Shown: positions 1 through 64,000, counted from the first letter of the stretch. The stretch is 64,000 nucleotides of DNA from an uncultured bacterium (GCA_965372795.1 CBDVDR010000003.1:96001-160000), one strand, 5' to 3'. Notes: a model not told the origin generated them from the sequence alone. A program made the numbers and translations.

Positions 1-1596
1 ACAAGATTCTCAGTGAACGAATCAGATTTTGAACATACTGAATTCAAACATGTTACTCCGACTTATTCATTTTCAGGTGGTGTAATAAACTGGATTGGGA
101 TGCATTCGTTTGGAGCCTACAAAGGAATGGGTGAAGATCCAAATCAAGCGTCGAATGTGATTTCTCCGACTGACTATACTTTTGAATATATTGGCAGTAT
201 GAATCTTGATCCGGTATCAAATGGAACGGATTATATTGATTTTAATACATCAGATCCTGGCTACAATTATACAAAGGTAAAATATACAGATCATATAATT
301 GATCAAACAAATGGATTGAGCTTTGATGACGGTTATATAACTGTTAGAAGCCATTGTACAAACTGCGGTGGTGGTGGTGGTTGTCCAACGCTATATATAT
401 GGGATGGTTTAGGTTATGCTCTTGAGAATCCGATTTTAACCTATTCTCAGTATCAGGTAGATCCTATAGCTCAGGACGATTATTATCAGCTGTCAAATAT
501 TGTTGAAAAAGACGGTTATTATAATATTCAGATTCGTGAGTATCGTGATGAGATAACATTCCTTGATCAAGCTGAGCTAATTGTTGCCAATTATCCCCTT
601 GATTCGGATATTGGAATTAGTACTGAGGGAATGATTTATGCTAAGAAAGAGCCAATTGAACCAATCGCAGCATTTGATGAATGGAATAACGATTTATTGC
701 CGTTAGTTTCAAAAATGGATGGTTCCTTGTTTGAAGCTGATGAACCGGGTTCATTGATTTTGACCTATCCAAATCCAAATTATGGAAAGCAGATGAGTCA
801 AAATAAAGGTTATGCTTTAGGTAATACACCTCCTACACCAAAAGCAAAGAAATTCGTCGATTCAGATTTCAAGATTTATGGAGAAAATGTATATTCCGAA
901 ATAGAGGATATCAACGGTAATTGGCATTATCTTGGCGGTACTGCACCGCGTTCATATGAAACTCAGACAACAAGTTGGCTTGCTGATGCTGATGATTATG
1001 ATCTGGGTGAGACATTCCGGATTAGAATTTCCTGGCAAATTGGTTATAAAGTTGATCAGCAAGCACTTGCGGTTACTGAGCCGGCGAATGTTACCCAACA
1101 TCGCTTGATGCCAATTGAAGCAGATCATACCCGGGTTGGAAAGATTGCAAACAGTTTGAATTCAACCGATGGGGATATTATCACACTTTCACCGGGTGAA
1201 ACCATTGATCTGAAATTTGAAGTTCCGGAAACCTCAAATATTGAAGGTTATGGACAGAAGTTCTTTTTCAAAGCAAATGGTTACTATCGTGCTTTCAAAT
1301 TTGAAGATGGCGTACCGGATAGTTTTGAACTGTTTGATAATTATCCGAACCCATTTAATCCGATAACCAATATAAGATTCTCGGTACCAAAGACAGGCGA
1401 AATATCGCTTGCAGTCTTTAATCTTTTAGGGCAGAAAGTAAAAACTTTGCATGAAGGAGAGATTGATGCCGGTAATCACACTATTCAATGGTCTGGCGAC
1501 AATGATAATAATCAGCAGGTCGCAAGTGGTGTATATTTCTATAAACTAATTACAAAGGATTTTGAGCAGAGTAAGAAGATGGTTCTCTTAAAGTAG
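1..1596 (+). CDS. Secreted protein (5'-partial) with C-terminal FlgD-Ig / T9SS type-A-like sorting domain
   Basis: Frame is open from base 1. C-terminus LFDNYPNPFNPITNIRFSVP...VASGVYFYKL...KKMVLLK is the typical FlgD-Ig/T9SS-A tail. Internal GGGGGCPTLYIWDG motif. Confidence 0.8.
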   Translation, partial: TRFSVNESDFEHTEFKHVTPTYSFSGGVINWIGMHSFGAYKGMGEDPNQASNVISPTDYTFEYIGSMNLDPVSNGTDYIDFNTSDPGYNYTKVKYTDHIIDQTNGLSFDDGYITVRSHCTNCGGGGGCPTLYIWDGLGYALENPILTYSQYQVDPIAQDDYYQLSNIVEKDGYYNIQIREYRDEITFLDQAELIVANYPLDSDIGISTEGMIYAKKEPIEPIAAFDEWNNDLLPLVSKMDGSLFEADEPGSLILTYPNPNYGKQMSQNKGYALGNTPPTPKAKKFVDSDFKIYGENVYSEIEDINGNWHYLGGTAPRSYETQTTSWLADADDYDLGETFRIRISWQIGYKVDQQALAVTEPANVTQHRLMPIEADHTRVGKIANSLNSTDGDIITLSPGETIDLKFEVPETSNIEGYGQKFFFKANGYYRAFKFEDGVPDSFELFDNYPNPFNPITNIRFSVPKTGEISLAVFNLLGQKVKTLHEGEIDAGNHTIQWSGDNDNNQQVASGVYFYKLITKDFEQSKKMVLLK

Positions 1597-1610
1597 GACC
1601 TTTTAATATT

Positions 1611-1642
1611 ACAGTAGTAGGAGTTAATACTCCTGCTACTGT
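1611..1642 (+). terminator. Stem-loop after first gene
   Basis: acagtagtaggagt-taat-actcctgctactgt, 14-bp stem with one G-U pair, weak U tail. Confidence 0.55.
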
Positions 1643-1681
1643 TAAAATTATGAGTAACGATAAAATTTTATTGGGATAGTT

Positions 1682-3334
1682 ATGCAGATAGAAAGATTCA
1701 TCGATAGTAAAAAATTAAAATTAACAGTTTTATTTCTAACTGTATTATTTTTAATGCCGTTAACATTTACAAATGCCGGATCACTTGTGAGTCGTGATGA
1801 TTTTATTGTGTTTGATACTTCACTTAGAGTATCTCTTGAAAATTATACGTGGTTATGTAGTTCCATAGATAGTTCAGGTAATATATATCAGAGCAATGCC
1901 GTTGATGTCGATTCGTCGATATATAGTTATTTTTATGGGCAGTTCAATAATTTTGATTCGTATGGAAACCAATTACAACAGGTTACTAATTATCTTCCTT
2001 ATGATAAGATTGACACCAATTGGTCAGTTCAGGGGCGTTATTTTTGCCATACCAATGATAATTTATTAACATGTTTAATTGGAAAACAAAAACCTAATTT
2101 GGATATTGAATATTCTCAAGCCTTTGTTTATTTGCTCGATAAGAATGGAAATAATTTTATAGAGCCTCAATGTTTGGACTGTGATTTACCTACTTTGGCA
2201 GAAGGTCATTACCATGCAGTTCCTTATGGGGGTATGAATAATAATAATGTCTTTGGAGCAGCCTGGAGATTGTATGTTTATCCTCCGAATTATTATGAAT
2301 CGATAAATGTCCGATTGTACTATCCCGATAGTGACAGTTTATCTCCGATAATTGATCCAAAGCAATTAGTTCAACCTATAATCGGTATCCCTGGGTATGA
2401 AGATGATGATTATATGACTTATCAAAGTCCCGATATGAAAGTAGCCGATGATGGAAGCTTTGCAGTTGCCTGGATGCCGAATCATAACACTCGTGAAAAG
2501 TTTATTTATTATGTTGTTTATAATGCTGACTATACTCAGAAGTCTGAAGTGATGATTGCAAACTGTAAAAGTGGTATACCGTATGAACCTGAGTATTTGC
2601 ATAGAATAAGAATGTGTATGGAAGCTGATGGAGATTTTTATATATCCTGGTTGGCTGAACAGGCTACACCGACAATTTCTAACAGGAGTCATGTATGGAT
2701 GCGCGGTTTCAATAGTGATGGAACTCCAAAATATGATCCGATTAGAGTGAATGATTGTGATTCCTTGTGGTTAACAATGTTTGATGAGATTCAGTCCTAT
2801 ATCGTTTGTGATGATAGTGGTAATGTAGTTGTTTCCTGGGCTGATAGTCGAGATTTCCCTTATGATGAGCATGGCAAACCACGTAATGTTTATATCCAGA
2901 AGATTAATAAAGATGGTGATCTGGTTGGTTTAAACCAGAGGATTAATAATGTTAATGGTTCAGCGATTGGTGGAGATGCTGCAAATTGTGCCATCAATAA
3001 TTCGGGACAAGTTATGATTAGTTGGCGTAATAATGCAGAAGTATTTCCACGATTATGTGGTCAATTGATGCCATTTGATAGTATAGGGAATTTCGTGTCT
3101 GGTGATATAAATTATGATATGACGGCTGGTATTTCAGATATTACAACATTTGTTGATTACCTTTTTCTTGGCAGCAGCATCTCTTTTTGGCCAAGAGGGC
3201 TGGTTGATTTTAACGGTGATGATACTCATGGGAATATTTCCGACTTAACTTATCTGATATCGTATTTTTTTCAGAATGGGTTATCACCTGTGATACCTGA
3301 AACAGGTATTAGAGCAAACCCTGGAAAATTTTAG
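1682..3334 (+). CDS. Secreted protein with C-terminal dockerin type I-like domain
   Basis: Signal peptide ending TNA; duplicated Ca-loop motifs GDINYDMTAGISDITTFVDYLF and DFNGDDTHGNISDLTYLISYFF. Confidence 0.8.
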   Translation: MQIERFIDSKKLKLTVLFLTVLFLMPLTFTNAGSLVSRDDFIVFDTSLRVSLENYTWLCSSIDSSGNIYQSNAVDVDSSIYSYFYGQFNNFDSYGNQLQQVTNYLPYDKIDTNWSVQGRYFCHTNDNLLTCLIGKQKPNLDIEYSQAFVYLLDKNGNNFIEPQCLDCDLPTLAEGHYHAVPYGGMNNNNVFGAAWRLYVYPPNYYESINVRLYYPDSDSLSPIIDPKQLVQPIIGIPGYEDDDYMTYQSPDMKVADDGSFAVAWMPNHNTREKFIYYVVYNADYTQKSEVMIANCKSGIPYEPEYLHRIRMCMEADGDFYISWLAEQATPTISNRSHVWMRGFNSDGTPKYDPIRVNDCDSLWLTMFDEIQSYIVCDDSGNVVVSWADSRDFPYDEHGKPRNVYIQKINKDGDLVGLNQRINNVNGSAIGGDAANCAINNSGQVMISWRNNAEVFPRLCGQLMPFDSIGNFVSGDINYDMTAGISDITTFVDYLFLGSSISFWPRGLVDFNGDDTHGNISDLTYLISYFFQNGLSPVIPETGIRANPGKF

Positions 3335-3716
3335 ACTAATTTTAAGATTGATATAGATCGGCGCTATGTTTTAGTTTATTCGTAATTACAAAAATTCATG
3401 AGATTTATTCCATATTTATAATAAGGTCTGATAAAGTGTACCCTTGTACTGATTTTAATCAATGTTACTAAATTATTGAATCAGCTATCCGGGTTATGAT
3501 AATAGTTGCTATTTATAATATGTTTATTAAGATATCTCTGTGATTATTAAAAAGTATTAAATATTGTATTTATAAATTGAAATAATCCCTTTACAATTCC
3601 TCCCTTTTTTAATTTCTTGGTATGATAAGTATTAAACAATTCTATAAACGCATAATGAACGAATGTGTAAAATATTGGTACTTTACTATTCTTGGAAATA
3701 GATTTAAAGGTGATAA

Positions 3717-6700
3717 TTGAAAGATAACGAGTTAACAAATTACGATCTTCTTGAACTGTTAAATGAAAATGGTAATTTCCAATCCTGGAAAGCAATCAAT
3801 AGAAAGACAAACAGATTATGTTTTCTTAAGTGCTCGTTAAATAATAGCGATCTACAACTTACCAATAAGTTTCTTACTAAATCATATAATCATCAAAAAG
3901 ATATTAGTCATCCACAAATTGTTACGGCTCAATCAAAGAGAATTGAAGAGGGAAGATGCATTGTTGAATATCCTTATCTTGAACCTAATGATTGGATGCA
4001 GCTATCATGTGAAAGATTTAGAAACAATCCCATAAAAGTCCTTACTCAAATTGCATGTATATTAGATTATATTCATTCTTATAATTTGGTTCATTGCGAT
4101 ATTAAGTTTGATAATATTTTTATTAATTCTTCAGATCAAATCAAACTCATTGATCTCGACTTTTTAGTAGCGGCTAATTCAAAACCGCAAGGCTTACTAA
4201 TTGGGACTCCAACCTTTATTCCTCCGGAAATTGAAACCAATGATATAATTCTTACACAATCAGATAATTATTCTCTGGGCAAACAGATTGAAAAGGCTTT
4301 GGATACACCGGCAAGCGATCTTAATATTTCGAAAGAGTTGTTTACTAATATTAAATCATTTTCAGAATGTCTGCTTAATACTGATCCCTGGAACAGATCT
4401 AACAATTTAATTGAAACACTTTATAAATGTAATTTAATAGACAGTAAAACTTATCAGACATTTTTAAGAGATCTACTGATTGATATACTTAATTCTGAAT
4501 TGATTAAAAGCAAATTAACTGATGTTAATGTAACTCCCGAATCAATAATTTCAATCCTCAATAAAAAGAAAATTATTATTCCAACCCCTGAAATTGTTCA
4601 TAATCTAATTGATGCTTATAAACATAATGCCTCTAATACAAAAAATACACTCATATCGTATCTTGAAGAAACAAAAATTATAAAATTAGAATCATACTGG
4701 CATTTACAAAACGATGATAACCAGTTATTTGATTTTCTTATTGAACTTAAAAACCTATCAGGAGGGGAATTAAATAAGGACTCTCTAATCTTAAACTCCC
4801 CTGATTCACTTGAACAAAAAATTGAGCTTATTCAGAATTCTACTTCAGAGGAAGATAAATATTTTAAACTCTTCGCCACTCAACAAATAATTGATAATTA
4901 TTTTAATTTGAATAATTTTGACAATAATATAATAAAAAAATACTTATTGGAATTTACTCAACAGGCGATATCGCTTAATCGGTTAAAATTAGCCTTAGAA
5001 TATTATGAAAAATTGGGTAATATCTGCGAACTATCATTAGATGCTCAAATTGAACGGATTGTCATTTCAATTCTTTTAGGTGAACTGGATAATGCAAAAA
5101 ATATTATCAAAGAGTTGGAAAATAATACAAGCGATCAAATTCGTTTAGATATTTATAAAGCCTGGTTATATGCTATCACCGGCAAAATGTCTGATGCTAT
5201 CGATGTGATTGAGGAAATTTTAAATATACCTAAGAGTGAAATTACACCGAAAAACTACATTAGCTCCAATTATGTTTATGCCATAATTCACTGGATGAAA
5301 GGTGATTATGAAAAGGCTCTGAAATTTTTATTGATCTCCTTTGAAAAATCAAAAAATTCTGAATCCAAATATAACATAGTGTCTATTGCTTCGTCATTAG
5401 CAATCCTTTTTGGGGATATCGGAGATTTTAATGAATCAATTAAATATTGCAAATTAGCAATTAAAGAAGCCATTACACCATTAGACTTAATTCGCGTTCA
5501 ACATATTTATATAACATTAGGATATGCTTATACACGTATTTCAGACTTTTCAAAAGCACAATTTTGGTTAGAAAAATATCATCATTTGCAACTCTATTAT
5601 TTTAGTGGAACCCGTTTAGTCTCATACTCATTAGCGAAAGGGTTTAATTATTCAACACAAAGTAATTTTCTTGAGAGTAAAAACTTACTAATTGAGGCAA
5701 TCAACTTATCAAACCAATTCATGGATTTTAAGAATTACGGAAAGGCGTATTATAATCTTTCTATAAATGAGATGGAGTCTGGTAACTTTTCTAAATGTAA
5801 GTATTATTTGAAAGAAGCAAATACGATATTCACAAAATCAAAAGATGACGCTTCTGTTAAAGAGTTAGAAATTATTTCTGTATTGAATTATTATTTTAAT
5901 AATGAAGGTAATATCAATAATCTACATTCCATAATTGATTCTCTAATTCGATTTAATTGTAACTATGTTTTATGTTTATGCTATTTTCATCAAATCCTAA
6001 ATGATTGTAAAATTGAGGAAATTCAAAAGTCTATAACGAACTTGTTTGAACAAAAAGCATATCTTAAAACTTCGGATGTCCCTTTGTTTAAAGTTTTATA
6101 TGAATTGGGGTACTCCATAAAAGATACTGGGAATCTTGAACAGTTTATTAATGTTTTAAAGAAATGTTATAGAATTCTATCTGCTGCTTCGCAGAAATTT
6201 CTTTCAGCTTTGCTTGCTAAAAAGATTTCAGAACTTTATGAATCATCTAATAAGAATAAACATGCCATTAATTATTTAAATGAAGCGAGGAAAAATTTTG
6301 TTTCATTAAAAAATGAAACTGCACTTCATAAAATTGATGATAAACTTTCTTTGTTAAAGAATTTTAATCAAACTAATAATAATTATTTGGAACATTTATC
6401 AAGTATTTCAAAGATTATAAAAGATATAGAAAATTATAACAGTTCTTTAAGCAAGCTTTTGGAATTTGCTGTTGATCAGACTGGTGCGGAAAGAGGCGTT
6501 CTGTTCAGATGCAATGAAGAAAATAAGCTTCAAATCATCGCATCTGTTAATTGTCACTTTGATAATCTTGAAGATATAAAAGATTTTAGCTTACAGGTTC
6601 CAACAAAAAGTACGGAAGAATTTAAAGCTGTGATTATTGCTAATGCCTTGGATGATAAAAGAACAAAAAAATATGAAAGTATTATTCAAAATAATATCCT

Positions 6701-7832
6701 CTCTATTATTTCAATCCCTATTACTTTTGAAGATAATGTTATAGGAGTTTTGTATCTTGATCATCACACGATCCCCGAATTATTTGATAAGGAAGATATC
6801 TTATTTATTAATTCAATTTCGAATATCATTGCAATAATGTTAAATACAATTATTAAATATAAAACTATCAAAGGACTAAAAGAACAATACCAGCAAATAT
6901 CTGACACATCAATCAACTCGAATTTTATCAGTAGAAATAATGAGATTAAACTTATTCTCGATCGAATACCATCAATTGTTCGTTCAAATAAACCGGTTTT
7001 AATAATTGGTGAGAGTGGGACCGGTAAAGAAATTATCTCTCAATTAATTTATGAGGAAAGTTTAAGAAAAGATAAACCATTTCTAAAAATCAACTGCTCG
7101 GCTATTTCTGCCTCAATGATCGAAAGTGAACTATTTGGTGTTGCTCAAAATGTCGCAACCGGAGTCAAGGAGAGAGAGGGTAAACTATCTGCTGCTGACA
7201 CCGGTACATTACTTTTTGATGAAATTGGGGATATGTCCTTTGATCTGCAATCCAAACTACTTAGAGCAATTGAATATCAGGAGTTTGAAAAAGTCGGCAG
7301 TAACCGAACAATTTATACTGACATACGATTTTTGTATGCGACCAATAAAAATTTGAAAGATTTAATTAGATTAGGCGAATTTCGTGAAGACTTATTTTAC
7401 AGGATTTCTACAATTACGATAAATATTCCTCCGTTACGAGAAAGAAAAGAAGATATTGAGCTTTTAATAAAACATTTTTTATCAAACTCTGAAAATCCAA
7501 AGAAAAATCCTATTATTTTACTTGAGGCATTAAAATGTTTAATAGCCTATGACTGGCCAGGTAATGTTAGAGAATTAAAGGGTGTGATTGATAGTTTATG
7601 TGTGATCTATGCCAGCCTTGAAATTGATAAGAATAAATTGCCCGAACATATTCTAAATTATATTCCTGATAAAAGCTATGAAAATGAAAATGAAATTGAA
7701 TTTGAAAAAGCAAAAATTGAAAACGCTTTTATAAGAAATAATGGCAATCAATTGAAAACCGCTAAAGAACTAGGTATCCCCAATTCGACTTTAAGATATA
7801 AAATTAAAAAATACCATATCAAAATAAAATAA
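3717..7832 (+). CDS. Ser/Thr kinase-like + TPR + GAF + sigma54-interaction AAA+ + Fis-type HTH activator
   Basis: Kinase motifs HCDIKFDN and GTPTFIPPE; long TPR-like helical region; GAF (AERGVLF...IGVLYLD); Walker A GESGTGKE, Walker B LLFDEIG, FREDLFYRI, WPGNVREL; HTH NQLKTAKELGIPNSTLRYKIKKY. Confidence 0.9.
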   Translation: MKDNELTNYDLLELLNENGNFQSWKAINRKTNRLCFLKCSLNNSDLQLTNKFLTKSYNHQKDISHPQIVTAQSKRIEEGRCIVEYPYLEPNDWMQLSCERFRNNPIKVLTQIACILDYIHSYNLVHCDIKFDNIFINSSDQIKLIDLDFLVAANSKPQGLLIGTPTFIPPEIETNDIILTQSDNYSLGKQIEKALDTPASDLNISKELFTNIKSFSECLLNTDPWNRSNNLIETLYKCNLIDSKTYQTFLRDLLIDILNSELIKSKLTDVNVTPESIISILNKKKIIIPTPEIVHNLIDAYKHNASNTKNTLISYLEETKIIKLESYWHLQNDDNQLFDFLIELKNLSGGELNKDSLILNSPDSLEQKIELIQNSTSEEDKYFKLFATQQIIDNYFNLNNFDNNIIKKYLLEFTQQAISLNRLKLALEYYEKLGNICELSLDAQIERIVISILLGELDNAKNIIKELENNTSDQIRLDIYKAWLYAITGKMSDAIDVIEEILNIPKSEITPKNYISSNYVYAIIHWMKGDYEKALKFLLISFEKSKNSESKYNIVSIASSLAILFGDIGDFNESIKYCKLAIKEAITPLDLIRVQHIYITLGYAYTRISDFSKAQFWLEKYHHLQLYYFSGTRLVSYSLAKGFNYSTQSNFLESKNLLIEAINLSNQFMDFKNYGKAYYNLSINEMESGNFSKCKYYLKEANTIFTKSKDDASVKELEIISVLNYYFNNEGNINNLHSIIDSLIRFNCNYVLCLCYFHQILNDCKIEEIQKSITNLFEQKAYLKTSDVPLFKVLYELGYSIKDTGNLEQFINVLKKCYRILSAASQKFLSALLAKKISELYESSNKNKHAINYLNEARKNFVSLKNETALHKIDDKLSLLKNFNQTNNNYLEHLSSISKIIKDIENYNSSLSKLLEFAVDQTGAERGVLFRCNEENKLQIIASVNCHFDNLEDIKDFSLQVPTKSTEEFKAVIIANALDDKRTKKYESIIQNNILSIISIPITFEDNVIGVLYLDHHTIPELFDKEDILFINSISNIIAIMLNTIIKYKTIKGLKEQYQQISDTSINSNFISRNNEIKLILDRIPSIVRSNKPVLIIGESGTGKEIISQLIYEESLRKDKPFLKINCSAISASMIESELFGVAQNVATGVKEREGKLSAADTGTLLFDEIGDMSFDLQSKLLRAIEYQEFEKVGSNRTIYTDIRFLYATNKNLKDLIRLGEFREDLFYRISTITINIPPLRERKEDIELLIKHFLSNSENPKKNPIILLEALKCLIAYDWPGNVRELKGVIDSLCVIYASLEIDKNKLPEHILNYIPDKSYENENEIEFEKAKIENAFIRNNGNQLKTAKELGIPNSTLRYKIKKYHIKIK

Positions 7833-8005
7833 TACTCCTTAATTATTACAATTAACAGAAAATTGACAACTTGTTAGTTTGTCCTATCTCGTTACTATTG
7901 CATGATTTAATAAATAGTTTGCAAATAGTGTTGTCAATAATATACTAAAATCAAATAAATTATTTCGGTCCTAAAATCATAAGTACTTATCAAATATAAT
8001 ATTAG

Positions 8006-8047
8006 CGGCATTGAGATTGCTCTCATTTGCTCGGCATACTCTTTGTA
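8006..8047 (+). promoter_or_regulatory. Two tandem sigma54 (-24/-12) promoter-like motifs
   Basis: cGGCAt-tgaga-TTGCt (8006-8021) and cGGCAt-actct-TTGta (8032-8047) match TGGCAC-N5-TTGCW spacing, directly downstream of a sigma54 activator gene. Confidence 0.7.
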
Positions 8048-8080
8048 ATACTCACTATTAAACAAACATTAGGAGGTATT

Positions 8081-8317
8081 ATGAAATCCAAACAATCACT
8101 TTCAATCATCACTTTAATGACAATTTTCATTCTTGTTATAAGTGCAGTTATTCCTTTTTCTGCCCATGCTGATGGTATGGGGGGAAATCCGCCACCGCCA
8201 AAAGATACATCTGGAATTAATTCTATGACCATTCCTGATTCATCGGGTGAAATAACAAACCCTGACGATGAAAGTTATCTTCTTGATATCATTAATATAT
8301 TACTAATTACATTATAA
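8081..8317 (+). CDS. Small secreted peptide (78 aa, about 48 aa mature)
   Basis: RBS aggagg at 8071, ATG at 8081; Sec signal peptide ending A-H-A; mature part DGMGGNPPPPKD... with hydrophobic C-terminus. Confidence 0.75.
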   Translation: MKSKQSLSIITLMTIFILVISAVIPFSAHADGMGGNPPPPKDTSGINSMTIPDSSGEITNPDDESYLLDIINILLITL

Positions 8318-8325
8318 GGAATTAT

Positions 8326-8928
8326 GTGGGTAATATTTCTAAAATTATCAGACTTCTAAAGTTATTTTACACCCGTAATTTAGTCACAATTGATGAAATA
8401 ATTAATCTATGTGATATTAATAGAAGAACGGCATTTCGTTATCTAAATGAAATGTCTGAAGCAAATATCCCATTATATTATGATAATAATCTAATGGGAT
8501 ATAAAATCAGAGATTTTGGCAGTAAATTTAATACAAACATGTCACTTTCAGAAGTAGCCTTGATTGTATTTTCACTCAAAAATATTTCTTCTGAAATCAA
8601 TCAAAATTATGAAACCGATTTTGAAAAAGCATTAAATGAATTATTAATTACAAATGAGAATGCTGAATTCAATATTGATAAAGTATCAGAGATATATGAA
8701 AATGATAAAATTGATACTGAAGAAACTTCAGTACAATTAACAAATTTCCTGGTAAATCTTGCAATTGACTATAATAGAAGTCTTAAAATATTTATTGGAG
8801 AAGAATTATCGATCAAAATAAAAGAGCCAAGATTAATTTTCGAAAAAGAATGGAATATAACCGAATCTAAAATTGAGAAGCAAAAACTCTTTAAAATTAA
8901 AAATATTCAAAAAATTCAAATAATTTGA
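8326..8928 (+). CDS. Winged-HTH transcriptional regulator with degenerate WYL-like C-terminal domain
   Basis: N-terminal VTIDEIINLCDINRRTAFRYLNEMSEANIPLYYD..GYKI resembles the PafB/PafC/YobV HTH; C-terminal EPRLIFEKEWNI...LFKIKNIQKIQII echoes the WYL pattern. Confidence 0.7.
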   Translation: MGNISKIIRLLKLFYTRNLVTIDEIINLCDINRRTAFRYLNEMSEANIPLYYDNNLMGYKIRDFGSKFNTNMSLSEVALIVFSLKNISSEINQNYETDFEKALNELLITNENAEFNIDKVSEIYENDKIDTEETSVQLTNFLVNLAIDYNRSLKIFIGEELSIKIKEPRLIFEKEWNITESKIEKQKLFKIKNIQKIQII

Positions 8929-9015
8929 TATTTTTTTATATTCTAATAATAGATTACAACAAAATAATTTTTATTGTTCAAACTGACAAAAATGTCACCA
9001 ATGTAATCTAAAATA

Positions 9016-9047
9016 CAAACATTACACTTTAGGTAGTGTAATGTTTG
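9016..9047. terminator. Perfect 13-bp inverted repeat closing the cassette
   Basis: caaacattacact-ttaggt-agtgtaatgtttg. Confidence 0.55.
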
Positions 9048-9135
9048 AGTAATATCACTGTCAAAAGCAGCTCTAAAATAAATATTGGTCAATTTGATTG
9101 TTATTATAGGTTAACGGGAAACGATAAATTCCGGG

Positions 9136-10113
9136 GTGGTAGTGGCAAAATTTTTCAAATATTTTAGTCTATTCGTACTCTTTTTGGGTCTAGCAGTAGT
9201 AGCTCAAGCTGATTTTCATTTGTTTATGCCTGATGGTCAGCCGCAAAATTTCCCTGTTAAAGTTTTTGTAACTTACGATATAACCGATAGTATGAATCCT
9301 AATTTGAGCCTGTTGAATAAAGAGTCTGTTGGAGGTTCATTAACAAAATCAAAATTATACTCGCCCATACATATTATTAGAAATCAAACTTGGCTTGAAG
9401 AAATAGAGGGCACTCAATCTTCCTTCAAGGGTACACTGTTGCTTTTTGATTTAGCTGACAACAAACTTAGATTTTACGAAACACTAAGTCGAGTCGTTCC
9501 GTTATTGATCTGGTATGAAGAAAAAGATGGAGCTTTAGAAGAGAAGAAACTGATTTCATTAAACGAGGTTTATATCGGGAATAGAAATTCCTCAATTTTC
9601 TATACGATTGTACTTTTTCTGCTTCTAAATGGCATCATATTAATTTTATGTAAAAAGGCAAAAAAATCACCTTCAGAATTTTTAAAAGATAATAATAACA
9701 GGTTTTCATTATCCAGAGTTCAGATTGCTGCCTGGACATTTGCCATCGCCTTTATTGTTACAGTTTTTGGGCTTATGAATTTATCGATTGATTCTATTCC
9801 GGAAACATTAATTGTATTGATGGGGCTTTCTTTTGTTACCGGTGGTGTTAGCGCCCATATCTCTGATGATAACGATAAATCGGCAGTCTCTTTAGGACTA
9901 TCAGATATCCTTTGTGTTTATAAAGATGGAGAAAACCGGCTTGATATTCCTCGTGCCCAGATGTTTATCTGGACCGGTGTTGTGCTGGCATTGTTTTTTA
10001 CCAAAAGTCTATATGATGGAATTTTATGGGAAGTTCCATGGCAAATGGTAGCTTTGATGGGAATAAGTCAAGCAGCTTATCTTAATCCAAAATTCAAAGG
10101 GAAAAATAAATAA
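9136..10113 (+). CDS. Membrane protein of unknown function
   Basis: Signal peptide, soluble domain, then TM helices with an internal repeat (SLSRVQIAAWT..LMGLS / DIPRAQMFIWT..LMGIS). Confidence 0.7.
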   Translation: MVVAKFFKYFSLFVLFLGLAVVAQADFHLFMPDGQPQNFPVKVFVTYDITDSMNPNLSLLNKESVGGSLTKSKLYSPIHIIRNQTWLEEIEGTQSSFKGTLLLFDLADNKLRFYETLSRVVPLLIWYEEKDGALEEKKLISLNEVYIGNRNSSIFYTIVLFLLLNGIILILCKKAKKSPSEFLKDNNNRFSLSRVQIAAWTFAIAFIVTVFGLMNLSIDSIPETLIVLMGLSFVTGGVSAHISDDNDKSAVSLGLSDILCVYKDGENRLDIPRAQMFIWTGVVLALFFTKSLYDGILWEVPWQMVALMGISQAAYLNPKFKGKNK

Positions 10114-10245
10114 CTGTTAATTGAGAAAAACAAATAAAGTGAAAATTTAAGTTTATTGAAAAAATAGTTTAGAAATTGTTTCATCTGTTTGATGCAACAA
10201 GAATACTAAATCCTTTATGTTTTGTAGGAGCATTATTCAATAAGG

Positions 10246-10272
10246 GTAGGTCAAAACCGATGTGATTTTGAC
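10246..10272 (+). repeat. Degenerate GTAG-type REP-like palindrome
   Basis: gtag-gtcaaaaccgatgtgattttgac; 19/27 identical to 43102-43128. Confidence 0.4.
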
Positions 10273-10579
10273 AACATGACAATACCTCTCTTTTTGAGAG
10301 GTTGACACGGGTCAAGCTGACCAATATAACATAAGAATCCTTTAGTTATAAGCAATTATGTTATATAGAGCATCTGGTTAAGCAGGTCTTCCTGACCTGC
10401 CTTTGTTGAAATTAAATTTACAAACCACACGACTTCGATATATGATAGTAAAAGTCTGACTAATTAGTTTTTTTTAAACTTGTTTAGCTGATTTGACAAC
10501 TCTATTTTAATCCAACAAAAATTGTTATTTAACATTCTTATTAACATCATGAAAGAAAACATCTATTTAGGAGGTTACT

Positions 10580-11140
10580 ATGACTTCTTTGTTTGATTTA
10601 TGGATTCCAATAATTGTGTCAAGTGTGTTTGTCTTTGTGGTAAGTTCAATTATTCATATGTTTGTGAATTATCACAAGACAGATTATGGGAAGATTCCCA
10701 AAGAAGATGAAGCAATGAATGCTCTTCGTAATGCAGAAATCCCGCCGGGTGACTATGTTATACCGTTTGCCGGAACGACTAAAGAAATGGGGTCAGAAGA
10801 ATATATTGAAAAATGCAATAAGGGTCCGGTTGTATTTATGACAGTTTTGAAAAACGGTCCGCCATCGATGGGTGGAAGTTTGGTGATGTGGTTTATATCC
10901 TCTGTTATAATCAGTATTTTTGCCGCATATATTGGAAGCAGAGCGCTTGGGGTTAATCCATATTATTTGGATGTCTTTCGTTTTGTTGGATGTTCTGCTT
11001 TTATGGGGTATTCATTAGGACATTTACAGTATTCAATTTGGTATAAAAAATCATGGTGTGCGACAGTTAAAAATATGTTAGATGGCTTAATTTATGCCTT
11101 GGTAACTGCTGGAACATTTGGATGGCTGTGGCCAAAATGA
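10580..11140 (+). CDS. Hypothetical membrane protein (about 4 TM)
   Basis: RBS aggagg; hydrophobic helices; followed by a terminator. Confidence 0.75.
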   Translation: MTSLFDLWIPIIVSSVFVFVVSSIIHMFVNYHKTDYGKIPKEDEAMNALRNAEIPPGDYVIPFAGTTKEMGSEEYIEKCNKGPVVFMTVLKNGPPSMGGSLVMWFISSVIISIFAAYIGSRALGVNPYYLDVFRFVGCSAFMGYSLGHLQYSIWYKKSWCATVKNMLDGLIYALVTAGTFGWLWPK

Positions 11141-11146
11141 AATAGG

Positions 11147-11174
11147 AAGGCAGGAGAAATTTCTCCTGCCTTTT
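11147..11174 (+). terminator. Intrinsic terminator
   Basis: aaggcaggagaaatttctcctgcctttt. Confidence 0.8.
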
Positions 11175-11521
11175 CTTAAAAATTCATAAAGTGTAATGAT
11201 AATAAAATAACTGTATTATTAGAATCAATTGATTGGACAAGTAATCAGTTGTAAGTTCAGAAAAGACACATACAGGGGTATCGATGCCAACTTATAATGA
11301 CAGAAAAATATATTTATTTATAGTTTAGTCCTACTTATTTAAAGAATGATTATACATGTAATTGTAGAATAAATAATTATTCAAATTATTTATTAAAATT
11401 CAAGCATATTACAATTTCAACAAGTTATGTTGTGACAATTCTGACTTTCTCCTTGTGAGAGTAATCAAATATGTCTATTTTTCTAATTCAAAATTAATAA
11501 TGGGTTTTTACTGGAGGAATC

Positions 11522-13015
11522 ATGAAATTTGTAAAATGGTCATTACTGCTAATCTTCGTACTATTGGCAATCACTTGTACCAAACAAGTCGATCAAGCCG
11601 AGTTCACCGTTGATAAATTTAAAGAACAATATAGAGCTATTGAAGATGAAGTTCTTGTAATAAACCTTTGCAAAGATTTCATGGAATACTCTGATGATAT
11701 TGACGCTGTTCGTGAGGCACAAAGTACCTGGCGTGAAATGGATGAAGAAGGTGTTAAGGAATTCACAACAAAACTAAGTGATGCTAATAAGAGCTCAGCT
11801 AAATATTTGTATTTGAAGGGTCGTGTTACCGAATCGCCGGTAGAACAGATCAAAATCGGACGTGAAGTTATAACCCTTGATCCAAATTGGGCGTATGGAT
11901 ACCGACTTACTCTGGCAACTTACAGTCAGAAACTATTTAACGGTGAGAGTGATAATGAGTTCTATAATGAGCTTGAAGGGATGCTTGCTGCTGATGCCGG
12001 TTTATTTACAAAAGTAATCGAAGTAGATTCTACCCAGACATATACTTTTCAATTTTTGGCAGACTACCAAATTTTTACAAAAGATTTTAACGGATTAATT
12101 GAAACTCTCAATAAAGGCAAAGCGCTGGAACAAAGTTGGCCAAGCGGTTTTGATTATGGTATCGCCTATGCTGGCTTGGGTGAATTTGATGGCGCAAAAA
12201 AAGCTGTTGAAGAAGAAGTTGATAAAAAAATCGCTGAAGGGTGGCCAAAAGAAAATCGTGAGGCATATATTGCCCGTTATTATTCGAATGCTTTAAGTAC
12301 TGTTGGAGCATTTGATGAAGCAATTAAATTCAAGAAAAGCAAACAGGGCTATGCTAAAGACATGGGTGCTTTGTATGATCTCGCTTGTACCTACTCATTA
12401 AAGGGCGATGCTGACCAAGCCTTTTCATTTTTGAATAAAGCTGTTAAGAACGGATGGGATCAGGTAAGACATACAAATACGGATACAGATCTTAAATCTC
12501 TTCATGATGACAGTCGCTGGACAGGCTTTGTTTCCAAAGTGGAAGCAAATTGGGATAGTGGCAAAGATAATAGAAAAATTGAAGCTCTTAGTGATAAAGT
12601 ATCTGAAGATGCACCCAAGTGGGCGCTTGAAGATGTTAACGGACAGATTATTAATATTGATGATTTAAAAGGCAATGTCATAGTTTTGGATTTCTGGGCA
12701 ACCTGGTGCGGACCTTGTCGTATGGCAATGCCGGAGATTGATGCTTTTGTTAAAGAAGATGCTAAAGAAAATGTAAAAGTGTTTTCAATCAATGTTTGGG
12801 AAAAGGGAAAATCAAAGCCGGCAAAATTTATGACTGAAAATAATTACAATATGATTTTGTTATATGGCAGTAATGATCTTGCCAAAGAATATGGCATCAG
12901 CGGAATTCCATTTTTATGTGTCATTGATAAAGAAGGTAAGATTAGATACAGACATACCGGTTACAGTGATGGATTACGGGAAAACCTTAACTGGTGGACT
13001 GACGACCTGCTTTAA
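11522..13015 (+). CDS. Lipoprotein, TPR-like repeats + TlpA-family thioredoxin (redoxin) domain
   Basis: Lipobox-like AITC; YDLACTYSL TPR; DFWATWCGPC active site; YGISGIPFL. Confidence 0.85.
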   Translation: MKFVKWSLLLIFVLLAITCTKQVDQAEFTVDKFKEQYRAIEDEVLVINLCKDFMEYSDDIDAVREAQSTWREMDEEGVKEFTTKLSDANKSSAKYLYLKGRVTESPVEQIKIGREVITLDPNWAYGYRLTLATYSQKLFNGESDNEFYNELEGMLAADAGLFTKVIEVDSTQTYTFQFLADYQIFTKDFNGLIETLNKGKALEQSWPSGFDYGIAYAGLGEFDGAKKAVEEEVDKKIAEGWPKENREAYIARYYSNALSTVGAFDEAIKFKKSKQGYAKDMGALYDLACTYSLKGDADQAFSFLNKAVKNGWDQVRHTNTDTDLKSLHDDSRWTGFVSKVEANWDSGKDNRKIEALSDKVSEDAPKWALEDVNGQIINIDDLKGNVIVLDFWATWCGPCRMAMPEIDAFVKEDAKENVKVFSINVWEKGKSKPAKFMTENNYNMILLYGSNDLAKEYGISGIPFLCVIDKEGKIRYRHTGYSDGLRENLNWWTDDLL

Positions 13016-13031
13016 GAATTATTTATTCTGG

Positions 13032-13065
13032 AAAAGGCGGGGGTTGCTACTCCCGCCTTTTTTTA
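13032..13065 (+). terminator. Intrinsic terminator
   Basis: aaaaggcggggg...tcccgccttttttt. Confidence 0.75.
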
Positions 13066-13095
13066 GGGTAAGGAAATATTCAATAAAGGTGTAAT

Positions 13096-13620
13096 ATGCA
13101 AAACGATATGATTTGGTTTGACAGGAAATTCAGTTTTGATTTACCTCTTGAGATGTATCCGATGATTTTAGAGCGATTAAAAGGGACACCCGCGAGGATT
13201 GAAGAAAAAGTATCAACGTTATCCTTTGAACTTCTATCTAACCGCTATGCAGACAAATGGTCAGTACAGGAACATGTTGGGCATCTGTTTGATTTGGAAT
13301 CTTTATGGATAGGGAGGGTGGAAGACTTCTTGAGCAAGGCAGAATACTTGCGTCCGGCTGATTTTAAAAATAAAAAGACTCATGAAGCCAACCATAATAG
13401 AACCCAGCTTGTAGAATTGTTATCAAAGTTTCGGGCTGAACGAGGAAATTTAATCAAAGGGCTTGAAAAATTTACAGGCAAAGGAGCGGGGATAACTTCA
13501 CTCCATCCTCGGCTTGATCAGCCAATGAGGGTTATCGACATGGCATATTTTATAGCCGAACATGACGACCACCACTTATCAAAAATGACAGATCTTATTA
13601 GGGTAGGTTTTATCTCTTAA
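13096..13620 (+). CDS. DinB family protein
   Basis: KWSVQEHVGHL and HDDHHL metal-binding His motifs. Confidence 0.85.
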   Translation: MQNDMIWFDRKFSFDLPLEMYPMILERLKGTPARIEEKVSTLSFELLSNRYADKWSVQEHVGHLFDLESLWIGRVEDFLSKAEYLRPADFKNKKTHEANHNRTQLVELLSKFRAERGNLIKGLEKFTGKGAGITSLHPRLDQPMRVIDMAYFIAEHDDHHLSKMTDLIRVGFIS

Positions 13621-13740
13621 AAAAATATTATTATTCAGACTTGGATGTATCTTTCTTAAATATATATAATATGGAATAAATTGACAATATTATAGAATAT
13701 TGTATATTATTTGTATCTCATATCAGAATACGAGGAAAAA

Positions 13741-15717
13741 ATGAAGAAGATATTGATAATATTTGTCATTTTTATTTTAATAAGTCCTGCAGTCATTAGC
13801 GATGTCATTCCGACTCCATATTTTGCAACATTTTACGGGCAAATTTACATAGGAACTATTAATGCAGAAGTAGGAACAGTGGTTGATGCCTATGATCCGG
13901 ATGGCGTGCATTGCGGTTCCTTTACTGTTGAAACAGTTGGACAGTTTGGAATGATGGCTGTATACGGTGATGATCTCTACTCCACTGTATTTATTGATGA
14001 AGGAGCAATTGATGGGGATGTTATAACATTCTTCATTAACGGTAGAGAGGCTAGTCTCTTGTCTGGAAATCCAATCTGGTATGATCAAGCTCTTAATAAT
14101 ATACATCTTGCTGTGCTGGCTCCTGCTCCGATAGTTAATTATACTACTCCTCTTGCAAATTCGATCTCAGTAGCATCTGACGCTCAGGTTTCTATCACAT
14201 TTGAAGAGGCGATTGACAGCGCATCTTTTAATAGTTCTACCTTTTTAGTAAGGTCCGAACAACTTGGATATCTTGACGGTACCTTTGGATTCTCAGTTGA
14301 TAATCGTACTGTATTTTTTAACCCACTTGATAATTTTATTCCCGGTGATTTGATCAATGTAATTATCACAGATGAAGTGACAGCTTATATGGGCGATAAT
14401 CTTGCAAATGGATATTCGTGGACATTCACTGTCGCAACTGATGCAGGTTATGGAACGTTTACTGATAAACAGAATATGAATGTTGGCAATTATCCTCGAG
14501 CAGTGAAGATTGCTGATTTTAATGGAGATGGTAATCCTGATCCTGTTGTGATGAATAGTGATTCAAATAATTTATCGGTATTCTTTAATGATGGTAATAA
14601 AAATTATTCAAAAGTTAATTTTGATTATAATTCCGGTGGAATTTATGGTATTGATTTTGTAGTCCTTGATATTGAAAATGATGGTGATATCGATATGGTC
14701 GTAGGGAATGAAACTTCAGAATATTGGTCATTTCTAACTTTGCTTATAAATGATGGTACCGGTAATTTTACTTTGGAATATCACAATGGGCTGGGCATGT
14801 CTCCTGCTGCAATGGAAGTTGCTGATTTTAACAACGATGGTTTTTTCGATTTAGCTATTTGTAACAACTCTACTTTTTCAATTCTATTTAATAATCAAAT
14901 TGGCGGTTTTCAAGATGTAATAAATTATACTTCTGGTCAGTATGCTCGCTCGATTACAACAGGTGATTATGATAATGACGGAGATATTGATATAGCAATT
15001 GGAAGAGTATCATTTAACATCATTGATGTTTATCGTAACAATGGTGATGGAACTTTTGGAGATGTCGAGAACTATGACTCATATTTTAGTTCTCTTGGTA
15101 TTCATTCTGCAGACTTTAACAATGATCAATATCTAGATCTGGTGAGTGCGATTGAAACCGGTGAGTACATGGGATATGTTGCGAGTTTATTAAATCTAGC
15201 AGGTGAGTCTTTTTTAATAGATGAAATTTTGTATATGAACTGGGGTGCATCTTTCTCAGTTATTTCTGGAGATTGGGATAATGATGGTGATTTGGATCTT
15301 GCTGCAACAACAGATGAAAATAAAATTGGTATTATTCCAAATGATGGTTTGGGTAATTTTGGCGATATTCAATTTATTGACGTTGGGCAATATCCTCGTG
15401 ATTTAGCAAGAGCAGATTTGGATAAGGATGGTGATCTAGATATAGTTTGCGTTAACAACGGTTCAAACTCCATAACAATTTTATATAATGATCCAAATAT
15501 TTCGTGTTGTGAATTTCGAGGTGATTTAAATAATGATTTTGAGATAGGGATAGCTGACTTAACATTCTTTGTTGATTATATGTTTATAAACGGAGATTCG
15601 CCAGATTGTCTTGATGAAGCTAATACTGATGGAGAGAGTGAAATTGATATCTCAGATTTGATGCATCTTGTTAATTATTTATTCCAGAATGGTCCTTCGC
15701 CATTACCATGTGATTAA
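13741..15717 (+). CDS. Secreted Ig-like + FG-GAP repeat protein with dockerin-like C-terminus
   Basis: ATG at 13741 after gagg; Big_5-like segment; repeated ADFNGDG/GDYDNDGDID motifs; CC..RGDLNND..ADLTFFVDYMF. Confidence 0.85.
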   Translation: MKKILIIFVIFILISPAVISDVIPTPYFATFYGQIYIGTINAEVGTVVDAYDPDGVHCGSFTVETVGQFGMMAVYGDDLYSTVFIDEGAIDGDVITFFINGREASLLSGNPIWYDQALNNIHLAVLAPAPIVNYTTPLANSISVASDAQVSITFEEAIDSASFNSSTFLVRSEQLGYLDGTFGFSVDNRTVFFNPLDNFIPGDLINVIITDEVTAYMGDNLANGYSWTFTVATDAGYGTFTDKQNMNVGNYPRAVKIADFNGDGNPDPVVMNSDSNNLSVFFNDGNKNYSKVNFDYNSGGIYGIDFVVLDIENDGDIDMVVGNETSEYWSFLTLLINDGTGNFTLEYHNGLGMSPAAMEVADFNNDGFFDLAICNNSTFSILFNNQIGGFQDVINYTSGQYARSITTGDYDNDGDIDIAIGRVSFNIIDVYRNNGDGTFGDVENYDSYFSSLGIHSADFNNDQYLDLVSAIETGEYMGYVASLLNLAGESFLIDEILYMNWGASFSVISGDWDNDGDLDLAATTDENKIGIIPNDGLGNFGDIQFIDVGQYPRDLARADLDKDGDLDIVCVNNGSNSITILYNDPNISCCEFRGDLNNDFEIGIADLTFFVDYMFINGDSPDCLDEANTDGESEIDISDLMHLVNYLFQNGPSPLPCD

Positions 15718-17222
15718 AATGATTCCAAAATCTTATTAGCCTGATTACGAATAAAGGCATAATTCAAATTATTATTACCGTTAAATGAAGCTGCCATCTG
15801 GTAATATTTCATAGAATTATCTTCATCGCCAAGCCCTTTATAAGCTTCAGCTATGCGGAAAAAGTTATATGGGTTTTGTTCGTTAGTTTGAAGTAATTCA
15901 TTGATAGCCTTTTTGTAGTCTTTTTCAGCCAATGCAATCAAACCATATAATAGATGAGCCTGCTTCAATTGAATCGCATTCTCAAAAATAGTTGCCCGTG
16001 ACTTAAATTTAGCAACTCTTGTTTTTGCCCGATCAAGTTTCCCATGAGCAATAAATATTTGGGCGCTGTTGAATAGATGGGTTTGTTTTGAAACATCTTT
16101 AACAGCTTTTGAAAGTGATGAGTTTTGTACTAAATTTAAAGAGATATCAAATCTATCTTGTGCTTTTTGATAAAATCCGAATTCACGAAAAATATTTCCG
16201 ACAAATATTAAATCATTTGCCATTGAAGCAGTATCATTAATGCTCATAGCAATATCAAATTGTCTTTTTAATATTGCCAATGCCTTTTTATATTTTCCTT
16301 CATCAATATAAGCTATTGCAGTTGCGGCTAAGGCTGCTCGACGCTGGCCGTCATCGGTGGAGGCATCAAACATTTCCTGAAGTTCATTATGGGCTGATTC
16401 ATAGTCACCCATAAGAATAAAATTTGTGGCAACCCCGGTATATGATATTACAAAATTATTATTTACTTCAATCGCTTTACGGTAATTTTCAATAGATTCT
16501 TCGAATTTTCCAACTTTCATTAATAACTCAGCATAGGAGTCATAAGGGTTGGGGTCGTCCGGTATCAATGTAATATATTTTTCAAAAGCAAATTCAGCCT
16601 CATCATAATTGCCCAGAAAACGATATGAGTATCCAAGCTGATTATACGGTTGTGAAAATTCGGGATTGATGTTGACGGCGATATTGTATTCGGCAATAGC
16701 TTTATTATAATTCTGTTGACCGAAATAAAAATTTCCTAATAAATTATGAGCCCGTTCATCTTTTGGATACATTTGTATTAGTTTTTGCAAATGTTCCTTT
16801 TGTTTTGCTATATCACGGCTTATAGCTCCGGCTTCAAAGCTAAGAATAATTTGTTGTTCACCCTCAGAAACGTTCTCTAATAAATTAAGAGCCTGATTGA
16901 AGCTTGAGAAGAAACTCTTTATAGAAGGTTGAGCAAAAGCTAAATTAAGATGAGCCAGTGCAAACTCGGGATCTGCTTCCAAAGCTTTTAAAAAATATTC
17001 TTTTGATTCTTGAAATCGCAATTTATCCGCTAAATCTCGGCCAATAATAAAATGTTGTCGAGCAGCTTCTGATGAAGTCGTAATAGGTATTTTAAGTTCA
17101 GGCTGTTGTGAACAACTTATGAGACTTGAAAATATTATCAGCACTAAAAAACTTAATGACCATTTAATTGATAGATTACTTTGCAAAAGAACTCCCTTAT
17201 TACATTTATATTTTATCGACAA
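15714..17222 (-). CDS. TPR repeat lipoprotein
   Basis: Lipobox LISC; many TPRs (AHNLLGNFYF, PYNQLGYSY, PYDSYAELL); start codon uncertain. Confidence 0.8.
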   Translation of the reverse strand: MSIKYKCNKGVLLQSNLSIKWSLSFLVLIIFSSLISCSQQPELKIPITTSSEAARQHFIIGRDLADKLRFQESKEYFLKALEADPEFALAHLNLAFAQPSIKSFFSSFNQALNLLENVSEGEQQIILSFEAGAISRDIAKQKEHLQKLIQMYPKDERAHNLLGNFYFGQQNYNKAIAEYNIAVNINPEFSQPYNQLGYSYRFLGNYDEAEFAFEKYITLIPDDPNPYDSYAELLMKVGKFEESIENYRKAIEVNNNFVISYTGVATNFILMGDYESAHNELQEMFDASTDDGQRRAALAATAIAYIDEGKYKKALAILKRQFDIAMSINDTASMANDLIFVGNIFREFGFYQKAQDRFDISLNLVQNSSLSKAVKDVSKQTHLFNSAQIFIAHGKLDRAKTRVAKFKSRATIFENAIQLKQAHLLYGLIALAEKDYKKAINELLQTNEQNPYNFFRIAEAYKGLGDEDNSMKYYQMAASFNGNNNLNYAFIRNQANKILESF

Positions 17223-17337
17223 TCAGCTAAATAATATAACTGCTAAACATGAGATCAAGTTTCAAATTATTATTATATAAATAGATGAAATTACACTATT
17301 TAATGATCGGATTAGAAAAAATCTGTAAAAATTGTAA

Positions 17338-18396
17338 TTACATGAATTTTTTAAAGAATTTTAAGATCCCCTGATCCCAGCCAACTCTATGAGTAATACC
17401 GGCTTTTTGAGTCAATAATTCATCTTTGTGTTCGAGATACCACTTATGTGACGTGACTAGGGCATCCTGATTTGAAAAATTTGATTTCCAACCAAGTTTG
17501 TCTTCAATCTTTTGAGTAGAAACATAAGAATCTTTATCAGCCGTTCCATAAACCCATTTATATAAAGGTGATATTTTCATAAATTCAAAAACTGCAAGGG
17601 CTCCCTTTACAAGTGGAGCCGGGGTAGGAAGAACTTTTGAGCCGTTCCCGGCAAAATCACACAATGCTCCGACATCGAGTTTAACTTTGTCGTAATGTTG
17701 AGCGCCAACATTAAAGGTATCATTGGCAACCTCCGGAGGACAGGAAGCCGCCAGTGATATGGCATCAATTAAATCAGTTACTTCCAAAAGCTGATACAAG
17801 TTTTCACCTTTTCCGATAATTGGAATTCGTTTTCCTGAATCTACCCAATCATAAAGGATTTGAAAAACTCCCAAACGAGCAGTTCCAATAAATGTTTTAG
17901 GGCGAATAATAGGAACACACATGCCCAATTCACGATATTCATGACAGATATCTTCACCCTTGATTTTACTTGTGCCGTAATGACCAACACCGATTACCGG
18001 GTCATCTTCAACCAGAGGATGTTTATCCGGAACACCGTATACAGCCGTCGAACTGATAAAAACAACCCGTTCGACATTGCATTTTTTGGCTTGCTCAAGC
18101 GTATTTCGAACGCCGTCAATATTTGTTGTATAAATTTCTTCCTTGGGCCAGAGTGGCAGTGCTGCCGCACAGTGAATGATAATATCAATTTTGTTATCTT
18201 TGATAAGGCGGTACATGCCATCCTCATCACGAACATCCTGATTCACCAGAAGCATATCATCGTTATATTCATTTTCAAAAAATGGTGCAATATCATTTAA
18301 AGCCAGAAAATCAACTCCGAATCGAGGAAGATTTTGTGCCAGATGTAATCCTAAGAAACCGGCTCCACCGGTGATCAATACGCGTTTGCCTTGCAT
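17338..18396 (-). CDS. NAD-dependent epimerase/dehydratase (extended SDR)
   Basis: TGGAGFLG, ISSTAVYG, YGTSK. Confidence 0.9.
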   Translation of the reverse strand: MQGKRVLITGGAGFLGLHLAQNLPRFGVDFLALNDIAPFFENEYNDDMLLVNQDVRDEDGMYRLIKDNKIDIIIHCAAALPLWPKEEIYTTNIDGVRNTLEQAKKCNVERVVFISSTAVYGVPDKHPLVEDDPVIGVGHYGTSKIKGEDICHEYRELGMCVPIIRPKTFIGTARLGVFQILYDWVDSGKRIPIIGKGENLYQLLEVTDLIDAISLAASCPPEVANDTFNVGAQHYDKVKLDVGALCDFAGNGSKVLPTPAPLVKGALAVFEFMKISPLYKWVYGTADKDSYVSTQKIEDKLGWKSNFSNQDALVTSHKWYLEHKDELLTQKAGITHRVGWDQGILKFFKKFM

Positions 18397-18485
18397 TTCT
18401 GAATGCTCCTTATAATAGTATTAGCTCGGAATATACGCGAAAATCGGAAATACACAAGAACTGACTTTTTGGTTATAAAAATAAC

Positions 18486-18517
18486 AAAAAAAAACGGCAG
18501 GAATAAATCCTGCCGTT
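18486..18517 (-). terminator. Intrinsic terminator of the M14 peptidase gene
   Basis: aacggcagga-ataaa-tcctgccgtt with an upstream A-run (U-tail on minus strand). Confidence 0.75.
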
Positions 18518-18535
18518 AAAATAATAAAGATTATA

Positions 18536-21373
18536 TTAATATTGATTATAAGGACCCTCAGCCCGACTTCCGAACCCGGGACCATACAAAATTGCATTTA
18601 TAAATAATTTTCGCGATCCAAAGAAATAAGCTCTCATATTTGGATGTTGCGGAAATAATATCAGCTGGCCTTTGCCTTTCGATTCATGGGTTGCATAAGC
18701 GGTTTCAGCCAGTCTTTCGCGGGCTTCGTTCCATAGCAAACCTGAAATTCTTAGATTGTTATAAGTGTCAAGTCTGGCTGAAGTCACAATCGGTTTTTTT
18801 GCCATCAATGCCCGACTGCCATTGAACATAACCGGCACACTTTTACCCATTCCAAAAGTCATCCAATCTTCTTTATCAAGAATCGCATTTAGAATCACTC
18901 CACCCGGTGAGAATTTTCTCTGCCACTCATCAAGGTCTTCAAGTTCTTTCTTGGATAACTTTGGTTTATCCTCTTTCTTTTTATCTGTCTTTTTGACTTT
19001 TTCAGGATACCAAAGAGCCATCGTATCGACCGGAGGAGCTTCTGCATGTTTCACCCGATCAAGGGCTTTGTCGTAGACATCCAGTTTTTCAAGAACATTC
19101 CGTTTTGCTCTGGCTTGTGAAAGTCCGGTCGCTGAATCGGCAGCCCAGAAAGCGGCATTGCCAACACAAATTAAAGTTCCGCCCGAGTTAACCCAATTTT
19201 CGATTTTCTTTTTTGTTTGTCCGCTCAATTGTGAAGAAAGATTTCCCCACGCCGGAGGTAATATAAGAACATTATATTTGTCAATGTCAGTATAGGGCAG
19301 CGATGCGAACCTGATCAGTGAATGTGGAATTTTTAATTCTTTATCAATTGCAAACCAAAGAGCGCCAAAAGAACTAATACCGAGAGGTTCACCGGTTAAC
19401 AAGGCAACCTTAGGTTGCTTTAACATTCTGAAAGTTGGAGCCGATAAAAATGATCCCATCGAAGAACTGCCGGTATTGACTCCAAAAACATCTATGCCTA
19501 TCTCTTCTGCAATATTACTCAATAATTGAGAAGTATGATCAGGGTTGCCTCGCCGTCTTATTACCAATGATCCTGGATTAAAATTGTTTCCATCAATAGT
19601 AAATTCTTTTTCAGAGGCGTAGATCAATAGATTTTCACTAAATAGCCGATTCAGGAACAGATATGTTTTTTCGCCAACCATATTAACAACCCAGGCAAAA
19701 CTGGCCTTGGCGTTGAACATCTTTCCGGACCTTGTTGAAACTTCATCAATATTTTTCGATGAAACAGAAATTTTAGAAGTTGTCCAATAGGCTTCAATAT
19801 CATAGGCAAGTGGTACATTCCAGGTTGATACTTCATACATTTTAGTTTCATCATATTTTTCAAGTTCCCGCCGTTCCTCTTTCAAATATTCTAAATTAAG
19901 ATGCGGGTCAAATTCAAGCACAGCCTTGGCTAACGCCCCTGTTGGCTGGGCGGTCGATACAATATAAGTTCCCATTGGGAACTCTTTAGAAGATGCTGTT
20001 TTTCCGTATGAGTCGGTAGAGCTACTGACTGTAAAAGACTTCTCAGCTTGCAAAACCGCGATACCCTGATTGATTAACGATTCGATAAACTTTTTAGTCT
20101 TAAGTTCATCCTCATCCGGAATAAATAGAAATTTTAACCCTGAACGAGTTCCTTCATCAACGATTTTCTTTCGGGTTTGATAATAGTCCTCAAGTAATTC
20201 AGGACGATTATTGGCGAGTGAAAATAGATTTGTTAACGATGAGGTGAACTGATGGTTAACAGCTTCATGATAAGTTAAAAGATACCCATTAGGCTGTTTG
20301 ACAAACATCCCGTCAACCCCAGCCTGCTCATAGAGAATTCCAATTGAACCAAAATAGGTTGCCCAGGCTGATCCATAACCGGGATACCATTGTTCATGCC
20401 ATTCGCCCACGTAGTAGGGCCAACCGCGTTCATCAAAGGCAGTCGCTTGATCTTTACTGAAAACCTGCCACCATTTTCTTACATTACTTGGAGTATTATA
20501 GTTTACCGGTTCACGCGGTGGAGTGAAAAGATAATTATCACCCGTTCCCATTTCATGGGCATCAACAACCAGTTGAGGATTCCATCTTAAAATAGTTTGA
20601 AGTTTCCCTTTTGTTTCCGGCTGAGTCAGTAAAATCCAATCACGGTTTAAATCAAAAAGGTAATGATTGCCACGACCCCAGGGCCAGACACCCTGATGCT
20701 GCATGGCATGACGGTCATAGTTTGGCACCGAACTTTGATAAGTCTGAAGCATGGAGAGATATCTTTCACGACCATCAGGGTTTTGAATCGGGTCAATCAC
20801 CATTACAACATTATCCAAAAGGTGCAAGGTTACAGAATCCTGTGCGGCAGCAAGATGGTAGATCAATTGCATCGCCGCATCAACACCGGAAATTTCATCG
20901 CCGTGAATGCTATACCCCAGCCAGGCTGAAGCGGGAAGTGAGGCAGCGATTTCATTTACTTGTTTAATATTTGAGATTTGATCGGGGTTTCCCAGTTTGT
21001 TTAGTTGTAATCTAATCTCTTCGAGATTGCCAATATTATTTTCCGATGAGATTATAACATTAAAAAGATCGCGTTCCTCATGTGATTGTCCGTGAGTTTC
21101 GATGATAACTCGATCAGATGTATTGGCAATCATAATAATATATGAAACTATCTCATGATATCTTGAGGGCCATTGTCCGATTTTATTTTTAAAATGTTCA
21201 TTCGGAGCAGGAATAGCCAAGTCATAAACCGCACCGGGATAAAATGGCATTGTATCAATTACTACTTGCTTTGAATATGAAGGATGAGGAGCGGCTGTAA
21301 TGTTTCCACTAATAATAAGCAGAATCAATACTAAAAATACTGAGGTAAATGTAATTTGGCGTAGTTTTGTCAT
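18536..21373 (-). CDS. M14 zinc carboxypeptidase family protein
   Basis: IHGDE, NPDGRER, DLNRDW and DAHEMG zinc/substrate motifs; signal peptide. Confidence 0.9.
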   Translation of the reverse strand: MTKLRQITFTSVFLVLILLIISGNITAAPHPSYSKQVVIDTMPFYPGAVYDLAIPAPNEHFKNKIGQWPSRYHEIVSYIIMIANTSDRVIIETHGQSHEERDLFNVIISSENNIGNLEEIRLQLNKLGNPDQISNIKQVNEIAASLPASAWLGYSIHGDEISGVDAAMQLIYHLAAAQDSVTLHLLDNVVMVIDPIQNPDGRERYLSMLQTYQSSVPNYDRHAMQHQGVWPWGRGNHYLFDLNRDWILLTQPETKGKLQTILRWNPQLVVDAHEMGTGDNYLFTPPREPVNYNTPSNVRKWWQVFSKDQATAFDERGWPYYVGEWHEQWYPGYGSAWATYFGSIGILYEQAGVDGMFVKQPNGYLLTYHEAVNHQFTSSLTNLFSLANNRPELLEDYYQTRKKIVDEGTRSGLKFLFIPDEDELKTKKFIESLINQGIAVLQAEKSFTVSSSTDSYGKTASSKEFPMGTYIVSTAQPTGALAKAVLEFDPHLNLEYLKEERRELEKYDETKMYEVSTWNVPLAYDIEAYWTTSKISVSSKNIDEVSTRSGKMFNAKASFAWVVNMVGEKTYLFLNRLFSENLLIYASEKEFTIDGNNFNPGSLVIRRRGNPDHTSQLLSNIAEEIGIDVFGVNTGSSSMGSFLSAPTFRMLKQPKVALLTGEPLGISSFGALWFAIDKELKIPHSLIRFASLPYTDIDKYNVLILPPAWGNLSSQLSGQTKKKIENWVNSGGTLICVGNAAFWAADSATGLSQARAKRNVLEKLDVYDKALDRVKHAEAPPVDTMALWYPEKVKKTDKKKEDKPKLSKKELEDLDEWQRKFSPGGVILNAILDKEDWMTFGMGKSVPVMFNGSRALMAKKPIVTSARLDTYNNLRISGLLWNEARERLAETAYATHESKGKGQLILFPQHPNMRAYFFGSRKLFINAILYGPGFGSRAEGPYNQY

Positions 21374-21467
21374 AGGTCGCTCCTTTGAATTATGATTATT
21401 TATTATAATAAAATGTGAAGTTAGTTCAGAGTAAAGCGATATTTGAATGGAAAATTAAAATGTGAAA

Positions 21468-22559
21468 TTATTTTTCTGATGTCTCCGGTGCGACAGGCAG
21501 TTCTTCATCTTCCGGGTGAAGTTTGAATTCGAAAATACGAAGCAAAGTGATAAAAAATGCGGCTATCATTGGACCGATTACGATTCCAAGAAGACCAAAA
21601 ATATAGATACCGCCTAAAATTGCAAAAAACAAAATCAGCGGATGGATTTGAGTTCGACCTGAAATTAAATATGGTCTCACGACATTATCGGTTTGACTGA
21701 TTACCAGAGTACCAATGGCAATGACCACAATTCCGGAAATGTATGATCCCCCAAGAATCAAAATCATTCCAGCCGGAACATAAATTATAAAGGCACCTAC
21801 AAATGGTATGATAGCCAGGAATGCCATAATCGCACCCCAGAAAATTGCAGATGGGATTCCTACGGCAAAAAACAGTAAACCGCCAAGCACACCTTGTAGG
21901 AGTGCAATTGCAATACCGCCATACATCGTTGCCTGTATGACTTCGCGAAGCTGTTCAAAACTTCGGTCGATTTGATCCTGAGTAAGAGGCATCAACCGCT
22001 TTATTTTGTTAATTAGTTCTTCTCCATCTTTGAAAAAATAATACATGGAAAAGATCATGAGGAAGAAATAGAACACCGCTTTGGTGCCATTGGCAATTAA
22101 CCAGCTTGTCTGACTTAGGATTGCGCTGCTGATATTGTCGATAGAATCCTTGATTATTTCCTTAGTGTCTATTTGTGATATATCATAATAAGCTGAAAGT
22201 TTTTCTTTGACTGAATTTACAATCGGAATATCAAAGGCAAGGATGTCATCTAACTCACCTTCCTGATACATGGTGTTAACTTTTGTCACCGCATCAGCAG
22301 CTTCCTGCACCAAAGCAGAAAAAAGATACCCTAAGGGTCCAATGATTAGAACGATGATTAAAAAACAGAGAATGATCGAGGCTAATCTTTTTGATTTTAT
22401 TTTTTTACAAAGCCTTTCATACAATGGGAAGAAAACGATCACCAACACCGATGCCCATGCGATGGGAACAAAAAATGGAACAATGATACGATAGAAAAGA
22501 TAGAATACGACCGCGGCAATTAGAAAAAATAAAGTTATTAATAAATATTCTCGTTTCAT
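21468..22559 (-). CDS. AI-2E family transporter
   Basis: Multi-TM; DNVVRPYLISGRTQIHPLILFFAILGG..FG..GIVIGP motif. Confidence 0.9.
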   Translation of the reverse strand: MKREYLLITLFFLIAAVVFYLFYRIIVPFFVPIAWASVLVIVFFPLYERLCKKIKSKRLASIILCFLIIVLIIGPLGYLFSALVQEAADAVTKVNTMYQEGELDDILAFDIPIVNSVKEKLSAYYDISQIDTKEIIKDSIDNISSAILSQTSWLIANGTKAVFYFFLMIFSMYYFFKDGEELINKIKRLMPLTQDQIDRSFEQLREVIQATMYGGIAIALLQGVLGGLLFFAVGIPSAIFWGAIMAFLAIIPFVGAFIIYVPAGMILILGGSYISGIVVIAIGTLVISQTDNVVRPYLISGRTQIHPLILFFAILGGIYIFGLLGIVIGPMIAAFFITLLRIFEFKLHPEDEELPVAPETSEK

Positions 22560-22980
22560 AATTATAATTTTCGGAAAAAGTCTTCAGTTATCTACTAAAA
22601 TCATTCAAAAAATATTGTACAGAAATATTCAATTTTTAAATTTTCAGGGCAAGTACCAAATTTATAGACCCGTATACCCGATATTAAAAGATAAAAATAT
22701 CCCCGTAAAGTCTAATACAACAACAATATAACAATTATATGAGAGGGGTATATTTTCTAAGATTATTCCAGAAATATACATAATCTCCAAAAACTGTCAT
22801 TTTTTGTGTAAAAAACGAATGTGTAATAAATGATACATTTACATTATTTATTAAAAAAGTTAATCAGTTGGTATTAAGGATGTTAAGAACGGGTCGATAA
22901 TTTTATTAAGTTTAAATTAAAGGACAAAACTTGTTAAAGAGTTTTAGTCCAAGTTTCAATGACTCAAACAAGGAGTTCTT

Positions 22981-23403
22981 ATGCCAGTAAGAAAAACACG
23001 TTCCACTAAACGTACTGCTACTACACGTCGCAAAGCCGTCACAAGTCGCAGTGCTTCAACTCGTCGCGTCCACAAAGTAAATCGTCCGTGGACAAGAGAA
23101 GAAGTTTCATTCATGCGTAAATATTATCGCAAATTTGAAACTGCATGGTGTGCCCGTCAGATGGGTCGTACAGTTTATTCAGTACGTTACAAAGCCGTCG
23201 ATTTGGGTATTAAAAAAGCCAGCCCTTCCGTATGGAAAGGTAATCGTGGAACTGCCGGTTCTTTTAAAGCTTGCTGTAAAGGTCGCGTTGCTACTACTCG
23301 TAAAGCTACAACTCGTCGTTCAACAACTAAACGCACTTACCGTGCAACTTCAAAACGTCGCACTACTCGTAAAGCTGCCCCACGCAGAACTAACAGACGC
23401 TAA
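22981..23403 (+). CDS. Arg/Lys/Thr-rich basic protein with central Myb/SANT-like helix-turn-helix
   Basis: RBS aaggag; 29 R + 16 K vs 4 D/E in 140 aa; core PWTREEVSFMRKYY....CARQMGRTVYSVRYKAVDLGI; own terminator. Confidence 0.75.
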   Translation: MPVRKTRSTKRTATTRRKAVTSRSASTRRVHKVNRPWTREEVSFMRKYYRKFETAWCARQMGRTVYSVRYKAVDLGIKKASPSVWKGNRGTAGSFKACCKGRVATTRKATTRRSTTKRTYRATSKRRTTRKAAPRRTNRR

Positions 23404-23427
23404 ACAAATATATTTATATATTGTTTT

Positions 23428-23457
23428 AAGACCTGCCATTTGGCAGGTCTTTTTTTT
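23428..23457 (+). terminator. Intrinsic terminator
   Basis: aagacctgcca-tt-tggcaggtctt followed by T-run. Confidence 0.85.
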
Positions 23458-23507
23458 GTGCTTTTTTCTGTGCTGGTTTCGTATACTTAGAAAAAATTGG
23501 AGGAGAT

Positions 23508-23855
23508 ATGCCGGTTATTAAATATAACGAAATTGACCGAACCGATGTAAATATCGAAGGGGTAAAAAGTATTACCAAAGCTCGGGTGATAACCGATGAG
23601 CACGGATGGGATGGACATTGTCTGCGGGTTTTTGTGATTGGTAAAGACGGGTTCACACCCGAACATTCGCATGACTGGGAACATGTGATTCATGTTATCA
23701 AAGGAAACGGCGAGGTTACAATTGACGGGACCAAACATGATTTGAGTGAACGGGATTTTGTTTATGTCCCGCCAAATTCGATTCATCAGTTCAAAAACCG
23801 AAATGATATGGATTTTGAATTTATTTGTATAGTCCCAAAAAAGGGTGATAATTAG
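23508..23855 (+). CDS. Cupin domain protein
   Basis: PEHSHDWEHVIHVIKG and VYVPPNSIHQF cupin motifs; RBS ggagg. Confidence 0.9.
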   Translation: MPVIKYNEIDRTDVNIEGVKSITKARVITDEHGWDGHCLRVFVIGKDGFTPEHSHDWEHVIHVIKGNGEVTIDGTKHDLSERDFVYVPPNSIHQFKNRNDMDFEFICIVPKKGDN

Positions 23856-24060
23856 TCCCTGTAGGGTATTTATATATTACTTTGAGAATTATCATTGTAA
23901 ATTATTTCGCAGGACGGGTATCTCTTTTCATGGAGCCCTGACCAATACAGATAACAATATCAAGGTGAAAGTGCTTGCCATTCAGAAGTGGATTTTATAT
24001 ATATAATCTCAATATTTTAAAGATATACTTTGTGAAATAATCAAAGTACCGATGTTATAT

Positions 24061-24133
<73 letters not shown>

Positions 24134-24348
24134 TATTTTTATTCTGTTCAAACGAGTTAACCCAATCTGATTATATTTAACAGTAAAATATTTATTCAAT
24201 AGAATGATGATTTAACTAAATGTTCTTATAGGGGAAGTTATGAAAACTAGATTTAATTTGATAATTAAATTTACTTGGTATATGATATTTGGTTCAATAT
24301 TGCTTAATTTTCATTCAATCACTTTAGCAAACAGTGTGGATTTGAACT

Positions 24349-24456
24349 CTCAAACATCAAATGATTATAGTAGCCATTTCAGAAACTATTCATATTCAAA
24401 AAGAAATTGATGACGTAATTGACGAATATGGAGGGTTGCCTGATGCTTTTAGGTAA
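24349..24456 (+). pseudogene. C-terminal remnant of a type ISP / N6-methylase restriction-modification gene
   Basis: Translates LKHQMIIVAISETIHIQKEIDDVIDEYGGLPDAFR*, resembling the remembered type ISP tail (HYQKIVVALxETIRLMxEIDxVIxxHGGWP); stops upstream in frame. Confidence 0.55.
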
Positions 24457-24501
24457 AAAGAAAATTTATTATATTGAAATAAATTAACACAAGGTGTCAA
24501 A

Positions 24502-25398
24502 TTGGAAAAGAATGAAGTAGATTTTTGTATTGAAATAAATTTTAGCAAGAATTCAGAGCAACCAAGCAGAGTTTTTCAAACAATGTCGAATCTAATAGAA
24601 TCTTTCGAAAAAATTGATGAAAATCTAATAGGTTCCATACATTCAGATTTAAAAACAGTTTTGATATTAGAGGATATTGAAAGTGGTTCTATTAGGGCAT
24701 GGTTAAGAAATAAAATCGAGAATTTAGATGATGAGATGTTAAAAAGCGGTGATTATAAGAAAATAGTTGGACATTATCTTGTAAAATCGAAGTATTACGT
24801 CATTGATTTTCTTCATGGCAAAACTAAAATATCAAGCAAAGAAGAAATAGACGAACTTCAAAATAATTTACTTCAACTAGCACAAGATACAGATATGTTA
24901 TATTTACCAAGTTATGCACCCATGAGTACTACACAATTACTTAAAAGTATTGATAATATAACAACTTCATTATCTCCTTTGTCTTCTGATGATATTGTTA
25001 CTTATTTAACAAATGACGAGAAAATAAATTTTAATCCAGAATTCAACTATATTCCTGAAGAAATTGAAGAATTGATCACCAAAGAATTAGTAACTAACGA
25101 AATTACAATTATTCTTAAAGTTAAAAAACCAGATTATCTAGGTGAGTCTCAGTGGGAATTTAAACATGGAAATAGTCCCATTAATGCTAAAATCACTGAT
25201 GTTGAGTGGTTACGCAACTTTCAACAAAGGGAAATAGATGTAAGGCCACAGGATTCAATTAAAGCTAAAGTAAAACAAATTATATGTTATGATTATGATC
25301 ATAATCCCATATCAACAAAACATGAAATAGTAAAAATCTTCCAAATAATCCGTGCAGAAAATAATGAACAGGGAGATATTTTCGAAGGCAATGATTAA
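24502..25398 (+). CDS. Hypothetical protein (298 aa), cargo of tRNA-linked cassette 1
   Basis: Long AT-rich ORF, TTG start after aaggtg; no recognisable motif. Confidence 0.7.
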   Translation: MEKNEVDFCIEINFSKNSEQPSRVFQTMSNLIESFEKIDENLIGSIHSDLKTVLILEDIESGSIRAWLRNKIENLDDEMLKSGDYKKIVGHYLVKSKYYVIDFLHGKTKISSKEEIDELQNNLLQLAQDTDMLYLPSYAPMSTTQLLKSIDNITTSLSPLSSDDIVTYLTNDEKINFNPEFNYIPEEIEELITKELVTNEITIILKVKKPDYLGESQWEFKHGNSPINAKITDVEWLRNFQQREIDVRPQDSIKAKVKQIICYDYDHNPISTKHEIVKIFQIIRAENNEQGDIFEGND

Positions 25399-25682
25399 CT
25401 TCAATATTATTGTTTTTGTTTTGATCATTTAGATCTTTGATGCAGGATAATTAGTAATATTATCCACACTCAACATTTAACTAGTAATAATTATATCAAT
25501 TAAGAAGAAAACAGCAACTTACTATTTTCTCCGTGCCATTTTCTTGAGACCACCGGATATTTAATTAAATATTAGTAATAAAGGAGAAGAAATGGCACAA
25601 TTATCTTTTTCCAGTCTTATAAATCAGATAGCGGATGATGGTCACGATACTGAATGTATTGAAAAGTTTCAGTTCGTGCTCT

Positions 25683-25802
25683 TAACCACCGGATCCATTA
25701 AACCAGGCTTTGCCTGTTCGATCCCTGGATGGCGTATATTTTTATTCTGTTCAAACGAGTTATCGCAGACTGATTTTATTTAACAGTAAAAGATTTATAC
25801 AA
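25683..25802 (+). repeat. Second copy of tRNA-Lys 3' end plus downstream flank (att-like)
   Basis: 25716-25762 is identical over 47 bp to 24113-24159, and similarity continues to about 25802; 25683-25716 resembles 28202-28234. Confidence 0.9.
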
Positions 25803-25972
25803 ACGACCAAGGATAGCTGTGGTTGTTTATTTGATGGAATTTAATTTAATCGTAGGGTAGAGTAGTATTGGAAGAGTTTTTGTCGATTGACAATAATGGT
25901 ATTATTGGTATATATACAGTGGATGGAGTAAGAGCACGCCCTATATGTACAACTTATTTTGTAACTTATCAA

Positions 25973-26008
25973 TTGACAAACACTTACAATCTCATATATT
26001 GTAAGTGT
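25973..26008 (+). promoter_or_regulatory. Sigma70-like promoter overlapped by an 11-bp inverted repeat (putative operator)
   Basis: ttgaca-N16-tatatt; acacttacaat (25980-25990) and attgtaagtgt (25998-26008). Confidence 0.5.
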
Positions 26009-26034
26009 AAAATACATTTATCATTAAGTCCATT

Positions 26035-28176
26035 ATGATTAAAAATGTAATTATTATTATTCTGACAATATGTGTATCAATCAATGCACAAAATCAATTA
26101 TCCTTAAAACAGAACTTGACTGTTCTATCCTGTCCAGATCCAAAACCGGTAATGTTTACTTTATTTGGTCCACATACAATTTCTCCCGGTGAAGTTATCG
26201 GAGACAGACTTATGGGAATAGTCGAAAATATAGGTTCTGATACAACAGGATTATTGAGTGTAGGTATATATTTTTCACAAGATTCTATCATAACAACATC
26301 AGATGATTTGTTATTATACGGAAGAGAATTTTTAGGATCCATTCCTTCTGGAGGTGCGAGCCTGATTTCATTCTATGATTCTTTATTAATTCCGGGTGAT
26401 TATCCACTTGGAACCACATATTTGGGAATTATCATTGATGATATAAATACAATTGCTGAATGTGATGAGAATAATAATGCACTTTTTATTACGCTAACGA
26501 TTTCAACGCAAGCATCATCAAAACTTTTGGTACCAACTGTGTATCCGACAATCATGGCTGCCATAGCTGCTGCGTTTCCATACGACACAATTGAAATATC
26601 AGCAGGGGAGTATGATGAAGAAATAATTATCGATAAAGATTTAGTAATAATTGGTGCTGGGCAGGAGAATACTATTCTAAAAAATTCTCTTACTGATATC
26701 CATATTATGTCTATCTCAAATGCTGAAGTAGAAATTCAAAATTTACAATTTCGCGGATGGTATACTCAACCGGATTGGTTAAGCCGGGCTATTGATGTTG
26801 AATTTAGCAATCTATCGGTTACTAATTGTCTGTTTTTTGAAATTGGTAATTATTGTATCTACTCGCAAGAGAGTATCTTGGATATTGATAATATTGAAAT
26901 GGAAGTTACTATTGGAATTAGTGATGTAGGTATCCAGTTTTGGGATTCCGAATGCAAGATAGGAAATAGCCGTGGTGGCAATAAAATAGATCATGTCTTT
27001 GATGCTCGTGGTTATTCAAGAGGGGTTATTGAAAATAATATTATTGATGGTTCAGCTATTTATTGGGGGCAGGGTATTCGAGTCATGGATAGCTCTGTAA
27101 TTTTTATCAGAAATAATGTGATAATTGGGCAGCATGATGAAAATACAGTGATCTCCGAAACAGGCCCGATCCCATCAGCTATTGCATATGATGGCCATTG
27201 GCTTGATTTCTCGTACGTAGAAATTTATAATAATATTATGCAGGGTTTTATTTATGGTTTGTATGCCGGTTCCAGATCTACTGGAAAAGTTTATAATAAT
27301 ATTATCAGCAACAATGTTATTTATGGTATCAAAACCGGTCTATTAGACAACGAAACTATTATTGATCTGGGTGGTGGTGGTTTTGCCAGTGTGGGTAATA
27401 ATTTAATCGAAAACAATGGTGACGGCAATTTTTGGAATCAAAATGCCGGTTCTGTGTCTGCTAAACATAACTATTGGGGTTCTTACGATTCTACAGTTAT
27501 TGACAACACCATTTATGATAATGAAGAAGATGTTACAGTAGGTGAAGTATACTTTATGCCTTATGGGTATTATACTAATACAGGTTCCAACGTTATGTTA
27601 GATTTAGGGAATGGAATATCGATAACTTTTAATTCCATTGTTGAAGCGGGAGTAACATCTGCAGATACGAGTAACAGTGGGCCGGAACCTCCCGAGAATT
27701 TCTTGTTGGTTCCATCTTCTCCGCCGCTATATTTTAATATTAATTCCAGTGCTGACTACTCGGGCAGTATTGAAATTTGCATTGCTTATAATGAATCTGA
27801 CATTTCTGGAAATGAATCCTTGTTACAGCTTAATAAATATTTTAATGGAGAATGGGTGGATATTACATCATCACTCGATATTTTGAACAACATTATTTGT
27901 GGTATATCATATTCACTGTCGATGTTTGTATTTGTAGAGCCGATTCTTTGTTGCAATTTATCTGGTGATGCGAACAATGATGACGAAGTAGGAATTTCCG
28001 ATCTTACATTCTTTGTTGACTATATGTTTATTCCCGGATCCCCAGGTCCTGATTGTTTCGAAGAATTTGATAACAATGGTGATTGTGAATTAGGAATCTC
28101 CGATTTAACATACTTTGTAGACTATATGTTTGTTCCAGGTTCCATACCTCCAGTAGATTGTCATGGGTGTAAATAA
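26035..28176 (+). CDS. Secreted CARDB-like + right-handed beta-helix protein with dockerin-like C-terminus
   Basis: Signal peptide; IAECDENNN CARDB-like end; VPTVYPTIMAAI..DTIEISAGEYDE beta-helix start and Asn-rich repeats; CCNLSGDANND..SDLTFFVDYMF. Confidence 0.8.
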   Translation: MIKNVIIIILTICVSINAQNQLSLKQNLTVLSCPDPKPVMFTLFGPHTISPGEVIGDRLMGIVENIGSDTTGLLSVGIYFSQDSIITTSDDLLLYGREFLGSIPSGGASLISFYDSLLIPGDYPLGTTYLGIIIDDINTIAECDENNNALFITLTISTQASSKLLVPTVYPTIMAAIAAAFPYDTIEISAGEYDEEIIIDKDLVIIGAGQENTILKNSLTDIHIMSISNAEVEIQNLQFRGWYTQPDWLSRAIDVEFSNLSVTNCLFFEIGNYCIYSQESILDIDNIEMEVTIGISDVGIQFWDSECKIGNSRGGNKIDHVFDARGYSRGVIENNIIDGSAIYWGQGIRVMDSSVIFIRNNVIIGQHDENTVISETGPIPSAIAYDGHWLDFSYVEIYNNIMQGFIYGLYAGSRSTGKVYNNIISNNVIYGIKTGLLDNETIIDLGGGGFASVGNNLIENNGDGNFWNQNAGSVSAKHNYWGSYDSTVIDNTIYDNEEDVTVGEVYFMPYGYYTNTGSNVMLDLGNGISITFNSIVEAGVTSADTSNSGPEPPENFLLVPSSPPLYFNINSSADYSGSIEICIAYNESDISGNESLLQLNKYFNGEWVDITSSLDILNNIICGISYSLSMFVFVEPILCCNLSGDANNDDEVGISDLTFFVDYMFIPGSPGPDCFEEFDNNGDCELGISDLTYFVDYMFVPGSIPPVDCHGCK

Positions 28177-28201
28177 TATAATAACTATTTAAATGATATC
28201 A

Positions 28202-28292
28202 TAACCATCGGATCCATCAACCAGGTTTTGCCTGCGAGACCCTGGATGGCGTATATTATTATTCTGTTCAAACGAGTTAACCCAATCTGATT
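28202..28292 (+). repeat. Third copy of tRNA-Lys 3' end plus downstream flank (att-like)
   Basis: 28240-28292 matches 24120-24172 at 52/53 positions. Confidence 0.9.
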
Positions 28293-28682
28293 GTAAAGAA
28301 ATAAATTGTGAGTTGGACATTCATAAATTATTAATCTTCACATTAACAAATGCGAGTTTTAACAGAAGATTTAATTCAACATCATAACTTTCCCTAAAGA
28401 TTATAACGAGAAATAAAGAGATAGATATCCATATAAATCATGTCTTATTTGTACTGTTTCCTTAAGTTTTTATTAAAAAATCCAAAATAGTTAGTGCATT
28501 AAAAATTTAATTTAATATATTCAATCCCATTGGAGTATGTTAATAATTTCACAAGCCCTATCTGAAGGACTACAACATTTTGATATCAACAGCGATTAAA
28601 ACTACTTATCCTCCAGTAATATTTATATCTTTTATAAAATTTAAAATCATTGTAATTAATAATAAAAATGTAGGGAATCATT

Positions 28683-29390
28683 ATGACAGATAATGGACAG
28701 TATGACATTAATTTTTTCAGAGCAAAAACACCACACGCCAAAGCTAATAGAAATCTAATTATAACATTAGCATTAGTTTGGGCTGTAGCTGTTTTTGGGT
28801 TTCAATTTCTTCTTATAATATTTAACGAAGAAACTCCGGAAAAATCATATACTACATTTCAGTCCTTATGGCCGGCTGTGATTGAAAATTCAGAAGCCAG
28901 CCTGGAAGACAAGCAGGAATTTTCCAAAACTCTTCTTTCTGTCTTAGGAAAAAGCTCAACTGTAACAATTGCTCATCAAACTGTTCTAAAAGAAATGTTA
29001 AGTTGGAACATTTTTACAATGGTGTCGGATTCTGATAAAACTCTTCTTACTGAGAGACCGACTGAACAAACTATTTCATTGGCGAAAGAAACAATTGGAT
29101 TAGCGTCTACTGGGTTTGATAAGATTATGGTTAATCTTTTGCCATATTCAATTGTAAAAGTAGAATCAGGTTTGCTTAAACCGGCGACTAAAGAAGCACT
29201 TCCCAAAATAATGAAATTATATCTTGTTCATAATCAAAGTGAACTAACGAATTATAATTTTATAGGATTTCCTTTTCACTACTGGTATACAGCTCAATTC
29301 TTACTAATTCTGTTTGTTGTTCTTTGTTTAATTTATGCAATATTGATTGATCGATTCAACCGCAAACATAACTTCGTTGAAGAAGTCTAA
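28683..29390 (+). CDS. DUF4212-type solute symporter small subunit with large soluble insertion
   Basis: N-terminal ANRNLIITLALVWAVAVFG and C-terminal GFPFHYWYTAQFLLILFVVLCLIYA; directly upstream of a sodium:solute symporter. Confidence 0.75.
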   Translation: MTDNGQYDINFFRAKTPHAKANRNLIITLALVWAVAVFGFQFLLIIFNEETPEKSYTTFQSLWPAVIENSEASLEDKQEFSKTLLSVLGKSSTVTIAHQTVLKEMLSWNIFTMVSDSDKTLLTERPTEQTISLAKETIGLASTGFDKIMVNLLPYSIVKVESGLLKPATKEALPKIMKLYLVHNQSELTNYNFIGFPFHYWYTAQFLLILFVVLCLIYAILIDRFNRKHNFVEEV

Positions 29391-29416
29391 TTTAAAAAAT
29401 ATTATGGAGAAAAAGA

Positions 29417-31093
29417 GTGAGTAACATTATAAAAATACTATTATTGGTTACTATTTTAATACTAATCTCAGGCAATATATTTGCCCAATCTGATGTTAAA
29501 CTTGAAGGTGATTTCAAATTGGGACCTGCAATAATCCTTATAATTTTGTTGGTAACCTTTATTCTTGTTGGTGTTTTCAACAGAGCAAAAGACACTTCTA
29601 CCTATTGGGCTGCCGGAAGAAAGATTTCTCCTATCGGTGCCGGCATGGCTATAGCCTCTAACTGGATGAGTGCAGCATCTTTTTTGGGGATGGCGGCAAT
29701 TATGTATGGAGCCGGATATCACGGGTTAGCCTATGTTGTCGGATGGACTGGTGGATATGTATTACTGTTAATCCTTATGGCTGGTCAGATCAGGCGATAC
29801 GGAAAATACACTGCTGCTGATTTTATAGGTGATCGTTATTACTCTACTGGACTTAGAGGATATGGTGCCGCATTAGCAATTTTCATTTCATTTTCATATT
29901 GTGTTGGTCAGTTTGCCGGAATCGGTTTAATGTTTAAATGGATTCTGGGTATTGATTATGCCTGGGCTGTTATTATCGGAGCATCCGTTGTTTTAGCTTA
30001 TACATTAATTTCAGGAATGTTGGGTGTTACGAAAAACATGCAAATTCAATATGTAATCATCATCATATCCTTTATCATCCCCTTATTTATTATCAGCTAT
30101 AAATTGGGTTACTTCTATTGGCTGCCGCAGATTGGATACGGTGCTGTTATTACTGATGTTGTAAACGGGATTGCTCCAGGAAAAGGGTTATCTGCTTTGG
30201 GGCATGATTTTGCTATCTTGCCTTCACCAGAATTTGCAATGCCATGGGATCCGGCAACAGGTAAAACAGCCTTTCAATGGATTGCTATTTGTTTCTCATT
30301 GATGGTTGGTACTGCAGGGCTTCCTCATGTAATTCAAAGATTCTATGTTGTCCCAAGAGCCAAAGATGCCAGATGGTCTGTTGTCTGGGGATTATTTTTC
30401 ATTTGCATCCTTTACTGGAGTGCACCGGTTTATTCTGCATTTGGAAAAATTTTATCAGCCCATCCCGAAGTTGGTCAGTTGAATAAAGATGCGATTGTTG
30501 TTTATACTGCCCAGTTAGCAGATGTCTTACCATTAATAGTAGGCTTCTTAGCTGCCGGGGCTATTTCTGCTGCTTTCTCTACCGTTTCAGGTCTTTTAGT
30601 TGCCGGTGCATCTGCCTTCTCTCATGACATATATTTCAAAATTATTAATCCACAGGCCTCAGAGAAGAAACAGATGTTGATGGCAAGATTGGGAACAATT
30701 TTAATGGCAGTTGCTGTTGTTACTGTCGCACTGTTAAAATTGGGATTGATCGCTCAGTTAGTAGCTGTAGCTTTCTCATTGGCAGGATGTACCATTTTTC
30801 CATTGTTTGTTCTGGGTATCTGGTGGAGTGGTTCTAACAGAGCCGGTGCCTGGGCTGGTTTGATCGCAGGTTCATCGGTGTCGCTAATTGCTCTTGTCTA
30901 CTTTGTGACTGGGAAATATGGCGTAATACTTCCGTTACAGGAAACGATAACTTACTATTTAAATGCCTGGTACTTTGCTATTTTTGGAGCCCCGATTGCC
31001 TTGATTACAAATATTATTGTTTCAAAACTATCTAAGCAAAAAACACCGCTTGAAATTAAGAAATTACTGGCAGAAAAAGTACATAATTTATAA
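29417..31093 (+). CDS. Sodium:solute symporter, cation/acetate symporter (ActP-like) family
   Basis: GMAIASNWMSAASFLG, GTAGLPHVIQRFY, AAFSTVSGLL. Confidence 0.9.
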   Translation: MSNIIKILLLVTILILISGNIFAQSDVKLEGDFKLGPAIILIILLVTFILVGVFNRAKDTSTYWAAGRKISPIGAGMAIASNWMSAASFLGMAAIMYGAGYHGLAYVVGWTGGYVLLLILMAGQIRRYGKYTAADFIGDRYYSTGLRGYGAALAIFISFSYCVGQFAGIGLMFKWILGIDYAWAVIIGASVVLAYTLISGMLGVTKNMQIQYVIIIISFIIPLFIISYKLGYFYWLPQIGYGAVITDVVNGIAPGKGLSALGHDFAILPSPEFAMPWDPATGKTAFQWIAICFSLMVGTAGLPHVIQRFYVVPRAKDARWSVVWGLFFICILYWSAPVYSAFGKILSAHPEVGQLNKDAIVVYTAQLADVLPLIVGFLAAGAISAAFSTVSGLLVAGASAFSHDIYFKIINPQASEKKQMLMARLGTILMAVAVVTVALLKLGLIAQLVAVAFSLAGCTIFPLFVLGIWWSGSNRAGAWAGLIAGSSVSLIALVYFVTGKYGVILPLQETITYYLNAWYFAIFGAPIALITNIIVSKLSKQKTPLEIKKLLAEKVHNL

Positions 31094-31165
31094 AACTGAG
31101 AATTACTTTATAAGGATTTGAAAACGGGAACCGTCAAAACCAAAATTGCTTTTAAGGAGATAAGA

Positions 31166-32275
31166 ATGCGTAAATTTTTTACATTGCTAACAATTTTGCT
31201 TGTGATTGCAAACGCAAGTACATTGGTTGCCGAAGTAAAAATTTCAGGGGACGCTAAAATTCGTCCAAGATTGGATATCAAAGACAATGGTGAATTTGGT
31301 AACAAAACATCAAATGGTTATTATTATTATCTGGCACGTTTGAATTTAAAATCAGATATAGGCGAAGGCTGGTTTGGGCATATTCAACTTGGTAGCAATG
31401 GTTATGGCTATTTTACTGGTAAATTTGGCGACCCAATAGAATCAGGAGCATCTATACCAAGCAGTTCTTCTGTTGATGGCGCTAGTCGCGGTCCGGTTGA
31501 TTTTATGCTTGTTTATTTTGGTCGTCATACCAAAAAGCTCGGGTATATGGGTGGCTTGATGCCAGTCAATGGAATTACTAATCCGATGTTCGATTTACAC
31601 TACTATTCTGACAAAATGGTTGATGTTCCTTACTACCTCTATAGTAACAATGGAGCTTATGGATTTAGTGGATACGTTGGTTTTGAGAATGGTGGGAAAA
31701 TTAATGCATCAATCTTTGTTGATAACAATGATGGCGTCAGAACAGAAAACAGAAGTGGTGTGATAACTGAAGATATCATAGATCAATATACTTTAATGTT
31801 AGATGCTCCTCTAATCATTTCAGATTTTACAGTACAGCCGGTATTACTTTTTACAGCCGTTGTTCAGGATTCAACAGAGGCACCAATTACTTATGGTCTT
31901 AATATATCAACTCCAAAAATCGTTCTGTTTAATTTTTATGGTTCTTTTGGAATTAGTTCTCAGAAGGAAGAGGGCACTTCGGAATACAAGGCTTGGTATA
32001 TCAGAACTAAAGCGGTTGGTAAAATAGGTACGGGAACCTTTACAGCCTGGTATGACATCGCTAAGAAAACTTTTGAGTTACCAGTTAGAAATACCGTTCA
32101 CGACTTTGGTTATATGTGGCTCTCATATACTATACCGGTTTACAAGAGTGATAATGGATCTATCTCAATTAAACCAACTTGGCGTCACATCACTGAGAAA
32201 GTTGAAGTTGATGGGATTGACACAAAGGATTTTGTCAGAAATAAATTTGAAGTAGCGATTGATTTCAAATTTTAA
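31166..32275 (+). CDS. Putative outer-membrane beta-barrel porin
   Basis: ATG at 31166 after aaggag; signal peptide; alternating beta-strand pattern; C-terminal Phe (IDFKF). Confidence 0.7.
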   Translation: MRKFFTLLTILLVIANASTLVAEVKISGDAKIRPRLDIKDNGEFGNKTSNGYYYYLARLNLKSDIGEGWFGHIQLGSNGYGYFTGKFGDPIESGASIPSSSSVDGASRGPVDFMLVYFGRHTKKLGYMGGLMPVNGITNPMFDLHYYSDKMVDVPYYLYSNNGAYGFSGYVGFENGGKINASIFVDNNDGVRTENRSGVITEDIIDQYTLMLDAPLIISDFTVQPVLLFTAVVQDSTEAPITYGLNISTPKIVLFNFYGSFGISSQKEEGTSEYKAWYIRTKAVGKIGTGTFTAWYDIAKKTFELPVRNTVHDFGYMWLSYTIPVYKSDNGSISIKPTWRHITEKVEVDGIDTKDFVRNKFEVAIDFKF

Positions 32276-32376
32276 TAAAATATTTACAGGTTCTCAAATA
32301 ATTAAGGACATGTAATTTTATAACATTTGAATCGTGTAAATAAATGTGGATTGCTGCGAAAATTAAAAAACGAATT

Positions 32377-34761
32377 TTAAGAATTTATAGAAAAGTGGGG
32401 ATCCTGCTGGATTTCCTTTTCAGAAGGACCTGACCCTGACTCGAGGGCTTCTTTAACATACAACGATGAATTAATTTTATCATTTATAAGAGCGTAACAT
32501 CGGGCAATCAGATATTTTATATCAGCTTCAATCTCATCATGATTGAGAATATTTTCTAAATGATTGAGGACCTCGGGATGATTGCCAATTCCTGCATAAG
32601 CAAGAGCCCGATAAGCGGCGATATGCATATTTTCTGGTTTAGCAATATCATATTTATTAGTTTGTTTTAATACTTCTGTAAAATGAATCGTAGCAGCTGA
32701 TTGATTTTTGCATAATAATTCAGTTAATCCCAAATAGTATTCAGCAACAAATGGAAAATAACCGGATTCAATAGACAAACTAAATTGAATACGGGCTTCA
32801 CTATATTCTTTTTTAATTAAATAAATATAGCCAGAATCTATATAACAATTCGGTTCACCTTTATATTTTATGGCAAAGCTCAATTTTTCGAGGGCAATAT
32901 CAAGAGCGCCAAGTTTCATATAATTTTGTCCCAGTAAATAATATGCTCGTCCGTAATCAGGTCCCAACTCAATAGCTCGTTCAAGGGTTGCCATTGCAAT
33001 AGTATATTTTTTTTGATTAATACTAATTAAACCAAGCAGCAAATGAGTTTCCAGATCAACCGGAGCAAGCTTCAACGCTTTTTTTGTCCAGTAAGTTGCA
33101 TCCTCAAGATTATCCTGTCCTGCTTTTAACCAGCCCAGTGTTCGATAAGCGATAGCGTATTTGGGATTTAGATCAATCGCTTTCATTAGGCTTTCTTCAG
33201 CTTTTCCCTGTTCTCCGGTAAACATATAATATCTTGCCAATGAACGATGGGCTTCCGGAAGTTTTTGATTAAGCTCTATCGCTCGAAGTGCTTCTTTATG
33301 AGCATTATTGATGCGATCTTCGGAACGATCATAAAATGCCATATACATAAATGTATGAACATCCGCTAAACCGGCATGAGCCAGCGCCAGAGTGGGATCA
33401 ATCTCAATCGCTTTTGTATACATCTCTATCGCAAATTGTAAATCATCGGGTTTATTGGTTTGGTAATAACTTTTACCTTTTAGATAATAATCATAAGCTG
33501 TAACATCAGCGGTGAATTCTTCTTCAACATCAAATGCTTCCGAATCAGTCGCTTTCGCAAGATTGATTGATGCGAGTTCAGTTGCTTTAGCCAGGATTTC
33601 AAAAAGATTATCAGCATCATCAGTAAATTTTTCACTCCAAATAATTTCTTCACCATTATTGCCATAAATAGTTAAGCTCAATTTTATTTTTTCTCTAAAT
33701 AACATTAATGTGCCAACAATTACAAAATCACTTCTCAATCGCTCAAAGGTTTCTTTAATATTTCTTTGATGTGCCGTTGATGGTTCAGCTGTGACAACTA
33801 AATCAGTTCGGCGTGATATCTCAGTTATGACATCATCAGTAAACCCCTGACAAAAATAATCAAATTCAGTTTTGTTAGCCAAATTTTTTATTTCTACAAC
33901 TGTAACTTTTTGCTTAGGTTTTTCCCACTCAAGATCAACTGCCGGTACGCCTTCTTTGCGACAATTATTTATATACTCAATTAGTTGTTCAGTATTTTCA
34001 AAACGATCTTCTGTTTTTTTCGCCAGTAGTTTTGAAACCAGAGCATCAATCCATATCGGAAGTTCCTGATTAAGTTTTGATGGTTGAATAGGGTCTTCAT
34101 GAAGAATCGAATAAATAATACTCGCGCTATAGGCGCCTTCAAAGGGGCGTTGCTTTGTAAACAGTTCGTAGAGGATTACTCCAAAACTAAACAGGTCTGA
34201 TCCGGTTGTCAATAATTCACCCGACACCTGCTCGGGAGAGAGATAGTAAAGAGTACCTTCAATATCACCAAATTCATCAATCTCCGAAGCATCAACCGGT
34301 TTAGCAATGCCAAAATCAAGGATTTTGGGTTGGACGTCCTCATCTACCAAAATATTTTCAGGTTTTAAATCACGGTGGATTAAGCCAACGGCATGAGCGG
34401 CCCCGATTCCCTCAGCTATCTTTAGAGCTAAATCTATTTTGATATCTTGATCAAAACTTTCAAGCAGTTCTCTCAATTCCTTCCCTAAAATATATTCTAA
34501 TGCCAGGTATGGGATGCCATCAATTTCAGCATATTCATAAACTTTGACAACATAAGGTGAATCTATTTTGGCTGTAAGTTCGGCTTCGTTGGCAAGATTT
34601 GCACGAAACTCATCGGATTGGGCAAATTCTTCGCTAAGCACTTTAAGGGCAACCACCCGACTGTTAATTGTATCATGGGCTAAAAAGACCTCACCCATGC
34701 CACCCTTGCCAAGGCTTTTCTGGATTTTATAATGGCCAAATAATGAACCGTTTTCAAGCAT
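32377..34761 (-). CDS. Ser/Thr protein kinase + TolB-like + TPR
   Basis: GKGGMGEV, HRDLKPEN, DFG, YLSPE; FCQGFTDDVITEIS; TPRs. Confidence 0.9.
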   Translation of the reverse strand: MLENGSLFGHYKIQKSLGKGGMGEVFLAHDTINSRVVALKVLSEEFAQSDEFRANLANEAELTAKIDSPYVVKVYEYAEIDGIPYLALEYILGKELRELLESFDQDIKIDLALKIAEGIGAAHAVGLIHRDLKPENILVDEDVQPKILDFGIAKPVDASEIDEFGDIEGTLYYLSPEQVSGELLTTGSDLFSFGVILYELFTKQRPFEGAYSASIIYSILHEDPIQPSKLNQELPIWIDALVSKLLAKKTEDRFENTEQLIEYINNCRKEGVPAVDLEWEKPKQKVTVVEIKNLANKTEFDYFCQGFTDDVITEISRRTDLVVTAEPSTAHQRNIKETFERLRSDFVIVGTLMLFREKIKLSLTIYGNNGEEIIWSEKFTDDADNLFEILAKATELASINLAKATDSEAFDVEEEFTADVTAYDYYLKGKSYYQTNKPDDLQFAIEMYTKAIEIDPTLALAHAGLADVHTFMYMAFYDRSEDRINNAHKEALRAIELNQKLPEAHRSLARYYMFTGEQGKAEESLMKAIDLNPKYAIAYRTLGWLKAGQDNLEDATYWTKKALKLAPVDLETHLLLGLISINQKKYTIAMATLERAIELGPDYGRAYYLLGQNYMKLGALDIALEKLSFAIKYKGEPNCYIDSGYIYLIKKEYSEARIQFSLSIESGYFPFVAEYYLGLTELLCKNQSAATIHFTEVLKQTNKYDIAKPENMHIAAYRALAYAGIGNHPEVLNHLENILNHDEIEADIKYLIARCYALINDKINSSLYVKEALESGSGPSEKEIQQDPHFSINS

Positions 34762-34875
34762 GTATTAAAATAAACAGATTTGGATGAACTTAGCAATAAA
34801 ATTAGTTGTTGTAAAAAGAGAAGAAACCATTTAATTGTTATATCGAGTACATTGGTCTATTAAGGGGAATGAATC

Positions 34876-36162
34876 ATGCCAGAGATATCAGATCAGGAAT
34901 ATAACCGCCTGAAACAGGCAGTCGAAGAATTGACGACTTTAAACAAAATTGCTAATTCAATAAATTTAACAATGACCGTCGATCAAATTTCAAGTAATAT
35001 CGTCGAGCATTGTCGAAAGAGAGTTAAAGCGGGGCAGGGAGTAATCTTTCTTTTGGATGATGAAGAAAAAGTGGAAGACCGCTTTAAAACATTTGTCAGA
35101 GATATGGCTCCTAAAAAAAATCAACTCCCCTTTCATCTCAATAATAGTCTTTTGGGATGGATGTTAAAAAACAAAGATATTCTCATTAGCAATACGCCCA
35201 ACAGTGATGATCGGCTGCGAGGTGTCGATTTTGATAAACTTGGAATGGATTCTTTAATTGCCGCTCCTTTATTGTCGCGACGGGGATTGATTGGCATTCT
35301 GGTATTGTATAATAAAACCGGTGGGAATGGATTTGAAGAGCTTGATAAAAGATTTCTTGGAATTGTCGGGACTCAGGTTACAAAGGTAATTGAAGATGCT
35401 CGTCTGATTGATAAAGAACGTAAACTAAATAGCATCGAAAAAGAAATAAAAGTCGCTAAGACTATTCAGGAAGGATTTCTTCCCAAAAACAATATTGTTA
35501 ATGATCAATTTGAAATATATGGTTTTAATATTCCTGCTAAAGAAGTAGGCGGTGATTATTATGATATGATTCCTCTTGATGATAATCGGGTCTTTGTATC
35601 ACTTGGTGATATTTCGGGCAAAGGAATGCCGGCAGCCTTGTTGACGGGCAATGCCCAAGCGGTGTTACGTTCACAAATTCATCAATCAAGAGATATTAAT
35701 CTACCTGAATTAGCTGATTGCTTAAATAATCTTATTTACCAATTTACAAGTTCAGAACAATATATAACGGCTTTATTTGGAATTTTTAACAAAGCAGAAA
35801 ATAAACTTTCTTATATAAACGCCGGACACCTTCCACCGACAATTGTTAGGAATAATGGCACGATTGAAAGCCATGACCTTGCGAATTTGGTTATCGGAGT
35901 AGTGCCGGATGCCCCCTTTAATACCTACGAACTATTTCTCGAAAAGGGAGAGTCAGCTTACATTTTCACAGATGGTATAACCGAAGCTATGAATGAAAAT
36001 GATGAACAATTTGGAGATGATCGGTTTAATGAAATATTAATTAAGAATATTGGTAAAAAGCCTGAACATGTCTGTTCTGAAATCCGTAGAGAAATTATTC
36101 GGTTTCGAGGAAAAGCTGAACAATCAGATGACATAACTGTCTTAACAATTAAAAATGGTTAA
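34876..36162 (+). CDS. GAF + SpoIIE/RsbU-type PP2C phosphatase
   Basis: VGGDYYD, GDISGKGMPAA, NAGHLP, FTDGITEA, QSDDITV. Confidence 0.9.
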   Translation: MPEISDQEYNRLKQAVEELTTLNKIANSINLTMTVDQISSNIVEHCRKRVKAGQGVIFLLDDEEKVEDRFKTFVRDMAPKKNQLPFHLNNSLLGWMLKNKDILISNTPNSDDRLRGVDFDKLGMDSLIAAPLLSRRGLIGILVLYNKTGGNGFEELDKRFLGIVGTQVTKVIEDARLIDKERKLNSIEKEIKVAKTIQEGFLPKNNIVNDQFEIYGFNIPAKEVGGDYYDMIPLDDNRVFVSLGDISGKGMPAALLTGNAQAVLRSQIHQSRDINLPELADCLNNLIYQFTSSEQYITALFGIFNKAENKLSYINAGHLPPTIVRNNGTIESHDLANLVIGVVPDAPFNTYELFLEKGESAYIFTDGITEAMNENDEQFGDDRFNEILIKNIGKKPEHVCSEIRREIIRFRGKAEQSDDITVLTIKNG

Positions 36163-36175
36163 TATTTTAAACTTC

Positions 36176-38905
36176 TTACGGACATACCATAGGTGGCGCA
36201 CCGCCATCAAAAACGTATCTCACCAGAAACGCTAAATCAATAATATTAATTTCCCCTTCTGGATCACCATTGACATTACTTGCATCACTACATGGCGGAT
36301 GAGGACCGCCCAGGAAAAGATAGTCGACAAGAAATGTTATATCACTCATGTCAAGCACGCCCTGCGTGTCACCATTAACATTGCCAGTAAATCCAAAGCA
36401 ACAAACTCCGGTAATATATACCGCAAATGTTCTTGAATAGTCAGACCAACTGTTACCATCGTTATATTTATAGCGCCAATAAAATACAGAATCATTTCCA
36501 AGTGGAACTTCCGGTTGGTACTCAGGAAGAAGCAAACCAGTTATGTCAAAAATAGGATTTCTGAAATCATAATAACGATCAAGTTGGATTTGGTATTCTT
36601 CGATATTGGCAATAGTATCAACCTGTCGATCCCATTCAAATAAAGGTCGAGAACGATCAGTAGGCATTCCATTGGGAGGTTGGATTGATGAAATTTCTTC
36701 AACCGTATAATAAAACACTAAACTATCAACCAATGTCTTTATATTTCCGGAGGCGTTATAATTTAAAAATGAAATTGCCTGCTGTGATCCGTTTATTCCT
36801 ATAGCGATTGACATTGTTCCTTCATCGCTTGCTTCCGGTTCCATATCAGCGACAATAACGTATTCTCCATATTCCAAATTATAATCCATAGTTCTATCGT
36901 CGAGTGATCCATCACTGTCAACATCAAGTTCCTGAAATTCAGAACCGGCAACGGTTTGAATATCCTCGGAAATAATATAGCCATCAGGATTGTAGACTCT
37001 TACGGTTGTCTCGTCAAAGGCGGTAACAGTCATTTGATCAATTAGTATATCGGCACTGTCAGAAGGAGTAGTTGCCACCAACAAATCACCCCCATTAAGG
37101 GCGCCAGAAATAAAATCAAAATTACCATCCCGATCTAAATCCAAAGATGCCAGAGCATATGTTTGTGAATTACTGGTTTGAAGATCAACATAGCTTGGTC
37201 CTTCAAAATTACCGCTCCCATCTCCAAAATAAATCTCAAGCTTTTGGGTAGTGCCATTGGCAATTATCATTTCCAAATTCCCATCCCGATCAGCATCAGC
37301 AACAGCCAAATTATAGGCAATCCCATACACTCGAATAGTATCAGATTTTAGCAATGAACCGGTACCATCTCCAAGAGCATAGGTAATCATGCTTTCATTT
37401 GTTGAGTTTGTCAATGGAACCACCTGGGCAAAATCACAATTACCGTCATCATTAAAATCAACAACGATAGAAGCAGGAGTCAAATCAATTTTTGTATCAC
37501 CAACAAAAATTGAAACTGATTGTTGAAATCCTCCATTGGTATCGTTGAGTAAGATTTTTGTCGAATCTCCATCTATACCGATAACGTCATCATATCCATC
37601 ATTGTTAAAATCACATGAATTGACCGCTTTAAAATTTGTACCAAGCGAAATTCCGGAATTAAAAACATTTAGATCATTGCCATAACGAATTTGATCCGGA
37701 GCAATGATCAAATCAACATAAATATCAGAATTAAAATGACCAGTAACGAATGAAGGTGCGTTTAGTTCCAATAGGATATTTGAATATTTACTGGAAGCAT
37801 TTAAGTTGGTGATCGGAATTGATTCTATATCAAAATTACGATTTCCAAGATTGTATAGGATATAAATATTATTAAGTGTGACAGCAATTATATCAACTAA
37901 GGTATCAGCATTAACATAACCAACATCTAATGCCGCTTGCTTTATCGCGAGATAACTTATCGGTTGTTCCGGATTTGATTCACCCGTACCAAAGGCAATA
38001 AACAATCCTTCAATTGAATTTCCGGTATAAATTATATCGGTATGGTTGTCACGGTCAAGATCAACCGTTTTAACATAATAAATATCAGCCGAATCATTGC
38101 CAACAATTTCATATGGCAATATCGAGCTGTCACAATGATGTAATATTTCAATAAAGAAACAATCGTTTGCAGATGAGAAATTAACTGATTCACTCGGATT
38201 ACAAGCCGAGTTCGGTTGTTCACCGGCTTCGGGAGCTCTTTCACCTGCATATTTAACGCGTACACTCAAACTTCCATAACTGTAAAGGGTATCAATGCCA
38301 CCAATAGAAAAACAGGCCAATCCGGATTCATCTGTTACAGCAAACAGATTCGGTGATTCTCCGGCATCAAGCCCGCAATCATCAAACCCCGGAGATAATT
38401 CCAAAGTCCTGCCAGCTAATGGAGCCAATGAGCCGTCTTCGCACTCCTGATATAAGCCGGCACAAAATTCGATTACACTTGATGACGATAGAGTGTCAGG
38501 GCATACCAGTCCATTAAAAGTTGTTTCAAATTGAAGGATGGTTGAGCTGCTATTTAAAAATGTAGAAGTACCTAATCCTGTATTTGGATCAGTTGCACGA
38601 AATTCAATATTTTCAACACTTGAAAGATCATTAGTTAATTTCCAGTCAAGACTGAAACTTCCCTCAGAATCACTAATTACTGATTGACTCTGATGAACTG
38701 TGCCAGCCTGATTGTCAGAGGTATAGTAAATCTCGTCAATTTGCAAATTTGTTAATTCAGAAAATAATTTGCCTTCGATTAAAATAATATCTCCGGAGAA
38801 ATAGCTGTTGCCAATAAGTTTCAAATTAGCAGACATCAATGGAACAGCAAGAAAGACTATTAAAATATTAGACAAAAAAATTCTTAACCCATTTGGGTTA
38901 TTCAT
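36176..38905 (-). CDS. Secreted FG-GAP repeat protein with dockerin-like C-terminus
   Basis: DLDRDNHTD, DFNNDGYDD and DADRDGNLE repeats; CCFGFTGNVNGD..DMSDITFLVDYLF. Confidence 0.85.
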   Translation of the reverse strand: MNNPNGLRIFLSNILIVFLAVPLMSANLKLIGNSYFSGDIILIEGKLFSELTNLQIDEIYYTSDNQAGTVHQSQSVISDSEGSFSLDWKLTNDLSSVENIEFRATDPNTGLGTSTFLNSSSTILQFETTFNGLVCPDTLSSSSVIEFCAGLYQECEDGSLAPLAGRTLELSPGFDDCGLDAGESPNLFAVTDESGLACFSIGGIDTLYSYGSLSVRVKYAGERAPEAGEQPNSACNPSESVNFSSANDCFFIEILHHCDSSILPYEIVGNDSADIYYVKTVDLDRDNHTDIIYTGNSIEGLFIAFGTGESNPEQPISYLAIKQAALDVGYVNADTLVDIIAVTLNNIYILYNLGNRNFDIESIPITNLNASSKYSNILLELNAPSFVTGHFNSDIYVDLIIAPDQIRYGNDLNVFNSGISLGTNFKAVNSCDFNNDGYDDVIGIDGDSTKILLNDTNGGFQQSVSIFVGDTKIDLTPASIVVDFNDDGNCDFAQVVPLTNSTNESMITYALGDGTGSLLKSDTIRVYGIAYNLAVADADRDGNLEMIIANGTTQKLEIYFGDGSGNFEGPSYVDLQTSNSQTYALASLDLDRDGNFDFISGALNGGDLLVATTPSDSADILIDQMTVTAFDETTVRVYNPDGYIISEDIQTVAGSEFQELDVDSDGSLDDRTMDYNLEYGEYVIVADMEPEASDEGTMSIAIGINGSQQAISFLNYNASGNIKTLVDSLVFYYTVEEISSIQPPNGMPTDRSRPLFEWDRQVDTIANIEEYQIQLDRYYDFRNPIFDITGLLLPEYQPEVPLGNDSVFYWRYKYNDGNSWSDYSRTFAVYITGVCCFGFTGNVNGDTQGVLDMSDITFLVDYLFLGGPHPPCSDASNVNGDPEGEINIIDLAFLVRYVFDGGAPPMVCP

Positions 38906-39285
38906 ATTTTTTTCCCTTTTGAATCTGTTTTGTTTAAGCTAATAAGTGATACGTAGATAATTATGATCTACGATAATAGAAATTATCAATTTTTGCAATA
39001 ATAATATTTTATATGATAATTTGAATCTAATTACGGGATTTTGCTTGCCGGATAATGCTATATATTGTGCATAACTTATTATTTATTATAGAATTAGGGC
39101 TGAAATACAGGCTCTAATTAATTCCTGTTAACAATTTAATCTTATTTAGTCGGGGATTTAAATTTGGTTCGCCTCTTTGAGTCTGACGGTGTATTTAAAT
39201 TACTTTCAAATGTTTAGTATAATTCTCATATAATATTATTGTAAATTATTTTCCATGCAACCTAAGGCAGTTATTTTCCTAATAA

Positions 39286-39314
39286 TTGACAAGATAGTAT
39301 TTTAATAGTATCAT
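39286..39314 (+). promoter_or_regulatory. Sigma70-like promoter of rubrerythrin
   Basis: ttgaca-N17-tatcat. Confidence 0.6.
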
Positions 39315-39347
39315 CTCTCATAGATAAATAAATTTTGAGAGGAATAA

Positions 39348-39926
39348 ATGGATAAAAACATTAAAGGCACCCAAACAGAAAAGAATTTGCTGATCGCCTT
39401 TGCCGGAGAATCTCAGGCAAGAAACAGATATACATATTATGCCGGCGCTGCCAAAAAAGAAGGCTTGGTGCAGATTTCTGAAATATTTGCAGAAACGGCC
39501 AATCAGGAAAAAGAACATGCCAAAAGATTTTTCAAATTTCTTGATGGCGGTGAGGTACAGATTACCGAAACATTTCCTGCCGGTAAAATTGCAACTACCC
39601 TTGAAAATTTAAGAGACGCCGCTGCCGGTGAAGAACATGAATGGACCGTGATGTATCCTGATTTTGCAAAAGTAGCCAGAGAAGAGGGCTTTAAAAAAAT
39701 TGCAACGGCTTTCGAGGCTATTTCAATTGCAGAAAAGCAGCATGGTAAACGCTACAAAGAACTTGCTGATAACCTTGAAGCTGGAAAAGTTTTTAAAAGA
39801 GATGGCAAAGTTGTTTGGCGATGTAGAAATTGTGGCTATTTGCATGAAGCTCAAGAGGCACCAAATTTATGTATTGCCTGTTTACATCCTCAAGCACATT
39901 TTGAATTATTAGGTGAGAACTGGTAA
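39348..39926 (+). CDS. rbr: Rubrerythrin
   Basis: AFAGESQARNRY, EKEHA and EKQH diiron ligands; C-terminal CRNCG...CIAC rubredoxin-like site. Confidence 0.95.
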   Translation: MDKNIKGTQTEKNLLIAFAGESQARNRYTYYAGAAKKEGLVQISEIFAETANQEKEHAKRFFKFLDGGEVQITETFPAGKIATTLENLRDAAAGEEHEWTVMYPDFAKVAREEGFKKIATAFEAISIAEKQHGKRYKELADNLEAGKVFKRDGKVVWRCRNCGYLHEAQEAPNLCIACLHPQAHFELLGENW

Positions 39927-40038
39927 AATAATTTCCCCATCGAATTATATCTTGAATATCAGGGTCACAATGGTTTTACCTGACTGACTCTGATGTTGTC
40001 TATTATATAAACCCAATAAATATTAAATAAATTAATTA

Positions 40039-40551
40039 TTAAATTGATTCCATGATTGATTCGGCTTGAATCTTCAAAGCTTTATTCATAGCAGTAAAAC
40101 CGTTTTTGGTTTTTTCCTCAATACTGCTCCAAAGAGGAAGAACCAGAAAGCCGCTAAAATATTCTCCCTGGGTAAACCTGACTTTGCTATTAGATATTGG
40201 TTCAATTTTAAAATAATGTTCACCGTCAAAAATCCCGGGTATTAAAATTCGTCCCAGCCAGCGCAATTCTGTGTTTGGGGTTGCGATCAATATTTCCGGA
40301 TTAAACTCCATTCCATCTTCACCCGCCGGTTTAATGGTTACCCTTATCTGACTGCCCTCTTTCATTTCCCCAGATATATTAGTTATAAAAGGATTCCATT
40401 TAGGATATTCATTGAAGTTAATCAAAATATTCCAAACATCTTCTGCAGAAGCATTAATCTCGATTTCACTATGTACCTCTCTTGAAGATGACACGCTCAG
40501 TAAGAAGAGGGCAAGGATAATAGATGCAACTATGATTATAAATTTTTTCAA
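40039..40551 (-). CDS. SRPBCC (START-like) domain protein
   Basis: EIEINASAEDVWNIL..YPKWNPFI..ELRWLG..FDGEHYF. Confidence 0.85.
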   Translation of the reverse strand: MKKFIIIVASIILALFLLSVSSSREVHSEIEINASAEDVWNILINFNEYPKWNPFITNISGEMKEGSQIRVTIKPAGEDGMEFNPEILIATPNTELRWLGRILIPGIFDGEHYFKIEPISNSKVRFTQGEYFSGFLVLPLWSSIEEKTKNGFTAMNKALKIQAESIMESI

Positions 40552-40755
40552 TAGAATTTCCTGACTTATAACCGCGTATAATAATTATTTTTATATATAC
40601 GGACGGAGACTGTTGATAGTTGATATTTTATATAAATTATTATTGAGGTTTTTTGATGTGAATTAAATAACTTGATATAATTGTGATATTTTCATTGATT
40701 ATGGATTAGAATTGACTATTATATAAAACGATTAACATTTAATTTTGATGAAATA

Positions 40756-43044
40756 ATGAATCAGGAAAATAGTCAAAATAAAACAGAAATTTTCATCCCG
40801 CTTAACAATGGTGATGAAGTCGCTCACTACCGAATTATAGAAAAAATTGGTGCCGGCGGGATGGGCGAAATTTATTTGGCTGAAGATACCAAACTCGACC
40901 GGAAAGTTGCGTTGAAATTTCTACCTTCATCATTAATTTCCAACAATGAAATTAAAATCCGTTTTACTCGCGAGGCAAAAGCAGTTGCAAAATTAAGCCA
41001 TCCTAACATCATTACTATTTACGATGTCGGGGAATATAAAGGGCGACCGTTTTTTGCAATGGAATATGTTGCCGGTAAAACTCTTCGTAATTTTAATGAT
41101 GATAAAATGCCACCCATAAGTTCGATAGTTGATCTGTCAATCCAGCTATGTCAGGGGCTTGCCGAAGCCCATCGTATGGGTATTGTCCATCGAGATATTA
41201 AATCTGCCAATATTATCGTAGATAAACAAAACCGATTACGTATTTTAGATTATGGTCTGGCTTCGGTTGTGGGAAGTGAAGATATAACCAAAACAGGTTC
41301 AACTCTTGGCACGGTTTCATATATGTCGCCGGAACAAGTCTCGGGTCGGTCAGTTGATAAACGGTCAGATCTATTTTCATTCGGGGTCGTATTATACGAA
41401 CTGTTGACCGGACAACTGCCGTTTAAACGGGATAATGATGGCGCAACGCTTCAGGCACTAATGCAGGAACAACCGAATCCGCTCACTCGATATAGAAGTG
41501 ACATTCCTGAAAGTCTCCAACAGATAGTATTAAAACTTCTTGAGAAAAATCTCGAAATTAGATATCAATCGGCAGAAGGCGTTATCGCTGATTTAAAAAG
41601 ATTGTTATATGATTCCCATCAATCAACCGGATCGGTGTCATTTGATAGAGCGGATAATAAATCTATTGTTGTGGTCCCGTTTTCAAATTTATCGGCTGAT
41701 GCTGATAATGAATATTTCTCAGATGGCTTAACTGAAGAAATAATAACAGACCTTTCTGGAATTAGTGATTTGCGGGTTATTTCAAGGTCATCGGCTCTTT
41801 TATTAAAGGGAACTAAAAAGGATGCACCGACAATTGGGAATGAATTGAATGTCAGATATATTTTAACCGGTTCGGTTCGAAAAGCCGGAAACAAAGTCAG
41901 GATTACTTCACAGCTGGTTGATGCGGTAACTAATCAACAGGTGTGGGCGGATAAATATAAAGGAACTCTTGAAGATATATTTGAAATTCAGGAGGAAGTT
42001 TCCCAGGCGATAGTTTCTAATCTGAATCTAAAATTAACCAGCGACGAAGAGATAAAATTGGCGGAGCGACCGATTGATGATCCCAAAGTGTATGAACTAT
42101 TTTTGAGGGCGAAACAGAAAATTCATAATTGGAATGAAGAAGATTTATATATAGCTGAAAAATATCTCAAAGAAGGTCTCAAAATCAGCGGCGACAATGC
42201 TTTGCTATTCGCCGGGCTTGCCCATGTATATTTTCAATTTGTCAACTCTGGTGTCAAACACGATGAATTTTATAAAATGGCTATTGATTATGCCAGTAAA
42301 TCATTAGCCCTTGATCCGAATTTACCTCAAGCCCATCTAATGCAGGCGTTACTGACCCAGGCTTCTGATGGCAACCAACTTGATTGCATCATTCATTTTA
42401 AAAAAGTACTGGAATTGGAACCTAATAATGCTGAGGCTCTTGGTTGGTATGCTCTTGAAAATGGGTTGATTGATAGAATCGATGAAGGTCGAAAAATAAT
42501 TAAGAAAGCAATTGCTCTATCTCCGCTATCATTAGGTTTGAAAGGTGCTTCTTCGTTTATAGAGTTAATGGGTGGAAATTTTGATAAATTTATAGAAATT
42601 GTTGAAGAAATATATGATGTAGATCATAGTATTGCCTTCAGTCATGTTCGAATGTTATTTGCCTATAGTATTGTAGGCGATCTTGATAAAGCCGAGCCCT
42701 TTGTAAAACTTTTACACGGGAAAACATTTTTTGAGCGGATTACTTTAGCTCATTATTACGGAAAAAAGAACGAGGAAGAAAAAGGGCTGGCATATATAAC
42801 AGATGAAAATTTAACCACGGCTAAACGTGATGGTCAATACTCATTATGGATGGCACTGGTTTTCGAGGCTAATAAAGAATATGAGAAAACCATTGAGTGG
42901 CTTGAAAATGCGGCTAAGAATGGATTCCTAAATTATAAGTTCCTGTCTGAATATGATGAAACTTTTAAATCCATCAGGGATACTGATCGCTTCAAAAAAC
43001 TTATCGCAAGCATGAAATCGAAACTTGCCAATTTGAATTATTAA
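40756..43044 (+). CDS. Ser/Thr protein kinase + TolB-like + TPR
   Basis: GAGGMGEI, HRDIKSAN, DYG, YMSPE; SIVVVPFSNLS..YFSDGLTEEII; TPRs. Confidence 0.9.
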   Translation: MNQENSQNKTEIFIPLNNGDEVAHYRIIEKIGAGGMGEIYLAEDTKLDRKVALKFLPSSLISNNEIKIRFTREAKAVAKLSHPNIITIYDVGEYKGRPFFAMEYVAGKTLRNFNDDKMPPISSIVDLSIQLCQGLAEAHRMGIVHRDIKSANIIVDKQNRLRILDYGLASVVGSEDITKTGSTLGTVSYMSPEQVSGRSVDKRSDLFSFGVVLYELLTGQLPFKRDNDGATLQALMQEQPNPLTRYRSDIPESLQQIVLKLLEKNLEIRYQSAEGVIADLKRLLYDSHQSTGSVSFDRADNKSIVVVPFSNLSADADNEYFSDGLTEEIITDLSGISDLRVISRSSALLLKGTKKDAPTIGNELNVRYILTGSVRKAGNKVRITSQLVDAVTNQQVWADKYKGTLEDIFEIQEEVSQAIVSNLNLKLTSDEEIKLAERPIDDPKVYELFLRAKQKIHNWNEEDLYIAEKYLKEGLKISGDNALLFAGLAHVYFQFVNSGVKHDEFYKMAIDYASKSLALDPNLPQAHLMQALLTQASDGNQLDCIIHFKKVLELEPNNAEALGWYALENGLIDRIDEGRKIIKKAIALSPLSLGLKGASSFIELMGGNFDKFIEIVEEIYDVDHSIAFSHVRMLFAYSIVGDLDKAEPFVKLLHGKTFFERITLAHYYGKKNEEEKGLAYITDENLTTAKRDGQYSLWMALVFEANKEYEKTIEWLENAAKNGFLNYKFLSEYDETFKSIRDTDRFKKLIASMKSKLANLNY

Positions 43045-43101
43045 TTTTTTTAATTCAACTATTCGCATCTATTACAATTTTAATTTAAAAAATTAGCTCA
43101 A

Positions 43102-43163
43102 GTAGGGTAAGATCCATGTGATCCTGCCAAACAAATGTTGAAACCGCAGGGGATCCAACCTAC
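43102..43163. repeat. Inverted pair of GTAG-type REP-like elements
   Basis: gtagggtaagatccatgtgatcctgcc on + and gtaggttggatcccctgcggtttcaac on -. Confidence 0.4.
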
Positions 43164-43258
43164 TCCTTAATATTTGACAAATTAGGATATTTTTGTATCT
43201 TAAATCATAATGTTTACTTCTTGATATATACAAACTTGTCGATATGCAGGGGATGCCT

Positions 43259-43369
43259 ATGCAGTCAAAATTTGCTAAATTATTTATTGTTATAATATGT
43301 GTCTTTACTTGTTCTTCGTTTGCTAAATCTGACTATAAAGACACCTTGTTTGGGGGAAAGACCTTATAA
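43259..43369 (+). pseudogene. Truncated secreted-protein gene (signal peptide stub)
   Basis: MQSKFAKLFIVIICVFTCSSFAKSDYKDTLFGGKTL* after gggg; runs into the opposite-strand res remnant. Confidence 0.4.
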
Positions 43370-43435
43370 CAAGTCAACTACGGCATTGATAGCATCTCAT
43401 TGGATATCAAGATTGGAATCGAACTTTAGCTTCAT
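43325..43435 (-). pseudogene. N-terminal remnant of type III restriction subunit (Res)
   Basis: ATG immediately after the fic stop: MKLKFDSNLDIQ*DAINAVVDLL*GLSPKQG, resembling Res N-termini (MKLKFDxNLxYQxDAIxAVVDLF.G) with two in-frame stops. Confidence 0.7.
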
Positions 43436-43879
43436 TTATGATTCATCCTCTGTGATTGCATTATAAAATTTTAGTTTAAGCTCTTCATTATCCATGTCAT
43501 CATTTATGACAGCACAGATAATCTCATGCAAGAAATCTTTCTCAATTTTCCCAGCGGCAACATGATAACTTACATTTTCCATCTCCTGAATAAATCTTCC
43601 TGCAACAAACACATATCCATTGTAAATGAGAAATTGTGCACCAAGAGCTATAGCAATTCGCTTATTACCATCTTGGAAACAATGAAAATTACATGCAGAA
43701 AAAAACAAGTGCGTTAGTTTTTCTTCAAATGTCAAATAATATTCATCATTTTGTATATGTTGTAATGCACTCTGCAGAGCGCCAGTATCAATAATACCAA
43801 GGGTCCCTCCGCCACTAACTTTAACAGTTGTTTTATGAATATCAATTGCTTGTTCAAGCGTGAGATAGACGAATGTCAC
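43436..43879 (-). CDS. Fic/Doc (death-on-curing) family protein
   Basis: HCFQDGNKR motif; start overlaps the upstream stop codon. Confidence 0.9.
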   Translation of the reverse strand: MTFVYLTLEQAIDIHKTTVKVSGGGTLGIIDTGALQSALQHIQNDEYYLTFEEKLTHLFFSACNFHCFQDGNKRIAIALGAQFLIYNGYVFVAGRFIQEMENVSYHVAAGKIEKDFLHEIICAVINDDMDNEELKLKFYNAITEDES

Positions 43880-44910
43880 TATTCACGCTCCTTGAGACGC
43901 TTGAATACTTCCTTAGATTCCTCAAGTCGATCAATGAGTTCCTTGCTCTTTTCACCAAGAAAACGCTCAAAATCAGCTGAGTCTAATGGAGTGACATAGT
44001 CTTTTAATTGTAAGTGTAAAGCATCACGGAAAGCAAGATCACGGCTCGCCATCTTGGAGCGAGCCTTTTCAACAAGTGGTTGCCAGAGTGATTGGGTCTC
44101 AAACTCATCAAAAAGCTTATCTACTTCCCATGAAGTTAGTTTACGTTTTACTCTCTTGAATGCTTCTTCTATAACTTTTGCAAAACCAAATTCATAAGAC
44201 GAAATTAAATCCAATATCTCTGAATAGAAAGTATCCCTTACATTGTCTTTTTCTTTAAGTTTGAGAATCTTTCTATATTCCTTTGCATCTTCCTTAAAAA
44301 TGCTAACATATATTTTATTTGTATAAGCGGGATATTTGAAATTACCCATATCAACATAGTCTCTCAAGGCGTCGGTAAATTCTTTGCGATAATTTTCTTC
44401 CTTGAAGTATGAGATGATAAAATCTTCATCTCGCTGATTGATATACTTAGTGCCACCACCTGTTTTTTTATTTTGTGTATCAATTACAATATCAAGGATT
44501 GCTTGGCGTAGTAGCCTTGCTCGCTCACTCTCTGTAATAAGCATGGCAAGGTTGAGAAAAGCCTTAAAGTCAAAGATCCCAAGAGCATTTATAGTGTGCA
44601 ATTTTTTGCCTACGAAATCAGTTTCGTCATCATATTGTTCTTTGACTGCTAATTTGTAGTTCTGTAAGGACTTACCTCGTAAAACCTCGTAACCATTTTG
44701 CTTTAATTCAGTTTCATACTTTGAGAGATAATTATCAATTGTTCTCGAAGTAACTCCAAAGAACTCAGCAACTTGCTCCTTAACAAGAGTTAATTTTCCT
44801 TGATATGCAACTCCTTGCAGGTTAGTAGCTTTCTTAATTTCATCAATTGCATAAGGATTATTTAGAATATTCTGGCGATCGATATCTGAATTGGTTAAAT
44901 CTTTACTCAT
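43879..44910 (-). CDS. Putative DNA-binding protein coupled to Fic/Doc
   Basis: HTH-like KEQVAEFFGVTSRTIDNYL; translationally coupled to fic. Confidence 0.75.
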   Translation of the reverse strand: MSKDLTNSDIDRQNILNNPYAIDEIKKATNLQGVAYQGKLTLVKEQVAEFFGVTSRTIDNYLSKYETELKQNGYEVLRGKSLQNYKLAVKEQYDDETDFVGKKLHTINALGIFDFKAFLNLAMLITESERARLLRQAILDIVIDTQNKKTGGGTKYINQRDEDFIISYFKEENYRKEFTDALRDYVDMGNFKYPAYTNKIYVSIFKEDAKEYRKILKLKEKDNVRDTFYSEILDLISSYEFGFAKVIEEAFKRVKRKLTSWEVDKLFDEFETQSLWQPLVEKARSKMASRDLAFRDALHLQLKDYVTPLDSADFERFLGEKSKELIDRLEESKEVFKRLKERE

Positions 44911-44911
44911 T

Positions 44912-45127
44912 TCAATCTTCCTTTATAGTCCGAAACACGATTTGTTCAGACTTCTCGCGACCTTGATTACGTGTCGCGAAAGTCTGAACAGCGTAGGCTT
45001 TAAGTTGATCATTTCCTTGAAACCATTGGTCAAGGCATATAAACTGTATTGGCTCTGCTTCTGCTATAGCGTCAATCAGCTCTTTTGTCACTTCATCTTC
45101 AAGGCAGATAAGGAGCATGCCCTTTGC
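44912..45127 (-). pseudogene. C-terminal remnant of type III R-M methyltransferase (Mod)
   Basis: AKGMLLICLEDEVTKELIDAIAEAEPIQFICLDQWFQGNDQLKAYAVQTF...IVFRTI resembles the Mod tail (F.GNDQLK.NAVQ.F..FRTV); catalytic region absent. Confidence 0.75.
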
Positions 45128-45366
45128 TCTGTTTCAGCGATTTCTTTTAAGTAATTATAAATCATAATATTTCAAAAATAAAGTTTCAAAACTTAAAAAC
45201 ATAATCAACAAATTTAAATTAAATAAGAGACTCTTATCGATTATATGTTTAGAAACGGTCCCCAACCTATCTGTCAGTAATCATAACATAATATGTCTTG
45301 TTTAAGCATTGTTATTGCATTCAATATAATTGACAAAACAGTATCAATTTTATATATATCGTCTAT

Positions 45367-46509
45367 ATGAAAAACAACCGGGCAATACATTTTTTATTAA
45401 TCACATTAGTCTCTGTACTATTATTATCTGGGATAGTATTCAGTTCCGACTCTGTCGAAACAGCCGATACTACTTCAGAATATCGTTGTGACAAACATTC
45501 CAACGACAGCACAGTTCAAGTAACCAACAGATCCGGTGAAGAACCAATCCATGTTGGAGAAACTGACGAAATTGTGCACGACCACGAAATAGTCGCTTTC
45601 GAAACAGAGGTTCCACCTCCGCCACCAACAGTAATGGATTTTCTTTCATCCGGAAAATATCTGGCATTCTTAATTCTATCAGTTGTGGCTCTTGGTCTGT
45701 TACTAAGCAACAAAGTCAATTACTGGATTCGGTTAGGTATTATATTTGTCGCCTTTGTTCTATTTGGATTAGATTATTTCTACCCCCTGCATCCCAGCCC
45801 GATGTGTGCCATTACCAAACTGTTCATGTTCAAATTTACGTGGGGAGAATTTTTCCCGGCGTTTATTGCTATGTTCGTTGCGATTTTCCTGCCAAGTTTA
45901 ATCGGTCGCAAACTTTTCTGCGGCTGGGTTTGTCCGCTGGGAGTGATGCAGGATTTGATAAACAAAATACCGTTTAAATGGCGTATCAAAAATTTCAATT
46001 TTTCACTGTTTAATTCCATTCGTGGCGCTTTGCTGTTGATGTTTGTTCTGGTTTTCTTTGGACTCAAAGATCATTTAGGCTGGCTGGCAACTGATATGAA
46101 TATTGATCCGTCCGAACAGATGTGGGTAGCCTACTCCGCTTATAGTATTTATACCCCGATCAATTTTTTTGAACTGCTCCACTGGGGATTCAATCTGACC
46201 TTTTTTATCATGTTCCCGATTTTGGTAATTGCCAGTCTGATTTTGTACCGTCCGTTTTGTTATTCAATCTGTCCAATCGGTTTTCTTACCTGGCTGGTTG
46301 AAAAAATTTCTCCCGGAAGAGTTCGTGTCGATCATTCCAAATGTAACAATTGCGGAATCTGTTATGATAAATCACCGTGCCCGACGATTAAACCGATGGT
46401 TGAAAAGGCTTCGGTTCTGCCGGATTGCACTTCGTGCGGCGAATGTTTATCGACCTGTCCCACAAATGCAATTAAGTTTGGTTTTACACCGATTAAATCA
46501 GACAACTAA
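45367..46509 (+). CDS. Membrane-bound 4Fe-4S binding protein (NapH/MauN/NosR-like)
   Basis: [50 protein letters not shown]. Confidence 0.85.
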
Positions 46510-46593
46510 GATATTATTCTTTTTTAAACTTTGATCGCAAAAATACGTCATTAATATTAGATATCTTAACAGAAATTTAATTTAGTTATTATT

Positions 46594-47763
46594 ATGAACT
46601 TTAAGAAAAAGCCCTTTCAATTTTCTGCTATAGTTGGACAGGAAAAAATAAAAACTGCCTACTTAGCAAATATTGTTAATCCTAATATTGGCGGCTTGCT
46701 AATTAGTGGTCCCAAAGGAACCGGTAAAAGTACTATTGTTCACTCGGTTGATTCAATTCTTCCAAAATACAATGCTGTCGATGGGTGCGATTTTAATTGT
46801 GATCCTGACGCTCCTCAAAAATTCTGTTCCAATTGTAATGAATTATCAGAAATTTTACCTATTAATAAGAAAATGCGAATTGTCAATCTACCCCTGAGTT
46901 GCACCGAAGATCGTCTGTTGGGCTGTGTTGATATTGAAACTCTTCTGAAAACAGGCACAAAAAAAATCCAGGTAGGAATTCTCGGTGAAGCAAACCGAAA
47001 TATTCTATATGTTGATGAAGTAAACTTACTTCCAGATCACTTAGTAGATGACATCCTTGATGCTGCTGCTTCTCCATGGAATACTATCGAGCGGGATGGA
47101 ATCTCTATTACCCATCCTGCCGAGTTTATTTTAATAGGCACAATGAATCCCGAAGAAGGGGAATTGCGACCGCAAATACTTGACCGGTTCGCACTTTGTA
47201 TAAAAGCTGAATCGATTCATGATCCTGCTCAAAGAGTTGAGATTGTCAAACGCACGCTTATGTATGAAAACAATCCTGATAAATTTATACGCAACTTTGA
47301 AAATGAAGAAGCAACTCTGAAAACTGTTATATCAAAGGCACGTAAAATTTTAAATAAAGTTATGATTGATGAGGAGTTTTTGATTGTCGTTGCCGAAGCT
47401 AATGCAAAATTAAAAGTTGATGGACAACGGCCGGATATTGTGATTGTTAAAACAGCTCAAACAATTGCTGCCCTTGATGAACGAACCATAGTTGATGAAA
47501 AAGATGTTTTATTGTCGGCAGAGTTAGCTCTGTCACATCGCACCCGTGATGGCGGGCTGCTGGAACCTCCGACACCGGATGAAATCATAGAAGCCTTTTC
47601 ACCATCTCTAAAAAAAAGAAATATCAAATCTGAGAGTTCAAAGAAAAAATTTGTAAATACTTCCGGAAGCCTTGACAAAGATGTTGATAAGTTTATTGAC
47701 AGGGAAAACTTAACCAGTTCTGAAAAAAGTGCCGACGACTCAGAAACCGAAAAAAAAAAGTAA
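46594..47763 (+). CDS. Mg/Co chelatase I-subunit-type AAA+ ATPase (0-frame product)
   Basis: FSAIVGQE, GPKGTGKST, EDRLLG, LYVDEVNLL, GTMNPEEGELRPQILDRF. Confidence 0.9.
   Translation: MNFKKKPFQFSAIVGQEKIKTAYLANIVNPNIGGLLISGPKGTGKSTIVHSVDSILPKYNAVDGCDFNCDPDAPQKFCSNCNELSEILPINKKMRIVNLPLSCTEDRLLGCVDIETLLKTGTKKIQVGILGEANRNILYVDEVNLLPDHLVDDILDAAASPWNTIERDGISITHPAEFILIGTMNPEEGELRPQILDRFALCIKAESIHDPAQRVEIVKRTLMYENNPDKFIRNFENEEATLKTVISKARKILNKVMIDEEFLIVVAEANAKLKVDGQRPDIVIVKTAQTIAALDERTIVDEKDVLLSAELALSHRTRDGGLLEPPTPDEIIEAFSPSLKKRNIKSESSKKKFVNTSGSLDKDVDKFIDRENLTSSEKSADDSETEKKK
47750..47763 (+). other. Slippery site A10G followed by TAA; -1 frameshift joins ATPase to VWA domain
   Basis: GAA AAA AAA AAG TAA; the -1 frame is open from 47724 without stops into the VWA ORF. 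Confidence 0.7.
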
Positions 47764-48827
47764 AAGAAAATTATTCCCCGACAGCAAATGATATTCGTAC
47801 TGAAGAAATTAATTATTCCACAAAATCAAAAAACAGTAAATTTGATTCAATTAAACAATCAAGTAGATCAAAACTAAATATCCCACAATCATCAATATCT
47901 GATAAAAGATTGTTTCCAACTCTTGATGATTTTTATAAAAAGACAAGAACTTCATTATATAATCTGCTCAAGCAATTACGACGTTCAAATGTTAGATCAG
48001 CTCGGGGGAGCCGGAAACGTAGTCCGGTTGTCTCGTTAAATACCGGAAGGAATATCAGAACAATTAAATATAATAAAGGGAAAAACAGTTTGGCTCCGGT
48101 ACCGACTATTGTAAAATCAATTTTGAACAACGGCTATAATATATCAAACAAGCGACTAAAAATTACAGATAATGATCTTGTCGGATGGCACCGAACCGAA
48201 TATGAAAGCCTGACTTTGGTATTGCTTGTCGATGTAAGTAAATCCACCTGGCCGTTTATTGAAGTATTCAAAGAGATACTGCAATCATTAACCGCGTATT
48301 TTGTGCGACATAATGATCGGGTTGGGATGATTTCACTGCAAGGTCTGCAGGCGCGCATCTTTAATCATCCAACTCACAATGTCAGAGTAGTAGCGCGGGG
48401 GCTGGGGAAATTAAAATTTCACGGTGAAACGCCGCTTGCTGATGGTTTACAAAAGTCATTGAATATGGCGAAAATTGAAAGAACTAAAAACCCCGGTTCA
48501 AAATGTTTGGTTATTTTGCTAAGTGATTGTTATCCCGAACCGGTTGCCCGGGGATGTGATAATCTTTTTGAGGATCCAGCTTATAAAGAATCACTCAATT
48601 CTGCTTCAATATATAAAAAAGAGGATGTTACCTTATTAGTCATCAATCCTATGTTTGAAACTGAGGATGCTAAATTACCGGGAGAAGTTCTAGCTGAAAA
48701 AATTGTAAAAGCAAGCGGCGGGAAATTGATTAAACTTATCCGCCCGCATAACCGAAGACACCTTCGCCCCACCCGTGATGAGATGGATAAAATTCTTCGA
48801 GGTATAGAAACTTCGATGAAACACTAA
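47760..48827 (+). CDS. Chelatase D-subunit-type linker + VWA domain (-1 frame continuation)
   Basis: MIDAS motif DVSKS, GETPLADGL, ILLSD; frame is open 150 nt upstream of the weak TTG at 47910. Confidence 0.8.
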   Translation, partial: VKENYSPTANDIRTEEINYSTKSKNSKFDSIKQSSRSKLNIPQSSISDKRLFPTLDDFYKKTRTSLYNLLKQLRRSNVRSARGSRKRSPVVSLNTGRNIRTIKYNKGKNSLAPVPTIVKSILNNGYNISNKRLKITDNDLVGWHRTEYESLTLVLLVDVSKSTWPFIEVFKEILQSLTAYFVRHNDRVGMISLQGLQARIFNHPTHNVRVVARGLGKLKFHGETPLADGLQKSLNMAKIERTKNPGSKCLVILLSDCYPEPVARGCDNLFEDPAYKESLNSASIYKKEDVTLLVINPMFETEDAKLPGEVLAEKIVKASGGKLIKLIRPHNRRHLRPTRDEMDKILRGIETSMKH

Positions 48828-48898
48828 TTACATTTTGTGAAGTGTGTCGATACCAAATCATAAGCATCAACTATTACTATAGATAGAAAGAACTATTA

Positions 48899-49912
48899 TC
48901 AAAAATCGTTTTGCAATACGATTCTATATCTGGCTTTACCGGCTCTCAGATGATCAATGGCATCATTGACCTTTGACATCGGAAATAGTTCGGTCTGAGT
49001 ATTTATATTGTGAAGCTTACAGAAATTTAGCATTTCCATCGTTGTTACCGGACTTCCCAACGGCGACCCCGAAATTGAACGTTGACCGCCAATTAGTGAA
49101 AAGGCTGGAATACAAACCGGTTCAAGAACGGCACCGACAAAATGAAGCCTGCCTTTCGGCTTAAGAGCATTCAAATACAAATTCCAATTCATTGTAACAT
49201 TCACCGTCACCAAAAGAAAATCCAGTGATCCGGCGATATTTTCCAAAGCCTGTTCATTACGAGATTCAATAATTTCATCGGCTCCGAATTTTTGAGCCTC
49301 TTCGGTTTTACTTAATGATGAGGTAAAGGCTGTAACATGACAACCCCATTTATTCAAAAACTGAATTGCCAGATGTCCGAGCCCTCCGATTCCAACCACG
49401 CCGACTTTATGAGTAGGTTTTACTCCAAATTGAATGATCGGATTAAAAACAGTAATTCCTCCGCAGAACAGAGGTCCGGCATTTTCAAGGCTTAATTCAT
49501 CGGGAAGCGGAATCGCCCAGCTCCAGTGACAGCGAATTTTATCTGCAAATCCGCCGTGACGACCGATGATTGTTTGTTCATTATTACTGCAAAGGTTGTG
49601 ATCACCAACAAGACAGGATTCGCATTTCATACAGCTTTTTGAAAACCAGCCCAGCCCAACCATTTGACCTAACAGTAAATTGTCAACCCGTTTACCTTTG
49701 GCAATTATTTCACCGACAACTTCATGTCCGGGAACAAGCGGGTATTGTGACACCTGCCAGGCGTTATCTATAATAGAAAGATCGCTATGACAAATCCCGC
49801 AATAATAAATCTTTAGCTCTACTTCTTCATCACCAAGCTGTCCGGGATCATACTCAAACGGTTCTAATTTACTGCCTTCACTTAAAACGGCATAGGCTTT
49901 GATAGTATTCAT
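48899..49912 (-). CDS. ahr: Zn-dependent NAD(P)H aldehyde reductase / alcohol dehydrogenase (Ahr/YjgB-like)
   Basis: CGICHSD, PGHEVVG, CMKCESC..C, GIGGLGH, ARYRIVL. Confidence 0.85.
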   Translation of the reverse strand: MNTIKAYAVLSEGSKLEPFEYDPGQLGDEEVELKIYYCGICHSDLSIIDNAWQVSQYPLVPGHEVVGEIIAKGKRVDNLLLGQMVGLGWFSKSCMKCESCLVGDHNLCSNNEQTIIGRHGGFADKIRCHWSWAIPLPDELSLENAGPLFCGGITVFNPIIQFGVKPTHKVGVVGIGGLGHLAIQFLNKWGCHVTAFTSSLSKTEEAQKFGADEIIESRNEQALENIAGSLDFLLVTVNVTMNWNLYLNALKPKGRLHFVGAVLEPVCIPAFSLIGGQRSISGSPLGSPVTTMEMLNFCKLHNINTQTELFPMSKVNDAIDHLRAGKARYRIVLQNDF

Positions 49913-50086
49913 TATTAGCTCCTGATTATTTGATGACTGCTTTATTCAAAATATAACCTGAAACAGAAAGGTCAACTGTTTCTTTCTATTAATACGGATT
50001 ATCGGGTACATTATTTAAAGCAAAATTATATTTTTATCAAATGGTATAATTGCTAATGTGACTTTATTATTTTATACTATATATAT

Positions 50087-50197
50087 ATGACCAAGCCAAC
50101 TAAACTTTTTAATAAAAATTTTATACTTATCTGGCAGGGTCAATTTGTCAGTTCCCGGCTGCGCCATCTGACAATGCCGTTGGATATTAAAATATAA
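50087..50197 (+). pseudogene. N-terminal stub of an MFS transporter
   Basis: MTKPTKLFNKNFILIWQGQFVS then diverges and stops; resembles the DHA3-type MFS first helix. Confidence 0.55.
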
Positions 50198-50202
50198 CTG
50201 CT

Positions 50203-50529
50203 CTACCACATGGATGAATCATAATCATCTTCCGGCGGAGTATCCTCAAATTGAGACTTCTTCTTTTTAATGGTTTCAACTCGAACTAATTGAATTGTCT
50301 CTTTTACTGATGAATTAGGTCGTAAAGGTAAATTAAAACGATTCTGTACTTTCATAATGTGATTGCGGATCTCTTCTGTTGCCCGACAGCTCTCAATATC
50401 GTCAGCAAACTCTTGATAGTCTTCAATATTCTCAGGCAACAACAAATCCCAAATATCCTTTGAAATGCCCGTCAAATATTTCAGAAGTTTAGGATAATTT
50501 TTTAATTCCTCAGCAATTTTATTTTCCAT
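50203..50529 (-). CDS. Hypothetical protein
   Basis: ORF with gagg upstream of ATG 50529; no motif recognised. Confidence 0.55.
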   Translation of the reverse strand: MENKIAEELKNYPKLLKYLTGISKDIWDLLLPENIEDYQEFADDIESCRATEEIRNHIMKVQNRFNLPLRPNSSVKETIQLVRVETIKKKKSQFEDTPPEDDYDSSMW

Positions 50530-50635
50530 GAACAATCCACACCTCAAAGTTTACTATTATTTTAACAAATACCTTTTAGCTGATATTTAACAAGAAGTGT
50601 GGGTGCAAATGTTCCCGGGATGTGAAAAAAAGATG

Positions 50636-52057
50636 CTACTGTGGACTAATATGCTCCTGTTTAAAGCGCCAGGCTGCGGTTAATCCAAAGAAAAAAGCTA
50701 ATAAATAACCGCCCTGTCCCCAGGTCCAGTCACGAGTATAAAAAATAGTTATAAAAAAGATGAACATAGAAATATAAATTGCCATCGAGATTTTAATGTC
50801 GGTTTTATTTTTTCCTATTGTCCTGTAAAGAGTTGCCGTTTTCAAACCATTCCACGCAAGAGCAACTAAAGCGGTGGCTCCGATAATTCCGGTTTCTGCC
50901 AGATATTGTAAAAACACATTATGTGCTGACATATTGGCAACCCTGGCCCACAAACGGGAAACCTGAATTTCAGGTATTAGTTCTATTATTAGTTTAAAAT
51001 TACCTATCCCAATCCCGGTAATTGGATCCAATAAAAAAGCTTTCCAGGCGGCTGACCAGAGAAGAAATCGCAGGATGATTGAACCTTCTGTGTCAGTAGT
51101 AGTTAAGAGAAAACTTTCATACCTTTCCCAGACTCCGGCAAATATACTTTCTCGAAATATGATAACGAGACCTAATAAAAGAATTGAAGGCACGATGATA
51201 TATTTTAACTTGAAGTTAAACTGCTTACCCTTATCAGCTTGGCTCTTTTTTAAGCTTACATACAGAAGCACCGGTATGGCAATTATTAATGTAACCAGGG
51301 GTGCCCTTGATTGGGTGGCAATTATTCCGAAAATTGTTATCAAACATGAAAAGGCATAAAATAAACGCTGTCTGTTATTGTCAGCCCAGATCAAAAAGGC
51401 GAGTGCCATCGGAATCGATGTCATCGCAAATGTTTCATAAGTAAGCCACGGTAAGCCAAAGACTCTTTCTTCACCAAGAAAATATAAATAGGTAATTGAA
51501 TTATGAATTGACAATAAGGTAACCATCAAAATATATAATTTAATTATTTTTTCTACGCCGATGGTTAAAAAGAATTTAAAAAATATTCTGAATGCGATAT
51601 AAATAGTAATTATTCTGAAAACCGGTACAATTGAATAGGAAGGGTTGTAAGCAAACAAAGCTGATAAAAAAGTAGCTCCGATAATAAAAAGGAAATTAGC
51701 ATCAAAATTAGTCGGTCTTATTTTATAATTTATATTTAAAATAAAATCGATAAAGATTGATCCAATGGCTAAAGCAAGGCAGACATCAAATGGATGGATC
51801 GCAAATCCCGCTAACCGGTATGGAAGAAACAGTGCTATAGAGAGAAAAAAGAGATAAAAACAAACTCTGGGTAAAAACAGAAGAATGACAGTCAGTATTG
51901 TGCCAAGGAAAATCAGTCCACTGGTCAAATAACCGAAATAACCCATTGTAATAATCGAAGCAGCTATTGTTAAAATGGTTAAAACGATTAAAACCGGATA
52001 CCCTTTTATAATAGAATTATCTTCAAGACTTATAGCCTCAATTTGATCGGTTCTCAT
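50636..52057 (-). CDS. O-antigen ligase (Wzy_C) family protein
   Basis: Multi-TM; TQSRA, GIGIGNF, AHNVFLQYLAETGIIG. Confidence 0.85.
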   Translation of the reverse strand: MRTDQIEAISLEDNSIIKGYPVLIVLTILTIAASIITMGYFGYLTSGLIFLGTILTVILLFLPRVCFYLFFLSIALFLPYRLAGFAIHPFDVCLALAIGSIFIDFILNINYKIRPTNFDANFLFIIGATFLSALFAYNPSYSIVPVFRIITIYIAFRIFFKFFLTIGVEKIIKLYILMVTLLSIHNSITYLYFLGEERVFGLPWLTYETFAMTSIPMALAFLIWADNNRQRLFYAFSCLITIFGIIATQSRAPLVTLIIAIPVLLYVSLKKSQADKGKQFNFKLKYIIVPSILLLGLVIIFRESIFAGVWERYESFLLTTTDTEGSIILRFLLWSAAWKAFLLDPITGIGIGNFKLIIELIPEIQVSRLWARVANMSAHNVFLQYLAETGIIGATALVALAWNGLKTATLYRTIGKNKTDIKISMAIYISMFIFFITIFYTRDWTWGQGGYLLAFFFGLTAAWRFKQEHISPQ

Positions 52058-52197
52058 TTAAAGAAAATAACAAAAGATGATCAATTATCAAATCAAAATT
52101 TAATAAGAAAAATTGTTGATAATTTTGATCTTATCTATAGTTTTGAATTAAACTATAGATTAGTAATTCTGATTTAAACAAAGATCGGTCTTAGGGC

Positions 52198-52926
52198 ATG
52201 ACTAACAACAAAGTTCTCATTTTTTTTCAAGGCAAATCGCAAGGCTTAACGAAGCTGTTTGAAAAAAATGGGTTTGAAGTGATTGAAGTACTATCAACAA
52301 AACAAGCAAAAACAATTCTTGAAGATGATCATGAAATTGATATCATCATTGAAGTTTTAGGAAATATTGCTGATTCAAGTTTTAAATTTTTGAAATTCAC
52401 TAAGCTGAATCACAAATTTAAATATATTCCATATTTTATTATTTGTAACACTCCCAATCAGGAACTTATAAACAAATGTGTTCAGAATGGTGCCAACGAT
52501 ATTATTATTGATACCTCTGATGAAAAAATGGTTTTTGGAAAAGTTGAGAAAGCAATAGCCATTGGGAAACGCAAGGTTCTTATTGTGGATGATGACGAAA
52601 TGATTCTCGATTATCTGAAATTTGTTATTGCATTAGAAAGATTCAAGGTTTATTCAGCATCAACCGGTGAAAAAGCATTGGAAATTCTTAAAGATGTAAA
52701 AATCCACGCCATAATATCTGATATAATGATGCCGGGAATGAGTGGGTTAGAATTATTAACTAAAGTTAAAGAAGATTTTGATAACATTCCCGTCCTGCTT
52801 ATATCCGGTTATGCCGGAAGATCTGAACAAGAATGCCTTCAGGCTGGAGCGGTTGGTTTTCTTAAAAAGCCCTTTAAAAATACTGATCTTGTTAAAACAA
52901 TTAGACAAATGACAAAAACCTACTAA
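52198..52926 (+). CDS. Response regulator with two receiver-like domains
   Basis: Second domain canonical (IVDDD, IISDIMMPG, KKP); first lacks the phospho-Asp. Confidence 0.85.
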   Translation: MTNNKVLIFFQGKSQGLTKLFEKNGFEVIEVLSTKQAKTILEDDHEIDIIIEVLGNIADSSFKFLKFTKLNHKFKYIPYFIICNTPNQELINKCVQNGANDIIIDTSDEKMVFGKVEKAIAIGKRKVLIVDDDEMILDYLKFVIALERFKVYSASTGEKALEILKDVKIHAIISDIMMPGMSGLELLTKVKEDFDNIPVLLISGYAGRSEQECLQAGAVGFLKKPFKNTDLVKTIRQMTKTY

Positions 52927-53097
52927 TACTATCCGGATTCGTTATTTTATAAATATTCCGCTATTATCGAAAATCTACCTCAATTCGAAATAATAATCGA
53001 CAAATTGGATACATTATTTAAATAAATCGGAACCATTTTAGGGAATTGATGTTTTGACTCTTAAATTTAATAGTCGGCAAAAGCCGAGGAAAAATAG

Positions 53098-53958
53098 ATG
53101 CGAGAGAAACTGTCCGGGTATTTACAGTTAATGAAGCCGACCATTATGCTTTTGGTGATCTTTACCGGTGCGACAGCATTAGTGATTGAGGGAAGCATGT
53201 TGAGTAAGCCGGTAGACTTTTTACTGGTTTTGTTAGGTTTGTTTTTAACTGGCGGGTCCGCAAATGCGTTAAATCAATATTTTGAAAGAGATATTGATGC
53301 TCTTATGACACGCACCAGCAAACGAAGACCATTGCCACAAAAGCAGTTAAGTGAAGTTCATGCCTTGATTTTTTCAGTTGGAGTTGGAGTAGCAGGGGTT
53401 ATTCTTTTCTGGGTTTTCTTTAATGCCTTAACGGCATTATTATCACTGGGAACGATTCTTTTTTACAGTCTGTTTTATACTCTTTATCTAAAACCAAGAA
53501 CTTCTCAAAATATTGTGATCGGCGGCATTGCCGGGGCTATGGGTCCGGTTGGCGCCTGGGCAGCTGCAACAGGAACGATGGACTTTGCGCCATGGATATT
53601 GTTTTTGATAATTTTCTTCTGGACTCCGCCTCATTTCTGGACCTTAGCGTTATTTTGCAAAGATGATTATAAAAAAGTAAATTTACCGATGTTGCCAATT
53701 GTCAAAGGTGACAGTCATACTTATAAACAAATAATGTACTACACTGTAATTCTGTTTATGACATCACTTTCACTGCTGTTTTTTGGAGCAGGTTGGTTTT
53801 ATATGATAGTAGCGATATTTCTTGGAGTAATATTTTTTAAAAAATGTTTACAGGTCAACCGATTGAGAACGACTCAAGCCCTAAAAGGATTATTTGGATA
53901 TTCGCTGATATATCTTTTTGGGCTGTTCTCGGCGATTATGATTGATTCATTTATATAA
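53098..53958 (+). CDS. ctaB: Heme o synthase (protoheme IX farnesyltransferase)
   Basis: NQYFERDIDALMTRTSKRRPL, WTPPHFW, DDYKKVNLPMLP. Confidence 0.95.
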   Translation: MREKLSGYLQLMKPTIMLLVIFTGATALVIEGSMLSKPVDFLLVLLGLFLTGGSANALNQYFERDIDALMTRTSKRRPLPQKQLSEVHALIFSVGVGVAGVILFWVFFNALTALLSLGTILFYSLFYTLYLKPRTSQNIVIGGIAGAMGPVGAWAAATGTMDFAPWILFLIIFFWTPPHFWTLALFCKDDYKKVNLPMLPIVKGDSHTYKQIMYYTVILFMTSLSLLFFGAGWFYMIVAIFLGVIFFKKCLQVNRLRTTQALKGLFGYSLIYLFGLFSAIMIDSFI

Positions 53959-54107
53959 TGATAAGTTAACAAGACTAATTTTATAGCATTTTGTTTTATT
54001 ATATGTTTAATATTGTTGTTAAATTGAAAAATAAATATCTTTTAGATGAGAGTAGGGAAGTAAAAGTATCATATGGACAATATGGTGCCTGTATGTCTTC
54101 TTTGGTG

Positions 54108-54136
54108 TTGACACCCCGCCTTCTTTTTTTTATGTT
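54108..54136 (+). promoter_or_regulatory. Sigma70-like promoter of act operon
   Basis: ttgaca-N17-tatgtt, about 75 nt before actA. Confidence 0.5.
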
Positions 54137-54210
54137 AGCAGGCGTTTTGGGTGTAAGAAGTTTCTTCCCCATAACTGAACTTAAACAATAAATTATGTTG
54201 GATATATTTT

Positions 54211-54858
54211 TTGTCTCAAATATTTCCCAAATGGACTAATGCACTTCCGCTAATATTAGCTGGAACAGTACTAATACTTTTTGTCTCGGTGGTTGGATTT
54301 TTCTGGTATTTTGGTTCGCCAAAATTCACCGATGTTGGTTACCGGCCGATTCAACCGGTGGCTTACAGCCATAAACTTCACGCCGGTGACTTAGGCATTG
54401 ATTGTCGCTACTGTCATGTTGCGGTTGAGAACACCGCGGTAGCTTCGGTGCCGCCAACACAAACTTGTATGAATTGTCATACGCTGGTAAAGCCGGACAG
54501 CGACAAATTGAAACTTGTCAGAGAAAGTTGGACCACAGGCAAACCGATAGAATGGGTCAGAGTCCACAAAGTTCCTGATTATGCCTATTTTAATCATAGT
54601 ATTCATATAAATCGCGGCGTGGGTTGTATTACCTGTCATGGCAATGTTGCTGAGATGGAAGAAGTTACTCAAAGTGAACCGCTCAGCATGTCATGGTGTC
54701 TTGATTGCCATCGTAACCCGGCACCAAATCTTAGACCGGTTAATCAGGTTACTAATATGAAATGGGAACCTTCCGATGGACACTTGGAGAAAATGGCTTT
54801 GCTAATTAAAGAAAAGAAAATTTCTCCACCAACTGATTGTACAGGATGCCACCGATGA
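54211..54858 (+). CDS. actA: Alternative complex III pentaheme cytochrome c
   Basis: One TM helix and five CxxCH motifs (CRYCH, CMNCH, CITCH, CLDCH, CTGCH). Confidence 0.9.
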   Translation: MSQIFPKWTNALPLILAGTVLILFVSVVGFFWYFGSPKFTDVGYRPIQPVAYSHKLHAGDLGIDCRYCHVAVENTAVASVPPTQTCMNCHTLVKPDSDKLKLVRESWTTGKPIEWVRVHKVPDYAYFNHSIHINRGVGCITCHGNVAEMEEVTQSEPLSMSWCLDCHRNPAPNLRPVNQVTNMKWEPSDGHLEKMALLIKEKKISPPTDCTGCHR

Positions 54859-57827
54859 AAAAAAATCTGAATATAAATGCCAAGGGTAAAGATTACTGGC
54901 GTTCGCTTGAAGAATTATCCGGGACAGAAGAATTTAATGATTTTCTTTATCGGGAATTTCCCAAGGGTGCCTCGGAGTTAAATAATAACTGGTCGCGCCG
55001 TAATTTCATTACCATGATGGGTGCGTCACTTGCCCTCGCCGGATTAGCTTCCTGTCGCAGACCTGAAGAAAAAATCGTGCCTTATGTTAAAGCCCCGGAA
55101 GAAATTATCCCGGGACAGGCGCTGTTTTATGCAACCAATATGCCCTTTGGTAATTCTTCTTACGGGCTTGTTATAGAAACTCATGAAGGACGCCCGACTA
55201 AAGTTGAAGGAAATAAATTACATCCTTCATCACAAGGTTCAGCGCATACTTTTGCATTAGCATCGATGCTTGGATTGTACGATCCTGATCGTTCCGGCAA
55301 AGTATATAAGGGCAAAGAAGAAAAAGAGTGGGCTGATTTTGTATCATTCTGGAATGATAAATCAACAGAGTTTGAAACCGGCAAGGGTGAAGGGTTGGCA
55401 ATTTTAAGCGAATCATATTCATCGCCTACCATTGCAAGGTTACGCAAAAAATTTGAAAAGAAATTTCCAAAAGCAAGCTGGGTTGTATATGATCCGGTGA
55501 GTGATGAAAATATATATGAAGGTATCAAAATTGCAACCGGTGAATCGTTCAAACCGGTTTATGATTTTGGCAAAGCTGATCTGATTCTTTCACTTGATTC
55601 TGATTTTCTGCAAAATGATAGCGAGAGCTTAACTGCGACCCGAGGATTTGCAGAGGGTCGTAAGATGCATACTGAAAATGATAAAATGAATCGCCTTTAT
55701 GTAGTAGAGTCAAGCCTTACCCTGACCGGTGGAATGGCAGATCACAGACTTAGAATAAAAAGCAGTGAAGTTTCAAAATTTACCTTGAATCTTGCTTTTG
55801 AGCTTAATCAGCAGGGTTTAAATATAAAAGGGTTAAATGGTTTAACAAACCCGACTATTCTTAATAATTCTAAATGGTCCAAATGGCTCAAACCGCTGGC
55901 GAAAGATTTGATTTTGTCTAAGGATCGTTCGGTGGTTACAGCAGGTCGTCGTCAGCCAAAAGAGATTCATGCTTTGGTGTTTGCTATCAATGAAGCTCTG
56001 GAAGCCAATAACAATATAGTGAAACTTTATAATTTTGATGATTCCGACTATTCAACAAGTTCAGATTTGTCAGAGTTAGTTACTAAGATGCGTTCCGGCT
56101 CGGTCAACACCCTTTTGATGTTAGGTGTAAATCCGGTATATAACGCTCCTGTTGATTTAAGATTCTACAGTTCCTTACAAAAAGTTGAAAATAAAATTCA
56201 TCTTAATCTATACCGTGATGAAACTGCAAAATCTTCAAGCTGGCATATTCCGATGGCGCATTATCTTGAAAGATGGGGCGATGTCCGTTCTGTTGATGGT
56301 ACCGCCGGTCTAATTCAACCGATGATTGAGCCAATATTGGGTGGCAAAAGTGAAATTGAATTATTAAGCTTAATTATAGATGGTAATGAAAGCAAAGGAT
56401 ACGATCTTGTTCAAGAATCCTGGACTTCATTACTAAAGGGTGATCTGTTCGAAACCAAATGGCGTCGAGTGCTTCATGATGGTTTATTAGAAAACAGCCA
56501 GACAAAGCCTGAAAAGAAAAATTCAAATTCAAAGTCAATCAATGCCGCTCTCAATAATTTAACTTTTAAAAATTCAGAAGAAATAGAAATTGTATTTGCA
56601 TCCTCGGCATCATTATTTGATGGCCGGTTTGCAAATTGTGGCTGGTTGATGGAGCTTCCTGATTCGGTAACAAAGATTTCCTGGGATAATGTAGCGGTTA
56701 TAAGCAAAAATACTGCGTTGAAGTATCAGCTTCAAAATAAAGATGTTGTTGTGCTTTCATTTGATGGCAAAGAACTTGAAGCGCCGGTTTGGATTTTACC
56801 CGGTCATGCTGATAACTCTATTACTGTCGAGCTTGGATATGGTCAGAAAGATTTAGGCAGAATTGCTGACGGAGTCGGTTATAATGCTTTCCAATTAAGA
56901 AATTCAACAAATCCCGATATTGGGGTTGGTCTGAAAATATTCAAAACCGGCCGCACGATGAAGATTGCCAATACGCAGGATCACAGCAGTATGGAAGGGC
57001 GACCGTTAATTCGTGAGGGATCATTAGAAGAATATAAAAAAAATCCTAATTTTGCTGAAGAGATGGTCAAACATCCGCCTCTGCTGTCATTGTGGGATGA
57101 TCATAAATATGACAAAGGCAATCAATGGGGGATGTCGATAGACCTTAATTCCTGTACCGGCTGCAATGCTTGTACTATTGCCTGTCAGAGTGAAAATAAT
57201 ATTCCGGTTGTCGGTAAAGATGAAGTCGAAAAGGGTCGCGAGATGCACTGGCTGCGAGTTGACCGTTACTTCACCGGTGAAGTTGAAGATGCCGGTATGG
57301 TCACTCAACCGGTTGCCTGTCATCATTGTGAAAATGCGCCTTGTGAACAGGTTTGTCCGGTAGCTGCCACCACTCATGATGAAGAAGGATTGAATACGAT
57401 GGCGTACAATCGGTGTATTGGTACCCGTTATTGTTCAAATAACTGTCCATATAAAGTACGTCGGTTTAATTTCTTCAACTACACCAAAGATCTTCCGGAA
57501 CTTATTAAAATGGCACAGAATCCTGATGTTACTGTTCGTTCCCGGGGTGTGATGGAAAAATGTACGTACTGCGTTCAGAGAATTAACACGGCCAAAATAA
57601 GTGCGAAAAAAGAAGATCGCGAAATTCGTGATGGTGAGTTTGAAGTTGCTTGTCAGCAATCCTGTCCGGCGAAAGCGATTTCCTTTGGAAATATACTCGA
57701 CAAAAAAAGTCAGGTTTATAAAATGAAAAACAATAGTAGAACTTACCATATGCTGTCAGAGTTAAATGTCAGACCGAGGACTTCGTATCTTGCAAAAATA
57801 AGAAACCCTAATCCGGAAATGGCGTAG
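54855..57827 (+). CDS. actB: Alternative complex III molybdopterin-oxidoreductase-like / Fe-S subunit
   Basis: ATGA overlap with actA; YWRSLEEL and Tat motif SRRNFI; CTGCNACTIAC, CHHCENAPC, CIGTRYCSNNCP, CTYC. Confidence 0.92.
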   Translation: MKKNLNINAKGKDYWRSLEELSGTEEFNDFLYREFPKGASELNNNWSRRNFITMMGASLALAGLASCRRPEEKIVPYVKAPEEIIPGQALFYATNMPFGNSSYGLVIETHEGRPTKVEGNKLHPSSQGSAHTFALASMLGLYDPDRSGKVYKGKEEKEWADFVSFWNDKSTEFETGKGEGLAILSESYSSPTIARLRKKFEKKFPKASWVVYDPVSDENIYEGIKIATGESFKPVYDFGKADLILSLDSDFLQNDSESLTATRGFAEGRKMHTENDKMNRLYVVESSLTLTGGMADHRLRIKSSEVSKFTLNLAFELNQQGLNIKGLNGLTNPTILNNSKWSKWLKPLAKDLILSKDRSVVTAGRRQPKEIHALVFAINEALEANNNIVKLYNFDDSDYSTSSDLSELVTKMRSGSVNTLLMLGVNPVYNAPVDLRFYSSLQKVENKIHLNLYRDETAKSSSWHIPMAHYLERWGDVRSVDGTAGLIQPMIEPILGGKSEIELLSLIIDGNESKGYDLVQESWTSLLKGDLFETKWRRVLHDGLLENSQTKPEKKNSNSKSINAALNNLTFKNSEEIEIVFASSASLFDGRFANCGWLMELPDSVTKISWDNVAVISKNTALKYQLQNKDVVVLSFDGKELEAPVWILPGHADNSITVELGYGQKDLGRIADGVGYNAFQLRNSTNPDIGVGLKIFKTGRTMKIANTQDHSSMEGRPLIREGSLEEYKKNPNFAEEMVKHPPLLSLWDDHKYDKGNQWGMSIDLNSCTGCNACTIACQSENNIPVVGKDEVEKGREMHWLRVDRYFTGEVEDAGMVTQPVACHHCENAPCEQVCPVAATTHDEEGLNTMAYNRCIGTRYCSNNCPYKVRRFNFFNYTKDLPELIKMAQNPDVTVRSRGVMEKCTYCVQRINTAKISAKKEDREIRDGEFEVACQQSCPAKAISFGNILDKKSQVYKMKNNSRTYHMLSELNVRPRTSYLAKIRNPNPEMA

Positions 57828-57849
57828 GATGGAAGGTATAGAAATTTAA

Positions 57850-59259
57850 GTGAGTACTGTTGCAAAAGATATAGCAGCTTTAAAAGCCAGAAAAGATGTT
57901 CTAATTCAGGGTAATCCCTCTTTCGGGAAAATTACCCGCGATATTTGTCATATTGCAGAAGGCAAGCCGAATCGCAACTGGTGGATTTTATTCAGCATCT
58001 CATTAAGTTTGACATTGGTATTATTTATACAACTTGGATACCTTTTCTGGGAAGGAATCGGTATTTGGGGGTTGAATAATCCTGTCGGATGGGGCTGGGC
58101 AATTGTAAATTTTGTTTGGTGGGTCGGTATCGGCCATGCTGGCACTTTGATCTCTGCGATTTTGTTTCTGTTAAGACAACAATGGCGAACTTCGATCAAC
58201 CGCTTTGCGGAAGCCATGACTATCTTTGCGGTTATATGTGCCCTGATGTTTCCGGCAATCCATGTCGGTCGTGTTTGGGTTGTGCACTGGGTGCTGCCAA
58301 TTCCGAACTCGATGGCAATATGGCCGAATTTCCGAAGCCCGCTTCTATGGGATTCATTCGCGGTCGGAACATATTTTACCTGTTCGTTTTTATTCTGGTA
58401 CACTGGCTTGATTCCTGATCTGGCAACTCTCCGAGATCGTGCTGTAACTCGCATAAGAAAACTTGTACTCGGAATTTTCTCGCTGGGATGGCGTGGTGGA
58501 AACAGACAGTGGAAACATTATGAATTGGCGTATATGATTCTGGCAGGTATTTCGACCCCGCTGGTTTTGTCTGTTCATAGTATCGTATCGACTGATTTTG
58601 CAACTTCTTTGTTGCCCGGATGGCATACAACAATTTTCCCGCCGTATTTTGTGGCAGGGGCAATTTTCTCGGGCTTTGCAATGGTTATGACGCTGACTCT
58701 AATCACTCGCTCGGCTTTTGAACTAAAGCATATCATTACAATACGACATCTTGAGTTAATGAATAAAATTATGCTCCTGACCGGTATGATGGTCGGGTAT
58801 GCCTACTCGATGGAGTTTTTCATTGCCTGGTATAGCGGGAACGGTTACGAACAGTTTGCTTTTGTAAATCGTGCTTTTGGTCCTTATGCCTGGGCATATT
58901 GGATTATGGTTTCCTGCAACGTCTTGGTTCCGCAGTTATTCTGGTTTAAAAAATTACGGACAAGTATTCCGATTATGTTTGCTGCTTCGATATTGATTAA
59001 TGTCGGGATGTGGTTCGAGCGTTTTGTGATTGTCTCAACATTATCACGCGGATTTATTCCAGCGACCTGGGATTATTATAGTCCGACAATTTTTGATATT
59101 GGAATCTATCTGGGCTCTTTCGGATTGTTCTTCACCCTCTTTTTATTATTCATTAAATTCCTTCCGATTGTAGCGATTTCCGAAGTTAAAAATGTTCTGC
59201 CACAGGCTGACCCGCATCACAAACATATAGAAATTATCTCATCGGAAGTCAAAGCATGA
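57850..59259 (+). CDS. actC: Alternative complex III NrfD-type quinol-binding subunit
   Basis: [37 protein letters not shown]. Confidence 0.92.
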
Positions 59260-59804
59260 AATATTTTAAAAAAGCACCGGATATTATGCTGGCAGAGATT
59301 CAATCTCCCGAAGAACTTATTCATGCCGCCGAAAAAATCTGTGAAGCCGGATATGAAAAATATGATTGTCACTCGCCCTTTCCAATCCATGGTATGGATC
59401 AGGCGATGAAGCTCAAACGCTCGCCAATCGGTTATATTGTTGGGACAATGGGAGCAATTGGTTTATTGGGATCATTATTCCTCCAGTGGTGGACCTCATC
59501 AGTTGATTACCCGTTAGTAATCTCTGGTAAACCTCTTTTCAGTTTTCAGGCTTTTGTTCCGGTAACCTTCGCCCTGACGGTTTTGCTGTCTGCTTTTGGA
59601 GCTTTATTCGGGATGCTTGGATTTAATAAGCTGCCCCAATTATATCATCCGATTTTTAATTCAGAACAATTTAAGAAATTTTCTGATAATGGTTTCTTTA
59701 TAAGTATTAATGCGGATGATCCAAAATATGATGCTGAGGCAACTGCTAAGTTTTTGGAATCTATTGGCGGAACCAATGTGGAGGTTGTTAAAGATGAAGA
59801 TTAA
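59256..59804 (+). CDS. actD: Alternative complex III subunit D (DUF3341)
   Basis: [20 protein letters not shown]; operon position. Confidence 0.9.
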
Positions 59805-60405
59805 ATCCTCCAGAATAATAATTTTGTTGGCAGTCACAATATTTATAGCCGGGTGTTATCAGGGGCGTCCCTCAAATAAAACACCATTGCATTTTAATCC
59901 AAGCATGGATCAACAGAAAAAATATAAAACTCAATCCTCAAGTATGTATTTTGAAAACGGTTCGACTATGCGTCTTCCGGTTGAAGGTACCGTAGCCCGC
60001 GGTTTTCTTCGAGAAAATGTTGAGTATTATACCGGCAAAAATAAAAAAGGTGAGTTTATAAAAAAATCTCCGGTAGCAACTGATATGGCTTTGATGCTCA
60101 GAGGTCAGGAGAGATTTAATATTTATTGCGCTCCTTGTCACGGTCGAATTGGACAGGGTCAGGGAATAGTTGTGAAAAAGGGCTTGCTGCCTCCGCCATC
60201 TTTTATGGATCCGAAAATCCTGGCTTATCCTGATGGACAAATTTTTGATGTCATTTCAAATGGTATTAGAAATATGCCATCCTATCGACATCAGGTTCCG
60301 GTGCCCGACCGATGGGCGATAATTTCTTATTTCCGTGCTTTGCAACGCAGTCAAACAGCAACTGCAAAAGATATTCCTGAAGATATTATGAAAAGTATGA
60401 GGTAG
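59794..60405 (+). CDS. actE: Alternative complex III monoheme cytochrome c lipoprotein
   Basis: Lipobox IAGC; CAPCH; MPSY; DRWAI. Confidence 0.9.
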   Translation: MKIKSSRIIILLAVTIFIAGCYQGRPSNKTPLHFNPSMDQQKKYKTQSSSMYFENGSTMRLPVEGTVARGFLRENVEYYTGKNKKGEFIKKSPVATDMALMLRGQERFNIYCAPCHGRIGQGQGIVVKKGLLPPPSFMDPKILAYPDGQIFDVISNGIRNMPSYRHQVPVPDRWAIISYFRALQRSQTATAKDIPEDIMKSMR

Positions 60406-60414
60406 TTGATATAA

Positions 60415-61596
60415 ATGAAATGGGATGCTGATTCATTAAGAATTAACTCGGTCGGATCAATCGGTCAATTGGCACTTGTTGTCGGAATTGTCGGATTGCT
60501 TGCCAGTGCCTATGGTTATACAACTGATAAAAGTCAGTTCATGTTTTCATATTTAACAGCCTTTATGTTCTGGGTGTCAATCAGCCTTGGTGCTCTGTTC
60601 TTTACTCTGGTGCATTACCTTGCCAATGCCAAGTGGAGTGTTGTGATAAGAAGAATTTCAGAAGCAATAGGAAGTACTTTTTCTATCTTGCTGATTTTGT
60701 TCTTACCGATTCTATTCGGAATCCACGATCTATTTCATTGGAGCCACGAAGAGGTTGTTGCAGTCGACGAAATTTTACAATCAAAAGAAGGGTATCTAAA
60801 TCCCACCTTTTTCATTATCCGCAGTTTGGGGTATTTTGTTATCTGGATTTTTCTTTCACTGTTCCTCTTTAAAAAATCAACCAACCAGGATACAAATCCT
60901 CAGGATGACTTTTTAAAAAAGGTACGTAAAGTTGCGGCTCCGGGTATGATTCTATTTGCGTTTTCTATTACCTTTGCTTCTTATGACTGGCTGATGTCAC
61001 TTGACCCGCACTGGTATTCTACAATTTTCGGAGCGTATTATTTCTCAGGCTCATTCTTAGCCTTTTTATCATTCATGATTTTAATAGGAAAATATTTTGC
61101 CAGTCGAGGTATCCTTAAAGATATAATTACTGATGAACACTATCATGATATTGGCAAATTTTTATTCGGCTTTGTTATCTTCTGGTCATATATGGCATTC
61201 TCGCAGTATTTTATTATCTGGTATGCTAATATTCCTGAAGAAACGGTTTGGTTCCTGAAACGGTGGGAAGGAAGCTGGGTCAATATGAGCCTGCTTCTAA
61301 TATTCGGACATTTTGTAGCCCCCTTTATTTTAATGATTACAAGATGGTCAAAAAGAAATACGTTCATGCTGGTACTGATGGCTTTTTGGATTTTATTTAT
61401 GCGCTGGGTTGACCTGTATTGGCTGATCTTTCCGGTTCATAGCGAAAGCGGAGTGCATTTGTCTTGGATGGATGTCACGACTTTATTGGGTATTGGCGGT
61501 ATTTTTGTATGGTTTGTACTATACCAGCTTACAAAAAATGCTCTAATTCCAATAAAAGATCCGGAATTGGGAACTTCTTTACGACATGTCAATTAA
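60415..61596 (+). CDS. actF: Alternative complex III subunit F
   Basis: DWLMSLDPHWYSTIFG, FSQYFIIWYANIPEE. Confidence 0.9.
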   Translation: MKWDADSLRINSVGSIGQLALVVGIVGLLASAYGYTTDKSQFMFSYLTAFMFWVSISLGALFFTLVHYLANAKWSVVIRRISEAIGSTFSILLILFLPILFGIHDLFHWSHEEVVAVDEILQSKEGYLNPTFFIIRSLGYFVIWIFLSLFLFKKSTNQDTNPQDDFLKKVRKVAAPGMILFAFSITFASYDWLMSLDPHWYSTIFGAYYFSGSFLAFLSFMILIGKYFASRGILKDIITDEHYHDIGKFLFGFVIFWSYMAFSQYFIIWYANIPEETVWFLKRWEGSWVNMSLLLIFGHFVAPFILMITRWSKRNTFMLVLMAFWILFMRWVDLYWLIFPVHSESGVHLSWMDVTTLLGIGGIFVWFVLYQLTKNALIPIKDPELGTSLRHVN

Positions 61597-61636
61597 TAAG
61601 TAAATAGAGAGGTCTTTAATAGATTTTGAGGGAAAA

Positions 61637-61936
61637 ATGAGTGGATACGAAGAAACAGATATAAGCGTTGCGAAAACAGTTATCGGCGCAATCGTAGTCG
61701 TTCTATTTATAGGCGTTTTTCTGGTTATCCTCAATGAATACTTTCTTTCTGTGAAAGAAGAGATTGTTTACGAGACAGTTCTTAAACCTGAATCAATAAG
61801 CTTGAAAGAATTGTACTTGCGTGAAGATTCAGTATTAACAACCTACGAATTAACTGATACAGCCAAAGGCATCTACCGGATACCAATTGATAAAGCTCTG
61901 GAAATCGTAGCACAGGAAGCACAAGCAACTAGATAA
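61637..61936 (+). CDS. Small single-TM protein, ActG-like
   Basis: One TM helix; RIPIDKAL motif; lies between actF and sco. Confidence 0.6.
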   Translation: MSGYEETDISVAKTVIGAIVVVLFIGVFLVILNEYFLSVKEEIVYETVLKPESISLKELYLREDSVLTTYELTDTAKGIYRIPIDKALEIVAQEAQATR

Positions 61937-61950
61937 TAAGTATTAACTTT

Positions 61951-62808
61951 ATGAAAAAGAATACAAATACATATATCCGTTCGGCGGCATTTTTTTTAAT
62001 GCTAATATTGACTATATCGAGCCTTGTTGTCTCATATGCTTCTGCCCAGATAATCAAAGAAAATGACCCCCAATTAAATAAGATTGATGTCATAGAGCAT
62101 CTGGGTGAATATATCCCGCTTGATTTATCATTTAAAAATGATAGAGGGCAGGAAGTTCTCCTCGGTGATTATTTTAGTAAAAACAAACCGGTTATTTTGG
62201 TCATGGCATATTATGAATGTCCGATGCTTTGCAATTTGGTTTTGAACGGTTTAAGTAATGGCATCCATAAGCTCGGATGGCAGCCGGGTGAAAACTATCA
62301 AATTCTAACGGTTAGCTTTGATCCGACAGAAACACCGGAGTTAGCGGCCTCGAAAAAGAAAAATTATTTAGCATCAATAGATGTCAACGAATCTTCAGGG
62401 TGGGATTTCTTAGTTGGCGAAGAAGAGCAATCAAAAAAATTAGCTGAGGCATTGGGGTTTCAATATTACTATGATGAGTCGCAGGAACAATATGCTCATC
62501 CGGCAGTTATATTTTTATTATCCGAAGATGGAAAAATCAGCCGTTATCTGTACGGGATGGATTTCCCGAAAAAAAACTTAAAATTAGCAATTTTAGAAGC
62601 TGCTGATGGAAAAGTTGGCACTACCATTGATCGAATAATTCTTTACTGTTTTCACTATGATCCTAATGCCGGTGGCTATGTTGTTTTTGCAGGCAATGTC
62701 ATGAAGCTCGGCGGTGCCATTACTCTGTTGGCGCTGCTTGTTTTGGTCGCAGTTTTATGGAGCAAGGAACAGTATCGAAAAGTTCAATCGCAAACGGTTA
62801 AATTATAA
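61951..62808 (+). CDS. SCO family copper chaperone
   Basis: YYECPMLC (CxxxC) and YAHPA. Confidence 0.9.
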   Translation: MKKNTNTYIRSAAFFLMLILTISSLVVSYASAQIIKENDPQLNKIDVIEHLGEYIPLDLSFKNDRGQEVLLGDYFSKNKPVILVMAYYECPMLCNLVLNGLSNGIHKLGWQPGENYQILTVSFDPTETPELAASKKKNYLASIDVNESSGWDFLVGEEEQSKKLAEALGFQYYYDESQEQYAHPAVIFLLSEDGKISRYLYGMDFPKKNLKLAILEAADGKVGTTIDRIILYCFHYDPNAGGYVVFAGNVMKLGGAITLLALLVLVAVLWSKEQYRKVQSQTVKL

Positions 62809-62832
62809 GCAGGAGATGCAAGGTTAGTTAAT

Positions 62833-63774
62833 ATGGATTCAAGTTTTGCAAGTGTAATGCCACAAGGGTCATCGACTATTGCCGGCGACGTTGATTCGCT
62901 GTTCAATTTCATTTTTTACAGCAGTGCGGTAATATTTGGATTAGTGGTTTTTGCGATTATATTTTTCATAGTTAGATACCGGCGTAAAGGGGAAGCTACG
63001 AAAACATCCGGAGTTGATCATAACTTAACTCTGGAAATTGTCTGGACTGTTATTCCGACAATATTAATTATTATCGTATTTATATGGGGTTTTAAAGATT
63101 ATGTGCGAATGTTTGTAACTCCCCATGATGCGATGGAAGTCAAAGTCACCGGGCAAAAATGGTTTTGGAGCTTTGATTATCCCGAAGGAGCCAATTCGGT
63201 TAATGAACTGGTAGTGCCCTTTGGCCGGCCGGTAAAACTTCTGATGTCCTCAAAAGATGTTATCCATAGTTTCTTTGTCCCTGATTTTCGCGTTAAGATG
63301 GATGTTCTTCCTAATCGATATTCAATTACCTGGTTTCAGGCGACCGATACCGGGAGCTATGATCTATTTTGTACCGAGTTTTGCGGCAAGGGTCATTCTG
63401 AAATGATCGCCAAAGTAAGAGTCCTTCCGGAAGAAGAATTTATTAAATGGCTTGATGAAAGCAGTGCTTCCGGCGAAGGAATGACGCTTGAAGAGTTTGG
63501 AGCCAAACTGTATCGAACCAAAGCCTGTTACACTTGTCATTCGGTTGATAATACAAAAAATGTAGGACCAAGTTTTAACGGAATTTTTGGCAAAATGGAA
63601 AAGATGGAAGATGGGTCCGAGGTTTTAAGTGATGAAAATTATATTAGGGAATCAATTCTAAATCCTAAGGCAAAAGTTGTTGCCGGATATGAACCGGTAA
63701 TGCCGACTTATCAAACGATTTTAAAAGACAGACAGATTGATGCTTTGATTGCCTATATAAAGTCTCTTAAGTAG
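62833..63774 (+). CDS. coxB: Cytochrome c oxidase subunit II with fused cytochrome c (caa3 type)
   Basis: DVIHSF, CTEFCGKGHSEM CuA site; C-terminal CYTCH and MP. Confidence 0.95.
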   Translation: MDSSFASVMPQGSSTIAGDVDSLFNFIFYSSAVIFGLVVFAIIFFIVRYRRKGEATKTSGVDHNLTLEIVWTVIPTILIIIVFIWGFKDYVRMFVTPHDAMEVKVTGQKWFWSFDYPEGANSVNELVVPFGRPVKLLMSSKDVIHSFFVPDFRVKMDVLPNRYSITWFQATDTGSYDLFCTEFCGKGHSEMIAKVRVLPEEEFIKWLDESSASGEGMTLEEFGAKLYRTKACYTCHSVDNTKNVGPSFNGIFGKMEKMEDGSEVLSDENYIRESILNPKAKVVAGYEPVMPTYQTILKDRQIDALIAYIKSLK

Positions 63775-63785
63775 TGAGAAAGTAA

Positions 63786-64000
63786 ATGAGCGATAAACCA
63801 AAATTAAGTTATTTAAACGAGGAAAAAGGATTAAAGTCCTGGCTGTTGACCAAAGATCATAAACGAATCGGGATCATGTATCTCTATGCGATTATGACTT
63901 CTTTCTTCATAGGCGGGATGTTTGCCCTGTTGATTAGACTCGAACTTTTTAGTCCCGATAAAATAATTGTTGATGCTGATACTTACAATCAGTTATTCAC
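63786..64000 (+). CDS. coxA: Cytochrome c oxidase subunit I (3'-partial)
   Basis: MSDKPK...SWLLTKDHKRIGIMY...GGMFALLIRLEL...TYNQLFT; runs off the window. Confidence 0.9.
   Translation, partial: MSDKPKLSYLNEEKGLKSWLLTKDHKRIGIMYLYAIMTSFFIGGMFALLIRLELFSPDKIIVDADTYNQLF

Follow-up and report, generated by a model that had tools for sequence, protein, structure and literature searches.

Does the large activator encoded at one locus of an uncultured bacterium drive the small exported peptide gene that lies just downstream of it, and might it also sense the product? We addressed this question for positions 3,717 to 9,047 of a 64,000-nucleotide stretch of DNA (GCA_965372795.1 CBDVDR010000003.1:96001-160000; hereafter, the window), for which an earlier note had proposed a sigma-54-based analogue of RRNPP peptide-sensing circuits. 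All of the elements that it had listed were found in place (Table 1), and the block is more AT-rich than its surroundings, with a GC content of 0.23-0.34 over positions 3501-9000 compared to 0.30-0.40 in the flanks. By comparison with related genomes, the locus is a conserved three-gene cassette of the Zixibacteria, in which a sigma-54 activator with kinase, TPR and GAF modules is followed by the gene of a small, putatively exported peptide and by a wHTH-WYL gene. The genes are strictly adjacent, with a conserved promoter-like motif and upstream repeats between activator and peptide gene, and rpoN is present in the genome. As the earlier note supposed, the layout has no described precedent in the literature searched, and the trio appears to be undescribed.

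Table 1. Features of the cassette, in coordinates of the window.
Feature	Position	Strand	Basis
Activator gene, 1371 aa	3717..7832	+	ORF; Pfam and NCBIfam; full-length homologs
Protein kinase domain, residues 24-254	3786..4478	+	Pfam Pkinase E 9.6e-19
Sensor region, residues 262-900: winged-helix-like helix-strand element, then ~26 TPR-type helices	4500..6416	+	AlphaFold2 model
GAF domain, residues 911-1042	6447..6842	+	GAF_2 E 1.5e-8, GAF E 1.1e-6
Sigma-54 interaction AAA+ domain and lid, residues 1071-1318	6927..7670	+	Sigma54_activat; AAA_lid_14 E 1.2e-19
L1 loop NVATGV, where other enhancer-binding proteins show GAFTGA	7149..7166	+	Loop extraction by script
C-terminal Fis-type HTH (HTH_8), residues 1328-1366	7698..7814	+	HTH_8 E 4e-10
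Three direct repeats TTGACA, TTGTTA, TTGTCC, 8-nt period; candidate upstream activator site	7863..7884	+	Read from sequence
Sigma-54-type motif 1, GG-N10-GC	8007..8020	+	Read from sequence; better textbook match
Sigma-54-type motif 2, GGCAT-N5-TTGT (GG-N10-GT)	8033..8046	+	Form matches relatives' conserved motif
Shine-Dalgarno AGGAGG	8071..8076	+	Read from sequence; 4 nt before ATG
Small exported peptide precursor, 78 aa from ATG	8081..8317	+	ORF; counterpart in 36/36 loci
Short wHTH-linker-WYL-like regulator, 200 aa, without WCX	8326..8928	+	GTG start; HTH_11, model, Foldseek, hhalign
Hairpin after operon, 13-bp stem, 6-nt loop	9016..9047	+	Fold; z = -4.86 for 8925-9075

The long TPR-like region ascribed to the activator is borne out by Pfam TPR matches across residues 520-820, and the homologs are full-length (1365-1445 aa, 27-34% identity). 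The domains run in the order Ser/Thr kinase, winged-helix-like element with TPR superhelix, GAF, sigma-54-type AAA+ and Fis-type HTH. The kinase has the Hanks-type catalytic set (catalytic lysine, HxD...N loop, metal-binding Asp and APE-type motif), with K38, H126, D128, N133, D146, P170 and E171 invariant in 20/20 aligned homologs; as read from the protein sequence, DF is followed by L in place of G, and the glycine loop seems to be degenerate. The sensor region was modeled with AlphaFold2 at a pLDDT of 88.3 and a pTM of 0.87. Toward the C-terminus, both AAA+ and HTH_8 are intact; Sigma54_activat (PF00158) covers residues 1071-1235 (E 2.3e-53) and the Walker A motif reads GESGTGKE.

The 78-aa gene was likewise found as described, with a strong ribosome-binding site in the window and GGAGG-like sites ahead of the ATG in most relatives. 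Its signal-peptide-like N-terminus combines basic residues with an extended hydrophobic segment and a site of the AxA type, and predicted export and cleavage after AHA would release a mature part of 49 aa that begins with DG and is Pro-rich, with an acidic disordered linker and a hydrophobic 12-aa C-terminal tail (mean Kyte-Doolittle +1.87). Both mature ends are conserved: ADG, followed by P-x-P inside the first 12 mature residues, occurs in 30/33 peptides, and 31/33 have an acidic residue within the last 16. With dN/dS at 0.37 in one close pair and 0.28 in another, the whole ORF is under purifying selection, and the entire 49-aa mature peptide, not just a C-terminal piece, looks constrained. 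It is also among the fastest-evolving parts of the cassette, with 79% identity compared to 86-98% elsewhere in the closest non-identical pair.

The second gene of the putative operon, which the earlier note had called wHTH-WYL-like, starts 8 nt after the peptide stop (8317), and peptide-to-HTH gaps of -4 to 73 nt across loci were taken as evidence for an operon. Its WYL-like character is evident from fold and profile, though the Pfam WYL model was unmatched in all family members (0/23); HTH_11 is present in 23/23 and HTH_PafC in 12/23. A structural model (pLDDT 86.2) gave DriD, CapW, PafBC and BrxR as best Foldseek matches at a probability of 1.00, and hhalign aligned the protein with the genome's own HTH-WYL-WCX paralog at a probability of 99.2% over paralog residues 1-206, a span that includes the paralog's Pfam WYL domain (137-204). 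The WCX domain of the paralog lies at 231-304, and the regulator ends right past the WYL-like strands. The closing hairpin is present with a 13-bp stem, but because no U-tract (T-run) follows it on the + strand, it is not a textbook + strand terminator.

The earlier note had suggested checking whether the other elements recur downstream of homologous activators, and they do. Among the 40 nearest genomes, 22 carry full-length activator homologs at 23 loci, one genome having two cassettes; the cassette was not found in the sole sister genome of the same genus. The HTH-WYL gene follows on the same strand at 490-710 nt in 22/23 of these loci, and the 23rd retains the WYL-like half alone. A single small ORF, similarly built in each case, occupies the gap between activator and HTH gene in 24/24 loci (window counted) and in 12/12 further ones, such that a peptide ORF is present in all 36 loci examined. 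No flanking gene family common to at least 3 loci was found. Together, these data lead us to favor, with moderate confidence, a self-contained, sigma-54-wired regulatory cassette that has been kept in part of the phylum Zixibacteria.

We next consider the promoter. Of the two correctly spaced -24/-12 motifs that had been claimed ahead of the peptide gene, both show the GG-N10-G spacing, but the second lacks the -12 C. Using a 61-position scan ahead of the ATG and a background drawn from the same loci, we found the strict form GGCAY-N5-TTG 35-95 nt before the peptide ATG in 14/24 loci (0.0021 expected per scan window) and the relaxed form GG[CT]NN-N5-T[TC]G in 23/24 (0.09 expected). In most loci, TTGT, TTGA or TTGG takes the place of TTGC at -12; TTGT is also the -12 element beside three other activator genes in the genome, two of which carry a GAFTGA-type loop (GAYTGA, GAFTDA). 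The earlier note had named the lack of rpoN as grounds for refutation, and the gene was found. The genome also has more than 12 other sigma-54 AAA+ matches, 8 of them confirmed by motif. Any of these other activators could in principle serve the promoter, which counts against the favored reading.

A candidate upstream activator site completes the region. In 11/24 loci, about 180 nt upstream of the promoter motif, there is a tandem T[GA]CC[AG] pair (TTGCCR repeats), positioned between -235 and -265 relative to the peptide ATG (-177 in one locus); 500 shuffles gave a mean of 0.58 loci (maximum 4), and the reverse strand 3/24. The repeats in the window do not match this pattern and are a candidate AT-rich counterpart by position and period only. 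The promoter is probably sigma-54 dependent, and it is likely, though with somewhat less assurance, that the activator of the cassette is what drives it.

In the mechanism that we propose, the cytoplasmic activator would integrate signals via its kinase, TPR and GAF modules and bind near the tandem repeats just past its own stop codon, from where its AAA+ ring would open the sigma-54-type promoter ~180 nt further downstream. Transcription would then yield the Sec-exported, strongly acidic peptide with its hydrophobic C-terminal tail, together with the short wHTH-WYL factor, which may relay the decision to genes elsewhere or feed back on the cassette. We infer this wiring, from activator through promoter to peptide and WYL regulator, from the conserved arrangement, by which it is well supported; which protein binds which site, the use of sigma-54, export and cleavage of the peptide and everything that the peptide may do are likewise inferred.

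Several features of this scheme are familiar. NifA, NorR and FhlA likewise combine GAF, sigma-54 AAA+ and Fis-type HTH in this order with a nearby target promoter of -24/-12 spacing, and NifA is the best NCBIfam match (303.5 bits, below the cut-off of 528.85). Unlike these proteins, the cassette activator is extended at its N-terminus by ~900 residues that make up the kinase, the winged-helix-like element and the TPR superhelix, and it has the NVATGV loop; its target would be a small peptide and a WYL regulator. LuxO, at the heart of Vibrio quorum sensing, is also a sigma-54 enhancer-binding protein in cell-cell signaling (model E 3e-66, below cut-off). However, LuxO is a response regulator that is fed by membrane kinases sensing small molecules and that drives small RNAs, whereas the cassette activator has no receiver domain. 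The WYL-like protein shares with DriD, PafBC, CapW and BrxR, whose ligands include single-stranded DNA, the order of wHTH, helical linker and WYL-like beta domain, but it differs in the missing WCX, the unmatched Pfam WYL model and a W-Y-L signature reduced to W-x-L.

Different roles can be proposed for the peptide. It may be a cue of some kind acting outside the cytoplasm, which we regard as a tentative reading. Alternatively, it could serve as an output instead of a signal. It would then be a small, acidic protein, secreted or part of the envelope, with its hydrophobic tail placed on a membrane or on a partner, while downstream regulation proper would fall to the WYL factor and nothing would feed back to the activator. 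The conserved mature N-terminal motif and the constraint along the whole length are in keeping with this, as is the long signal region, which averages 33 residues, includes a hydrophobic run of ~16-25 in most peptides and looks as much like an anchor in the membrane as like a signal that is cleaved off. In addition, the domain content of the activator predicts no extracytoplasmic part, and PMC3162934 links sigma-54 regulons with the cell exterior. Yet a cassette with two regulators would be costly to keep if its one 49-aa product were no more than an effector, the rest of the genome gave no peptide paralog, and Pfam, NCBIfam and PADLOC gave no family match that would point to a structural role. 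On balance, we consider a pure output role rather unlikely, if still a serious contender.

The RRNPP-like proposal of the earlier note goes further. Spelled out, it would have the exported peptide cut to a short hydrophobic C-terminal piece, re-imported and bound in the TPR groove, thereby switching on more peptide and the WYL factor. The adjacent small signal-peptide ORF and WYL-like regulator on which it was built are real, but TPR sensing is unsupported. In its favor, the arrangement is similar to that of receptor-propeptide pairs, defined in PMC10075063 as two adjacent genes. The precursor, with its basic N-terminus, hydrophobic stretch, AxA-type site, hydrophobic tail and acidic residue near the end, also fits, and two OPT-family oligopeptide transporters are encoded in the genome. 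As in the Rap-Phr, PlcR-PapR, NprR-NprX and AimR-AimP pairs, a cytoplasmic TPR regulator stands beside a small gene whose exported precursor has a distinctive C-terminal end, occurrence is patchy, and evolution of the peptide is fast.

Against this, RRNPP receptors are a few hundred residues long, carry their TPRs at the C-terminus and act through an HTH or a phosphatase; other architectures are set aside by the authors of PMC10075063. The cassette activator, by contrast, is three to five times larger, has central TPRs and would act on sigma-54 through an AAA+ motor; its host is not a Firmicute. Moreover, in a cell with two membranes, a Sec signal brings the peptide no further than the periplasm, and neither an SBP_bac_5 (Opp/Dpp-type) binding protein nor a PTR2 transporter was found in the 98.65% complete genome. 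The conserved mature ends and whole-length selection are easier to reconcile with a product of ~49 aa than with the release of an oligopeptide. The model of the sensor region retrieved generic TPR superhelices at the top of the Foldseek matches, with one phage Rap at rank 24. Finally, a distance-matrix test of the co-variation of peptide and TPRs that had been suggested as a check did not single out the TPRs: the peptide tail gave a partial r of 0.16 with the TPRs compared to 0.235 with the kinase and 0.25 with the WYL domain. The peptide as a signal sensed by the activator is thus so far neither supported nor excluded; direct re-sensing by the TPRs strikes us as improbable, and the complete autoinduction loop has a similarly small chance of being correct.

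It was also conceivable that the activator does not use sigma-54 in practice. The AAA+ domain with Walker motifs that marks a bEBP is present. The L1 loop, however, reads NVATGV in place of GAFTGA, which the earlier note had missed. Across the family the loop reads xVATGV, with alanine at the phenylalanine position of GAFTGA and the threonine retained, whereas the 8 other bEBP paralogs found by script in the genome have GAFTGA, GAYTGA, GSFTGA or GAFTDA. PMC7175178 and PMC3162934 describe GAFTGA as essential for sigma-54 contact, such L1 changes as mostly abolishing activation, and the GAFTGA-defective homologs TyrR, DhaR and HupR as sigma-70 dependent. The absence of the phenylalanine counts against sigma-54 wiring. 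The protein could accordingly work with sigma-70 like these homologs, or its function could be limited to that of a repressor or a kinase, and GGCAY-N5-TTG could be served by another activator or be another binding site, for which the missing -12 C in most loci would also speak.

However, the variant loop is itself conserved: its center is ATG in 13/15 family members with a loop returned by script (one VTG, one ASG), A1147, T1148 and V1150 are nearly invariant among aligned homologs, and the threonine and loop length are, in our reading, kept, save for a one-residue shortening further on. Residues of Walker A, of the Walker B-type DE and of the arginine-finger region do not vary among aligned homologs, and the promoter motif retains GG and sigma-54 spacing in 24/24 loci, at a fixed distance to the peptide gene and always beside the activator. 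A role apart from sigma-54 is a minor prospect in our view. An anti-phage defence or abortive-infection module is very improbable: WYL regulators and Ser/Thr kinases occur in defence islands, PADLOC matched the kinase (PD-T4-6), RtcR-type AAA+ and WYL models, and CapW and BrxR are among the closest structures, but the PADLOC matches extend to generic domains alone, the cassette lacks an effector gene, and the flanks differ between loci and are not defence islands.

The sigma-54-wired regulatory cassette thus stands as our preferred reading. In its most far-reaching form, which we hold to be a long shot, it would be a peptide autoinduction system in a two-membrane candidate phylum, in which the peptide or a fragment of it reports cell density or envelope state to the activator. 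If this were true, the activator would open its promoter without the phenylalanine that is otherwise held to be essential.

The earlier note had described a block comprising an activator gene, a small ORF and a wHTH-WYL-like gene, with two spaced -24/-12-type motifs in the first gap, a strong ribosome-binding site ahead of the peptide gene, a hairpin after the last gene and an AT-rich composition. This sequence observation stands in every part (see table), the GC content being 0.23–0.34 within the block vs 0.30–0.40 beside it. Against NCBIfam, the activator matched NifA, PrdR, AtoC, NorR, LuxO and others, all below cut-off.

Features of the cassette in the window
Feature	Position	Strand	Details and source
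Activator gene	3717-7832	+	1371 aa; ORF table and translation
Pkinase	activator residues 24-254		Pfam
TPR matches	activator residues 520-820		Pfam
GAF	activator residues 911-1042		Pfam
Sigma54_activat	activator residues 1071-1235		Pfam, E 2.3e-53
AAA+ lid	activator, alongside Sigma54_activat and HTH_8		Pfam
HTH_8	activator residues 1328-1366		Pfam
Three TTG-units	7863-7884		8-nt spacing; same relative place as relatives' repeats
GG-N10-GC motif	8007-8020		gap between activator and peptide; sequence reading
GG-N10-GT motif	8033-8046		gap between activator and peptide; sequence reading
AGGAGG	8071-8076		gap between activator and peptide; sequence reading
Small peptide ORF	8081 (ATG) to stop 8317	+	78 aa
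HTH-WYL-like ORF	8326-8928	+	200 aa; begins 8 nt past the peptide-ORF stop
Hairpin	9016-9047		13-bp stem; no T-run after it on the + strand

Upstream of the cassette, ORFs 13-1596 (matched by Pfam Por_Secre_tail) and 1682-3334 carry C-terminal sorting domains of the type IX secretion kind, and tblastn with the tail of the latter gave dozens of matches across the genome. Downstream, neither ORF 9136-10113 (325 aa) nor ORF 10580-11140 (186 aa) is matched by Pfam, NCBIfam or PADLOC or recurs at the cassette locus of any relative, and 11522-13015 encodes a 497-aa protein with a TPR stretch and a C-terminal redoxin/thioredoxin domain.

The earlier note had proposed checking whether the arrangement recurs downstream of homologous activators, and it does. 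Full-length relatives of activator residues 1-900 were found in 22 of the 40 nearest genomes, at 23 loci; the remaining 18, among them the sole other genome of the same genus, gave kinase-domain matches only. Of these loci, 22/23 have an HTH-protein homolog 490-710 nt 3' of the activator gene and in its orientation, and the 23rd (genome G014) retains the C-terminal WYL-like half alone. At this locus (L045, contig C1, 5882-6485) the post-peptide gene has the true W-Y-L signature, and an HTH is missing from every frame. With the window included, all 24 loci hold one small ORF of the same build (66-105 aa) in the gap, and the small ORF is also present in 12/12 extra loci found in a species-genome collection with an 8-sequence HTH alignment; a full-size activator ORF lies 5' in eight of the nine extra loci checked, the ninth encoding 1264 aa. 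All-against-all ORF comparison of the 24 loci returned only the activator and the HTH protein as families common to at least three loci, and therefore the flanks differ, close kin excepted. One relative, G027, has two cassettes 31 kb apart, which are old duplicates (43% TPR identity), and in two genomes that share a genus (G036, locus L039; G033, locus L041) an extra 451-aa sigma-54-activator-like ORF lies just after the HTH-WYL gene.

Source names of the database homologs give Zixibacteria as the group; a word-based homolog search with activator residues 1-900 was uninformative, with only four matches. Of the phylum's 285 genomes, 235 were matched by the HTH-family profile at E <= 1e-8, a count that takes in ordinary 320-aa HTH-WYL paralogs, and a hand count of the table gave ~77 genomes with a best match at E <= 1e-40. 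A pattern scan outside the phylum found nothing beyond partial HTH matches.

We then considered the non-coding gap. At 35-95 nt 5' of the peptide ATG there is a GGCAY-N5-TTG-type motif. Within a 61-position window, the strict form occurs in 14/24 loci (expected 0.0021 per window) and the relaxed form GGY-NN-N5-TYG in 23/24 (expected 0.09), the expectations being the rates per window elsewhere in the same loci on both strands; the 24th locus has TGGAAT-N5-TTGAC. The sigma-54 consensus is TGGCAC-N5-TTGC, with which the motif agrees in its spacing and its GG. The base after TTG is mostly T or A, with C in the window's first site and one relative only, and another relative has TCGC at -12. Both window sites fall inside the relatives' distance range, and the second is the commonest form among them. 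The earlier note had named a lack of rpoN as refuting its reading; the gene was found in this assembly (3.35 Mb, 98.65% complete).

The variant -12 element was compared with other sites in the genome. Of the 17 intergenic GGCAY-N5-TTGN sites with an ORF of at least 120 aa within 15-140 nt, eight have C at -12, four have T, three A and two G, and over all 236 GGCAY-N5-TTGN sites the counts are C 48, T 40, A 89 and G 59. TTGT is not peculiar to the cassette, since three such sites adjoin other activator genes, two of them with a GAFTGA-type loop (GAYTGA, GAFTDA). These promoters lie at C2:275979(-), C11:98966(+) and C7:49726(-) of the window's own genome, the loop being seen in the C2 and C7 genes, and several such promoters have an ATAT box a few bases 3'.

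Directly past the activator stop codon, 11/24 loci have a tandem T[GA]CC[AG] pair, whose units are mostly TTGCCR and recur every 8 nt. In 10 of the 11 the pair is at -235 to -265 relative to the peptide ATG, and in one at -177. Shuffling gave a mean of 0.58 loci (maximum 4 in 500 shuffles), and the reverse strand has the pair in 3/24. The window's own TTG-units do not match the relatives' pattern, and we infer their correspondence to these repeats from position. In a genome-wide search of five genomes, the exact tandem TTGCCRNNTTGCCR gave 5-7 matches per genome vs 2-5 for the reversed control, and no regulon emerged; since the exact tandem is not enriched, a private activator site suits the repeat better than a regulon operator. 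A perfect 9-bp inverted repeat, ATTGACAAC / GTTGTCAAT (7862-7870 and 7930-7938, 59 bp apart), also sits past the activator stop and ahead of the promoter motifs; the left arm overlaps the first of the window's TTG-units. A second operator is one possibility, a chance occurrence in AT-rich DNA another. K-mer enrichment over the gaps yielded nothing that beats shuffles except pieces of the motifs already named, and an Rfam scan of 3500-9400 gave a single match at chance level.

Next, we examined the activator itself. The family members are 27-34% identical to one another. In 20 aligned homologs the kinase residues K38, H126, D128, N133, D146, P170 and E171 are invariant, and with its catalytic residues thus preserved the domain looks active. 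The sensor (residues 262-900) was modeled with confidence (pLDDT 88.3, pTM 0.87) as a small helix-strand element followed by ~26 paired helices, and Foldseek returned generic TPR superhelices (Ctr9, IFT-A, APC/C, OGT, LGN), with one phage Rap at rank 24. Ahead of the TPRs the model opens helix-helix-strand-strand-helix (window 4587-4757, residues ~291-347), which may be a winged-helix remnant.

Walker A, Walker B and many AAA+ positions are invariant. The L1 loop reads NVATGV here, and the 8 other motif-confirmed activators of the genome have GAFTGA, GAYTGA, GSFTGA or GAFTDA; among the 15 family members whose loop was retrieved, the central three positions are ATG in 13, VTG in one and ASG in one. 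Passages in PMC7175178 describe this loop as contacting both region I of sigma-54 and the DNA at -12/-11, and most GAFTGA mutants as incapable of activation. As discussed in PMC3162934, the GAFTGA motif has served as a test of a true sigma-54 activator, and TyrR, DhaR and HupR, which carry GAFTGA variants, are instead sigma-70-dependent; Additional file 3 of that source lists defective variants, among which a VATG-type loop might be found. The contrast that surprised us most is that the class-defining GAFTGA is absent, yet the activator always adjoins a sigma-54-type promoter.

For the second regulator, which the earlier note had called WYL-like, fold and profile agree with that call. HTH_11 is present in 23/23 family members and HTH_PafC in 12/23, and none of the 23 reached the Pfam WYL model. 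In the predicted structure (pLDDT 86.2) a winged HTH is followed by four helices and a C-terminal domain of five strands; Foldseek matched it best to DriD, CapW, PafBC and BrxR (~215 columns, probability 1.00), with low TM-scores (~0.27) because the domains are differently posed. The family profile aligns to residues 1-206 of the genome's 312-aa paralog (probability 99.2%), whose Pfam domains are HTH_11, WYL (137-204) and WCX (231-304); against solved structures it found nothing below E 0.04. On the basis of the fold matches and the alignment to a WYL-bearing paralog, we assign the 200-aa protein as a WYL-type regulator that stops short of the WCX domain. Elsewhere in this genome, another regulator cluster (L049, G000:C22:40000-46000, at 990-5840) contains an HTH-WYL-WCX protein of 312 aa, a GAF-PAS-LuxR protein of 724 aa, a DUF3592 protein and a short HTH protein of 220 aa, the cassette regulator's nearest paralog.

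The peptide was profiled over 33 precursors, one with a badly chosen start codon. They average 82 aa, with about two K/R in the first 10 residues, an N-terminal hydrophobic run of 13-25 residues (7 where the start codon was badly chosen) and a predicted small-x-small cleavage site at ~residue 33; these features suggest that the peptide is exported and cleaved. The mature part mostly starts DG, has P-x0-1-P within its first 12 residues in 30/33, and carries a net charge of -1 to -11 (mean -7). The linker is 76% D, E, S, T, P, G, N and Q, the last 12 residues have a mean hydropathy of +1.87 (minimum 1.28), and an acidic residue occurs in the last 16 in 31/33. Only ADG and the prolines form columns conserved in at least 70% of aligned sequences. 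Two close pairs gave dN/dS of 0.37 and 0.28, the basis on which we regard the ORF as a real coding gene under moderate constraint. No paralog was found in the genome and no family match in Pfam, NCBIfam or PADLOC; the 11 database relatives are all hypothetical proteins, the only two that carry a name both being labelled Zixibacteria. A PEP-CTERM-type sorting signal (cf. PMC1569441) was rejected for the tail, as most members lack a basic cluster there (K/R in the last 12 residues in 8/33) and the genome has no paralogs.

We also asked whether the activator senses the peptide. Complex prediction with alignments for sensor residues 262-1050 and mature peptide 30-78, controls not folded, scored 0.30 (mark, 0.32), which speaks neither for nor against sensing. 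Partial Mantel tests of peptide vs domain distances (n = 28 cassettes, AAA+ distance controlled) gave correlations for the peptide tail of 0.235 with the kinase, 0.16 with the TPRs and 0.25 with WYL, and for the mature N-terminus of 0.286 with the TPRs and 0.278 with WYL. Per-domain identities in close and paralogous pairs revealed no accelerated TPR or peptide divergence, and neither they nor the distance-matrix tests singled out the TPRs. We take the correlations to reflect fast-evolving parts tracking together in close kin rather than a specific partner. The window's genome has two OPT transporters and no SBP_bac_5 or PTR2 proteins.

With two regulators, one small product that is exported and no further conserved gene, the cassette looks like a signalling module. 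As a simple copy of RRNPP systems, the module would pair the TPR receptor with its adjacent exported propeptide; against this, both ends of the 49-aa acidic product are conserved, and in a two-membrane cell export ends in the periplasm only. A defence-system reading was rejected, the PADLOC matches being to generic domains only.

Together, the best-supported account is one that we judge somewhat probable, in which a one-component sensor-activator would use a private upstream site to act on the sigma-54-type promoter from which the exported peptide and the WYL-type factor would be expressed. Its support is that the genes stay strictly adjacent despite deep divergence and that conserved motifs occupy fixed places in the non-coding DNA; the variant L1 loop and the variant -12 element weaken it. 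Literature searches gave no description of kinase-TPR-GAF sigma-54 activators, no paper on sigma-54 in Zixibacteria and none that combines WYL, sigma-54 and a signal peptide. We class the cassette with kinds already known, namely WYL regulators and enhancer-binding proteins that have a private promoter; neither the architecture nor the cassette was described in the papers found.

If this wiring is true, a natural family of enhancer-binding proteins works with xVATGV rather than GAFTGA, at promoters mostly lacking the -12 C, which would bear on how L1 engages sigma-54 and the -12 fork. In genomic terms, a regulator-peptide-regulator cassette without conserved neighbors marks a signalling module, and the wiring would make this one a candidate case of communication by peptide beyond the Firmicutes, in a phylum for which metagenomes are the only source. 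Were the peptide merely an output, the cassette would still supply, for an unstudied family of one-component sensors, a sensor whose promoter and target are defined.
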